DNA of 46,198 bases from a virus. Taxonomy: Duplodnaviria; Caudoviricetes. The stretch lies in the IMG/VR virus record IMGVR_UViG_3300037424_000299, positions 1 through 46,198 of that record; one strand, written 5' to 3'. The notes beneath the pieces were generated by a model. It saw only the letters and a program-made list of their open reading frames with translations, was not told the DNA's origin and ran no database searches. A program made the translations under genes and the position numbers. Shown in pieces: positions 1 to 46,198 of this stretch (within the stretch, counting starts at the first letter, position 1; every line of letters starts with the position of its first letter).

Positions 1-125
1 TGAACTCCAACCACAAACCGGGTGGCATAATCACCCGCCATGTCCTTGAGTCCGTTTACAAGGTCGCCGTAGAACTGCGTCCAGTCAGCGCCGCTTGAGC
101 GAAACCGCTGGAGGTAGTCGATAAA
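1..125. repeat. Terminal direct repeat (copy 1), circular-assembly overlap
   Basis: Bases 1-125 are identical to 46074-46198. Confidence 0.97.
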
Positions 126-716
126 GACGCTATCGATCTCTGTCTTTACGTCGTCACCCTGCCACGTTTCGATTGATTCCAGTGCGCTATATAAGGCTTC
201 CTCGGTCAGTTTGATCTTGTCTTTCCTGCGGCGAAGAGACTTACCGGCAAACCATAGCGGGGTAGTATGCAGTCCAATCAGCGACTTGCCGATCCTGTCC
301 CACTGATCCTCGTTCATCTTGGCGTTTGCCATGTCTGTAGCTGATATTTTCTCCTCCGCCGCAACATGGAACAGGCGCAACTCTTCGATAAGCTGCTCCA
401 TGGTCCAGTACAAGACCACGCCTGTCTTTTTGCCTTCGGCGGATAACTTCTTTAGTTGCCTCGCCCGTTCGCGCGCCCAGCGGAGCATGAAGCCAGTCTT
501 ACCGTTTCCAGGCCTGCCGAGTACAGTGATGATCTCGCCACGTTTGACAGGGAGAAAACCTTTGCGGTCCTTCGGGCTATACTCCATACGAGGGATGTAA
601 ATCGGCATCCCGTCCCCGTCGTTAGCTTTCAGCTCCTCGATGTATTTCTCGGTCGCGTTACTGGCTTCCAGCGGGGTGAAGATAAGGCGGGAGTAGTCGG
701 TTTTTGGCTGGGTCAT
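1..716 (-). CDS. dnaB: DnaB-like replicative helicase, N-terminal part (continues across the join to 45773; ~338 aa total)
   Basis: Not in the ORF track. ATG at 716 overlaps the upstream stop (ATGA). Translates MTQPKTDYSRLIF...GEIITVLGRPGNGKT (Walker A)...LYWTMEQ...VFIDYLQ (Walker B). Confidence 0.9.
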   Translation of the reverse strand, partial: MTQPKTDYSRLIFTPLEASNATEKYIEELKANDGDGMPIYIPRMEYSPKDRKGFLPVKRGEIITVLGRPGNGKTGFMLRWARERARQLKKLSAEGKKTGVVLYWTMEQLIEELRLFHVAAEEKISATDMANAKMNEDQWDRIGKSLIGLHTTPLWFAGKSLRRRKDKIKLTEEALYSALESIETWQGDDVKTEIDSVFIDYLQRFRSSGADWTQFYGDLVNGLKDMAGDYATRFVVGV

Positions 717-1390
717 ATCGCGCGCTCCAGGGTCGGTATGGTGCGTTCTGGAACCTCTTTACGGGTTCTATATGATTGGCGCGTTTCATTATTCTTTTTG
801 TTTTTATCCACCCCATACCCGTCTGACCCCCAGCGCGTGAGTACGGCCTTGGCGTAAGCCCAATTTCGCTTTCCGTTTGAACTGGCAACCTTCAAGGCAT
901 CGCAAACCCACTTTGCCCCGTGTATCCTTTCGGCATCCACAAGCTCATCCGCCAAGTGGGGTGTAATTGGTCCAATTTCATTCTCGTAAACCGCAAATAC
1001 ATTTTGCGCTTCATCCGGTACGTTACTTGGGCCGTTAACGTCAACCCCAGATGTTGACGCCCCGTCAACATCTGGGGTTGACGGGGTACTGTCATCTATG
1101 TTGACGGGGGTATCGAACCTGAGGCGGTAAAGACTAGACCTGCGAGCCCCGTTCTTGTCATATCGGGCTGTAACCTCCAGGTACCCAAGTTTACGAAGGG
1201 CAATAGTGTCCCTCCCAACCGCCTGCTTACTTTTTCCAAGATCATTCCCCAGCGTTGACAACATTGGGAAACACCAACCATTTTCGTCGGCGTACATGCC
1301 CAGCGCCGCCAAGGTTCTGAGTTGCGCGTCGCTTACCCGTTTATCTTTCACGGCGCGGGCTTGCAGGATAGAAAATCTAGAATTGCTCAT
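713..1390 (-). CDS. Replication initiator: N-terminal HTH plus C-terminal DnaD-like domain
   Basis: RBS GGGAGG before ATG 1390. HTH ...ADENGWCFPMLSTLGNDLGKSKQAV; DnaD-like VFAVYENEIGPITPHLADEL...WAYAKAVLTRW; lies upstream of dnaB. Confidence 0.85.
   Translation of the reverse strand: MSNSRFSILQARAVKDKRVSDAQLRTLAALGMYADENGWCFPMLSTLGNDLGKSKQAVGRDTIALRKLGYLEVTARYDKNGARRSSLYRLRFDTPVNIDDSTPSTPDVDGASTSGVDVNGPSNVPDEAQNVFAVYENEIGPITPHLADELVDAERIHGAKWVCDALKVASSNGKRNWAYAKAVLTRWGSDGYGVDKNKKNNETRQSYRTRKEVPERTIPTLERAI
1039..1106. repeat. Candidate replication origin: 21-bp perfect inverted repeat with GTTGACG iterons inside the initiator gene
   Basis: CGTCAACCCCAGATGTTGACG (1039-1059) CCC CGTCAACATCTGGGGTTGACG (1063-1083); a further GTTGACG at 1100-1106. 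Confidence 0.6.
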
Positions 1391-1733
1391 TTCGTAAATC
1401 CTCCCTCTCAAACCAAAATCTGCGGTCAGTGGCGTGTGAAGAGAAAAAAAGATCCCTAAAGCTATCAAGCGCCTTGCCACCCTTGATTGTGTTGCAATAA
1501 CCACAAGCCGGAACCATGTTGTCTACATCGTTACCGCCTCCCAAGATCCGAGGAACAACATGATCGACACAAAACGCGTTCCTATCCTGACCGTATGGGT
1601 GTGTCTGTTTTCCACAGTACCAACACTTCCCGCCTGTCTTGTCCCAAACAAAACGCTTTACATGCGACTTCGGACTTTTGTATACATCGGGGTCAAAGTT
1701 GTTGTCGATGTATTCGCTGTAATCAATGTCCAT
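1377..1733 (-). CDS. HNH endonuclease
   Basis: CWYCG...VDHVVPRILGGGNDVDNMVPACGYCNTIKG, a classic HNH motif. Confidence 0.9.
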   Translation of the reverse strand: MDIDYSEYIDNNFDPDVYKSPKSHVKRFVWDKTGGKCWYCGKQTHPYGQDRNAFCVDHVVPRILGGGNDVDNMVPACGYCNTIKGGKALDSFRDLFFSSHATDRRFWFEREDLRNEQF

Positions 1734-1748
1734 GTCAACCGATCCTTT
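1731..1748 (-). repeat. Start-associated 18-bp repeat AAAGGATCGGTTGACATG, copy 1
   Basis: Exact copies at 1731, 6438 and 6790, each ending in the ATG of a gene. Confidence 0.9.
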
Positions 1749-1802
1749 GCCGGGTCACCGGCAGTTAAACAGAAATAGCCGCGCGATAGCGGCTTTAATA
1801 GT

Positions 1803-1940
1803 TGTTCCCCGGCTGGAGTGACGTGGAGCAGCGACGCAACACGGCACGGCCGGGGAACAGAACAGAATTCTAACAGATTTTCGGAGATTTAAAACAAACT
1901 CGTCACTCATTGCGTGCCTCTTATTTGTGTTGCGTCGCTG
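1803..1940 (-). promoter_or_regulatory. Structured leader/attenuator of the replication operon
   Basis: Complementary pairs 1829-1842/1927-1940 (14 bp), 1803-1813/1849-1859 (11 bp), 1816-1823/1901-1908 and 1843-1848/1913-1918. Confidence 0.55.
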
Positions 1941-1945
1941 AGACA

Positions 1946-1973
1946 ATATTACCACAAACCAGCCACATGTCAA
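1946..1973 (-). promoter_or_regulatory. Sigma70-type promoter for the replication operon
   Basis: TTGACA-16 bp-TAATAT with a TGn extension. Confidence 0.65.
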
Positions 1974-1999
1974 ACGTTCCGCACGTCAACCGCGCCGCG

Positions 2000-2194
2000 T
2001 CAGCCGCGCGCAGTAAGCAGACACAAGATTTTTCGCGTCCTCGGCACCTGCGTCACCATCTTGTCAACCTGATAGCGCACGCTTACGATCTCGCCCGCCT
2101 CGTTCCGGTTGATGAAGGTGTAAAGCTTTTCGCGGTGTCCGTCCTTCCCGCGTCCCGTGAATGTTCGTACTTCTGTTGTGAGTTTGTTCATCAT
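2000..2194 (-). CDS. Hypothetical protein
   Basis: ORF track; RBS and ATGA-type overlap with the upstream gene. Confidence 0.6.
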   Translation of the reverse strand: MMNKLTTEVRTFTGRGKDGHREKLYTFINRNEAGEIVSVRYQVDKMVTQVPRTRKILCLLTARG

Positions 2195-2412
2195 TCATCC
2201 TTTCGCGTCACCCGCTCGCTGGGAGAGGGGGCGAAGAGTGGCAGGACGTTGGCGCGCTGACGTAGTTCTGCTAGCTGCTTGACGGCTTCATCCCGCCCGC
2301 ATGAACAATGCCGATCACCGCTGTAGATGTGCCACGCACAAAACGCGGCGTGGTGCTCTAACATACGGTCAAGTGCTGATAGTTTCGGTTTATATTGTCG
2401 TTTTTTGCTCAT
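2191..2412 (-). CDS. Hypothetical protein (small Cys/His cluster)
   Basis: Start reassigned to MSKKRQ at 2412 after AGGAGAG. Confidence 0.6.
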   Translation of the reverse strand: MSKKRQYKPKLSALDRMLEHHAAFCAWHIYSGDRHCSCGRDEAVKQLAELRQRANVLPLFAPSPSERVTRKDE

Positions 2413-2419
2413 TGCTCTC

Positions 2420-2674
2420 CTAAAACGGAAACTCGTCCACGACATCCCCGCCTGCGGTGTACAGCGGCGCGGCTGTCTGCACCGCATCCCAGGCGTCTTG
2501 TAGGGCTTCGTGCGGTGTGTCGCCGGTGGCTATCACGTATTCACCGTCCTCAAGTTCGCATTGCCACACACAAGCTACGACAAGGTATTTCAGGACTGGT
2601 TCGCGCAGTCTCAACGCTTCCAGCAGTTCGTCAGTGCTCAGCGCGGCGATCTTGGCGCGGGCGGCGGGGGTCAT
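2420..2674 (-). CDS. Hypothetical protein
   Basis: ORF track; overlaps the upstream stop. Confidence 0.6.
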   Translation of the reverse strand: MTPAARAKIAALSTDELLEALRLREPVLKYLVVACVWQCELEDGEYVIATGDTPHEALQDAWDAVQTAAPLYTAGGDVVDEFPF

Positions 2675-2865
2675 TCGAGTTCCTCGGTATCCTGTCCTTC
2701 GCTTGCCTGAAAAACATCAAACTCCTGAAGCGCCTTGATGGTTGCATCAATTTCGGCTTGCGAGTTCAGCGCTAGTGAAGCCCATGAACTCCCATTGTGA
2801 GTAATTCGTAGCCACGCCTTATCTGGGAAGTGGTCGTCCTTCTTTACTTCAACTTTGAACATCAT
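2671..2865 (-). CDS. Hypothetical protein
   Basis: ORF track, operon packing. Confidence 0.6.
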   Translation of the reverse strand: MMFKVEVKKDDHFPDKAWLRITHNGSSWASLALNSQAEIDATIKALQEFDVFQASEGQDTEELE

Positions 2866-2873
2866 TCGCTCGC

Positions 2874-2893
2874 TTTCTGCTGGCTTCCCCTAT
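2874..2893 (-). repeat. Intergenic repeat ATAGGGG(A/G)AGCCAGCAGAAA, copy 1
   Basis: 19/20 identical to 3149-3168; partial copy at 6837-6848. Confidence 0.8.
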
Positions 2894-2902
2894 CGGTGGG
2901 GG

Positions 2903-3136
2903 TCATTTAGCCGCCTTGAGTGCCCGCGTTGCAGTGGCGACTTCCTTATAAAACTCGACAGGCGTAATCAGTTCAGCGCCTTTGTCCCAAACCACCGCAA
3001 AGGCATCTGAAATTGACTGACTCGGAATCTCTTCCATGCACATCTCCAAATGCGCGCAAGTCATAGCTAGCAAACCTACATAGCTTTTGTCTGCTTGCTC
3101 CTCGTTTCGTGCTTCTGTTCGCGGATCAAAGTTCAT
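2903..3136 (-). CDS. Hypothetical protein
   Basis: ORF track; RBS GAGG. Confidence 0.6.
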   Translation of the reverse strand: MNFDPRTEARNEEQADKSYVGLLAMTCAHLEMCMEEIPSQSISDAFAVVWDKGAELITPVEFYKEVATATRALKAAK

Positions 3137-3148
3137 CTCACATCCTCG

Positions 3149-3168
3149 TTTCTGCTGGCTCCCCCTAT
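3149..3168 (-). repeat. Intergenic repeat, copy 2
   Basis: See 2874-2893. Confidence 0.8.
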
Positions 3169-3182
3169 GCCAGCGGAGGGGG

Positions 3183-3419
3183 TTAGGCGTCCAGTTCGTC
3201 GCCGCGTTTGATTAAAATCAGGCGTACATCAACAACTTTGTGAGTCTTGTCATTCCCGCCCTCGTCGGCATCTACGAAAGATTTTTGAAGCGCAACCTTC
3301 CTTGCCTTCAATAGCGCGCTTTCGTAATCCTTTGCCGCGACAGTGTACGACTCATTGCCTTCTGAGAAATAATCGTCTGTGTCCCATTTCTCTTCAAATT
3401 CAATCTTCCAAACGTACAT
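3183..3419 (-). CDS. Hypothetical protein
   Basis: Start reassigned to MYVWKIEF. Confidence 0.6.
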   Translation of the reverse strand: MYVWKIEFEEKWDTDDYFSEGNESYTVAAKDYESALLKARKVALQKSFVDADEGGNDKTHKVVDVRLILIKRGDELDA

Positions 3420-3501
3420 TTTTTGTCTTCGCTTTCTCGCCCTAGCCGGGCGCGCCCCGGTTACCACTTCGCAGCAGCCGGGATGCCGCGTGACGGTTGA
3501 C

Positions 3502-4098
3502 TTACGCTAACAATTCCCGAATAGCTCTGACATGGACGGCGATCTGTGCTGCTTTGCCGTTCGCGTACTGCGACGCGTAGGTTTCCAGCAGGTCCAGCCA
3601 GCCAACGGCCCGCTGAAACATGTCGGGCGGTTCGGGCGGGTCAAAGTGCCGCTTCATATCGTCGGCTGTCCATTCTTGTTCGATAGCTTTTGCGAGTGCG
3701 TAGACCGGGACAGAAACCTTTTTGTGCAGATACAGGGATCTAGCCACGCGGAAGTGATCGAAGGACAGTCTCTCTTGCATCAGTTCCAACCCAGCAACGT
3801 CACGGAATTCTTTTTCAACACTCGCCCACACTCGCACAGTTTCGCCAGTCTCGGTGACAAGCGGGAACCTTACCGCCTCGTTGATGAGCCGTGAGCACTC
3901 AACAAAGAACATTTCGCGACTCACCTCGGCCTGTACGTCCTCCGGTAGACTATCCCAGATGTCGTTGACGGTCCACCCAAACCGCCACTCTCGGCGGTCT
4001 TTCGCGTGCCCCAGCGCGGCAAGGCGGGAAGCCTGCCGCCGCAGGTCGGCAACGGCGGCAGGGGGTATGAAGGGGTGTTTTACTGTACTGGCGTCCAT
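3502..4098 (-). CDS. Hypothetical protein (198 aa)
   Basis: Long ORF coupled to the ssb stop (TAATG). Confidence 0.75.
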   Translation of the reverse strand: MDASTVKHPFIPPAAVADLRRQASRLAALGHAKDRREWRFGWTVNDIWDSLPEDVQAEVSREMFFVECSRLINEAVRFPLVTETGETVRVWASVEKEFRDVAGLELMQERLSFDHFRVARSLYLHKKVSVPVYALAKAIEQEWTADDMKRHFDPPEPPDMFQRAVGWLDLLETYASQYANGKAAQIAVHVRAIRELLA

Positions 4099-4499
4099 TA
4101 AAATGGCATGTCGTCGCCGTCGCCAACGTCTGGTCCGGCGGGTTCAAAGGTCTTTTCGTTGGTGCTCAAGAACCGGACGGTATTGGCGTTCACGTCAAAC
4201 GTCGCGCCCGCCTTGCCGTCTTTCTCCCACACGCGCGGCCCGCCAGTGTTCTTGTCTGGGGTAAGACGCCCTTCAACCAGTACCCGCGATCCCTTCTTGA
4301 TGTACTGGTTACAAATCTCCGCCTGCTTGCCCCAGGTCGAAACACGAAACCAGATAGTCTCCTTGACCTGTTCGCCGCTGCCAGTCGTGTACGATCTGTT
4401 TGTAGCCACTGAGAAAGACGTTACTGCCTGTCCCGATGGGGTGTAGCGCATTTCTGGATCTTTCCCGACGTTGCCCACGATAATCAACTGGTGAAACAT
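4098..4499 (-). CDS. ssb: Single-stranded DNA-binding protein
   Basis: IIVGNVGKDPEMRYTPSGQAVTSFSVATN...KKGSRVLVEGRL; acidic tail DDMPF. Confidence 0.97.
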   Translation of the reverse strand: MFHQLIIVGNVGKDPEMRYTPSGQAVTSFSVATNRSYTTGSGEQVKETIWFRVSTWGKQAEICNQYIKKGSRVLVEGRLTPDKNTGGPRVWEKDGKAGATFDVNANTVRFLSTNEKTFEPAGPDVGDGDDMPF

Positions 4500-5170
4500 T
4501 ATTTGCCTCCATTCTTTGCTGTCTTATATGCGTCGTTTGCAATCTGCGCGGCTTGGATAACTTCTTTGCCTTCATCGCGGGCGGCGCGGTAGTGTTTCGC
4601 CCATGAAGTGACAACGGTCACACCGGCGTTATCTTTCAGAATGGAGTGATCAAGCATAGCCTTCGCCTCGTTGACGTGATCTGCTAATTTCGCGTCCACA
4701 ATGGCTTGTTTCTGTTGTAGGGTCCAAACGCGCTTGTCGGGCTGCTCCTCTGCCTTTTCTTCCTTCTTACCATTGCCAGAATGACCATCTATGTCCTCAT
4801 CGGCATACAGTCCCAACATGGAAGCCCACGAATAGCGTCGCAGGTACGAGATAACCACTCCCGCCGACTGTGCTACAGACAAACCCTTTGACTCGGAGGT
4901 AGGAATGTAAATGGTATCTTCAATCCACTCCCCGCCAGAGTGCATCAGGATCGAAGTAACCCCTATTCTGTCGTCTTCACTTGTGGGAAACTGCGAAACA
5001 CTCAGCCCGTACTTTGCAAGCACAGGACGAGATGCTTCAATTACCGCACCCAGGTCCGCGTATTTGCTTTTCAGGAACGGGTTTTGAGAGTTCATCCTGA
5101 CAACCGGCATTTCAGCCTGTGCCTTAGCTAACGCCTCGGCTAACTTAGTTACACTTACTGACTTGTTCAT
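4499..5170 (-). CDS. erf: ERF-family single-strand annealing recombinase
   Basis: NPFLKSKYADL...QSAGVVISYLRRYSWASMLGLYADEDIDG is the ERF signature; RBS AAGGAG before ATG 5170. Confidence 0.92.
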   Translation of the reverse strand: MNKSVSVTKLAEALAKAQAEMPVVRMNSQNPFLKSKYADLGAVIEASRPVLAKYGLSVSQFPTSEDDRIGVTSILMHSGGEWIEDTIYIPTSESKGLSVAQSAGVVISYLRRYSWASMLGLYADEDIDGHSGNGKKEEKAEEQPDKRVWTLQQKQAIVDAKLADHVNEAKAMLDHSILKDNAGVTVVTSWAKHYRAARDEGKEVIQAAQIANDAYKTAKNGGK

Positions 5171-5230
5171 GTTTCTCCTTTTCAAACTTGTGTATAGGTT
5201 TCTTGTACGTCCCACGCGGGACGGTAATCA

Positions 5231-5431
5231 CTACGGCAAACTACCAATAATTGAATCGTCCAGCCCGTCGTCAAAGTTGATTTTGATTTCCATAACCCTT
5301 GCAACTACAACGCGCTCAATTCCAAAATCACGTATGTCTATAGCCGCTGCGGTTTTTAGGCTTTCCAGTGTGTCGAACTCTCCGCGTACATACATGGACT
5401 TTTCATCTCGCAGCAATAACAGGTATTTCAC
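5231..5431 (-). CDS. Hypothetical protein
   Basis: GTGA overlap with the upstream gene. Confidence 0.55.
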   Translation of the reverse strand: MKYLLLLRDEKSMYVRGEFDTLESLKTAAAIDIRDFGIERVVVARVMEIKINFDDGLDDSIIGSLP

Positions 5432-5886
5432 ATCACACCTCCAGATCCGAATCCAGCCTCGTCCAACTGGTGCGCCAATGATGTATCGCTTCCATCTGTC
5501 AGCAACTCCGCCGCAGACGTTGGCAGGGCGCTGGCAATCTGGTCAAGGTGTGCTTCTTTGGCGGCTTCGATCTGCGCCACGAATACTTCCCGCCGCCTTG
5601 CGAGCATCGCTTCGGGGTATTCTCCCAGCAGGGGGCAGGCACGCAGGCACGTTTGCCGCTTGTCGAGGTCGATGGTGGCGTCCGCTACATTCATGGCTTC
5701 TCGCAGTTTCGCAATACGCTTGTCGATCTTGCGCCATCCCGCGCCTTCGGGCGGAGCGAATTTCACAGCGAGATCGCCGTATCCTCTGGAAGCAGCATCC
5801 CGGCAAATCGTTAGCCAGTCATTCACGGCTTCAAGATTTTGGTAATAATTGGTGGCTTTTATCAAGCCTCTAGGCATTCCACTCAT
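5428..5886 (-). CDS. Hypothetical protein
   Basis: ORF track, operon packing. Confidence 0.65.
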   Translation of the reverse strand: MSGMPRGLIKATNYYQNLEAVNDWLTICRDAASRGYGDLAVKFAPPEGAGWRKIDKRIAKLREAMNVADATIDLDKRQTCLRACPLLGEYPEAMLARRREVFVAQIEAAKEAHLDQIASALPTSAAELLTDGSDTSLAHQLDEAGFGSGGVM

Positions 5887-6062
5887 TGCTTGCCGCCTTT
5901 CTCTATGCCCACAATAATCTGTAGGCTTGTCATTCGCTCGCGCGCGTCCAGGATGTCAGACGCCAGCGCTTCCCGCTCGGCTTCGGTGGCACGATGCAAT
6001 TGCCCGGCGAGTTTGTTGTAGCGTTCCGTAGCCGTTTTCAAGGCTTTCTCGTGGTCGGTCAT
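5883..6062 (-). CDS. Hypothetical 59-aa protein
   Basis: Read manually: MTDHEKALKTATERYNKL...GGKQ; ATGA overlap with the next gene. Confidence 0.55.
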   Translation of the reverse strand: MTDHEKALKTATERYNKLAGQLHRATEAEREALASDILDARERMTSLQIIVGIEKGGKQ

Positions 6063-6143
6063 GATGCTTCGCCTTTCAGGAGTTCAATGATGTTTGTAGA
6101 TTCGTTCAGGGCGGCGGTCTGCCCGTCGCCGGTCAGGTAGCCG

Positions 6144-6440
6144 TTACCGAGGTTGCGGATTGTCTGCGCGGCGCAAGCCGTGTTCCAGTTCCGTAATGCG
6201 TTCGTTCGTCTCCGAGACTATGATTTCGTAGCCGCGAATAGTTGACTTGTGTTCTTCCACCTGCTTCTCTGATTCCCGGTTCCGCTTCTCCAAGTCACGC
6301 GCGCGGTTTGCGGATTGCTTGAGGTCAGTAACCCACTCTTTTATGCCGCTCTTGCCGCTGTTGTTGATCTTCTGCCATAATCTGTCAAGAATGTGGCTCA
6401 GGCTCTTGTCTGTCTCTTCGTGGGGGTATTTGTTTCCCAT
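6144..6440 (-). CDS. Hypothetical coiled-coil protein
   Basis: Start at the repeat-associated ATG 6440. Confidence 0.65.
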   Translation of the reverse strand: MGNKYPHEETDKSLSHILDRLWQKINNSGKSGIKEWVTDLKQSANRARDLEKRNRESEKQVEEHKSTIRGYEIIVSETNERITELEHGLRRADNPQPR

Positions 6441-6455
6441 GTCAACCGATCCTTT
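6438..6455 (-). repeat. Start-associated 18-bp repeat, copy 2
   Basis: Exact copy. Confidence 0.9.
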
Positions 6456-6477
6456 CAAAGTTTGATATAATTCACGG

Positions 6478-6549
6478 CGTAGCCCCTATGAAACGGGCTA
6501 CCAACCGATTTGCATGGCCCTGCGCTAACAGGGCCATGACTTTTTATTA
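6478..6549 (+). ncRNA. Candidate two-hairpin antisense small RNA
   Basis: Extended -10 TGATATAAT at 6463-6471. Hairpins GTAGCCC/GGGCTAC and CATGGCCCTG/CAGGGCCATG, then a U-run. The linker and loop are complementary to early-gene leaders. Confidence 0.6.
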
Positions 6550-6792
6550 CTACTTCTCGTAAAATTTCAGCGGGGTACCGGCGTACCGAACAGCCTTTAC
6601 AATCTCGGCGCGCCAAATCCGAATGTCACCATCTGGCACGGTGATAAACCTTGCGCCGCCGCATTTCAAACACGCGACGCCGACGATGGGCAAGCAAACA
6701 CAAACGCCGCCACAGTTCATGCAGAGGCGGGTGGATTGCGGCTTGCCGCTATAAACTTTCTTTTTGTCCCAGGGTGCAGTTTTAGTAATCAT
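6550..6792 (-). CDS. Small zinc-ribbon protein (first gene of the leftward early operon)
   Basis: CMNC...CLKC; starts at the repeat-associated ATG. Confidence 0.65.
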   Translation of the reverse strand: MITKTAPWDKKKVYSGKPQSTRLCMNCGGVCVCLPIVGVACLKCGGARFITVPDGDIRIWRAEIVKAVRYAGTPLKFYEK

Positions 6793-6807
6793 GTCAACCG
6801 ATCCTTT
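6790..6807 (-). repeat. Start-associated 18-bp repeat, copy 3
   Basis: Exact copy. Confidence 0.9.
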
Positions 6808-6874
6808 TCGTGTCTCGACGCGCTAACGCCGTTTAGCTGTTGGCTCCCGCCGGGGGAGGGGGTACGATGTGGTA

Positions 6875-6903
6875 ATATTATCAGGTTTCAGCCCGCTTGT
6901 CAA
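6875..6903 (-). promoter_or_regulatory. Leftward early promoter
   Basis: TTGACA-17 bp-TAATAT. Confidence 0.7.
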
Positions 6904-6972
6904 TAGGGTTTACCTATCAAATTTCATTGCAGTTTTGTTGTTTTCAAAACATTGCGGTTTTCGTATCCACTA

Positions 6973-7001
6973 TTGACGCATGTTGGAAAACGTGCTACAC
7001 T
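6973..7001 (+). promoter_or_regulatory. Rightward promoter giving a leaderless mRNA
   Basis: TTGACG-17 bp-TACACT with a TG extension; ATG 7008 lies at the expected +1. Confidence 0.7.
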
Positions 7002-7007
7002 GTTGAC

Positions 7008-7214
7008 ATGACACCTATCACACAGAAAACGATTGACAAATATAAAGCAATGGAGGCGGAGCTGAGAGAGTTCTATCTTCAACGCAACGCCGAAATAGTA
7101 CGTCTCTATGGGGACGGAAATAATGGATGGACCTATAAGGGTTTGGCGGATAAGTATGGTCTGAAACGCCAGAGGATCGCCAGTATTGTAGTAGCCGGGA
7201 GGGGCAAGAAGTGA
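7008..7214 (+). CDS. Small HTH DNA-binding regulator
   Basis: RNAEIVRLY...WTYKGLADKYGLKRQRIASIV HTH pattern; start reassigned to ATG 7008. Confidence 0.75.
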   Translation: MTPITQKTIDKYKAMEAELREFYLQRNAEIVRLYGDGNNGWTYKGLADKYGLKRQRIASIVVAGRGKK

Positions 7215-7735
7215 AAGCGACCACCGATGTATTATCACTTGACAGGGATTACATCTTGTCTAAATCGTTTCCCGTGTTCCCGCAATGCGGTATATACTTC
7301 CTTATACAGGATGACGAAATAGTGTACATCGGGCAGTCAGTACATATCCCTAATAGACTGAAAACACATCAAGGGGGCGAAAAGGTGTTCAATAAGGTTT
7401 TTTTTGTTGAGTGTAGCGGAAACGATTTAGATGAACTAGAGAAGCATTACATCAGATCGTTTACTCCAAAACTCAATAAGAAACTCTATCGAACCAGCAG
7501 GGCGTGGAGGGTCAAAAAAGAGAAGGTAGACAAGGCTGCAATAAGGGCTGCCGAAAAAGAGAGAAAGCGGCTCGAAAAACTAACTCGCCTTGAAGAGATC
7601 GAAAGGTGGTCTAGGGAGCAATACGCACTCGACATAAAACTATTGAATCCAAAAAGAGCGCAACTAGGAATGGAATTGCTTCCAGAAGATCCCGAAAACC
7701 TACAGCCAGTAGACCAGCGAAAGAAAGGGAAATAA
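7211..7735 (+). CDS. GIY-YIG domain protein
   Basis: GIYFLIQDDEIVYIGQS...RLKTH...ELEKHYIRSFTPKLN. Confidence 0.85.
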   Translation: MKATTDVLSLDRDYILSKSFPVFPQCGIYFLIQDDEIVYIGQSVHIPNRLKTHQGGEKVFNKVFFVECSGNDLDELEKHYIRSFTPKLNKKLYRTSRAWRVKKEKVDKAAIRAAEKERKRLEKLTRLEEIERWSREQYALDIKLLNPKRAQLGMELLPEDPENLQPVDQRKKGK

Positions 7736-8019
7736 TGGATAGCAGAAATATCAAATGCGACTGCGGGCATCCTGCCCACTTTCACCAAAGTGGCACATGC
7801 TCCGGGTACGCAGAAAACCCAAAGTACCTTTACCCAGACAAATATCACCTGGGCGGGCGCGAGTTTTCCCCGTTCTGTGGATGCACGCGCAGTCATTGGG
7901 ACGTAATCACCGAGTATATCAACGGCTTAGACGTCGCCCCCGCCGATCTGTTCACCGAGCGAAAGCAGAAAGGGAAGTGGGATGATGACAGACGTAAACA
8001 CACACAAGCACGATCTTGA
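7735..8019 (+). CDS. Hypothetical Cys/His-rich protein
   Basis: CDCGHPAHFH...C...CGC. Confidence 0.6.
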   Translation: MDSRNIKCDCGHPAHFHQSGTCSGYAENPKYLYPDKYHLGGREFSPFCGCTRSHWDVITEYINGLDVAPADLFTERKQKGKWDDDRRKHTQARS

Positions 8020-8299
8020 GGTAGCCGCCGGGCTGGCAAGCACCGGCGACGGCTGCGAACTGCTCCACATTCAGGTGTGGCCCGGTCACCACTATGCCGG
8101 AAAAACGTACCTGAGTGCGTGCCGTGATATAAATTCCTTGCTGAAAGAGAACGCCGACCTGCTGGAAGCGCTGGAACTGCTTTTAGGACTTACTCTAGGC
8201 TTGCAGGAAGATGATCCGTACTTCTTCGACCAGCGCGGCGGAGATGTGGCAGTATCTACCGCCCGCGCCGCGATAGCCCGCGCCCGAGGTGCCGAATGA
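7982..8299 (+). CDS. Hypothetical protein
   Basis: C-terminal DLLEALE...ARAAIARARG pattern common in phage early genes. Confidence 0.65.
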   Translation: MMTDVNTHKHDLEVAAGLASTGDGCELLHIQVWPGHHYAGKTYLSACRDINSLLKENADLLEALELLLGLTLGLQEDDPYFFDQRGGDVAVSTARAAIARARGAE

Positions 8300-8496
8300 A
8301 AAACGAAATGCTATACGGGCACACTGCCGAAGAGTGGATGTTAGCGTTACTTGACATCCTGGACGGAAGCGCAAACGCAAACGACATTCACTATAATACC
8401 GGGTTGAACGAGGAGCGCTGCAAAGAGATAGCACAGATGTTCAACGACGCTACAAAAGCAGGCTGGCCGCAACGTGAAGCCCGGGGTGATCAATGA
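8296..8496 (+). CDS. Hypothetical protein
   Basis: ATGA coupling. Confidence 0.6.
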   Translation: MKNEMLYGHTAEEWMLALLDILDGSANANDIHYNTGLNEERCKEIAQMFNDATKAGWPQREARGDQ

Positions 8497-8684
8497 TCTG
8501 CCCAGCCTGTAAGCACGAAGATACCCCGCCGCCCGGTGTCGAGCGGTGGGAAGAGTACGAGGGTAAGTTTACCGCACTCCGTGGTCTCTTTGCCATTCTG
8601 AACGAGGACGACGAATTGATCGGACTCGTTCAGCCCGTCACCGTCTACGCGTGCCCGCAATGCGGGGCGCTGATGACAGGATAG
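8493..8684 (+). CDS. Small zinc-ribbon protein
   Basis: CPAC...CPQC; ATGA coupling. Confidence 0.6.
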   Translation: MICPACKHEDTPPPGVERWEEYEGKFTALRGLFAILNEDDELIGLVQPVTVYACPQCGALMTG

Positions 8685-8691
8685 TAAGCCA

Positions 8692-9390
8692 CTATACCGG
8701 AGGTCCGAAACTTTCCATTCCACTGATTACCGAACAATACCCCCCGTACTCTGACGTTGGAACTGTAAAGTTTGATGTCCAGCGTGCGACGCCCTTGCTA
8801 ACCCGGAGTTCATCCATCCACCCGTTTAGGTTTTGAAGGGTCACAGTGTAGCCGGAACCACTCAAAACCGGACGTCCTGTGCCGATAAGGTAGTTGTTGC
8901 TATCCGTGTACGTGGAGCCTGTCTGTGTCCCGTCCAGAAACATTTTTGTTGACGTTCCCAGCCTTGCCACCGCGATGTGATACCACGTATTGACAGACAA
9001 AGCCCCTCCCGTAATTCTGTCCGCGCTGTCAGTGAAATAGCGGAGCGTGTTGTCGGCGGAGGCAATATAAATCGTCGGATAAAGCCCCTGTGTACTAGCT
9101 GGTCGGCAATCAAACAACGTGTACTGGACACTAACTGCCGCAAGTCTCACGTAGAACTCTACGGTAAAATCACCTGTTCCGAATGCGTAGCCTGCGCCGC
9201 CGTCGCCTGTTATATAATCACCCGTACCATCGAACAAAGCGGACGCCCCGCCAAATTTAGACTGCGCCGTGTCAATCTGCGCGTTGCCGTTCGCCGTCCA
9301 TGTATGACCGCCCTCGTCTGTGATAGTTGTAGACGTGTCTGTGCCGTTCATGTGGAGCAAAGAGACATAGAAAGAATCGAGGTATGCCAT
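8692..9390 (-). CDS. LamG/concanavalin A-like tail protein (candidate receptor binding)
   Basis: LLHMNG...SKFGGASALFDG...GDFTVEF...WYHIAVAR...GWMDELRVSKGVARW. Confidence 0.85.
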   Translation of the reverse strand: MAYLDSFYVSLLHMNGTDTSTTITDEGGHTWTANGNAQIDTAQSKFGGASALFDGTGDYITGDGGAGYAFGTGDFTVEFYVRLAAVSVQYTLFDCRPASTQGLYPTIYIASADNTLRYFTDSADRITGGALSVNTWYHIAVARLGTSTKMFLDGTQTGSTYTDSNNYLIGTGRPVLSGSGYTVTLQNLNGWMDELRVSKGVARWTSNFTVPTSEYGGYCSVISGMESFGPPV

Positions 9391-9392
9391 AG

Positions 9393-9908
9393 TTAATCGT
9401 AGGTGTAATAAACTTCAATGTAGAAATCTTTCCAATCGACGTGAGGCGCAGCGTCCATGAGGAAGTAGACGTACTTCCCGCTGGGAACGGTTGCGTCGTC
9501 AAACGAACTGGTTGCAGTAAAAGCCCCGCTGGTTGTGTCACATACGTCGATGACTACGGCGTTAGCAAAGCCGCCCGTCAGAATGTCGTCTGCATACTTC
9601 AAATCCCCAGCCAGTTCGGTAGTGGGTGTGGAGTCTGGTCCCTGGATGTGTATCCGCGTGATCGTAATAGCAGCTGAGGCACGAAACAAAACGACCTGCG
9701 CCCGCACGTTTGTATAGTATGCGTTCGGATTAGGAACGGTCCAGCATCTTTCGCGCGTGATGTCTCTTGAGACCTCAAGCACGAGGTTTGTTTCTGTCAT
9801 CTTCTTTGTTGCGGCCGTCCCTGCCGCGTCGTGAACTATCGGGATTAAATCTGTTCCCGCTGCAAATGTTGTTGCCTCGCTCAAAGCACTAATTTTTGCG
9901 TCTGCCAT
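9393..9908 (-). CDS. Tail fibre/accessory virion protein
   Basis: N-terminal MADAKISAL...DLIPIV...TKKMT motif typical of phage fibre proteins; beta-rich C-terminus. Confidence 0.7.
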   Translation of the reverse strand: MADAKISALSEATTFAAGTDLIPIVHDAAGTAATKKMTETNLVLEVSRDITRERCWTVPNPNAYYTNVRAQVVLFRASAAITITRIHIQGPDSTPTTELAGDLKYADDILTGGFANAVVIDVCDTTSGAFTATSSFDDATVPSGKYVYFLMDAAPHVDWKDFYIEVYYTYD

Positions 9909-9916
9909 TTACCCTC

Positions 9917-10768
9917 CTAGGGGGATGCTCTACCAACAGGTGCCCCGTTCGTTTCTCCCACCGCGAGATATTGCCCATCGAATACTTTCAGCGCACTCAA
10001 ATCCTGGTCTACAAAGTCGGCTAGTTCCCCGGTTCGCACTGCGAAGCCGTGAAACACAAGGGATTTGTTGTATAGTGCGCTGCCCACGGCATAGCCTGCG
10101 CTTACAGACGGCGTGCCGCTGTTGTATAGAGTTGTCACTTCGCCAGCGGTGAGGATGCGATTGTAAATGCGTGGGTCAAATAACATCCCATTGAAACCAG
10201 AGCCGTAATCAAATGGATTTTGTTTGTTTCCTATGAATACTTGCGTAGCATCCCTCGAATACTTCGTTCCTGCTGGTGTCGCGGTTTCGGTTAGTGTTGC
10301 CAACACCGAGCCATCATAATAAACAATTGGATCGTTGGTTGTAGCCCCGATGTCAAAAGTCATAACAACATGGTGCCACGCGTCCGCCTCGGGCGTAAAA
10401 GTTCCGCGCCATGAACCGGAAGCCGAGTCAAACATATTTGACTGGACGAAAATCTTAGGTGTTGTGTCTATGTTTTGCACGCCAAGCGCAATTCCTCCTG
10501 GGTCAACAGTAGTATTAATGAGGTCATGAACGAACACGCCACCCGGTTCGCTCAGGTCTGCCAAGTTGATCCATATACTAAAGGATATGGTTTCCGGTGT
10601 TTTGTCAGAATAGACGTTTGGCAGGTTGCCGAAGTCCATAGAATCTGTATATCCGACCCCGCCAAACTCCACAGCAATCGGTGATAACCCAGGCATGTTA
10701 TAGCCTCCCTTCGGCGTGCAGCCGAATAGCAGCGCCGCTAATAGTACGACCGGCAAACACTTGTTCAT
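9917..10768 (-). CDS. LamG-like protein with optional N-terminal lipoprotein signal (second start at 10696)
   Basis: TISFSIWI...WHHVVMTFD...FNGMLFDPRIYNRILTAGEVTTLYN; lipobox LFGC; two SD+ATG sites. Confidence 0.8.
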   Translation of the reverse strand: MNKCLPVVLLAALLFGCTPKGGYNMPGLSPIAVEFGGVGYTDSMDFGNLPNVYSDKTPETISFSIWINLADLSEPGGVFVHDLINTTVDPGGIALGVQNIDTTPKIFVQSNMFDSASGSWRGTFTPEADAWHHVVMTFDIGATTNDPIVYYDGSVLATLTETATPAGTKYSRDATQVFIGNKQNPFDYGSGFNGMLFDPRIYNRILTAGEVTTLYNSGTPSVSAGYAVGSALYNKSLVFHGFAVRTGELADFVDQDLSALKVFDGQYLAVGETNGAPVGRASP

Positions 10769-10786
10769 TGAACTTCCTTTCTTTGC

Positions 10787-12331
10787 TCATGATAGGTACG
10801 ACAACGCCTCTTTTACGATCCAGGTCACTTTTATGATCGGTCCTTTCATCTCGAAGCCGATACCTTGCACATAATAATTTCCATCTATACTCAATTCTGT
10901 AATCTCGACCCGCCGCAGGTAGCCGATCCGTGTGTGCAAAAACAACATCATGTGATTCGCGCTTTTATTGGCAGTAAACGGAATAGAGCGCAGGACTACG
11001 CGCGGGTCTTTATGCTCTTCGACCGTGCTCTCAGCAAACACCGATCCGCTGTAAAGTGTGTTCTGGTATTTCTGGTGTAGTGTCTCGCTTTCGGTCTCGT
11101 GCTCTGTAATAGATGTTGCGTCACTCGCCGCATGCTGGGTTGGGTTGTCAAAGGTGATACTTGTCCCACGCGGAGAAAACGTATAAACGTACATCGTAGA
11201 TGCGTTGCTGTTATACAAATCGACGCTGTAACCGTCTGTGCCGGGATCCCAATTGTTGAGCGTCAGACTGGACGTGATATTAGATCCACCACCGCCCGTT
11301 GCCGTGAACGCGGAACAGTCTGTACCCGTGGACGGGACAGGCTCAATCCATCCCTGTGCGTTGATCGGCAAACCGCCGTCAGGGTTTGCCCATGTGCCCT
11401 TGAGCGGGTAGGTCTGCCCGGAGCCGATAATGATCTCTTTATCTAGCTGGAACAACACCACGGGCGAAGCGCTCAACCTGCGCGGGTATGCCCACACTGT
11501 ACACTTGTTTATCTGGTTGTCGCCATACGGAGCGTCGAAATCCCCGACAAATGAGCCGTCCAGTGTTGGGGTGGTCTGTACCTCGTTCAAAATGATCTTA
11601 TCGCCCGTTTCCAGCAACAAATAAAAGTCATCCTCTTTTTTGAGAAAGCCGGAGTCGGATGTGGCTTTGGGGATCTCGCCAACGTCTCGCCAGCCGTAAC
11701 GCGCGTTAGCGGCTTCAAATCGCAGGGTTTCGCCGTATGTACTATCTTTGTCAAGGTACACATACCCAAGTTCCGAAAGTGCAACTTTCTCGAACTCATC
11801 AGTCGCGTGCGTGCTTGATGTAACTGTGTCAAATGTGGTAGGAAACGTTTCTACGCCGGTATCAAAATCAGTAGCCTGGGGCGTGATCTCGATAAGCCCG
11901 TTCAGCGTTGTAAGCATTTCATCACCGCGCTGGCTTGTCTGGATACCAGGATTGACAATCGGGTGCCTGTCTGCGTAATCGAGCCAGTCCACAAGGTCTA
12001 CCCTGACAAGTTTGTCTTTGATAAGCGGTTTAGGGTCGATGTCATCGATATACCAGCGGTACACGTACTCTGACCCCTCGAATGTGATCTGTGTCTTGAC
12101 AGGTATGCCCTTCTTGAATCCCGCCAGCGCGCTCGGCCCGCCGGGGGTGTACAGCCCGCCAGAGTTGTTCAGCCATAGCGTGCAGTATCCGGGGCGGGCA
12201 GTGCGGTCCAGCGGGGAGTTGCTGGACATGCCCCAAAAGCCGCTAATCGCACGCGCGCCGCCTGCGTCGTTGAGTTCCGTCCAGCTTGACGAAATCCAAG
12301 CATAGAATTTCGTAGATGCATTAACCTGCAT
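10787..12331 (-). CDS. Minor tail/baseplate hub protein
   Basis: 514-aa beta-rich ORF directly after the tape measure gene. Confidence 0.7.
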   Translation of the reverse strand: MQVNASTKFYAWISSSWTELNDAGGARAISGFWGMSSNSPLDRTARPGYCTLWLNNSGGLYTPGGPSALAGFKKGIPVKTQITFEGSEYVYRWYIDDIDPKPLIKDKLVRVDLVDWLDYADRHPIVNPGIQTSQRGDEMLTTLNGLIEITPQATDFDTGVETFPTTFDTVTSSTHATDEFEKVALSELGYVYLDKDSTYGETLRFEAANARYGWRDVGEIPKATSDSGFLKKEDDFYLLLETGDKIILNEVQTTPTLDGSFVGDFDAPYGDNQINKCTVWAYPRRLSASPVVLFQLDKEIIIGSGQTYPLKGTWANPDGGLPINAQGWIEPVPSTGTDCSAFTATGGGGSNITSSLTLNNWDPGTDGYSVDLYNSNASTMYVYTFSPRGTSITFDNPTQHAASDATSITEHETESETLHQKYQNTLYSGSVFAESTVEEHKDPRVVLRSIPFTANKSANHMMLFLHTRIGYLRRVEITELSIDGNYYVQGIGFEMKGPIIKVTWIVKEALSYLS

Positions 12332-14016
12332 TATCCACGCCTCAGTTCACGCGCCAGTTCCTCGGCTATCATGCGCGCCTCTTTTCGCCCAAAGAAGTTC
12401 TGTCCCTCCTGCGCAATAGCCAGCTTTTCTCTGCCCGAGGCAGTGTCGCTGCCACCCATCCTAAAACCCTCGTTACCGTAGGATGATGGGATCTCAAACA
12501 CGCCGCCCGATGCGTGCGGAGTAGCCGGTCCGCTCTGACTGGCGTAAGGGTTATAGTTGGGTCCGCTTGTGTATGTATTGACGTGGTTTGTTGTGATCGT
12601 GACGGTTCTTTCGACATTTGGGATGCTGTTCAGACTGGATGCGAGACTCTGCGCGGCTGACTCTTCCTCGCGCATTCGTGCGGCGGCTTCCTGGGTGTAG
12701 ACGCCCATTGCCAAGCCCCGCTCAATCAGCCCGTTTTTTTCCTCATTTGTCAGCCCGTCAATAGACAGGAGTTCTTCGGCGCGCGACAGGATACGTCGGT
12801 TTGTTGCGTCCTGGAACTGGTCCGCGTTTTCCTGCTGTTTCTGTGCATTTTCAGCCAGCTTCGCATTAACATCTAAGACCGCGTCGCTCTCTGCCCACCA
12901 GCCATATTTGATAAGTTGCGCCTTCTTTGCGGTGAGTTCGTCATGCTCCTTTTTTAGGTCGGCTTGCTTGTCTTTGTACGTTTCGATAATCCCGGTAATG
13001 TTTTCAAGCACGGAAAGCTCATTGCGATTTGCCTCGGTCATAGCCTTGATTGCCTGTTCCGCGGCTTTCTGCTCCTCCGCCAGGCGCTTCGTCATCTCGG
13101 CTTCATCTTCAAACGCGCCGGTCGCCTCGCCTGCTACTTGTTCCGCTTCTGCCAGCGCTGCCGTGTTTTCGTCGTGGGCTTGTCTAAGATCGTGAATTCG
13201 ATGGTATAGATTGACAAGCGGGATTCCATCCAGCGCGTCTTTCCAGTCCCAGCCAGCGTCTATATTTTTCTTACTTGCCGTCAGAAGGTCAGTCATTACC
13301 GGGACGGTTTTCTGTCCGATCTGCATTGTGAACCCGTCCCACGCGTCGTTAAGTTCGTCAACAGCCACGCGGTACTGTTCCGCCTGCTTGAAGCCTTCTT
13401 CTGTAACAATAAGATTGTCATCAATAGCCGCGCTCATTTCACGGATAGATTTCCCGCCCTTCTCCATGATCTTTGCCATTTCGTCGCCAGATTTCCCGAA
13501 GCGGTCGAGTAAATATTGTGTGCGCTCAACGCCAGGCGCAAGTTTCAGGTACTCATCCGACATCCGCGCCAGCCCTTCGATATTAGGCTCAAACCCGTCC
13601 TTCTGTGCCAGTTTCATCGAAGTTTTCAGCGCGTCGAATGATATACCTACATCGTCGGCTACCTGAATTAGTCGGCTCGCCTCTTCGGTGGTTGATCCTA
13701 ATGTGCGCGCGGCTTGTCCTACCTCAATAGCGTAATCTGCAAACTTCTGCCCGGTTTCATCCCATACCGCCTGTCCGACGCGGACAACATCCAGTACGGT
13801 CTGATACATAGAGCGGAAGTCGGTCCACGACATAGTGGACTTTTGGACCGCCGCCGCTTCACGCTTGGCTTGGTCCTCAAGTATTTTGCCGTTCGTCTGC
13901 ACGCGCGACTTAACGCGTTCGAGTTCAGCGACAACCTTTTCGCTTTCTCGGATCATCTTGTATGATTCCGCGTCGAACGGGATGGTTACTTTTCCACTAC
14001 CTGTCACTAAGGGCAT
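12331..14016 (-). CDS. Tape measure protein
   Basis: Ala/Glu-rich helical 561 aa with C-terminal HASGG; follows the tail chaperones. Confidence 0.85.
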   Translation of the reverse strand: MPLVTGSGKVTIPFDAESYKMIRESEKVVAELERVKSRVQTNGKILEDQAKREAAAVQKSTMSWTDFRSMYQTVLDVVRVGQAVWDETGQKFADYAIEVGQAARTLGSTTEEASRLIQVADDVGISFDALKTSMKLAQKDGFEPNIEGLARMSDEYLKLAPGVERTQYLLDRFGKSGDEMAKIMEKGGKSIREMSAAIDDNLIVTEEGFKQAEQYRVAVDELNDAWDGFTMQIGQKTVPVMTDLLTASKKNIDAGWDWKDALDGIPLVNLYHRIHDLRQAHDENTAALAEAEQVAGEATGAFEDEAEMTKRLAEEQKAAEQAIKAMTEANRNELSVLENITGIIETYKDKQADLKKEHDELTAKKAQLIKYGWWAESDAVLDVNAKLAENAQKQQENADQFQDATNRRILSRAEELLSIDGLTNEEKNGLIERGLAMGVYTQEAAARMREEESAAQSLASSLNSIPNVERTVTITTNHVNTYTSGPNYNPYASQSGPATPHASGGVFEIPSSYGNEGFRMGGSDTASGREKLAIAQEGQNFFGRKEARMIAEELARELRRG

Positions 14017-14272
14017 ATAGTCTCTCAGCCTCGTTTAGTAGTTCCGCTTGTTTCGGGTTGGACCCCGCCCACTCTGCCCAATTGGTCGAGCGCTGGCGGG
14101 ATTGATGGGCTACTGCAATGTTCTCGGCGCATATCAGGCGGCAGTATTCACCGAATAAAAAGACGCGCCGCCCGGTGATCGGTTCCAGCCCGAAGCGTTC
14201 TATCCGGCGGAGCTTTTCGATCTCGGGGGAGTATGCGCCCTCGCTTGCGTGTGCATACGCGAGGGCTTTCAC
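13997..14272 (-). CDS. Tail assembly chaperone, frameshift extension (gpT-like)
   Basis: Open in the -1 frame after the slippery site CCCAAAC. Confidence 0.7.
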   Translation of the reverse strand: MKALAYAHASEGAYSPEIEKLRRIERFGLEPITGRRVFLFGEYCRLICAENIAVAHQSRQRSTNWAEWAGSNPKQAELLNEAERLYALSDR

Positions 14273-14607
14273 GCGTTTGGGATTTCATCCTCTTCATCAT
14301 AGATCGCTGTGATTTCACCCCACAACCACTCAATTAGTTTATGCCGTGCAGACTGGGGCGACATCGGCAGAGTCTCAGCGGTGGGGGAGGTGGGTATGTT
14401 TTGCAGTTCCCACTTTTCGACGCAGGCGAAGACCGCCGAGAGATAACGCTTGTCAAGTTCCAGGTAAGAAACAGTGTCGCCTGCCTTGAAGTCTGCGAAC
14501 GAGCGCCGCGCATCTCCAATTGCTTCGGCTTGCGGCAGGAGCAGCGGCTCATACAGAGTCACCGTACCGGGGAAACGCTTTACAGGGGATGTGATTACTT
14601 TAGACAT
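14269..14607 (-). CDS. Tail assembly chaperone (gpG-like)
   Basis: RBS TAGGAG, MSKVITSP; lies between tail tube and TMP. Confidence 0.75.
   Translation of the reverse strand: MSKVITSPVKRFPGTVTLYEPLLLPQAEAIGDARRSFADFKAGDTVSYLELDKRYLSAVFACVEKWELQNIPTSPTAETLPMSPQSARHKLIEWLWGEITAIYDEEDEIPNA
14275..14281 (-). promoter_or_regulatory. Programmed -1 frameshift slippery site C CCA AAC
   Basis: XXXYYYZ heptamer in the correct frame, just before the chaperone stop codon. Confidence 0.8.
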
Positions 14608-14620
14608 TACTCCTAACTTT

Positions 14621-15073
14621 CTACGTTTCGTTCGTCGTCCCAAATGCCGGGGCGGTTGCACCGAATACGTCAAATGACGCATCAATACTTTCAACGCCAT
14701 TTACCTTTAGTGCGGTAATCACATAGCCGCTTGTCGCGGACGCGGTAATACCAAACTGCGGCTCACCCGTCACCTGTGTTTGACGAACACCAAACCGTAC
14801 ATCAAGGGCCAGGGGAGTTATTGGACTCAATGCGATTAGATGCGCCAATATCACAGTGTCAAAAACAAATTTCACTGAAAGCGGACAGGCTGGAATACCC
14901 ACCACCACATTCTTTGACCCGTCACTTACGGCTTCAACATTGGACACGTCGTATTCCAAGCCCACTGAAGGGGCGTCTTTCAAATATGCGGTGAGGTCGG
15001 TCAACACACCGGCGTTTGTGTCCAGCCAAAACGATACATATTTAAGGTTCGTTCTTCCTGCATTAACTGTCAT
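14621..15073 (-). CDS. Major tail tube protein
   Basis: Position, size (150 aa), beta-rich; strong RBS AGGAG. Confidence 0.7.
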   Translation of the reverse strand: MTVNAGRTNLKYVSFWLDTNAGVLTDLTAYLKDAPSVGLEYDVSNVEAVSDGSKNVVVGIPACPLSVKFVFDTVILAHLIALSPITPLALDVRFGVRQTQVTGEPQFGITASATSGYVITALKVNGVESIDASFDVFGATAPAFGTTNET

Positions 15074-15083
15074 TGTTTATCTC

Positions 15084-15860
15084 CTATAACCATAGTCTGC
15101 GGTGGAAGCCGCATAAAAATGTCGCTGTTCCCGCCGATCCAAAAGCGATTTGCCAACGCAAATAACGCTTAACCGCCAATGTCGCGCTTGTTGCCACCAT
15201 ACCGTGTTTCGGAGTGACGGCTGCTGTAATACTTCCGCTTGTTGCAATTGCTCCGCTTGCTGTAAATGCGGCGTCTGAATTTGTATCGCTATCTTCTACA
15301 GTCAGAGTAACAGACACATCGCTGGAGAATAGATGGTAGACGAATATTCCGCCCAGCGATGGGGGAGTAGCGCCGTAGTCGTCTATTCCTATTGCGGAAT
15401 TTACGGCGGTTACTGCGGATTTGGCATGTAGCAATCTGCCAAAAGGACAGCCGAACCCAAGAGCCTGTAAGGTATTCGTGGACGTCGGGCCGCCCCAGCC
15501 GATGTTTACCGCAACACCCTCGGACTTATAAGACGCCTGTTCCGTCGGCGTTGAGAAAATAAAATCGCCTTGCGCGGGTACAGCCAGCGCGCCATAAGCG
15601 ATGGTATATGTATGTGTTCCAGCGCCAGACTTTAGAAGTTCATGACTGCCTATGGCGGGCGATGTTTCAGGGGCAAGAAAAGCGTTTAGGGGATCTACCT
15701 GAATTGTCATTTGCCCGTTGACTATGTTTTTACAATCATCAGTGAGCGAGGCGTCGGGGGTATTGTCAAACCCATATCCAAGAGTCCCGAAGGAGCGGGA
15801 GTTTCCGCTTACGTCGTATCCACTGACATAAGCACGGCAATATTTCAAGTGAGTTCTCAT
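15084..15860 (-). CDS. Tail-tube-like paralog with C-terminal extension
   Basis: N-terminus RTHLKY...DDCKNIVNG resembles RTNLKY...DGSKNVVVG of the adjacent gene. Confidence 0.6.
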   Translation of the reverse strand: MRTHLKYCRAYVSGYDVSGNSRSFGTLGYGFDNTPDASLTDDCKNIVNGQMTIQVDPLNAFLAPETSPAIGSHELLKSGAGTHTYTIAYGALAVPAQGDFIFSTPTEQASYKSEGVAVNIGWGGPTSTNTLQALGFGCPFGRLLHAKSAVTAVNSAIGIDDYGATPPSLGGIFVYHLFSSDVSVTLTVEDSDTNSDAAFTASGAIATSGSITAAVTPKHGMVATSATLAVKRYLRWQIAFGSAGTATFLCGFHRRLWL

Positions 15861-16102
15861 ACCCTCCTCCCTTTGCGTTGTTTCTTTGGTGTTACATGTT
15901 CGCTGTTGGTGTAAGCGGTTGTTTGAGTGAGGAATTTGACAACTACCTCGTGTATCGGTTCTCCGTCCTCGACTTCCTCAACCACGCCCAGCCGAATCAG
16001 TTCAATTGCAGCCTGGTGGTCTAATTCGGCAATATCATCAACGTCGTATGTTTTCATTGCGGTTTCACGCCCGCTGTAACCAAACAGAAATTTAACTCTC
16101 AT
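15857..16102 (-). CDS. Small hypothetical structural-module protein
   Basis: ATGA coupling on both sides. Confidence 0.65.
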   Translation of the reverse strand: MRVKFLFGYSGRETAMKTYDVDDIAELDHQAAIELIRLGVVEEVEDGEPIHEVVVKFLTQTTAYTNSEHVTPKKQRKGRRV

Positions 16103-16554
16103 TGTACAAACTCCAATACTCTCAAGGCGATGTCAACGCCGTGATATTGATTCTGCCCTGCCAGGTCTGTCATTGCTCCGATGTCGGAAACAACCGGTTC
16201 GTCAATATCAATAGCGCCGCCCAGTGACGTATTTCCTAGCACCACCTCTACGATAGTGACCATGTTGGAAAGAATACCTGCGTAGTTTTCTAGTGTTGAC
16301 CCGCTTCCGATGGGGGCGTGTAAGTAGCGATAATTCAAGACATACACAACATTTATTTTTCGCGTGCTGTCGTCGCCTAGCGACTCCCTGCTTGTGTGGA
16401 AGTCTGTCACAAAGCCGTTAGGGACCGGGAAGAAAGCAGGGCAGGAGTCAATGCAGTTCAATGGTATGTGGTCAATGTCGAACATATTGACGCCTGTTAT
16501 AGTTAGTCCCGATATTGCGTCGGCAATAGCTTTGAGTTTGATTTCTATCGTCAT
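16099..16554 (-). CDS. Tail terminator/completion-like protein
   Basis: Position after the adaptor, size 151 aa. Confidence 0.55.
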   Translation of the reverse strand: MTIEIKLKAIADAISGLTITGVNMFDIDHIPLNCIDSCPAFFPVPNGFVTDFHTSRESLGDDSTRKINVVYVLNYRYLHAPIGSGSTLENYAGILSNMVTIVEVVLGNTSLGGAIDIDEPVVSDIGAMTDLAGQNQYHGVDIALRVLEFVQ

Positions 16555-17399
16555 CCGCGCCTCTGATATGTCTTGATGAACTCCGCCGCCATTGCCGGAA
16601 CGTCGCGCGGCGAGATGACAATCCCACCCGCCGTCACTGTTTCGGTATTGGATAGAGACTGCCCGAACCTGCGCGCCTTCGCCTGGTTTGCAATCTCAAG
16701 TACTGCATTACGAGCGTCGTCCATCGGTTGCCAGATGTAAACCGTCGCGCCGTTGTCGTGTGTGGCGGCGGTTGAGCCGTTGTCACCGCGCTGTACCACG
16801 TTTACCTTCCCGGTCGGCGCGGTTGAGACAATACCAAGCTCGTTGTCTACCTTCACGATCTGCCCAGGAGAAAACAGCGCCGCACTTGTTACGTCCCACT
16901 CGGTTTCACTTGTGTCCAGCGCTTCTGCAAGTGTTGACCCTACCTTCCATGCGTTGATATAACGGTTGTGATACCCCCATATCGCAAGCAGGTCCAAGAC
17001 GCCCTCAGACTCGCCGTCCGAATCGGTTGACCAAACTACATTACTTGTCTCCTTCATACAAATCTGAAACTTCGGCGTTTCGTTCTTTGGTTTGAGGTTG
17101 TATTGCGTCGATGCAATTGATACGCCGTCGCCGTTCGAGAATGTGAGGATCTCAAACAGGTCGGCATCAAGATAAATATCACGTCCGTCGTAAGGGTAGT
17201 CTGGGATGTCATAGTAACGCGTTTCGATGCGCGGATAGAACCACCTGCCCGTTTTGCTGTCAATGTAGCGACTGGCGTTTTCCAGTAGTTGCTCAAGAAC
17301 ACCGTCATCAACGGTGTCGGCAGGGATCGCCGTGCCGTTACGGGCGGTGAAATAGTTCTTGAACTCCTGCAAGGTTGAATAGCTGTTTTTTGGTGTCAT
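16551..17399 (-). CDS. Head-tail adaptor (gp6/gp15-like) with inserted beta domain
   Basis: YSTLQEFKNY...DDGVLEQLLENASRYIDSKTGRWF; insertion ...QRGDNGSTAATHDNGATV. Confidence 0.8.
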   Translation of the reverse strand: MTPKNSYSTLQEFKNYFTARNGTAIPADTVDDGVLEQLLENASRYIDSKTGRWFYPRIETRYYDIPDYPYDGRDIYLDADLFEILTFSNGDGVSIASTQYNLKPKNETPKFQICMKETSNVVWSTDSDGESEGVLDLLAIWGYHNRYINAWKVGSTLAEALDTSETEWDVTSAALFSPGQIVKVDNELGIVSTAPTGKVNVVQRGDNGSTAATHDNGATVYIWQPMDDARNAVLEIANQAKARRFGQSLSNTETVTAGGIVISPRDVPAMAAEFIKTYQRRG

Positions 17400-18451
17400 T
17401 TTTCTCCACCGTTGGCTTGTGCCATGTCATCGTATTTCATCATATAGCCAGCGTTTTCTTTATACACTCCCAGTGCCGCGCCCGTTTCGTATGCCAGGGT
17501 TCCCATTGCGTCGATAAAAGTAAACATCTGTTGCTTGGCCTGTGCGCTGTTATTTTGCTTCCAGACATTCCAGACATATTCGATCATCCCACTGTAGTGC
17601 CAGACGAATGGTTTTTTACTCTCGCCTAGCTGCTGCGCTTTGGCTGCTGCTGATTCAAAGCCACCTCGATCCGCATAGCGGCTTCCAAACGTTTGGTATC
17701 TTTCCGCCTCTGCAAGCGCCCCGGCTTTTTCGCCACTCAGGAGCATTGCCGCCTGAAAATCTTTTACATACTGTGTGATCTTGTCTGCCTCTCGTTTTTC
17801 TACAGCCCGTTCAATGGCCTTTTTGATGTTCTTGGCGTTGCGTTCCGCAGCCTGCCATTCGTTATCAAGACAGCGGGCGCGGTCGGCGAAGTGATCTACC
17901 CCAAAGGCATAATTACCTTCGTAGCCATACAGCGGCAACTCGAACAGGTTATTGCCCACATGTAGGATCGCAGAGTCTACGTTTTCCGCTCCCAGCCTGC
18001 CGCGCAAGAATCCGAACCAAAAGTAGTAACCGGCGGCTTGATACTTGTATTCCGTGGCAGATAGTTCAACGCCGAATATCTTTATCTCTTTGTATCCTTG
18101 CAAGATTGCCAGCGCCGCCATGTAAGCAAATGTCGTCGGGAACATCCGCACGCCTGCGAGGGCTTTGGCTTCATCTAGGGGATAGGCTACCGAGTCAGGT
18201 ACAAGCGGGTCAACTTCCTGCATGTAGATCGGCTTGCCGTGCGCCTGTTGCAGCCAGTCCCAATGATTAGCGTCTTTTGTGTTGTGTCCCTGATATATTT
18301 CCGGTTCGTGCATTTGGAACACGGCGTCCCAGCGCTTACACCACGGATGATTTCCGGCTTCATTGAAAACCCAAACGTCATATTCTGGATCTTCCCAGGG
18401 TGCGTTATCGCGGGTGTCGGGTCCGCTTCCTACAATGGCGAGTTTATTCAA
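17396..18451 (-). CDS. Maf/CstII (sialyltransferase-like) glycosyltransferase-fold protein with helical C-terminus
   Basis: KLAIVGSG...VWVFNE...TTFAYMAALAILQGYKEIKIFGVEL. Confidence 0.6.
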   Translation of the reverse strand: MNKLAIVGSGPDTRDNAPWEDPEYDVWVFNEAGNHPWCKRWDAVFQMHEPEIYQGHNTKDANHWDWLQQAHGKPIYMQEVDPLVPDSVAYPLDEAKALAGVRMFPTTFAYMAALAILQGYKEIKIFGVELSATEYKYQAAGYYFWFGFLRGRLGAENVDSAILHVGNNLFELPLYGYEGNYAFGVDHFADRARCLDNEWQAAERNAKNIKKAIERAVEKREADKITQYVKDFQAAMLLSGEKAGALAEAERYQTFGSRYADRGGFESAAAKAQQLGESKKPFVWHYSGMIEYVWNVWKQNNSAQAKQQMFTFIDAMGTLAYETGAALGVYKENAGYMMKYDDMAQANGGEK

Positions 18452-18605
18452 TCGTTGCGCTTTCTACCTGTTCAGGTTCTTCGAGTTTCTTGAGCCAGTA
18501 TTCACATTCCTGTATGGCTCCTACCAGGGCGTTACCCTGCGCTTCAACGCGTTTTAATGCGTTTTGTAACTCAACCATGCGTTTCTCAACTTCTTCTTTT
18601 CCCAT
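18444..18605 (-). CDS. Small coiled-coil protein (53 aa)
   Basis: Read manually: MGKEEVEKRMVELQNALKRVEAQGNALVGAIQECEYWLKKL. Confidence 0.6.
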   Translation of the reverse strand: MGKEEVEKRMVELQNALKRVEAQGNALVGAIQECEYWLKKLEEPEQVESATIE

Positions 18606-18620
18606 GTTTTCTGCTTTCTT

Positions 18621-19520
18621 TTATGCCTTTGCGGCATACAGCGGGACATAACGGACGGTTGATCCAACCAAAACCCTCATCCAGCCGGCGTTTGCTGTGG
18701 CAGAGATGTCGTTTAAGGTTGTTCCGTTCGTAAGACTTGCCGGTAATCCATCATCGGGCAACCAGAGTAGGTTTGTAAAACCGTTGGCTGTGTTGGTCAA
18801 ATGCAGTATGGCCTTTGTCAAGCCCGAAGCGTTCTCGATGTTCCACACAGAAACATCCTCGGCGCTCACATCTGTGACGTTGGACTGCACAGACAAGAAT
18901 TGAACAGCGGCGACACCGCCAGGGGTAAAGGTTTCCCCATTCAAAAGCAACTTCATCCAGCGGGAAAAGACACCCACACCGGGATCGCCCTCGGCGGAAA
19001 GGATCGTAGCGCCCGCGTCTACTTCGGCGATGTCTTGCCCACCAAAAAGGCTCTTGCAAGACGAACCGCTATCCATGAATACAAACGAACCAAATCCAAG
19101 GACTTCCGCCACGCCCGTGGTGTGCAATTCGCGGTAATCCGTGTAGACTTGCGCCGGGGTTGCGCCCACCGTCCCGCTGAAACTAACCCAGCCAGAGGCG
19201 CGGGTTGGGTTGACGCTTGCGCCTCGAATAGCGTTTGTGTTAGCCGCTAGGGTCACGCCTTCGAGGTTGATCGCGTGGCTTTCTGGTGAACCGGACGACA
19301 GATTTAGCCCACCACCATCCAAAGCATTTAGTTCGGTTGACGATGCAGTTAGCCCGTTGATCGCGGCGAGTTCCGAAGCGGATGGGCTTACAAGACTGGT
19401 TCCAACTCTGAAGGTACCGTCAATCCGTACACCGTTGGTAGTGTCGATCTCCATTATGTTTGTTGCGCCGTCATGAATCCATAGCTTTGTGTCTGATACT
19501 CTCTCGATTTCGATTGCCAT
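18621..19520 (-). CDS. Beta-rich virion protein (possible head fibre)
   Basis: 299 aa, G/A/T/S-rich, downstream of the capsid genes. Confidence 0.6.
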   Translation of the reverse strand: MAIEIERVSDTKLWIHDGATNIMEIDTTNGVRIDGTFRVGTSLVSPSASELAAINGLTASSTELNALDGGGLNLSSGSPESHAINLEGVTLAANTNAIRGASVNPTRASGWVSFSGTVGATPAQVYTDYRELHTTGVAEVLGFGSFVFMDSGSSCKSLFGGQDIAEVDAGATILSAEGDPGVGVFSRWMKLLLNGETFTPGGVAAVQFLSVQSNVTDVSAEDVSVWNIENASGLTKAILHLTNTANGFTNLLWLPDDGLPASLTNGTTLNDISATANAGWMRVLVGSTVRYVPLYAAKA

Positions 19521-19531
19521 GCTTGCCTCTT

Positions 19532-19558
19532 TTGGGGAGGGTGAATAGCCCTCCCCAA
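19532..19558. terminator. GC-rich hairpin after the head decoration gene (terminator or stability element)
   Basis: TTGGGGAGGG-7-CCCTCCCCAA; no U-run on the coding strand. Confidence 0.45.
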
Positions 19559-19572
19559 TATCAAACTACAAA

Positions 19573-20076
19573 CTAGCCTGCAGCAGACTTGTGAGTCAGT
19601 TGCGGGTAACGGGGGTCGAGTGCAACCCACGCGGCATTGAGGGTGACGGTTCCGCCTGCGTTGATACCGACTGCCATGCGGACAAAGCGAGCGTCGGCAA
19701 GCGCGGCGTCCAGCGCGGCGGGGTCGATGTCGATAGCATACATCACGCCTTCGGTTCCGGTTGTATCAATCGACAAGCCGGTTGCGGTTGCGGCAGTGAT
19801 CGCGCCCCAGGTATTCGTCCCGGTTGCGGCGCTGGCGCGGTAGTTGAACGCGATAGCTACTTCCGAGCCAGACGCGGAGGCGGTCGCAGCTTCCATCGTA
19901 ATGACGATGTTTTGATCCGCGGAGGTCGCGGTCATCACACCGACATAATAGAAGAACGTCGCGTGCAGCGCGTTTTTCATGTCAACAAACGGGGTCGCGT
20001 ATGCCGTGCCCGCGCTGTCAACGGGAGCCTTCAAGGGGAAGATGTTTTCCCCGATTACATATCGAGCGTCTTTCAT
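19573..20076 (-). CDS. Head decoration/cement protein
   Basis: Directly after the MCP; TPFVDMKN...RFVRM pattern, Ala/Thr-rich. Confidence 0.7.
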   Translation of the reverse strand: MKDARYVIGENIFPLKAPVDSAGTAYATPFVDMKNALHATFFYYVGVMTATSADQNIVITMEAATASASGSEVAIAFNYRASAATGTNTWGAITAATATGLSIDTTGTEGVMYAIDIDPAALDAALADARFVRMAVGINAGGTVTLNAAWVALDPRYPQLTHKSAAG

Positions 20077-20088
20077 TTTGTCATCTCC

Positions 20089-22014
20089 TTATGCTGAAGC
20101 CGAACCAAGCACAACAAAGGGACTGTGGGTCAGGGTGCCCTTAAAAGGCGTGATCGCGGAGGCGAGAGCGGTTTGACCGTCGGCGCGGTAGATAAATCTC
20201 AGCACTTCCTGGTCGGTCAAGAACTCGACGTGCATCGATGTCTGATAATCCACGCCGCCTTTTTCCCACAGCAGATACTCGCTCATATCGGCGAGCAGAA
20301 TATCCCCGGTCGTATTGAGCGCTGCGTTGAATTCCGTCTCTACAACAGGGCGACCATACAGGGTCCGTACACCTTCTTTGGTGTATCCCGCATACGGGAA
20401 CAGCACAGTGGTCGAGCCAACAGCAAACAGCGCGTCCAACTGAGGAGCGCACTCGCTATTGACGTACCACTTTGATTTCGCCTTCGAACGAAGAGCCAAT
20501 CTCTGCCACATGGCGGAAATATCCACACCCTTGATGAGGGCGGTCGTGTCGCGCGCGACAGAGATCAAAGCACCAGACTGCATAACGCCCTGAGCGCCCG
20601 ATACACCGATGCCCTCGAAAATGTCATCGTTCAGCATGAACGAGATTTCTTCGCGGCAGGCTTTCTGTGCCACGGCGTTGAACTGCCCAGCGTCTTTCAG
20701 GAGTTCGTTGGTGTCGTACACCAGCGCGCCGTACTTCTTGAGTTCCCACTGAATCCGGCGGAACTTCGGCTTGCTCTTGGTGACAGTTGCGCCTTCGGCA
20801 AGACGATAGCCCCGGACGCCACCCCAGCGTGAGCCATTGGCGCGGTCGGTTTCGTCCACGCCGTTGATCCAGCCCGAATTGCTGTTTGCCTGCACGGGCA
20901 GTTTTGAAACGTCGGCGGAGAATACCCCTTCCTCGTGGATCGGCATAAGAACGGTGGGGGTAATGGTCGGCTCAAGCAAGATGCCGCCGTCGGTCGGGAC
21001 GCTTTCTGACGCGCCCTGGATCGCCTTCGCATTCAGACCCTTGATGCGGGAGTGAACCGTGCGACCCATTGAGATGTAAAAATCCTTGACTGCGCTACAT
21101 TGCTCTGCCAGCGACTTGAAGGGTCGATCTTCCTCAGCGGTCACAACCTCGATCCGCACTCCGGCGGTCCTGACTGGTTCGGTCGCTTCAATCGCTTTCT
21201 TTGCGCCGTTCTCCGAAGCCTCTGTCAACATCGCCTGGAGTTCCTCTTTCGTGAATTCCATTTTGACTCCTTTGGTATTGCTACCAATCGGTTGAATAGT
21301 GTCAGGGGTCGCTTCGGCTTCGCGCTTATCCTGCGCGGCTTGCTCAGTTTCCACCTGCGAAACGCTGATAGATTTCAGCGGTACTACCGTATTTCGTGGC
21401 TCGGCGGGGGTGGGGGTCAGGCTTGCGTCCAATCCCAGGGACCACGCCGTTATTTTCCATGCCTTGCCCATCGGCTCGCGGTCTACCAGATGACCAGCCG
21501 TACCAGATGACCAGCCCAACTTACCCGCCAGCCCTGCGTCGATAATCGCCTGCTCGTACTCGTTGCGCGCCTTGATGATTGTCTCGGCAAATATCCCAAC
21601 GTCATCTTTTTGCAGTCTGGCGCGGGATAATCTGTTTTTGTACTCGATGCGCTTGCCGTCTGCCTGGATGGGCATGCGGTGATTGAAATACACATCTGAT
21701 TCGCTGGCATCACCGTAATCGGTGTCGTTGGCGAAAAAGTCACCCGTCAGATCTGTGTTATTCGGATCTCCGAACGTCACCAGATACCCGCCCAACTTTA
21801 CCGATCCATCGTCCAGCCTTACAGCCTTGACGGTTGAGCCAAAGAAAACAAGCTCTTCCGGGTCAGCGTTCTTTTCCGTGTATTCCATCGGCTCGCAATC
21901 AGCGCCAAGCTGTACTGCGGCGTCGTGCATCTTCTGGATGGTTTCTTTGTCCATTCTGTTATTGCGTGCGCCCACCTTGGTAGCGTCTGCGATTGTCACG
22001 TTTTCGTCAGCCAT
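20089..22014 (-). CDS. Prohead protease-major capsid protein fusion (HK97 fold); MCP likely also initiates at 21261
   Basis: Protease motifs DLTGDFF, VYFNH, GWSSG and DASLTPTPAEP, then HK97 MCP motifs DGGILL, TLYGRPVV and RFIYRADG. RBS TAGGAG before ATG 22014. Confidence 0.92.
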   Translation of the reverse strand: MADENVTIADATKVGARNNRMDKETIQKMHDAAVQLGADCEPMEYTEKNADPEELVFFGSTVKAVRLDDGSVKLGGYLVTFGDPNNTDLTGDFFANDTDYGDASESDVYFNHRMPIQADGKRIEYKNRLSRARLQKDDVGIFAETIIKARNEYEQAIIDAGLAGKLGWSSGTAGHLVDREPMGKAWKITAWSLGLDASLTPTPAEPRNTVVPLKSISVSQVETEQAAQDKREAEATPDTIQPIGSNTKGVKMEFTKEELQAMLTEASENGAKKAIEATEPVRTAGVRIEVVTAEEDRPFKSLAEQCSAVKDFYISMGRTVHSRIKGLNAKAIQGASESVPTDGGILLEPTITPTVLMPIHEEGVFSADVSKLPVQANSNSGWINGVDETDRANGSRWGGVRGYRLAEGATVTKSKPKFRRIQWELKKYGALVYDTNELLKDAGQFNAVAQKACREEISFMLNDDIFEGIGVSGAQGVMQSGALISVARDTTALIKGVDISAMWQRLALRSKAKSKWYVNSECAPQLDALFAVGSTTVLFPYAGYTKEGVRTLYGRPVVETEFNAALNTTGDILLADMSEYLLWEKGGVDYQTSMHVEFLTDQEVLRFIYRADGQTALASAITPFKGTLTHSPFVVLGSASA

Positions 22015-22026
22015 ATCCACTCCTAG

Positions 22027-22088
22027 AAACAAAAAAGCGCAAAGTGCGAAACGAGCCTTTCCAGACTCATCTCAAACACTTTGCGCTT
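22027..22088 (-). terminator. Intrinsic terminator/attenuator immediately upstream of the capsid gene RBS
   Basis: AAGCGCAAAGTG/CACTTTGCGCTT stem, inner stem with GGAA loop, then TTTTGTTT. Confidence 0.75.
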
Positions 22089-22179
22089 AACTTGCGTCGC
22101 TTTGTTTGCTACCGTAACAGTGTCGGGTCGCTTATCCTGCGATTCTTCCTCTCGCTGTTGCGGCTATTCAGTTGGCAGT

Positions 22180-22209
22180 GGGCTAGGTGGATTGCAATCC
22201 ACCTAGCCC
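22180..22209. repeat. 30-bp perfect palindrome in the capsid leader
   Basis: GGGCTAGGTGGATTGCAATCCACCTAGCCC. Confidence 0.9.
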
Positions 22210-22262
22210 GTGGAGAGTGATCGTCATCACCTTCCTAATTAAATCTAAGTCAATGTAAACGC

Positions 22263-22291
22263 ATTATAAGCGATTATTCAGGATTGCGCAA
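22263..22291 (-). promoter_or_regulatory. Promoter for the capsid/tail operon
   Basis: TTGCGC-17 bp-TATAAT. Confidence 0.65.
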
Positions 22292-22297
22292 GATGGT

Positions 22298-22534
22298 TTA
22301 CTGTTCTGCAATTGTTCCGCCGCACACTTCGCATATTTCCGTCCCGTCGATTTCAAAGTACCTATCATCAGGATCAACATCTCTGGTTATTCGTGTTCGC
22401 CCGCCACACGACGCGCACAGACACTCAACCGAAATCTTTGATGCTTTTACTTCTGCGGCGCTGTATGTTGCTAAAATAACGTCACCAACGCCGTCCGGTA
22501 ACTTATCGTCATTCCACAGCAATGTAACAATCAT
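22298..22534 (-). CDS. Small zinc-finger protein
   Basis: CASC...CEVC; RBS GAAAGGA before ATG 22534. Confidence 0.6.
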   Translation of the reverse strand: MIVTLLWNDDKLPDGVGDVILATYSAAEVKASKISVECLCASCGGRTRITRDVDPDDRYFEIDGTEICEVCGGTIAEQ

Positions 22535-22578
22535 TGGTTTCCTTTCTACAAATGCTCTTGCCAGTCTGTGCCGTATTT

Positions 22579-22722
22579 CTAAATGAGATACGCCGCGCGC
22601 TCCTGTCCTTGCAGCTTCATTGCTTTGCGCTCCCTCAGCCAATCTTTGACCAGAAAGAACAGAGACACAGCGGTTATGCCGACAACGGCGCAGATGGTGA
22701 ATGCCTTCAATTCAAACGCCAT
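22579..22722 (-). CDS. Small single-TM protein (47 aa)
   Basis: Read manually: MAFELKAFTICAVVGITAVSLFFLVKDWLRERK; RBS GAAAGGA. Confidence 0.55.
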   Translation of the reverse strand: MAFELKAFTICAVVGITAVSLFFLVKDWLRERKAMKLQGQERAAYLI

Positions 22723-22851
22723 TCTATTTCCTTTCTCCAGCACTCGGCGCAAGTCGCCCGGTGCCGGTCTAGCCCATCACTTAAAAGCCTGCGAGCCCCA
22801 TTCAGGTCTGGAACACCTGAAGCCAAGCGGCGGGGGCTCACATCTGTAAGT

Positions 22852-22936
22852 GCTCCTGTGGCGGAAATTTGTATACGCAATAGCCCAGGAAACTATCACT
22901 CTTACGAGTTTGCGGGTTCGAATCCCGTCAGGAGCA
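22852..22936 (+). tRNA. Degenerate tRNA-Leu-like cloverleaf (non-canonical anticodon loop)
   Basis: Acceptor GCTCCTG/CAGGAGC-A, D arm GCG..CGC, variable arm ACTC-TTAC-GAGT, T arm GCGGG-TTCGAAT-CCCGT. Loop CCAGGAA lacks U33, the D loop lacks GG, and no CCA is encoded. Confidence 0.6.
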
Positions 22937-22948
22937 TGTGCTACTTTT

Positions 22949-22977
22949 AGTATAGCACACCCGCGAACACAAGTCAA
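22949..22977 (-). promoter_or_regulatory. Near-consensus promoter firing antisense through the tRNA-like element
   Basis: TTGACT-17 bp-TATACT with a TG extension; IR GTGCTA/TAGCAC flanks and overlaps the -10. Confidence 0.75.
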
Positions 22978-23016
22978 ATCACTCAAAGAAGGTGTACTAT
23001 GGCTGAAGCAAGGGCG

Positions 23017-23307
23017 TTAACCCTTCACGGAGAACGTGATTTCCCAAGTCGGCCCAACAGGCTCACCGTCAATAATGCACCACACTCTTTTTAGTCCGCT
23101 AACTGAAAGGTTGTTGTGCAGCGCCACAGACAATGCCCGAAAGCCTTCTCCACGTTCTCCGTGAAATCGAATGGTTGGCTCTGGGTATGCGTGCCCAGAG
23201 CCACCTTCGCATGATTCGTAAGTCTCAATCCCCGCTTCATTCAGTATTATAACTGCGCGTTCGATACCAGCGTCAAGAGGAGGGTTATAATCTTTTCCTG
23301 TCATCAC
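23017..23307 (-). CDS. Hypothetical protein
   Basis: LDAGIERAVIILNEAGIETYESCEGG conserved-looking motif; extended -10 TGATATAAT at 23326-23334. Confidence 0.65.
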   Translation of the reverse strand: MMTGKDYNPPLDAGIERAVIILNEAGIETYESCEGGSGHAYPEPTIRFHGERGEGFRALSVALHNNLSVSGLKRVWCIIDGEPVGPTWEITFSVKG

Positions 23308-23436
23308 TGTTAGATTATGTGTTCTATTATATCACTTTTCTCCAGCACAACTTACACAACACTCGATGGCGGTCAAGTGCCTTCCATCGGCGCAGATCAT
23401 ACAGCCTCCAGCCGGCTTCACACAGATGTATGATTG

Positions 23437-23928
23437 TCACTTCTTTCTCAGCCACACGTTTACCGCCGCCTGTGCGTGCCGGATCGCGCCTGCTATGTTC
23501 GCGCTTATCACATCGGCAGTCTTTCGCCAGCCAGCCAGCGCATTGAGCCGCGCCTGCCCTTGGTCGTCGCGGGTGTAGTATGCGCCGGGTTCCTTGTTCT
23601 CAATTGTAATCCCGTAGCCGTTGTTTGTTACGTTCGCCACGTAGCCGCGCTGTGTCCTGCCTGTTCGGTGGGGGACGCCTGGGTCAATCTTGCCCTCTCG
23701 TATCATAGCCATGACGTAGCCCTGTTGTTTCTTGCTCTTAAACCCCCCGTAGGCTTTTTTAATGGTGACGTATACATATTTGGCGTAATGCTTCAGTCCG
23801 CGTTGCTCGTTGCCAATCAGCCACTCGGCAAGCGCGGCCAACCCAACATTTACCGTGCCGTGTGGTACGGTTTTCAGGTAGGCTTTCCACTCATCAACGC
23901 CGCGGATTTTACCGAATTTGAACTGCAT
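23437..23928 (-). CDS. HK97 gp10-like neck/morphogenesis protein
   Basis: IRGVDE...HRTGRTQRGY...WRK, basic composition. Confidence 0.55.
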   Translation of the reverse strand: MQFKFGKIRGVDEWKAYLKTVPHGTVNVGLAALAEWLIGNEQRGLKHYAKYVYVTIKKAYGGFKSKKQQGYVMAMIREGKIDPGVPHRTGRTQRGYVANVTNNGYGITIENKEPGAYYTRDDQGQARLNALAGWRKTADVISANIAGAIRHAQAAVNVWLRKK

Positions 23929-24739
23929 CTAACACATTTCCCATGTGGCGAGTGAATCGCTCAACGGTCGATAGCCGCAGCATCCCCGCCGCGTCTACGG
24001 CTTTATCGAATGGGATCTCTTCCGCCATCGCCTTATCTGTCCACTGGATGAGTGGCTCGACGCGCTCGGGGTAACATACATATTGGCAATGTTGGCTCAT
24101 GGCGTATGCCTGTACACCCTTATATGTGATGCGCGTGTCGGTCAGCGACGCGGTAGCTGTTGCGTATTGGTGATAATCTCTGCCGACGCTTGCGCAGTAA
24201 TCCTGCTCCCATTCGACAGGGATAAATTTACTAGTTTCAATCTGTGCGTGTTTCTGCGCCCATGCCAGCGTGCTTGCCTCGCCCCACTTCGACGCAAGCC
24301 GTACCGGGAAGCCAGTCACCGTGCCGACGTTGGGGTAGGTCTCAAGTATCTCAATTTGTGGCTGTAACCAATTCGGCATGTACTCAATGTCGTCGTCTCC
24401 ATAAGCCAGGATGGTATCGGGGGGCAACATGCGCATGACGGATTTCAGGGCATTGGTCTTGCCGATGTTGCGGGAGAGGATGAGAGTATCGCGCTTACTC
24501 TTCGATTGCGTAAAATCTTGCAGAAACTCAACCAACTCATCGCATGAATCGTTGTCCCAAATCATCAAAATGTGGTCGTCGTAAGCGTTGTTAGTAAGCA
24601 ACCACAGACTCTTTTTGACCACATCTAACCTCTTCGCGTGATACCCGTCCATGTTCGGCAGATGCGTGATAACCAGCACCACGACGCGGGGCGGGGCTTC
24701 GAGACACGCCTGTTTCAGTGGGTTTTGTCCAACGCGCAT
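23909..24739 (-). CDS. Glycosyltransferase, GT-A/GT2 family
   Basis: MIWDNDS, RNIGKTNAL, AYGDDDIEY (DxD), RHMG. Confidence 0.88.
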   Translation of the reverse strand: MRVGQNPLKQACLEAPPRVVVLVITHLPNMDGYHAKRLDVVKKSLWLLTNNAYDDHILMIWDNDSCDELVEFLQDFTQSKSKRDTLILSRNIGKTNALKSVMRMLPPDTILAYGDDDIEYMPNWLQPQIEILETYPNVGTVTGFPVRLASKWGEASTLAWAQKHAQIETSKFIPVEWEQDYCASVGRDYHQYATATASLTDTRITYKGVQAYAMSQHCQYVCYPERVEPLIQWTDKAMAEEIPFDKAVDAAGMLRLSTVERFTRHMGNVLDAVQIR

Positions 24740-24740
24740 G

Positions 24741-25247
24741 TTATCCCTTCATCTTCCAAAACTCGGTTACCAGATACTTCGTGCCGCCTGTGTTGCCGTC
24801 TACTGTGTTGACAAGCTCGGCGTGTTCCCGCAGCCCTTCACGCTCCGCGGCGTACTCGGGGCGGTTGGCATTGTCGAGGACGACCCAGCCGGAGGGTTTA
24901 ACAAGCCTTTTGACCGTTTTTATCCACGTAGCGCGGTTTTCAACAGGCTCACCATCGACTAAAACCAAGTCATACAGCACACCAAACACTACAGATAACC
25001 ACTCTAAAAAATCAACATTCTGCGGCGCTTGTTTTTCGACCGACCTGCGCCAATCAGGATCGCTTTCAAAAGACGTCACGCACTTCACTCGTTCCGCAAA
25101 CCACAGTGTAGATCCGCCGCTACCGTGTTCAATAACCTCCATGTCGGGCGTCAGGATGCTTTCCAGATACGCAACCGCGGCGGGATGTAGCCAAGGGACT
25201 GGCTTGATTTCGTCGGGCCTTGAGGGTTTCCACCATGCATTAGCCAT
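24741..25247 (-). CDS. Class I SAM-dependent methyltransferase
   Basis: VIEHGSGGSTLWF, YDLVLVDG, VKPSGWVVLDN. Confidence 0.88.
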   Translation of the reverse strand: MANAWWKPSRPDEIKPVPWLHPAAVAYLESILTPDMEVIEHGSGGSTLWFAERVKCVTSFESDPDWRRSVEKQAPQNVDFLEWLSVVFGVLYDLVLVDGEPVENRATWIKTVKRLVKPSGWVVLDNANRPEYAAEREGLREHAELVNTVDGNTGGTKYLVTEFWKMKG

Positions 25248-25250
25248 GAT

Positions 25251-25541
25251 TTATCTCCCTCGCAAAAACCCAAACAGTTTTTGAATAAAACTTCGCTTGG
25301 GTTCATCTGTTGGCGCTTCCCACAGTATTCTTTCGTCAGGAATATTATCGCTTTCCATGCCGTCAATCGACGCACCGCAATGGCCACAAAGACTCTTTTC
25401 CTCGCCCCATTGCCCGCAACGAGAACATTTTACCGCATTCCTAATAACAACCTCAGATTCCCTAAAGGCGGGCATGTCCCAGCTATAATCCGCCGTCGTT
25501 GCGCACATAGTTACAATAGACTTGTTTATATCGTTATCCAT
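25251..25541 (-). CDS. Small zinc-ribbon protein
   Basis: CSRC...CGHC. Confidence 0.6.
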   Translation of the reverse strand: MDNDINKSIVTMCATTADYSWDMPAFRESEVVIRNAVKCSRCGQWGEEKSLCGHCGASIDGMESDNIPDERILWEAPTDEPKRSFIQKLFGFLRGR

Positions 25542-26227
25542 TCTCTGTCATCCTTTCTCAATCCATGCTTGCAGTGTCCGCCTTTGGCGCAGTCCAGCCC
25601 GCTACCGTGCGGCGGGATGTAGTTGCGCTTAACAAACCAGCTTATCTTGTGCCGCTTGCCCTTCAACTTCTGGCAGGTGTCGCATGGTTCGACCCCATCA
25701 TCGCCGTCGAATGTAACCATTATATCCGTCGTTGCGCGCAGTTTGGCGTTATTATAAATCTCCTTGAGTGTGTTTGTGTACGAGTCGGCTTTCTCACTTA
25801 CCCATTCCAGCGCGGCAAATTCTTCCTCGCTCTGTAGTTCTTTCGCCTGCTGGAACAGCATATCCACATAACCGAGTTCCACCTCTACCCGCGCATTGAA
25901 CCACGCCAACGCGTCTCTGTCCGGTACACCCTCGCCGCCACCCGCGAGCCAGCCTGTGTCAAACGCAGCGCCGAATGCCTCGACTGTGGCCTTCTTGAAC
26001 TGGTTACGCGGTCCTGTGATCGAGCCACCTTCGATGTATGTTAGCAATGCCGCAGTTATGACGTCGTGATATCTGGCGTTGATCGCGTCCAAGTCTCCTG
26101 CTTCCTCTGCTTTGAACACGCCTGCGCGGATAGACTTACTCCACACATCGGCGGGGATCTCCTCACCCTTTCGGATGAGGTAGTCAAATGCTCGGACGAT
26201 GGGCGCTTTTAGTTCGTCGGCTATCAT
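25526..26227 (-). CDS. Minor head protein (Mu gpF/SPP1 gp7-like)
   Basis: After the portal; C-terminal PCDTCQKLKGK...PPH...C..GGHCKH. Confidence 0.65.
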   Translation of the reverse strand: MIADELKAPIVRAFDYLIRKGEEIPADVWSKSIRAGVFKAEEAGDLDAINARYHDVITAALLTYIEGGSITGPRNQFKKATVEAFGAAFDTGWLAGGGEGVPDRDALAWFNARVEVELGYVDMLFQQAKELQSEEEFAALEWVSEKADSYTNTLKEIYNNAKLRATTDIMVTFDGDDGVEPCDTCQKLKGKRHKISWFVKRNYIPPHGSGLDCAKGGHCKHGLRKDDREWITI

Positions 26228-26679
26228 CAGTCCTGCCAGACCGTCAGCCGCACAGTCAGACAACCCGACACGTACGTTGGACTTCCGCGCGTCACAATGC
26301 AGCCATACAGTGTGTTATTGGTTGTCCGGTATCCCAGCCCGATGCCCTGAGCAAACGAGAAACTGTTCAGGGCGCTTGCATAGTACGTCGAGAACGGGAT
26401 AACGCCGATGAGGTGCGCGGCATCTGCGTCCGAAACAGTCCAGGCGGCGCTATCAGCCGGGGGAGTGGGGATAGAGTCAAACAGCCACAACTCACACGCC
26501 ACGCTCTGCACCGCCGCATCGACAAGTACTGCGCTAAGGATCGTACCCGAGAAACTTTGTACCGTGGACACAGGTGCAAACACCAGCGCCACGCCGTCCG
26601 CGCCGACAAAATCCCCGGTCACATACGAGGACGCGGCGGTCATCGTCACAGAAACATCAATTACTTTCGTGTCATTCAT
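26227..26679 (-). CDS. Beta-sandwich virion-associated protein
   Basis: Coupled to the portal; alternating hydrophobic strands. Confidence 0.6.
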   Translation of the reverse strand: MNDTKVIDVSVTMTAASSYVTGDFVGADGVALVFAPVSTVQSFSGTILSAVLVDAAVQSVACELWLFDSIPTPPADSAAWTVSDADAAHLIGVIPFSTYYASALNSFSFAQGIGLGYRTTNNTLYGCIVTRGSPTYVSGCLTVRLTVWQD

Positions 26680-28193
26680 TGTTCAATCTCCTTATTTAAT
26701 GCGAGTTTGATTCCCTCAAGAACCAGCGCCGCTTCGCTTTTTGTCTCTACACCCTGCAAGCGTTCGCGCGCCTGCTCGAATGTCATCGTGCCGTCCGTGA
26801 TCGCCTTGACCATATCAGCAGGCAGGTCTACAGCGTGCCACGTAACCATCTTGCCCGCTTTTGTGACTTTATTCTGCCAGCGGTCTAACTCAATCAGCGC
26901 CTTATTGGGCGGAGGCGGGGGTTTGTTTCCGGGTTGCCTCTGGTTCTCCGCCGCGTCTTTCTGTTGCTGTTCAAGTAGCTTTTGCTGCTCAGCCTTCTCT
27001 TTCTCCTTCGCGGCAAGCCCTTCGGCAATGATCGCCTTCTGATCCTTCGATACCTCGTAGCCGAGTATCTCCATCGACAGAGTAAGAGCCTGAGGCGCGC
27101 TCAAGGCTTTCTCGAACACGCCGAACAACTGCGAAAGGCTGGTTGCCCGCTCTGCTTCGTCTGCCTGGAATATCTCAAGGCGCTCCGGCTCGAATTGCAG
27201 GTGATAGCCCGCCGCCTCTAATATCTGCTCGTTTAGTCCATTCTGGATAAGCCGAGCGTCCGGCATGATGGTCTGTGTGTAAAACTGCCGTTCGCGCGCC
27301 TGTGCCGTGGCGTAGTTCTCATCCTCAAGCAAGTGACGCGTGCCCAGCGCCATATGGATGTCATAGCGCAGTTCCTTACTGATCGATAAGTCTTTGAGCG
27401 ATTCCAGCCCATCCCCGACAATGGTGGGTTTGACGTTCGTCATGTTGAACACTTTCCACGTCATCCCACGCACGCCGGTCATAAACTTATTCCACCATGT
27501 TTCCATGCGTTCGACTTCGCCAGGAGGGGGAGCGCCGTCTACCGCCAGCAGCATGGCTTTGATCGCCCCGCGCCGCATGTAGTCACGCACCCATGCCGTG
27601 ATCGCTCCGCCGGCCTCCGCCGCTATCATGGCAGATTCAAGTGGCCAGAGGGTGGGTGGACCTAATTCCACGCTCTCATCGTCCAGCCAGAAGTGTAAGA
27701 CATACTCGCCGGGGTATAGTGCCTGTACCCCTTGCCGCCTGAATTTTATTTCCGCATTCTTTGCGCTCTCTGGGTCAAGCGTCACAGACGACGGTATCCA
27801 GTATTGCAGCTTCTTGACGTTGCCCGTCCTCGCACCTGTTCCCTTGAACCAGTACGCCCGACCAGCAGCGACGAGTGACGCCTCTGTTAGTCCCATGAAG
27901 CGGACAGGGTTGGGAAGGAAGCCTATAGCATTCTTGTAGTTATCACTGGAGTCGATAACCTTGTCGCCCTTCGCGGCGTAGATCGTAAACGGTAAGTCTG
28001 CCATAGCCTGCATCCGTGCGCCGATACCCGCGAACACAGACGGGACAAGCCGCGTGGAGCGTGCCTGCTTCGCGGTGTCGGTAGCATCAGGCGACCAGAC
28101 ACCGGGCGTTTCGTCGGTGTAGGGATTGATTCCCTTGACCCTGAAAATTTCCTGGTGCCGTGACCCATCCGTCATAATAATTTTATTTGCCAT
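26676..28193 (-). CDS. Portal protein
   Basis: After TerL; VPSVFAGI..., GRAYW, ENYATA and FYTQTIMP are HK97-type portal patterns. Confidence 0.88.
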   Translation of the reverse strand: MANKIIMTDGSRHQEIFRVKGINPYTDETPGVWSPDATDTAKQARSTRLVPSVFAGIGARMQAMADLPFTIYAAKGDKVIDSSDNYKNAIGFLPNPVRFMGLTEASLVAAGRAYWFKGTGARTGNVKKLQYWIPSSVTLDPESAKNAEIKFRRQGVQALYPGEYVLHFWLDDESVELGPPTLWPLESAMIAAEAGGAITAWVRDYMRRGAIKAMLLAVDGAPPPGEVERMETWWNKFMTGVRGMTWKVFNMTNVKPTIVGDGLESLKDLSISKELRYDIHMALGTRHLLEDENYATAQARERQFYTQTIMPDARLIQNGLNEQILEAAGYHLQFEPERLEIFQADEAERATSLSQLFGVFEKALSAPQALTLSMEILGYEVSKDQKAIIAEGLAAKEKEKAEQQKLLEQQQKDAAENQRQPGNKPPPPPNKALIELDRWQNKVTKAGKMVTWHAVDLPADMVKAITDGTMTFEQARERLQGVETKSEAALVLEGIKLALNKEIEQ

Positions 28194-28201
28194 CTATCCT
28201 C

Positions 28202-29428
28202 CTAAGACATCCACCATGTAGGCGTTTCAATTCCACTAGCCACGTAACGCAAGGCGTCAAGGTGGTGGTAGTCATTCTTGTTTTTGATCTTCTCTGTCGG
28301 CTGACCGTTGTCGTCCAGTTCTCGGCTATACGTTCCAAACTCATCAATAACGCCAGTACAAGACCTGAATACAAATAGGCGCTTTTCCTTGAGTAAAGCA
28401 ATCACCCGATTGATACCAGCCTCTACGTCGCTGATTTTTGGCTCGTCTACATATAAGCCCGCCGCGTTCCAATCCATGCGCTGCTGTGACTCTGACTTCG
28501 CACCGCCCCAGGCTCGCAGGTTGTTTTCGTTGTACGTCTTTACGCCGTCAACATGTTGCTTGGTGGTCTTGTTTCCTTCCAGCGATTCGCGGTACAGGTA
28601 GTTCAGCATGGAGTCAGGATCTTGTGCGATATATACCTTTGCAGTATGCACACCTCCGAAGTCAACGCCAAGATAGCGCGCCCAATGAAGCGGTATGTCG
28701 AAATCTGGTATCTGGTGTAGGTCTGAAAAATCCTCATATATCATCCCGGCAGGTCTGCTAAATTCGCCGTTGTAAAACATCTCGAATTTCCACGTCGGCA
28801 GGGTTCGCCGCGCCCGTTCGTACTCCTCTTTTGGGAACGCCGGGTTCATGATGCTCTTGAACTGGACAACCTGTATATCTGGATCGCCGCCGCGCCATTT
28901 GTCGAATATCTGCGTTTTGAGCCATCCCAGGTTGTACGGGGTAGTCCCAGCCAACACGCGCCCCTGTGACAGAGACAGACGGCGCAATATCGCCTCCCAG
29001 GCGCCAACCTTGACCCCGTCCTGCCCGCACTCGTCGAACAGAGCCGCCTTTGCGCTTGCCGACTCCAGCCCACCCTCGGCGTCGGCGGAACGCATGATAA
29101 TGCGGGTAAACATGCGAGGCTTGTACTGACGTACCAGCGCACGATCAGACGCGGCATACTCCCACTTGAATAGATGCTCAAAGAATCCCCGCATCTCTGG
29201 GAGAAACTTAAGCTTCATCAGATCATAGGTAGCCGTTACTGCCAAGTAGTCACCTTCGCCTTTTTCGCGTATCTCCCTGTCGAGCAGCAGTGGCATGAAC
29301 GAAGTCTTGCCGCTTTGTGTCCCGGCAATGATGAAAACGAAACGCTTCTTACTCTCCCATGCCCGCGTTTGTCCTGGGTGGAGATTGACAGTAAGTTTGC
29401 CGTCCTCGAAGTGGAGTAATTCACTCAC
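28202..29428 (-). CDS. terL: Terminase large subunit
   Basis: LHPGQ, Walker A AGTQSGKT, Walker B LFDECG, TTP, nuclease GVDFG and HHLDALRY. Confidence 0.95.
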   Translation of the reverse strand: MSELLHFEDGKLTVNLHPGQTRAWESKKRFVFIIAGTQSGKTSFMPLLLDREIREKGEGDYLAVTATYDLMKLKFLPEMRGFFEHLFKWEYAASDRALVRQYKPRMFTRIIMRSADAEGGLESASAKAALFDECGQDGVKVGAWEAILRRLSLSQGRVLAGTTPYNLGWLKTQIFDKWRGGDPDIQVVQFKSIMNPAFPKEEYERARRTLPTWKFEMFYNGEFSRPAGMIYEDFSDLHQIPDFDIPLHWARYLGVDFGGVHTAKVYIAQDPDSMLNYLYRESLEGNKTTKQHVDGVKTYNENNLRAWGGAKSESQQRMDWNAAGLYVDEPKISDVEAGINRVIALLKEKRLFVFRSCTGVIDEFGTYSRELDDNGQPTEKIKNKNDYHHLDALRYVASGIETPTWWMS

Positions 29429-29771
29429 TTGTATCCTTTTCGTAGGTCTTGACTATTTCAATCGTCGTCACGGCGAGTATCAGCGGCTCGCCGTCCTTGC
29501 CGGTGAGTTCCACTTCCTCTTTCACCTTGCCGTATGCAAACTCGGCAAAGCTCTTGCGGTCCTTCGACTTCATCCAGGCTTCGAAGAACATCTCGGCGTT
29601 GGTGACAATCTTCCCATTCTTGACAATCTGCTGCCCGTTCGCGTCCAGCGCCGGTTCGTTCATCTTCGCCTGCGCCAGCTTACGAGCCGCGTCGAAACTG
29701 CGGGGACGACCTTTTCGGTTGATCCTCGCATCTCCTTTCTCGAACGGTATCAGGTTGCTTTCATTTGCCAT
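29421..29771 (-). CDS. terS: Terminase small subunit (putative)
   Basis: NLIPFEKGDARINRKGRP...EFAYGKV...ELTGKDGEP; directly upstream of terL. Confidence 0.75.
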   Translation of the reverse strand: MANESNLIPFEKGDARINRKGRPRSFDAARKLAQAKMNEPALDANGQQIVKNGKIVTNAEMFFEAWMKSKDRKSFAEFAYGKVKEEVELTGKDGEPLILAVTTIEIVKTYEKDTSE

Positions 29772-29796
29772 TTTCTCTGTATTCTCACTGTACTCG

Positions 29797-31014
29797 TCAC
29801 TCTACCCGCTTGATTTCGAGGGCTGGGAACGCAGTCGCCATCCGTTCAAGCGCTACGCTACAATATGCTGGCGAGATTTCCACAGCCCTACAGCGGCGGT
29901 GCAGGTTCTCGCAGGCGACGAGGGTTGTGCCTGAGCCGGAGAAAGGCTCGTACACCATGTCGCCGCTTTGTGTGCTGTTATGCAGGCATTTTTCAACCAA
30001 CGCGGGCGGCTTCATTGTTGGGTGTTCTTCGCTTCGCTTTGGGCGGTCAATCGGCAGCACGCTTACTTGGTTGCGTTCGCCGTACCAGAATCGATTTGAA
30101 GCCTTCCATCCGTAGTGGATACCCTCGTGCTGAAGGTGGTAGTCCGAATGTCCCAGCACCATACTGTCCTTCACCCAAACAATTTCCTCGTGAAACTTCC
30201 AGCCAACGTCCAAGAAAGCCTTACCAAACACAAACTGTAGCGCACCCGCCGGGTGCGCTACATAAATCGGCGCACCGTCAACCAAAACAGAGTTGGCTGC
30301 AGAATAACTGCCCGCCAATAATTGCGGTAAATCGTCTGCCCCGTCGTTCTCAATCGTCAACGCATCCTTTGTCTTACCCACGTATTCCACACCATACGGC
30401 GGGTCGGTCCACATACAAACAGCACTTTCTCCTCCCATCACCCGCGCCACCGTCGCCGCGTCTGTGCAGTCGCCGCAAATCAGGCGATGCTCACCAATCT
30501 GCCATAGTTGCCCAAACTCCACGCCCCATTTCTCCAACAACTCGGCGGCTCTGTCTGTTTCCGGCTCCGCGTCCGCGCTCGGCTGTTCGCTCTTGAGCAT
30601 CTCTTTTAGGTTGTTGGCGTCGTTGTTCCAGACGTTCAGCGTGTCCTTGTCGAAGCCCCAATCTGTAAGCGTGTCGGTATTCCATCCAGAAAGCGCGTTC
30701 CAGTCCCATGATCCCGTAGCGTTCGCCAGTGCCAGCACAAGCGCCCGTCGTTCATCGTCCGCGAGCATCTTCGAAGATTGGCGCGCATCGACTTCGAAGC
30801 CTGCGCCGTGGATGGTCAGTAAAGCCGAAAGCCGCTGGTGTCCGTCGTAGACTTCGAAGTTTGGACCCACGGCAATCGGCGCAACTTGCCCGAATTTCTC
30901 AAACGAAGCCAGTATCCGCTTCGCCTGCGCCTTCGAAGATTGACGCGGGTTATCCGCCCACGGTTTCAGGTCGCCTAGCTTGACTGTGATATTCGTCCAG
31001 GTTATGTCGCTCAA
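29797..31014 (-). CDS. ParB-like N-terminus plus N6-adenine/N4-cytosine DNA methyltransferase
   Basis: LKPWADNPR, YDGHQRL; TDPPY, HPTMKP, EPFSGSGTT; TTG start after AGGAG. Confidence 0.92.
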   Translation of the reverse strand: MSDITWTNITVKLGDLKPWADNPRQSSKAQAKRILASFEKFGQVAPIAVGPNFEVYDGHQRLSALLTIHGAGFEVDARQSSKMLADDERRALVLALANATGSWDWNALSGWNTDTLTDWGFDKDTLNVWNNDANNLKEMLKSEQPSADAEPETDRAAELLEKWGVEFGQLWQIGEHRLICGDCTDAATVARVMGGESAVCMWTDPPYGVEYVGKTKDALTIENDGADDLPQLLAGSYSAANSVLVDGAPIYVAHPAGALQFVFGKAFLDVGWKFHEEIVWVKDSMVLGHSDYHLQHEGIHYGWKASNRFWYGERNQVSVLPIDRPKRSEEHPTMKPPALVEKCLHNSTQSGDMVYEPFSGSGTTLVACENLHRRCRAVEISPAYCSVALERMATAFPALEIKRVE

Positions 31015-31175
31015 TTCACGTTCTCCTGTCTCTTCGGCGATTCCACGCTGATCTCGCCGCCGGAGCATCTGACACGGCAGGGGTACTTGACGTGCGGGCT
31101 TTCCAGCCGGTGCCAGAACGCCCACAGCAGGAGGGTGATGGTGAAGAGGCAGAATTTGACAAGCCATGGTTTCAT
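31011..31175 (-). CDS. Small TM protein (54 aa)
   Basis: Read manually: MKPWLVKFCLFTITLLLWAFW; coupled on both sides. Confidence 0.5.
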   Translation of the reverse strand: MKPWLVKFCLFTITLLLWAFWHRLESPHVKYPCRVRCSGGEISVESPKRQENVN

Positions 31176-31372
31176 ACACCCTTCCTTTCAAAATATCTGA
31201 AGGATAAAGTTCTCCAGCCCGTCAATCGATACGAAACAGTAACCCCGTTATCAGAGGATTCCGCTGTCTCGTTTGTAATCTCCATTCCAAATATTTCGAT
31301 TTCACCTTTCTCAATGCGCCTTATGAGGTTCTTTAGCTGCTTCACAAGTTCTTTTTTATCTTCCGTTTTCAT
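31172..31372 (-). CDS. Hypothetical protein
   Basis: Start MKTEDKK, ATGA coupling. Confidence 0.55.
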   Translation of the reverse strand: MKTEDKKELVKQLKNLIRRIEKGEIEIFGMEITNETAESSDNGVTVSYRLTGWRTLSFRYFERKGV

Positions 31373-31980
31373 GCGTGTTCCTTCCTTCCAGTGGGGGAGA
31401 GGACGCGGGTTAGATCCAGTTTGCGCCTCTGAAATAAATAAATGTTCTCGCTGCCATATGCCCATCTCGCAATTCTGCCGACTGGACCGTTCAAATAGAA
31501 CAGCGTTTTTGCCGCGCTCAAATATCCAACCTCTAAAGGGAAGCGTCCTGAATACATTCCCGTAACTCGTTCTCCTGTTTCCTTGTTTATCATGTCAAAC
31601 TCGATATCTTCTTTGACGTCAATATACCCATCTTCGTCTTGCGTACCTCCCCAAAACTTTCCAGAGAATGGATAAACAAGAGTGTGTAACGCTTCGTTGT
31701 TGGCTTTAATGTTCTTGTCGTGCGCTGCTTCCTTTCCTATAACCAGAGTGGCACAAACGACATCAGCACACGTCAGTAGTGCGTGTACCTGCATAAATGG
31801 ATAAGCGTCGTATATATCAAACTCTCCGAAACGCTCAAACTTCTGAAAAACAATGTCTCGGTGTTTGAAAAAACCGTCACGCAGTTTTTGAACATAAACC
31901 GCAATAGTCGCCATCGTCTCAGGATTACCCATAACACCCGAGACACTCTTTTTAATAGCCTGTTCTATAAACGTGTCCAT
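31369..31980 (-). CDS. Hypothetical protein (AT-richer)
   Basis: 203-aa ORF with RBS GGAG. Confidence 0.7.
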   Translation of the reverse strand: MDTFIEQAIKKSVSGVMGNPETMATIAVYVQKLRDGFFKHRDIVFQKFERFGEFDIYDAYPFMQVHALLTCADVVCATLVIGKEAAHDKNIKANNEALHTLVYPFSGKFWGGTQDEDGYIDVKEDIEFDMINKETGERVTGMYSGRFPLEVGYLSAAKTLFYLNGPVGRIARWAYGSENIYLFQRRKLDLTRVLSPTGRKEHA

Positions 31981-31993
31981 TTATCTCCATCTC

Positions 31994-33166
31994 TCATTGA
32001 ACATCTTTATGAATCCCCGCGAGCGCCGCTACACCATCAGCGGACAGATGAACTCCGTCACCCTGATTGTAGGCAGTCAGTAAATCGTCTATCTCGCCCG
32101 TACTTACTCGCACTTGTCCCATTGCATCGTGACAGAGGATCAACCTGGCTCCATTGGCAGCGCACCATACAGCTAGAGCAGCGTTGAGCGTTCTTATCGC
32201 CGCGGCTTGCGCATCAGATCCAGCCGTCCACGGCAATACCTCATCGATCATTAGTATTTGCCCTGCTAGTAATTGCGCCTTGATACCATTTAGGGCAGTC
32301 TCTACATCTGCCCATGCAGTTCCCAGGCTCACATCGTTGATCCCGCAATGCACAATAATCGCCTTTGGTTTGCGTTCCACACACTCAGGCATCCCGGTAG
32401 TGTTGACCCACGACATAATTTGGGAGCCGAGTGAAAAATTCTGATACTGCAAAACCGTCCCATCCCCAATCAGGCCGCGCAGTTGGTTTGCTATTTCGCT
32501 GGTTGGTTCCCCGCCCGGTAACGTTGCAGTCAGGGCTACATTGTGCATAGCACCATGCCAGTTCGCCGCACCATTGTGTCCCTCGGGTATTGAGTCGCCT
32601 GTCACACAGAGATATGGCAGATTTGACAAAACATCTACATCCATCTGTGATGAGAGGCTGTCTGTAACAAACGCATCCCCGCCCGCCCCAATATCTCCAG
32701 ATGTGACTTTTGTTTTTATCGTGCTATTGGGAGTGCTAAATCTCAGCCGGGCGTTGACGGTCGGCAAAAACATCCCGACAACATCTCCCATTTGAACTGC
32801 AATAGGAGCGGCGAGAGCCACGGTTACAGCACCCGTAGCCGCGGGTGTGAATGCCTGTTCAGCCACAAAATCAAAATTACTCGTCCCGCTGTTGTAGCGA
32901 TAGACTTTGAATTTCCACACCTGCCCCGCACCGAAGCCGCCGACATTGACGGTGACACCTCGAATGTATCCATCCTGCCGAATTGCGAGACCCGGAGCGA
33001 TGTACGTTCTGCCAGTCGCATCAATGCCTGTCGTGGTGGTGCTTGCGAGCCAATCCGCCTGAGCGCGTCCACCAACATTTATCCTGTCAGCCAGCGATTG
33101 CCATGCGCCGATCTCACCAGTAAGGCTCCGCCGATTCGCTATCAATGTCAAAAATCTATCTCTCAT
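31994..33166 (-). CDS. SGNH/GDSL hydrolase with N-terminal beta-sandwich
   Basis: TGDSI, G block, CGIND, DGVHL catalytic blocks. Confidence 0.88.
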   Translation of the reverse strand: MRDRFLTLIANRRSLTGEIGAWQSLADRINVGGRAQADWLASTTTTGIDATGRTYIAPGLAIRQDGYIRGVTVNVGGFGAGQVWKFKVYRYNSGTSNFDFVAEQAFTPAATGAVTVALAAPIAVQMGDVVGMFLPTVNARLRFSTPNSTIKTKVTSGDIGAGGDAFVTDSLSSQMDVDVLSNLPYLCVTGDSIPEGHNGAANWHGAMHNVALTATLPGGEPTSEIANQLRGLIGDGTVLQYQNFSLGSQIMSWVNTTGMPECVERKPKAIIVHCGINDVSLGTAWADVETALNGIKAQLLAGQILMIDEVLPWTAGSDAQAAAIRTLNAALAVWCAANGARLILCHDAMGQVRVSTGEIDDLLTAYNQGDGVHLSADGVAALAGIHKDVQ

Positions 33167-33208
33167 CCGTTCCTCCGTTGTACCACCTCGCTTGGCGCCG
33201 GACCTGTT

Positions 33209-33715
33209 TCACTCGTTACCCAAGTACCAGCATTGGTACGGGTAAATCACTAGCTTGCCTTCGTTGTAGTTCTCCAGCGTCGCGCAGTATTCACGCTTCA
33301 TCACGGCCCGCCAGTTTGAATCCTGCAAGTAAATCCTCTTTTGCGTGATCCTGTCTGTCACTGTCAAGTGGCTTATCCTGCCACCCACTGACAAGATAAT
33401 TGCACGGTTCGGTGCCTCTAGAAATCTTTTCGCAAACCGCCACCACTTTCCCAGCGGTTCCAGGCTTCCGCAACTTGCCAGCCGCTTGAGCCTGTCCCCT
33501 GCTACGTCGCACACGAGCCGAGTCATAAGCCTGTGATCACTACCTCCTGTCACAACGTCCTTGAGCATCCGTTTTCGCGACAAGTAGCAGATAATCTCGT
33601 TGAAAAGCTCCTGGCTTTGCGCCGTGGTCGATCCGTTGACGATCCTATCTGCGTTGACTATGCTGTATACGCCACAGAGACAGTCCAAATAGCCCTGTAC
33701 GAACGGCTCGCTCAA
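33209..33715 (-). CDS. Papain-fold (C39-like) cysteine peptidase
   Basis: QGYLDCLCGVYSIVNA...SHLTV...LQDS (Q, C, H, D). Confidence 0.65.
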   Translation of the reverse strand: MSEPFVQGYLDCLCGVYSIVNADRIVNGSTTAQSQELFNEIICYLSRKRMLKDVVTGGSDHRLMTRLVCDVAGDRLKRLASCGSLEPLGKWWRFAKRFLEAPNRAIILSVGGRISHLTVTDRITQKRIYLQDSNWRAVMKREYCATLENYNEGKLVIYPYQCWYLGNE

Positions 33716-33778
33716 TCACTATCCTTTCTTAGAACAAACACTCTGCAAAATCAGTACAATTCTGCACCTTGTTTACCC

Positions 33779-33807
33779 TTGACAAACCCAAGCGCTTAGG
33801 ATAATAT
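33779..33807 (+). promoter_or_regulatory. Promoter with palindromic operator in the spacer
   Basis: TTGACA-17 bp-TAATAT; spacer contains CCCAAGCGCTTAGG. Confidence 0.75.
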
Positions 33808-33829
33808 TGGAACATACAGGAGATACAAA

Positions 33830-34096
33830 ATGACACACACTCACTCGCCCAAATCAACCCGCACGATCTTAGGAAACGACTTACACGAATGCTCATGTGG
33901 CGCTCGCAAGTGGTCGCACGGACACACAATTGTTGGAGCAGTCCTTGACACTGACGGCTGGTATGTCGCAGAGACGACCGAAACCAAGGAAGAAGCCGCC
34001 CGTCGACAAGCTGTTGAAATGCTCCAGACCGAAGGCTACGGATACGGCAAAGAAGCGATTGACCTGCTCGACTCCCATATGCCCAATATCGACTAG
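33830..34096 (+). CDS. Hypothetical protein
   Basis: RBS CAGGAG; HECSCG. Confidence 0.7.
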   Translation: MTHTHSPKSTRTILGNDLHECSCGARKWSHGHTIVGAVLDTDGWYVAETTETKEEAARRQAVEMLQTEGYGYGKEAIDLLDSHMPNID

Positions 34097-34105
34097 AAAA
34101 AAATC

Positions 34106-34387
34106 ATGAGAATACAACTTGAAATTATCGACATAGAGACAAGCAGCGTCCTTGAGGATCTTGGCGAATGCCTGACAAACAATCCAGACCGCGCGGCGCA
34201 GATGTACGAGGACGATTGCACCGAGTGGGCAGACAAGGGATACTCCGCAAGTATCCACTGGACCGACATCACCGACCAAGCCGCCGCAAGCCTTGGCAGA
34301 CGCGGTGGAAAATCCCGCAGCGACGCCAAGCGCAAAGCCAACGCCGCTAACGGCAAACTCGGGGGCAGACCCGTAACAAAAAAGTAA
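34106..34387 (+). CDS. Protein with basic LGRRGG...NGKLGGRP DNA-binding-like tail
   Basis: AAASLGRRGGKSRSDAKRKANAANGKLGGRP. Confidence 0.7.
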   Translation: MRIQLEIIDIETSSVLEDLGECLTNNPDRAAQMYEDDCTEWADKGYSASIHWTDITDQAAASLGRRGGKSRSDAKRKANAANGKLGGRPVTKK

Positions 34388-34408
34388 ACTCATATCTCCT
34401 TCACTCAT

Positions 34409-34436
34409 GCCCCGCTCCGGCGGGGTTTTTGCTTTG
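34409..34436 (+). terminator. Intrinsic terminator
   Basis: GCCCCGC-TCCG-GCGGGGT-TTTT. Confidence 0.85.
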
Positions 34437-34459
34437 ATTTAGACAACATCTGTTGCCTA

Positions 34460-34488
34460 TTGCCTTTTACCGGCAAAAAGGCTATAAT
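34460..34488 (+). promoter_or_regulatory. Sigma70-type promoter for a non-coding transcript
   Basis: TTGCCT-17 bp-TATAAT. Confidence 0.7.
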
Positions 34489-34494
34489 TGGTAA

Positions 34495-34660
34495 CGACGG
34501 TTCGGCAATCCGTCAGCTTAAGCAGCCAGGGTACGAATGGGAACCGTTGCGTGACAGCGCAAGCCCAAAGCCGAGTACCCGCTCCCCGCACTTCCCCCGC
34601 GCATGCGGGTAGTGCAAGAAAGTTCAGACGTGCAGCCTCCCCGAACAGGGGAGGTTCGCT
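34495..34660 (+). ncRNA. Candidate structured ncRNA
   Basis: Consecutive and nested stems downstream of a promoter; no credible RBS/ORF. Confidence 0.55.
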
Positions 34661-34666
34661 TATTGG

Positions 34667-34933
34667 TCATAGTTCAATCCATTTGCCGGTCAATAAATAC
34701 ATAAGTTCCTTTCTACCAAAGCCTCCGCGCTCAGCGAGTCTTTCCAAACTCTGCTTTGTTCCGTACTGTTTTGAATATTCCCTATACGCGATCTCTGCCA
34801 GCCACCACGGGATTGTAGATTCTGCGCGGCGGTCTGGTCCAAAGTTAGCTTGAATCGGGAATGGTCTTGTGTCATCTGTTTCCAAATCGCGCTCTACGGC
34901 GTTTCTTTCTGTTGTTGAGTAACTCATCGTCAT
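34667..34933 (-). CDS. Hypothetical protein
   Basis: IPWWLAEIAYREYSKQYGTKQSLERLAERGGFG. Confidence 0.65.
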   Translation of the reverse strand: MTMSYSTTERNAVERDLETDDTRPFPIQANFGPDRRAESTIPWWLAEIAYREYSKQYGTKQSLERLAERGGFGRKELMYLLTGKWIEL

Positions 34934-34949
34934 CCTTTCCGGCTTACGC

Positions 34950-35150
34950 CTATCTCGTCAATTCCTCGAAAACTTCAGCAACGTGGTCAGCCCACATCGC
35001 CACGTCCGCTTTGTATTCCGGTGATCCCGTATCCACCTCCCGCAAGCTGTAGAAGCACGCCGGGTTCAGCGTCTGCGCATACATCGTCAGTAGCTCGTTC
35101 CATTCGGCGTACAGCGGGTCTTTGATCGTCATGCGGAGCATTTCAACCAC
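34950..35150 (-). CDS. Hypothetical protein
   Basis: ORF track. Confidence 0.55.
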   Translation of the reverse strand: MVEMLRMTIKDPLYAEWNELLTMYAQTLNPACFYSLREVDTGSPEYKADVAMWADHVAEVFEELTR

Positions 35151-35950
35151 TTCGGCAAAGCGTCCAGTGTCACCGATCCATAATGCGCCGCTTTGCCACT
35201 GTAATTCATTAGTTTTTGCAGAACCGCCTTACCGTTCGTCACGTCACCTTTGTTGTACTTGAGCACCTTCTTAAGCGTCGCTTCGTCGCCGGTTGACACG
35301 ATACGGTTCCAGTCTGCGTTGCGAATATCGTCCTTGCCTCGAAAACCAAGCCACTGAGACACATAATCAAGTTTGTTGCTCTCGAATGAAAATTTGCTGC
35401 GGGCAATCTTCAGTGTGTCCAGTGTTTTCTTTCCCATCACAGGCTCAAGACCACCTTTCAAAAACCGAGTGTTTGCTCTTCGCATGTCAAATTTATCGAC
35501 ATTGTGACCGGCGATAATATCGGCACTCATCATCAATTCTTGCAGCCTCGGCAATATCCTCTTGTCGTCCCAGGCTAGTGCCTCCTCGGGTGTTACGCAG
35601 TCTGCCCAAACCGTTCGGCTTCCAACGTATGAAGCCGCCCAACAGATGATGTAAGCTTCGTGTATAAGGTTTTCGGGGTCAATGTATTTACTTGGCACCC
35701 TCAGTCCATAGTTGTAAACCTGACTTTTCGATACCTCTAAATCTATATACAGAATGTTCGCCCTTGCTCGATACGGGATAGCAAGAAACGGCAACTCCTC
35801 TTCTTGCGTCCAATTGCAGCGCCAGCACTTCCAAATCCTTAAGTCGTACTCGGTTCCATCTGCGTTTCTAATGTGGTGCCTTTGCTGCACGCCATCTTTC
35901 CCGATCTTAGCCAGCCACCTTTTGCCTCCGCACTTTTCGCAGTTTTGCAA
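35129..35950 (-). CDS. RNase H-like/DEDD 3'-5' exonuclease with N-terminal Zn ribbon
   Basis: YIDLEVS, AGHNVDKFD, DTLKIAR, SNKLDY, YNKGDV; TTG start after GAAAGGAG. Confidence 0.85.
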   Translation of the reverse strand: MQNCEKCGGKRWLAKIGKDGVQQRHHIRNADGTEYDLRIWKCWRCNWTQEEELPFLAIPYRARANILYIDLEVSKSQVYNYGLRVPSKYIDPENLIHEAYIICWAASYVGSRTVWADCVTPEEALAWDDKRILPRLQELMMSADIIAGHNVDKFDMRRANTRFLKGGLEPVMGKKTLDTLKIARSKFSFESNKLDYVSQWLGFRGKDDIRNADWNRIVSTGDEATLKKVLKYNKGDVTNGKAVLQKLMNYSGKAAHYGSVTLDALPKWLKCSA

Positions 35951-35963
35951 TCGTCGCTCCTTT

Positions 35964-36725
35964 CTATGACACCCGCCGATAAGGATGTGGCGGGGTTTCG
36001 CTCGGCTCCAACATCGTCCAGTTGTACGTGTTGAGGTAGACCGGGCGCACGGATACAAACGGGAAAAACGTATAAGGTTCGTCGTCCAGCCAGTAACGGA
36101 TCAAGCCATGAGCAAACGGGAATACCGATGTCTGGCCTGCCCCTTTGACTTCCACGTTGTTGCACACGAGGAATAGATGCGGATGGGTGCGCGGGTGGTA
36201 AAGGTAGTCATCCGGTTCGATGTCCTCGAGCCTCTGGGGGTAGACTTTACCGGGCTTGAGCGGCGGCGGGTTGTTGCCGTCCATCGTGACCAGCCGCCAG
36301 CCGTTGCCGTCAAACTCCGCCGCGTGCGTGTTTCTCGAAAACGTGCGGAACTTGTCGAGCTTCGGGTCTTCTTTCGCGTTCAGGTTTTCGCCCATGATGT
36401 AATTGCGCCATGCGGTCGGGTCGGTTTCGTTTGTAAGCGCCGTTGTCTTTTTGAGCAGGTTGGCAATATTGTTTCTCGACATGCCGTAGTTGATCCCCAC
36501 AATGAAATACTGCCACTGCTTTGATATGATCGTATTGCCCCTGTCCTCAATCAGCATCACCGCCGGGCAACCTGCCCCACCGTAGGCACACGGACGGATA
36601 TCGCCGTCGCCGAAAATCTGCGTGTTGCGGTCTTCGTTGTGAGTCCACAGCGTAAGCCCGCCGTCGGCTACCTTCTCAAGCGGCGCTGTCCAAACACAGC
36701 CGCCGATCTGTGCAACTACACTCAC
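35964..36725 (-). CDS. Hypothetical protein in the lysis-module position
   Basis: ~253 aa, coupled to the SH3-like gene; no known lysin motif seen. Confidence 0.7.
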   Translation of the reverse strand: MSVVAQIGGCVWTAPLEKVADGGLTLWTHNEDRNTQIFGDGDIRPCAYGGAGCPAVMLIEDRGNTIISKQWQYFIVGINYGMSRNNIANLLKKTTALTNETDPTAWRNYIMGENLNAKEDPKLDKFRTFSRNTHAAEFDGNGWRLVTMDGNNPPPLKPGKVYPQRLEDIEPDDYLYHPRTHPHLFLVCNNVEVKGAGQTSVFPFAHGLIRYWLDDEPYTFFPFVSVRPVYLNTYNWTMLEPSETPPHPYRRVS

Positions 36726-37030
36726 GACACCCTCACCCACTGCGTAGCTCGGAATGTTCCAACATCGGGTATCTGCACAGTAAACACCATCTGCGAGTAA
36801 TCCGGGTCTGTCGGCTCCGGGTCGGGCGTGGTAATTGGCGCAACGTCAAGCCACTGCGTTTTTGTCATCCCCCCCACGGGTCCGGTCAGGCGGAAGTATT
36901 CACCCTCGCGGTATCCCATGACAGGAGTCCCGCCTTTGAGTTGGTCCTTTTGCGGACCCCCGACGAACTCCCAAACCTTCGCCACAAGTCCACTTTTGAC
37001 CTTGCCGGTTTCGAGTACAGCTATAGCCAT
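36722..37030 (-). CDS. SH3b-like domain protein
   Basis: AKVWEFVGG...QLKGGTPVMGYREGEYFRL...GMTKTQWL plus a P/T linker. Confidence 0.5.
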   Translation of the reverse strand: MAIAVLETGKVKSGLVAKVWEFVGGPQKDQLKGGTPVMGYREGEYFRLTGPVGGMTKTQWLDVAPITTPDPEPTDPDYSQMVFTVQIPDVGTFRATQWVRVS

Positions 37031-37147
37031 CTATCCTCCGAAATACGCGCGGGCGAACACCCACAGCGAGAACGAGAAAAACGACAACGCGTAATAAAAG
37101 GGTGGATAGTCAAGTAACGCGTTGCACAACTCGTCTAGCCATTTCAT
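37031..37147 (-). CDS. Small TM protein (38 aa)
   Basis: MKWLDEL...FYYALSFFSFSLWVFARAYFGG; ATGA coupling. Confidence 0.5.
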   Translation of the reverse strand: MKWLDELCNALLDYPPFYYALSFFSFSLWVFARAYFGG

Positions 37148-37467
37148 TTCGCCGCCCCTATCAGGTCGTCGCCGCCGTCGCGCTTGTGGCGAATGAACTG
37201 TTCCGGCCTCTTGATACCGTGATCCAGTGCCTGCCTGTACAGCCGCGTAGCCCAATCCCGAAGATCATTAATCATGTGATCCTGGTCAATCGCCCTTTTT
37301 TCTAATTGGGCTAATCGCTCCATGAGGGGCTTTGAGAATTTTTCCCAGGCGGTCGAGATGTCCAAGGAGTTTTGAGACTTGACGCGGCGCGCGGCGGCTA
37401 TGTATCCGATGATCCCGCCAATGCCGATAAGTGCAGTAATGACATGTATAATGTTGTCAGTCGTCAT
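37144..37467 (-). CDS. Membrane protein with coiled coil (lysis module)
   Basis: N-terminal TM followed by a coiled coil. Confidence 0.7.
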   Translation of the reverse strand: MTTDNIIHVITALIGIGGIIGYIAAARRVKSQNSLDISTAWEKFSKPLMERLAQLEKRAIDQDHMINDLRDWATRLYRQALDHGIKRPEQFIRHKRDGGDDLIGAAK

Positions 37468-37503
37468 ACTCTCCCCCTCCGCCGATCTGTGATGTGATTT
37501 ATA

Positions 37504-37709
37504 ATGCTCATTAATGCACCTCCGATGTGCAGAGGCTCCCGCGACTGTCCATCAGCGCGGGAGCCGTGTTTGTAATAGCCGCCTCGTTCGCCCCATTCCC
37601 CGCTAGGGTATACCGTTCTTTTACAATAGTGTAGTAACGGACGACGCGAACGAGGCAGCCCATCAGATTCCCCTCTCTGATTTCCCCGAACATGAAACTA
37701 TTAGAGCAT
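37504..37709 (-). ncRNA. Candidate multibranched structured RNA
   Basis: Eight mutually compatible stems closed by ATGCTC/GAGCAT. Confidence 0.55.
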
Positions 37710-37728
37710 CAACCGTCTGCATGTGGGT

Positions 37729-38049
37729 TCAACCCGCCGCTGATGTAGTAGGTAAGCCTTTGCGGAACGCTACGAGGATCTCAACGAGAGTATGGATCAC
37801 CTCGGAGCCGAGCCACGAAAAAACGCCGGTCAGCAATGAGCCAACAGGCGCAGGGAAGGAAAAGCCAGCCGCATAGAAAAGATCAACCTGCCATGCGTAG
37901 CACAGTCCCAGGTTGAAGCCGATCACCAGAACGAGATCAATAGTCTTTTGATATTGTGCGAAGCGCTCCTGATAAAGCGGCTTGACGAACTGCACCGCAC
38001 GCTCTACCAGCGAAGCCACCAAGGCTAACTGTGAAAATACTTGTTCCAT
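37729..38049 (-). CDS. Holin-like membrane protein
   Basis: ASLVERAVQFVK, 2-3 TM segments, GSLLTG...GSEVIH; RBS AAAGGAG. Confidence 0.7.
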   Translation of the reverse strand: MEQVFSQLALVASLVERAVQFVKPLYQERFAQYQKTIDLVLVIGFNLGLCYAWQVDLFYAAGFSFPAPVGSLLTGVFSWLGSEVIHTLVEILVAFRKGLPTTSAAG

Positions 38050-38085
38050 CTGTACTCCTTTTGATTATTCGACTACTATTCGGTT

Positions 38086-38134
38086 AAACAAAAAGCCGCC
38101 CACGCAAGCCGTTTTTTTGGCTTGGTAGGCGGCT
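38086..38134 (-). terminator. Terminator/attenuator upstream of the holin
   Basis: AGCCGCCTAC...GTGGGCGGCT-TTTTGTTT. Confidence 0.7.
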
Positions 38135-38187
38135 GGGGTTCCAGTCGCATGTCCTCTTCAAGGGGTTCCGTGAAGAGTGTAAATTGT

Positions 38188-38330
38188 TATTCAGGCGGGC
38201 AGGTCGCTACTCCTGCGCTACTGGGGTGTGATGTGACCGGCGGGGATTTCTCCCACAGATGGCAACGAGTGCCAATGAACCGCCTCCAGTTACACGTTAG
38301 CGTGTCTGCTTCCACGCCGCCGCCTGAATA
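38188..38330 (-). ncRNA. tRNA-like RNA with expanded anticodon domain
   Basis: 11-bp closing stem, D-like and T-like arms, GAAA tetraloop; extended -10 TGATATAAT at 38339-38347. Confidence 0.6.
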
Positions 38331-38355
38331 TCTACGTCATTATATCATGATTACA

Positions 38356-38658
38356 CTATCTCTTGTCGAGCTTGTCGTACTCGCCAACAAAGAAACCAGC
38401 CACCTTCCGCAACAGCCGCCCCAGGTCCGGGCGCGTCTTGTGCTCCGCGTCCCACGCGTCAGCGATGGCGTGTACCTGCCGCTCCATTTTCTCCTGCATC
38501 CTGTCAATACGCCTGGAAACGCGCGAGATGTTCTCGCGGTCTGCGGCGATCACCAGCGCATTTTCGCGCGGTATACCAAGCCTCTCCCCCAGCTTGATAG
38601 CCGCTTCCTCTATCCTGTTCAATGTTTCCGGCCCGAATTCATCAGATACATTAGGCAT
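38356..38658 (-). CDS. Hypothetical protein
   Basis: RBS GGAGG, MPNVSDE. Confidence 0.6.
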   Translation of the reverse strand: MPNVSDEFGPETLNRIEEAAIKLGERLGIPRENALVIAADRENISRVSRRIDRMQEKMERQVHAIADAWDAEHKTRPDLGRLLRKVAGFFVGEYDKLDKR

Positions 38659-38891
38659 AATATCCTCCAATGAAAAAAACGACGGCGCCAACGACTAACA
38701 CTGCAAAATCCCTTCTCGGCAGTAAAACAGATACAAATAGCCCAGCATGAACAGCACAAAAAACAACACAGCAAAAACCCGTAAACAATAACCTCGATTA
38801 TCATCCACCCCATTCACTCCTCCGATTCATTATTCATTACAAGACGTAAAATAAACGTTTTAGCATCGTTACAGGCTTTGCAGTTCCGTTA

Positions 38892-38983
38892 GGCTAACGG
38901 TTTGCGTTACTTGCGCGAGCCTTGATTATTGTCCGATTGCGCCTCACGTGGCGAAGCGTCAAGTGCACGCTGTGTTAGAAGGC
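38892..38983 (-). mobile_element. Integron attC-like recombination site
   Basis: TTCTAAC...GTTAGCC ends; the bottom strand folds with an unpaired spacer and two extrahelical bases. Confidence 0.8.
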
Positions 38984-39185
38984 GCTGCGCCAAAGACACG
39001 GCAACACGAGCGTTACCAGCGCAAACACTTGAATCGATAGACAGCATGTGCATATCTTTTGCGTAATCCAACAAAGCGACCACATCGCCATCGTAATAAG
39101 ACCTACATGCACCATTGTGAACGGGTGCTCCATCACAAGACGGATTGCAGTATTCTCCACAAACAGGACATATATCTTTTTGCAT
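38907..39185 (-). CDS. Cassette-borne hypothetical protein (Cys-rich N-terminus; reads into attC)
   Basis: ATG about 14 nt after the G/TT crossover; C-terminus LLTQRALDASP is encoded by the attC. Confidence 0.65.
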   Translation of the reverse strand: MQKDICPVCGEYCNPSCDGAPVHNGACRSYYDGDVVALLDYAKDMHMLSIDSSVCAGNARVAVSLAQRLLTQRALDASPREAQSDNNQGSRK

Positions 39186-39189
39186 AGTA

Positions 39190-39228
39190 GCCTTCTAACT
39201 AGGAATTGGGTGGAAAGTTTCCACCCAA
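39190..39228 (-). mobile_element. attI-like site
   Basis: GTTAGAAGGC core preceded by the 11-bp IR TTGGGTGGAAA-N-TTTCCACCCAA. Confidence 0.55.
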
Positions 39229-39309
39229 ACAGCAAAAATGCGACATCAATTTGCCACGACTACCCACCCGTAGAGTCCGCGGTGCGCTCGCCCGCTGCCG
39301 GGGAGGACG

Positions 39310-39447
39310 TCAAAACGGGATACATCTATCATGATTGCCAATCCACTTAGGTTTACTGCAATCCGCGCACAAGTGTAATGCGCCAGCAATAATATGCGGA
39401 AGTGTCCATATGAGAAACCACCGAAACCTGAGGTATACGTCGGTCAT
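39310..39447 (-). CDS. Small hypothetical protein (45 aa)
   Basis: Read manually: MTDVYLRFRWFLIWTLPH...CIPF; ATGA coupling. Confidence 0.45.
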   Translation of the reverse strand: MTDVYLRFRWFLIWTLPHIIAGALHLCADCSKPKWIGNHDRCIPF

Positions 39448-39785
39448 CTGCAACCGAGTCCTTCGGGATTTTCGTCACAACATCCGCGCCAAAACTTTCC
39501 AGAACTGTCCACTATGTAGCACCAGTTTTCACGACACTCCGCCGCGATCTGGCTACCTCTCGCAATCCAGTAGCCAGTGTTGCGCCCGTCCTGCGTGCGG
39601 ACGTAGACGTTTCCAGTGATCGTGACGCGTTCCGGGGTCGGCGTGGTGGTGACATGCGTCGGCCTGTTCACGGTTGCCGCGCCTTGTGTGGATACAGGTT
39701 GCATGGTGCAGGCAAAGGATAATAATAGCAATGCTGTTATTATTGTAAACATGCAGAGCGGGGATTGTAAACGTAGGAGGGTCAT
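39444..39785 (-). CDS. Lipoprotein with T/P linker and SH3b-like domain
   Basis: LLLLSFAC lipobox, TTTPTP, NVYVR...W...G. Confidence 0.65.
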   Translation of the reverse strand: MTLLRLQSPLCMFTIITALLLLSFACTMQPVSTQGAATVNRPTHVTTTPTPERVTITGNVYVRTQDGRNTGYWIARGSQIAAECRENWCYIVDSSGKFWRGCCDENPEGLGCR

Positions 39786-40006
39786 ACTTCGTCTATGTCC
39801 TCTCTGTTGTGCAGTCCTTTGAGCGACATGTATGATAGGATTTCGCCCTCGCTGGCAACGTCAACAGATTTCACGCTGCCGCGGCTGAACTCTTTGACTC
39901 CGTGGCTCCGAGCTTCGGCTTTGTTGTTGGCGCGAATAATGTACCAGTATCCAGACCAATTGCACACATAATAAAAGTTTCTCGGTTTCTCTTTTGTTTT
40001 CATCAT
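39782..40006 (-). CDS. Hypothetical protein
   Basis: RBS GAGGAAGG, MMKTKEK. Confidence 0.55.
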   Translation of the reverse strand: MMKTKEKPRNFYYVCNWSGYWYIIRANNKAEARSHGVKEFSRGSVKSVDVASEGEILSYMSLKGLHNREDIDEV

Positions 40007-40049
40007 TTGCTTCCTTCCTCTGCTATCCGAAAATCTTCGTTCATTCTTC

Positions 40050-40727
40050 TCATTTGTCGGACTCCTTTTGTGCATATTTGCGCCAGTTGCGGGCAGTTCG
40101 ATCATCCACGCCCCACCTGAAACATATTTCCTCAGTTCGTGCGGTACGTAACCAGGAAACATCATCATCGCTCAGTTGTTTCCTGATCTGCCTCCAATCT
40201 ACCTTCAACGCGTTCGCGGAAGTTTCGGAAACTTTCCGGTAATTTTCCGTGCTTTCCGCTTGTGTCACCATCACCACTTGATTACCAACAGCAACACCTC
40301 CAATAAGCAGGTAGGGGGCCACATTGACAAGAAAAGCCCACCAAGTCAACTTCCCCCCCACCCCAAGAACATCTGCCATGCTCGCGTGCGTCACCCGACT
40401 AACAGTGAACGGTACGAGGATCATCACGCCAGTGGACATAAGAGAGAAAACAAGCACAGTCATGACCTTGAAGGGAAAAGACCACTTCTTTCCGTTCGCT
40501 GGCATCTTTCTGCGCCAGCCGTCAAAAAGGTACGTCCCACCGATCACGTCGAGAATCCCCATCCCTAAACCGCTTACGCCCATCATAAATGTAATCATCT
40601 CAGAGAGTAAACCTGTAATCTCTCCCATATCCGAAGCAATAAAAGCGGCCACATAGCGGACAACTGTTACAACCGCCGCAGACCATATAAGGATTGTTGA
40701 GTAGTCATGCCCTTTTTGTTTGCTCAT
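40050..40727 (-). CDS. Four-TM membrane protein with C-terminal HTH
   Basis: Four hydrophobic segments; TEEICFRWGVDDRTARNW. Confidence 0.7.
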   Translation of the reverse strand: MSKQKGHDYSTILIWSAAVVTVVRYVAAFIASDMGEITGLLSEMITFMMGVSGLGMGILDVIGGTYLFDGWRRKMPANGKKWSFPFKVMTVLVFSLMSTGVMILVPFTVSRVTHASMADVLGVGGKLTWWAFLVNVAPYLLIGGVAVGNQVVMVTQAESTENYRKVSETSANALKVDWRQIRKQLSDDDVSWLRTARTEEICFRWGVDDRTARNWRKYAQKESDK

Positions 40728-40785
40728 ATTCTCTCGCTTTTTCACTCACTCACTTGACTTACTCTACGAAATCTTACACAGATAT

Positions 40786-41367
40786 CTAGTGCAAGCGGGG
40801 GAGGGGGACTCCGTCTGCTATTTCCTTGACTGTTTTCCAGTCTCGGACAACATACGGTGAATTCCTCCTGCTCCCTGCCCTAACTATGACTCCGCATTGC
40901 TTCCACAAGTCAAGCATTTCTACAAATTCGCGCCTGATAAACTTCCAGTTCTTGACCCACCTATCCTCTGTCAAATCAACCGGGAAGTTGTTTTCCTTCT
41001 GCCTCAAAATCGTAAATGCTACATACCGTTCTTTGTCGAGTTGCGGAGTTGCTACTACATGAGCGTATTGGACCTTCCCGTCCACACGAATTAGCGGCCT
41101 AAATCCATCAGTGGATGGTTCGGGATCTCGTTCTACCTTCGGCTCTGGTTTTGGCTCATGGTTTCTGTAACCGCATTCCTCCTTTTTGCGTAGGACGATT
41201 CCCCAGTTAATTGTCCACCAGGAAACGCCGCCGTAAAAGTAAAGAACACAGATCCCTAAAACAACATCATACGTCTGTTTTAGGTTATGTCCCATCCACA
41301 GCGCCCCACACCATAAGGCAAACGGGAAAACCAAGTGCCAACCCCGCGACTCTTTGCCACCATACAC
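40786..41367 (-). CDS. Two-TM membrane protein with winged-helix-like C-terminus
   Basis: Two N-terminal TMs; EFVEMLDLWKQCGVIVR. Confidence 0.6.
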   Translation of the reverse strand: MYGGKESRGWHLVFPFALWCGALWMGHNLKQTYDVVLGICVLYFYGGVSWWTINWGIVLRKKEECGYRNHEPKPEPKVERDPEPSTDGFRPLIRVDGKVQYAHVVATPQLDKERYVAFTILRQKENNFPVDLTEDRWVKNWKFIRREFVEMLDLWKQCGVIVRAGSRRNSPYVVRDWKTVKEIADGVPLPRLH

Positions 41368-41370
41368 GAT

Positions 41371-41616
41371 CTATTTTCCCTTCCCTGTTGTCCCCGCCTC
41401 ATCAAAGGCACGCGCCACCGAAAGCGTCATGAAGCGCCCCTGACGCTGGGCAATGTCTCCCCTCGCAGCCGCCTCGCGTAAATAACTGTGTACCGTTCCG
41501 TTGCTGTAACCGGATCGTTCGGCTACGTCAGCAACAGAGGGGGAGCTACCCAACTCTCTTTCGAGATTAGCCAGCGCCCCTACGACTTCCATGATTTGTT
41601 TCTCTCTGTTGTCCAC
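41371..41616 (-). CDS. LexA-type winged-HTH protein (DNA-binding domain only)
   Basis: GSSPSVADVAERSGYSNGTVHSYLREAAARG. Confidence 0.75.
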   Translation of the reverse strand: MDNREKQIMEVVGALANLERELGSSPSVADVAERSGYSNGTVHSYLREAAARGDIAQRQGRFMTLSVARAFDEAGTTGKGK

Positions 41617-41648
41617 TTGTTCAATCCTTCCGTATCGTTGTTTGGATG

Positions 41649-41678
41649 ATTATACACCCAACACCGCCCGCCTGTCAA
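41649..41678 (-). promoter_or_regulatory. Consensus promoter for the HTH/membrane operon
   Basis: TTGACA-18 bp-TATAAT. Confidence 0.75.
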
Positions 41679-42103
41679 TGCCGCCCGCGCCCGATCTTCG
41701 CCAGCGCGTCGCCCATTGACTGCTCGCGTCCACTCAGTAACGGCGGCATATCGGAAACTTCGGCGTCTACCGTTTCCCCATCCGGCAGCCTGGGCAGGGG
41801 GTCGCTGTAGTCGATAGCCTTGCGGCGCATGTAAGCCAGTCCCCACGCGCCCCGCACCTTGTCTGCGTGGTTATTTTGGTGTGCCCGCTCATTGGCTTGA
41901 TAAGATCGCAATGCAATACGCTGCTTCTCTGTCATCTCATCCGCGTTTTTCGGTTGGCTAACGATTGCTCTTGTTCTGGTGCACCGCGGCTGGTGGGGGA
42001 TAATCTGCAAAAAGACGCCTACGCAAACCACAAGCATAGCGCCGCCCTCGGAACCGATCCACCAAACAAAAAATGCGATTATCAAACTTCCCAGAAATAG
42101 CAT
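41675..42103 (-). CDS. Hypothetical membrane protein
   Basis: Two N-terminal hydrophobic stretches. Confidence 0.5.
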   Translation of the reverse strand: MLFLGSLIIAFFVWWIGSEGGAMLVVCVGVFLQIIPHQPRCTRTRAIVSQPKNADEMTEKQRIALRSYQANERAHQNNHADKVRGAWGLAYMRRKAIDYSDPLPRLPDGETVDAEVSDMPPLLSGREQSMGDALAKIGRGRH

Positions 42104-42357
42104 ATCATTTCCCTTTCCCGCCAGGGCGTAGTCCCGAGGGGCGGCGGCGTCCGGCGAATACGTTGAGATGGTCGTTGTTGAACCGTGAGCATGTTTTTGG
42201 CTCCGGTTTCAGCACGTCGTACACAATGCCGAGCGCAAGCAGCAACACGGCAAACGCCACAATCGCGACAATCGGATTCATCGCCGCCTCGGACAAATCA
42301 AGTAGAGGAACAACAGGAACGCGAGGATCTCGCACAGGATGTTGATGGCTTCGGCGA

Positions 42358-42639
42358 TCATTTGACACTTTCCCTTCGTGCGCGGAGTATTGAAACGGCC
42401 TTTCGCATGTCCACGACCTCAGCCCCGTTTGCAATCGCCTTCACGCGGCGAGATGCCGTTAAGTCGTAATGTGGGTGATCTGCGTGATTCTGAAACCATT
42501 CACGGCGCATCCCGATTTTCTCAGCCATCAAGTGTAATTCTTCAAGGTCAAGAGAGTCTGTAAACATGTGACAACTTTCGACAAGTCGCCCGCGAATGTT
42601 CCAGCCCCACTGCACAAGAGGATCAACATATACTGTCAT
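42358..42639 (-). CDS. DUF4031-like protein
   Basis: MTVYVD...CHMFTDS...EELHLMAEKIGMRREWFQ...PHYDLT..RR..AI..GA. Confidence 0.85.
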   Translation of the reverse strand: MTVYVDPLVQWGWNIRGRLVESCHMFTDSLDLEELHLMAEKIGMRREWFQNHADHPHYDLTASRRVKAIANGAEVVDMRKAVSILRARRESVK

Positions 42640-42919
42640 CTCTGCCTCCGTTGTGGAGGGTTATTCGGTGGGCGCATTCCACGCGGAGGCGGGTTCCAAT
42701 GTAAGTCGATCAGGTATCCCGCAAAAAGCAACAGTAGCGAGATTCCGCAGATTATGAGTATCGCGGCGGCGCTCATTTCACCACCCCGCCAAATACAACA
42801 CCGTCGCTATGATCGGCAGCGCCACAATCACCACCAGCCACGCCTCACGATGTGCGCGGGCTATCGCCTCGGGCATCATTTGCTCTGCTTGCTTCGCCGC
42901 GTCTGCGGCCTGTTTGTCG

Positions 42920-43120
42920 TCAAGAAACATTGTTTTCTCCTTTCGCTAATCTTCTGACGTCCGGCAAAAACTCCTTGACGAAAGCAGCGATCTTCCGAAC
43001 ATGCTTAGGATCATGCAGTTCGTCGAAAGTAACTGTCTTGCCGGTGGTCTCCTGCCACACGCGCCAGTACGCGCGGTGAAGGAGTGACGTTATCCTGATG
43101 GTTTTCTTTGCATCATTCAT
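42920..43120 (-). CDS. Hypothetical protein
   Basis: ATGA coupling. Confidence 0.55.
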   Translation of the reverse strand: MNDAKKTIRITSLLHRAYWRVWQETTGKTVTFDELHDPKHVRKIAAFVKEFLPDVRRLAKGENNVS

Positions 43121-43386
43121 TCTGCCTCCCACAAAGCCGATACAATCTCTTCGCGCACGTCCCAGCGGCCATCGGCGTGGATGCTTGCGAAGGTGTCCCA
43201 TTCCACATCGTTCAGCAGCACGAAGGCGTTGTGATCAAAGTCCCAGTCCAGCACGCCCCACGCTTCGCCGTTCCAGTAAACCGGATCGCCTTCCTGGTAT
43301 TCCGCGCCGTGGTCTACGTCTGGCGTGGGAACAATGACCGGATGAAACACAAGCGCGTCGAAGGTGGCTTGTTTCGTGTCGGTCAT
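43117..43386 (-). CDS. Hypothetical protein
   Basis: ATGA coupling. Confidence 0.6.
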   Translation of the reverse strand: MTDTKQATFDALVFHPVIVPTPDVDHGAEYQEGDPVYWNGEAWGVLDWDFDHNAFVLLNDVEWDTFASIHADGRWDVREEIVSALWEAE

Positions 43387-43580
43387 TCATCCGCCTTCCG
43401 ATGTTCGTTGTTAATCTTCAACCGATCTTCTCTGCTCATTCGCTCGCCTTCGTGCTTGCTGATGAATGTAGGCTTATCGTTTCGCTTCTGCTGCTTCTGG
43501 CAGGCTGGGCAGAGGTCACCAAACTTGCTAACGTAATTTCGGCAAAAAGTGTTTGCACAGGGGATCATCATTGGACTCAT
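43383..43580 (-). CDS. Small Cys-rich protein
   Basis: CANTFC...CPAC. Confidence 0.55.
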   Translation of the reverse strand: MSPMMIPCANTFCRNYVSKFGDLCPACQKQQKRNDKPTFISKHEGERMSREDRLKINNEHRKADE

Positions 43581-43798
43581 TTCTCACCTACCTGTTCTCG
43601 CTTCGTCTCTCGGTCTGCATACTGCGCCCACCTCGTAAGTAGGTACATTTCGGCTTTCGTGACCTGAAAAACCATCGCGCCAGCGGGCATATCCGCGCCG
43701 TATTTCTCCGCCAACTCGTCAGCAAGGGCAACTGCAAGATCCTCGAAAACCTTTTTTATTCCCTTCGCCACAAACTCGCGCACGTCTATTCCGTTCAT
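43577..43798 (-). CDS. Hypothetical protein
   Basis: ATGA coupling. Confidence 0.6.
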   Translation of the reverse strand: MNGIDVREFVAKGIKKVFEDLAVALADELAEKYGADMPAGAMVFQVTKAEMYLLTRWAQYADRETKREQVGEK

Positions 43799-44181
43799 CC
43801 CTCACCTCCGTGGGCGGCGGCTAGTGTCCGCAGTTCCATAGCAACGCTGTGCAGGCTTGTACTGAATCTTTCACACTCGCCGTTGTTGTCGTCCACAGCC
43901 TGCGCTAATTCAAGCAGCGCCTCCCGCGCCTTCGCGTTACTGGCTTCCAGCGAGGCAATGCGTTGCTCCAGTTGCGCGTGCGGGCTATCGTCTCCCTCAT
44001 GCCACGCTATCGCCTGATCAAGCCGAGCGCGGAGGTCCGCAAGTTCGGTGGCGGCGAGTTCGCGCAGTTCTTGCTGTTCCAGCAGCGTCATTTCGCTCCA
44101 TGCGTAGTTTGTAACGCGCATTAGAAGATCCTCAATTTTGCTTACGTTTATTTTTTTGTATAACTCTTGTATTGCACTCAT
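43795..44181 (-). CDS. Coiled-coil hypothetical protein
   Basis: Start MSAIQEL after AAAGGAG. Confidence 0.6.
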   Translation of the reverse strand: MSAIQELYKKINVSKIEDLLMRVTNYAWSEMTLLEQQELRELAATELADLRARLDQAIAWHEGDDSPHAQLEQRIASLEASNAKAREALLELAQAVDDNNGECERFSTSLHSVAMELRTLAAAHGGEG

Positions 44182-44606
44182 CCTGTTACTCCTTTCAAGA
44201 AATTCACATCTTCCCGCCCCGCCCTGATTCGCGCGAGCGGGTGGCGAAAACATTCGCCGCGGGCGAGGTCATAAGGGTTCAGGGCTTTTCCGCAGACGCG
44301 GCACGGCGGACCGGATACCAGCGTGGCGCGCTCTACAACCATAGGCAGCTGCCGCCCGCGTTCCTGTGCGTACTTCGCGCGGCGCTTTGCCCTGATAAAT
44401 TCGCCGTGCTTGCTGTACGATTCCTGTGTTCGTTTGTTAGCGCACATCTTGCAGTACGGTACCAGCCCGTCGCGGTAGCCCTTGTGGGGCGTGAACTCGC
44501 TGCGCGGCTTTGTTGCGCCGCAGTCTTTACACACTTTCATTTCAGGGGGCGCTACGAACAGCGGGCGCTGACGGGACTTGACGTAGGGGTTGGCGATGGA
44601 CGACAT
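44178..44606 (-). CDS. Double zinc-finger protein
   Basis: CKDC...CKMC and CRVC...CFRH. Confidence 0.65.
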   Translation of the reverse strand: MSSIANPYVKSRQRPLFVAPPEMKVCKDCGATKPRSEFTPHKGYRDGLVPYCKMCANKRTQESYSKHGEFIRAKRRAKYAQERGRQLPMVVERATLVSGPPCRVCGKALNPYDLARGECFRHPLARIRAGREDVNFLKGVTG

Positions 44607-44777
44607 GGGTTACGCCTCCACTCTCACCGGGAACACCAACTCCGGCAGGCTCTCAAATTCGTGATCCTGAAACGCGTCCAGCAGTTCGACGGCTTGTGCT
44701 TCTGTCAGCTCGCCTGTCTGCACAGCGACAGCGAGGTTTGCCATAATCTCTACGAGTTCTGTCATTCGGTTCCTTTC

Positions 44778-45770
44778 TTATCTGATTCTTCGCGCCTGTT
44801 TTTCCATGGAGCGAAGCCAATCGCCATCAAAACCATGGGCGATAATCATGTCATCAATCTTTTGAGGGAGTGGCAACCAGCGACCTTTTACCGACATGCA
44901 AAACTCCGCCGCGTCTTTCTCGGCTCCAGGGTCAGGGACCACCACCACATTCTTTCCTTGCAGCTTGTCAACCAATCCTTTGTATTGCGTCCGTCCAGGC
45001 ACGCCGATGTATTGCCAGTCACTATCCGGGGTAATTGAACCTGTCACCATGGCTTTGATCTCACCTTCAATCACCCATGTGATCGTTCCGTCGTAACCCT
45101 TATCAGGAAAAGCAATCAACGGAGGGAAGGGTCCAAGTCCAGACTTTTCCGGGCGGTATTTATCCTTCGGGTTCTGCGGGTTCAGTAAGCGGTGCTTGAT
45201 GTTCAGCACCTCGTAACCAACGCTGTAAATCGGGATCGTCAGGGTGGGGGTGTGCCAACCGTCGTTGATAATAAAATCCGTGCAGGCTCCAACGCTGTAA
45301 AAGCCTTGCCACGATTCATTGAGCCCACGGTTCAACCATTGCTGGACGTAGTAATCCGTCATCGACTCATGATAGAAAAGGTGTTTCTGTTCGGCTTGCA
45401 TTTCCCTGCGGCGAGCCTCTTCTTTGGCTTGTGCTTCTTCGCGCTCCTGTACAGCCTTGGCGTGTCTCTCGCGGGCGAGGCGCTCCATGGTTATCGGATC
45501 TTCCATAAGCCCACCCCCCAGGAACTCACACGCGTCTTTGAATGATTTATCCTGCCAGACCTCTACAAACCGGATTGCATCGCCTCCGCCGCAAGAACCT
45601 GAAAAGCATTGCCACAGTTCGCGCCCGTCCTTTTTATAGATGGCGAATCCAGACTTATCATGTCCACCATGGATGGGACAAATAGAGCGACCCTTGACAA
45701 CTTCCCCGCCCGCGCGGGCTACAAGTTCCTCTAAATTGGCTTTCTGTAAAATTGTTTCAATGTCAAACAT
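44778..45770 (-). CDS. DNA primase (CHC2 zinc finger + TOPRIM)
   Basis: CPIHGGHD...WQCFSGSCGGGDAI; VIEGEIKA, VVPDP, KIDD; follows dnaB. Confidence 0.9.
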   Translation of the reverse strand: MFDIETILQKANLEELVARAGGEVVKGRSICPIHGGHDKSGFAIYKKDGRELWQCFSGSCGGGDAIRFVEVWQDKSFKDACEFLGGGLMEDPITMERLARERHAKAVQEREEAQAKEEARRREMQAEQKHLFYHESMTDYYVQQWLNRGLNESWQGFYSVGACTDFIINDGWHTPTLTIPIYSVGYEVLNIKHRLLNPQNPKDKYRPEKSGLGPFPPLIAFPDKGYDGTITWVIEGEIKAMVTGSITPDSDWQYIGVPGRTQYKGLVDKLQGKNVVVVPDPGAEKDAAEFCMSVKGRWLPLPQKIDDMIIAHGFDGDWLRSMEKQARRIR

Positions 45771-45772
45771 GG

Positions 45773-46198
45773 TTATATGTCCTTGTTTGGATCGAAGTGC
45801 TTCATCTCGGCTTCATCCAGGCGGTTGTATTCTGGAGCGAAGGAAACCCACTGCTTGAAGTTCTCCGGTCCTAACTTGCGCTTGAGACAAGAGACAATCA
45901 TCTGTGTGTGACCCTGCACCGCTACGCCGTCAAAGGATTCGCCTTCCTGCTTGTAGTGGCTGGGGCGAGTGACTGATAGCATTCCGTCAGACTGTTGCTC
46001 AATTGCACTGGTCCATTGACCGTCGTCCATGGCAGGTATAGGCACCTGTCGAGTATCCACTTCGCGGCGCGCCTGAACTCCAACCACAAACCGGGTGGCA
46101 TAATCACCCGCCATGTCCTTGAGTCCGTTTACAAGGTCGCCGTAGAACTGCGTCCAGTCAGCGCCGCTTGAGCGAAACCGCTGGAGGTAGTCGATAAA
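45773..46198 (-). CDS. dnaB: DnaB-like helicase, C-terminal part
   Basis: In frame with 716..1; VQARREVD...SAIEQQSDGMLSV matches DnaB H3/H4 motifs. Confidence 0.9.
   Translation of the reverse strand, partial: FIDYLQRFRSSGADWTQFYGDLVNGLKDMAGDYATRFVVGVQARREVDTRQVPIPAMDDGQWTSAIEQQSDGMLSVTRPSHYKQEGESFDGVAVQGHTQMIVSCLKRKLGPENFKQWVSFAPEYNRLDEAEMKHFDPNKDI
46074..46198. repeat. Terminal direct repeat (copy 2), circular-assembly overlap
   Basis: Identical to 1-125; the helicase ORF continues in frame across it. Confidence 0.97.

Follow-up and report, generated by a model that had tools for sequence, protein, structure and literature searches.

How can a gene cassette of the integron type come to lie in a phage genome that carries no integrase, and from where would the required enzyme come? 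This question is raised by a locus on the minus strand of the window, the whole stretch of 46,198 nucleotides that was analysed, which constitutes an entire virus record with direct terminal repeats and a completeness rating of 100%. A first-pass annotation had described there an integrated integron cassette preceded by an attI-like site; its positions are all correct, with GTTAGAAGGC at 39199-39190 as the cassette start, the 10/10 complement of this start at 38983-38974, GTTAGCC at 38898-38892, an 11-bp repeat and a cassette of 301 bp (Table 1). Its statement that the genome holds no integrase also stands: PF00589 (tyrosine integrase) and PF00239 (resolvase-type serine recombinase) both have 0 matches in the window genome, an 89-sequence IntI profile read through stops detects no intI remnant in the window, and the site lacks the adjoining intI that a complete integron has.

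Table 1. Features of the cassette locus and the gene used as anchor, in window coordinates.
Feature	Coordinates	Strand	Remarks
attC	38892..38980	-	Anaerolineae family, short subfamily, 89 bp; assigned by two-arm profile and host arms
attC boxes	R'' 38980-38974; L'' 38968-38961; L' 38912-38906; R' 38898-38892	-	
7-bp perfect palindrome	38886..38900	.	Overlaps R'; predicted to compete with attC folding
Gene cassette	38898..39198	-	301 bp; borders at GTT cores
92-aa ORF	38907..39185	-	Residues 68-92 attC-encoded; N-terminal Cys/His cluster
R box	39190..39199	-	GTTAGAAGGC; crossover G|TT between 39199 and 39198
attI L box	39205..39211	-	6/7 match to RYYYAAC; followed by 5-nt spacer ending TA (39204-39200)
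11-bp inverted repeat	39206..39228	-	1-nt centre; fold z -3.8 and -4.0, 0/200 shuffles
231-aa predicted membrane protein gene	40050..40745	-	Anchor for syntenic comparison, outside the platform

A PHROGs scan of the 87 ORFs of the phage identified terminase, portal, major head, tail and primase families, together with DnaD-like, SSB, Erf-like and methyltransferase families. The att family described below, the SSB (67% identity to an SSB from an Anaerolineae contig) and the relatives of the 231-aa gene, which were found on Chloroflexota contigs, suggest an Anaerolineae host for the phage. A scan for a Pc promoter returned 4 promoter-like sites in 2.3 kb, with 2.2 expected. Some observations elsewhere in the genome may be recorded here. 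A perfect 21-bp inverted repeat with short repeats near it (1039-1083), within the DnaD-like replication gene at 713-1504, is likely the replication origin, and a family of 19-nt direct repeats at 1730, 6437, 6789 and 44963, three copies of which are 95-100% identical, is a possible operator or promoter element. The stretch 22852-22936, on the strand opposite to most genes, has an Rfam tRNA match of 40.6 bits and no ARAGORN call.

The attC site and the gene that runs through it

The two cores of the attC, TTCTAAC (R'') and GTTAGCC (R'), keep their AAC and GTT triplets intact and, as had been noted before, are slightly off consensus, with one deviation each from the 7-nt form. In a constrained fold of the bottom strand, the R and L boxes form, with bulges. 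As a bare hairpin the site is no better than chance (z -0.66; 51 of 200 shuffles fold equally well), its unconstrained fold differs from the attC fold, and a general scan for arm complementarity does not rank it among the best 15 places; structure alone is therefore insufficient to call it an attC. Rfam gave no match at the attC or cassette locus.

The identification is carried by homology. A 20-mer of the right arm is found in 41 genome stretches; the titles of 37 name Chloroflexota lineages, one of them through a genus that we take to belong there, and those of 2 name other taxa. Most of these stretches have a matching left arm ~100 nt upstream, and the repeats recur every 0.6-1 kb. An integron integrase passes the TIGR02249 cut-off in four of the five genomes tested; three of those four have arms of the family in the intI flank, and the other has them on the contig that holds intI. 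The arms of the window attC are those of the host family consensus. We built a two-arm profile from host sites fetched via the window's own 20-mer; under this profile, the window attC scores 68.7 bits (host quartiles 61-75), whereas 200 shuffled genomes reach 12.9 at most, and there is no second attC in the window genome. Fetching the host loci with that 20-mer biases the score of the right arm upwards, but the left arm by itself scores 31.5, against 3.7 at the next best position in the window. The window attC is confirmed as real, at the level of sequence, by this homology to the Anaerolineae chromosomal integron family, and the earlier description of an integron cassette holds with it. The inner part of the site belongs to a short subfamily that is common to L144, L182 and L029.

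In its excised form, the site is predicted to adopt the recombinogenic fold with a probability of 0.46; the value for the integrated site is 0.115 without flanks and 5e-4 with 15-nt flanks, the last being in the lowest sixth of phage sites (24 of 157 are lower). The fall to 5e-4 is due to the palindrome at 38886-38900, which pairs with R' and which the window alone possesses among 57 array ends examined. It has been reported that attC sites with a fold probability near 1e-5 recombine poorly (PMC5371416). The palindrome resembles two attC right ends placed tail to tail; the idea that the DNA past R' may be an inverted attC remnant is supported neither by a left arm nor by an ungapped profile.

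The element bounded by these cores has the properties of a gene cassette: R'' complements its own first bases, and a single ORF, with no promoter-like site ahead of it within the cassette, covers 94% of the cassette body. The bases after the crossover point belong to the cassette and include a Shine-Dalgarno-like AGAAGG 5 nt before the ATG. What the first-pass annotation had not noticed is that the 92-aa ORF reads through the attC and stops at a TAA in the L' box (38909-38907). It had called the cassette ORF an ordinary phage early gene, a description that could not be substantiated, as neither PHROG nor Pfam assigns the ORF to a family. To judge from its sequence, the Cys/His cluster of the protein likely binds zinc, and our best guess is that it is a small host-interacting protein; its Atlas scores are all <0.9.

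An exhaustive search gave one credible homologue, P0125 (E 4e-5, 36% over 73 aa), with P0127, P0128 and P0129 as its relatives. The conserved columns stop at residue 66, two codons ahead of the attC start, and the homologues, which end ~10 residues later, have no attC-like tail; each may be a plain gene or a host-style cassette. Four of the five representative matches to the 92-aa protein were discarded as spurious because they are long repeat proteins, and the YacG/gyrase-inhibitor name borne by the homologues was not adopted, with Pfam YacG scores of 14.6 and 13.6 bits, below the cut-off of 25.5, and no match for the window protein. The sole genome locus matched by the alignment of homologues is a 36-residue partial match. 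Protein and alignment searches of 401 Anaerolineae genomes did not find the 92-aa ORF, nor did searches of annotated phages, and a word-indexed search returned only the ORF itself; the window cassette has no copy elsewhere in the genomes or phages searched.

The attI-type site upstream

The earlier proposal that the core upstream of the cassette is attI-like was evaluated against 41 intI-adjacent host sites and 17 first sites of phage arrays, and it holds. From 80 IntI loci, 61 were taken, first cassettes were found by complementarity, and 16 attI sites within 400 nt of intI were obtained; the larger set of 41 includes 25 added via the first profile, and two are on contigs labelled as other phyla. 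Host attI sites share a pattern in which AA, four bases and TA precede GTT; an inverted repeat is frequently present as well, its right arm stopping 6 nt short of this GTT, and the register in the window is identical. The search of Anaerolineae genomes that had been suggested recovered both the attC family, in arrays beside intI, and the register and palindrome of the attI.

Four profiles were made, from the 16 host sites, the 41 host sites, the 17 phage sites and the 41 and 17 pooled. The window site ranks first of 1610 GTT positions under the latter three, from which the window was excluded, and fifth of 1610 under the 16-site profile, which is the strictest. The AA-N4-TA pattern precedes GTT in 25 of the 41 host attI sites and at one of the 1610 window GTT positions, which is the candidate attI. 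The score is low for a true site, with lower scores in 8/41 host and 12/58 pooled sites. The inverted repeat has 9/9 pairs in register, by a measure that was defined after the window had been seen; at least 8/9 pairs are found in 11/41 host attI, 2/17 phage attI and 7/1610 background GTT positions, and the in-register repeat is thus common, though not universal. L box, 5-nt spacer and R box stand in the Anaerolineae register, with the in-register repeat beside them, and on these sequence features the upstream palindrome is likely an attI docking site of the Anaerolineae type. Its right arm holds the L box; the left arm resembles a core and has the R orientation, and by analogy it may be an extra integrase site like the direct repeats that attI1 carries (PMC8946536).

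The same attC family in other phages and in hosts

A degenerate right-arm motif was found in 70 stretches of 62 viral records, mostly as arrays of 2-9 sites, compared with which the single cassette of the window is atypical. The first cassette of the viral arrays is often preceded by an attI-type site. IntI above the cut-off was present in 5 of the 50 viral records tested, two more having a divergent long match, and it is absent from 14 of the 18 viral records rated at least 90% complete. PF00589 has no match in G041, G011, G009 and G040 and one in G051; G041 and G011 contain terminases and attI-type first sites. The records G012, G028, G032, G036 and G043 carry complete phage integrons with their own IntI. 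The earlier note had proposed that a host IntI inserted the window cassette in trans; the integron cassette stands, but the host is one candidate source of the enzyme among others, given the viral IntI genes in 5 of the 50 records of this attC family, and another phage could equally have supplied it.

The phage intI genes are often on the cassette strand with the attI over their 3' end, an arrangement observed in L214 (2440-2495), L217, L215 and L262, and a sub-type among these has one base fewer between AA and GTT. In L173, the palindrome has 9/9 pairs and the same 23-nt span as the window repeat. In a quick tree, for which the host set is biased to one query, the phage IntI proteins fall outside the sampled host clusters. 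Very divergent IntI-like proteins lie beside phage arrays at L218 877-1900 (G017) and G045 13305-14261, with 257 and 204 bits, and both form long branches in that tree. In the contig L011 from an Anaerolineales bin, an attI-like site is followed by two cassettes of the phage type, and a homologue of window gene 35964-36740 lies close by; this contig is probably from a phage or prophage.

Cassettes of this family have moved. Four pairs of cassettes are 95-97% identical over their full length and three further copies are exact, while their neighbours differ, the switch occurring at GTT; some of these records possibly derive from one sampling series and would then not be independent. One near-identical cassette links the complete record G013, which has no IntI, to another phage. 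A further cassette is common to the chromosomal host integron G002, which is flanked by housekeeping genes, and the phage G031, which carries head and adaptor genes, with 89% identity over 394 nt; the attC interiors differ. The cassettes of G041 that looked like duplicates are only ~70% identical, and they were rejected as recent duplications. In L048 2610-3730 (G002), the first cassettes are phage-type, one of them encoding a cytosine methyltransferase that matches phrog_363.

On sequence grounds, the phage cassettes form a separate class. In 123 of 168 distinct phage cassettes, as compared with 9 of 121 host cassettes, the main ORF enters or crosses the attC, and in 74 of the 168 it stops at the TAA of L', as in the window; the median cassette length is 351 bp in phages and 841 bp in hosts. 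Within host arrays, read-through cassettes are found at 5/19 positions adjoining attI versus 4/101 inner ones (p=0.005), or 4/18 versus 2/97 without the doubtful contig L029, an enrichment near attI that would be expected of recent arrivals. The window core is the commonest phage cassette start (11/168 phage, 0/121 host), and an ATG follows within a few bases in 10 of these 11 cassettes, so the core likely supplies the ribosome-binding site. Among 136 representatives of phage cassette ORFs, 23 match PHROGs (E<=1e-5). DNA methyltransferase or Mom-like families account for 10 of these 23, and by our own count 10 of the 23 matches extend to within 3 residues of the attC. Comparison by eye revealed a near-identical attC interior fused to unrelated ORFs in L248 (8044-8167), the second cassette of L214 and the first cassette of L085, that is, in two phages and one host integron; the shared interior encodes a hydrophobic C-terminal tail.

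Origin of the platform and what it may mean

We assign a probability of about 0.58 to the view that the locus is an integrase-free phage platform, in which a cassette was inserted at the likely attI by an IntI from outside, supplied by the host or by a co-infecting phage. The bottom strand of the attC of a circular cassette would fold, IntI would join the folded attC at G|TT (39199/39198) to the phage attI, which is double-stranded, and the attI x attC junction would be resolved by replication; these steps are established integron chemistry, applied by inference to the window. The co-oriented cassette gene would then be expressed by read-through, with a ribosome-binding motif in the core and the stop codon in the attC. 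In this way, the phage would sample a pool of small phage-type cassettes, encoding small unknown proteins and DNA methyltransferases, which would circulate among Anaerolineae phages and leak into host arrays. For the window platform, we infer the IntI source, present-day activity and expression.

The suggestion that the phage may capture cassettes from host arrays or donate to them fared differently in its two halves. Exchange between phages and hosts has some comparative backing in the 89% identical cassette and the moves at GTT, and capture of new cassettes at the attI is independent of the window attC. Donation of the window cassette is doubtful, as there is a single attC and the hairpin over R' lowers its predicted fold. 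With only one attC, excision would need attI x attC recombination, which is inefficient, and the R' hairpin would lower excision further.

The presence of phage-encoded IntI in 5 of 50 records means that the platform may instead be a relic of an ancestral phage integron that lost intI and most of its cassettes, leaving an attI and one cassette that are largely inert. We consider this rather unlikely. It would agree with the two additional divergent IntI matches, the position of the phage IntI outside the sampled host clusters of the quick tree, the location of attI over the 3' end of intI in several phages, the L173 palindrome of the same 23-nt span, and the low attI score, blocking hairpin and single cassette of the window. 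However, the window retains no intI remnant, neither its attI nor either arm of its attC shows damage, and the 10-nt complement has no mismatch. Moreover, IntI-free records with an attI and long arrays are the majority, and the near-identical cassette of G013 ties an IntI-free phage to another one.

A ready-made block of attI and cassette might also have been acquired from another phage or from the host by homologous or illegitimate recombination, without any IntI event in the window genome, a possibility on which the comparison of relatives at the locus bears. With the 231-aa gene as anchor, 35 loci were fetched and 31 examined, four being dropped for lack of downstream DNA or a weak partial match; searches with two single upstream proteins found no relatives. 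Genes other than those of the window follow the anchor together with an attI and at least 6 attC in L255, an attI and 2 attC in L248, and an attI and at least 1 attC in L240, where the contig ends, and in all three the attI and attC fall within 0.6 kb downstream of the anchor gene; in L257 and L242, attC sites are farther away. No platform was detected in 13 anchor records with at least 2.4 kb downstream, by a profile that would miss divergent attC families, and there is no DNA-level similarity across the locus in the 31 anchor loci. In L236 and L241, the genes follow one another as in L255 up to a shared late gene, and there is no platform. In viral contigs, the attI 19-mer had 0 matches and a looser attI motif 14, none with attC arms. 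The expectation that relatives would show other cassettes or empty sites was therefore realized in its first part, by the three loci with other cassettes after the same anchor; neither an empty attI nor another cassette at the exact window site was found in the 31 anchor loci and the viral-contig motif searches. A search of sequencing runs listed one DNA run with this phage, possibly its source and stored as contigs, in which neither junctions nor a cassette circle were found, and it listed no RNA run.

The platform is thus wholly present or absent after the anchor (L255 versus L236 and L241), which calls for a non-IntI event; the window phage encodes an Erf-like annealing protein, and such routes have been suggested by Qi et al. 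(PMC9892861). Yet the window holds only one cassette, whose right border lies exactly at R', and in related records neighbours switch at GTT. Acquisition of a whole block would account for the arrival of the platform and not for its varied content, and as a full explanation of the locus we find it improbable.

It is very improbable that IntI placed a lone cassette off target in an attG site (GWT), the palindrome being an unrelated operator or terminator. According to 10.1101/2022.09.11.507474, IntI inserts at GWT, single attC sites are common, and a SALIN is a single attC without integrase or another nearby att site; the attI score in the window is also modest. Against this, none of the 1610 GTT positions matches attI better than this site, no other combines the two conserved features with an in-register palindrome, and the first cassettes of many phage arrays follow attI-type sites. 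Chance palindromes in ordinary phage DNA, for which the ordinary thermodynamics of the hairpin might speak, are refuted by the profile score (68.7 bits, where the best of 200 shuffles has 12.9) and the taxon-restricted exact matches.

Clusters of attC in phages are already known from published work (PMC9892861), and they have been reported to be rare and perhaps accidental. Qi et al. (2023) described CALINs in virulent and uncharacterised phages, 17 in 10,705 genomes, with at least 2 attC required for each; 5 of 6 phage attC were recombined by IntI1, complete integrons in phages were also reported, and an attI ahead of a CALIN was seen only in a cryptic Shewanella prophage in which intI was also present (PMC9892861). 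A term search for Chloroflexota in one supplement of that paper gave no match. Phage CALINs resemble the window in having attC-bounded cassettes without intI in phage genomes, and they have DNA methyltransferase cargo and a proposed exchange with bacterial integrons in common with the phage cassettes studied here; the window differs from them in having one attC. It shares with SALINs, as defined in the preprint cited above, a single attC, one gene and the lack of an integrase, and a standard scan would call it a SALIN, but its attI-type site sets it apart from the strict definition, and it lies in a phage. The Anaerolineae chromosomal integrons (IntI TIGR02249) have the same attC arms, attI register and palindrome, whereas the window has no intI, an attC of 89 bp instead of the ~130 bp of conserved host attC, a cassette shorter than the host median and an ORF through the attC, which is infrequent in hosts. 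Complete phage integrons with IntI share the attC family, the phage-type cassettes and the attI before the first cassette, and differ in possessing the integrase. Finally, PMC7439510 describes synthetic attC sites in coding sequence, in which attC structure and coding are compatible with recombination; that arrangement was engineered, whereas in phage cassettes it is natural and common.

New here are the single cassette, the family-matched attI, the complete integrase-free phage, the 62 further viral records and the read-through architecture. In a literature search that covered few subscription papers and no preprint supplements, neither platforms with an attI but no integrase nor read-through cassettes were found described for Chloroflexota phages. 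If such platforms are common in Anaerolineae phages, integrons would be more than a bacterial defence store, since phages would also use them to exchange small genes and methyltransferases. To our knowledge, how integron cassettes are made is still an open question, and the read-through cassettes, their enrichment near host attI and the homologues that end at the attC start offer a handle on it. A doubtful but consequential possibility is that Anaerolineae phages share an integron system of their own, mostly consisting of an attI only and a borrowed IntI, in which a ready-made attC module is joined to the 3' ends of phage genes and the resulting cassettes reach host arrays. If true, the attC module would replace the last codons and stop of a gene and supply a ribosome-binding site, the window would hold a freshly made cassette whose attC starts where the similarity to the tail-less homologues ends, and phages would be a place where new gene cassettes arise.
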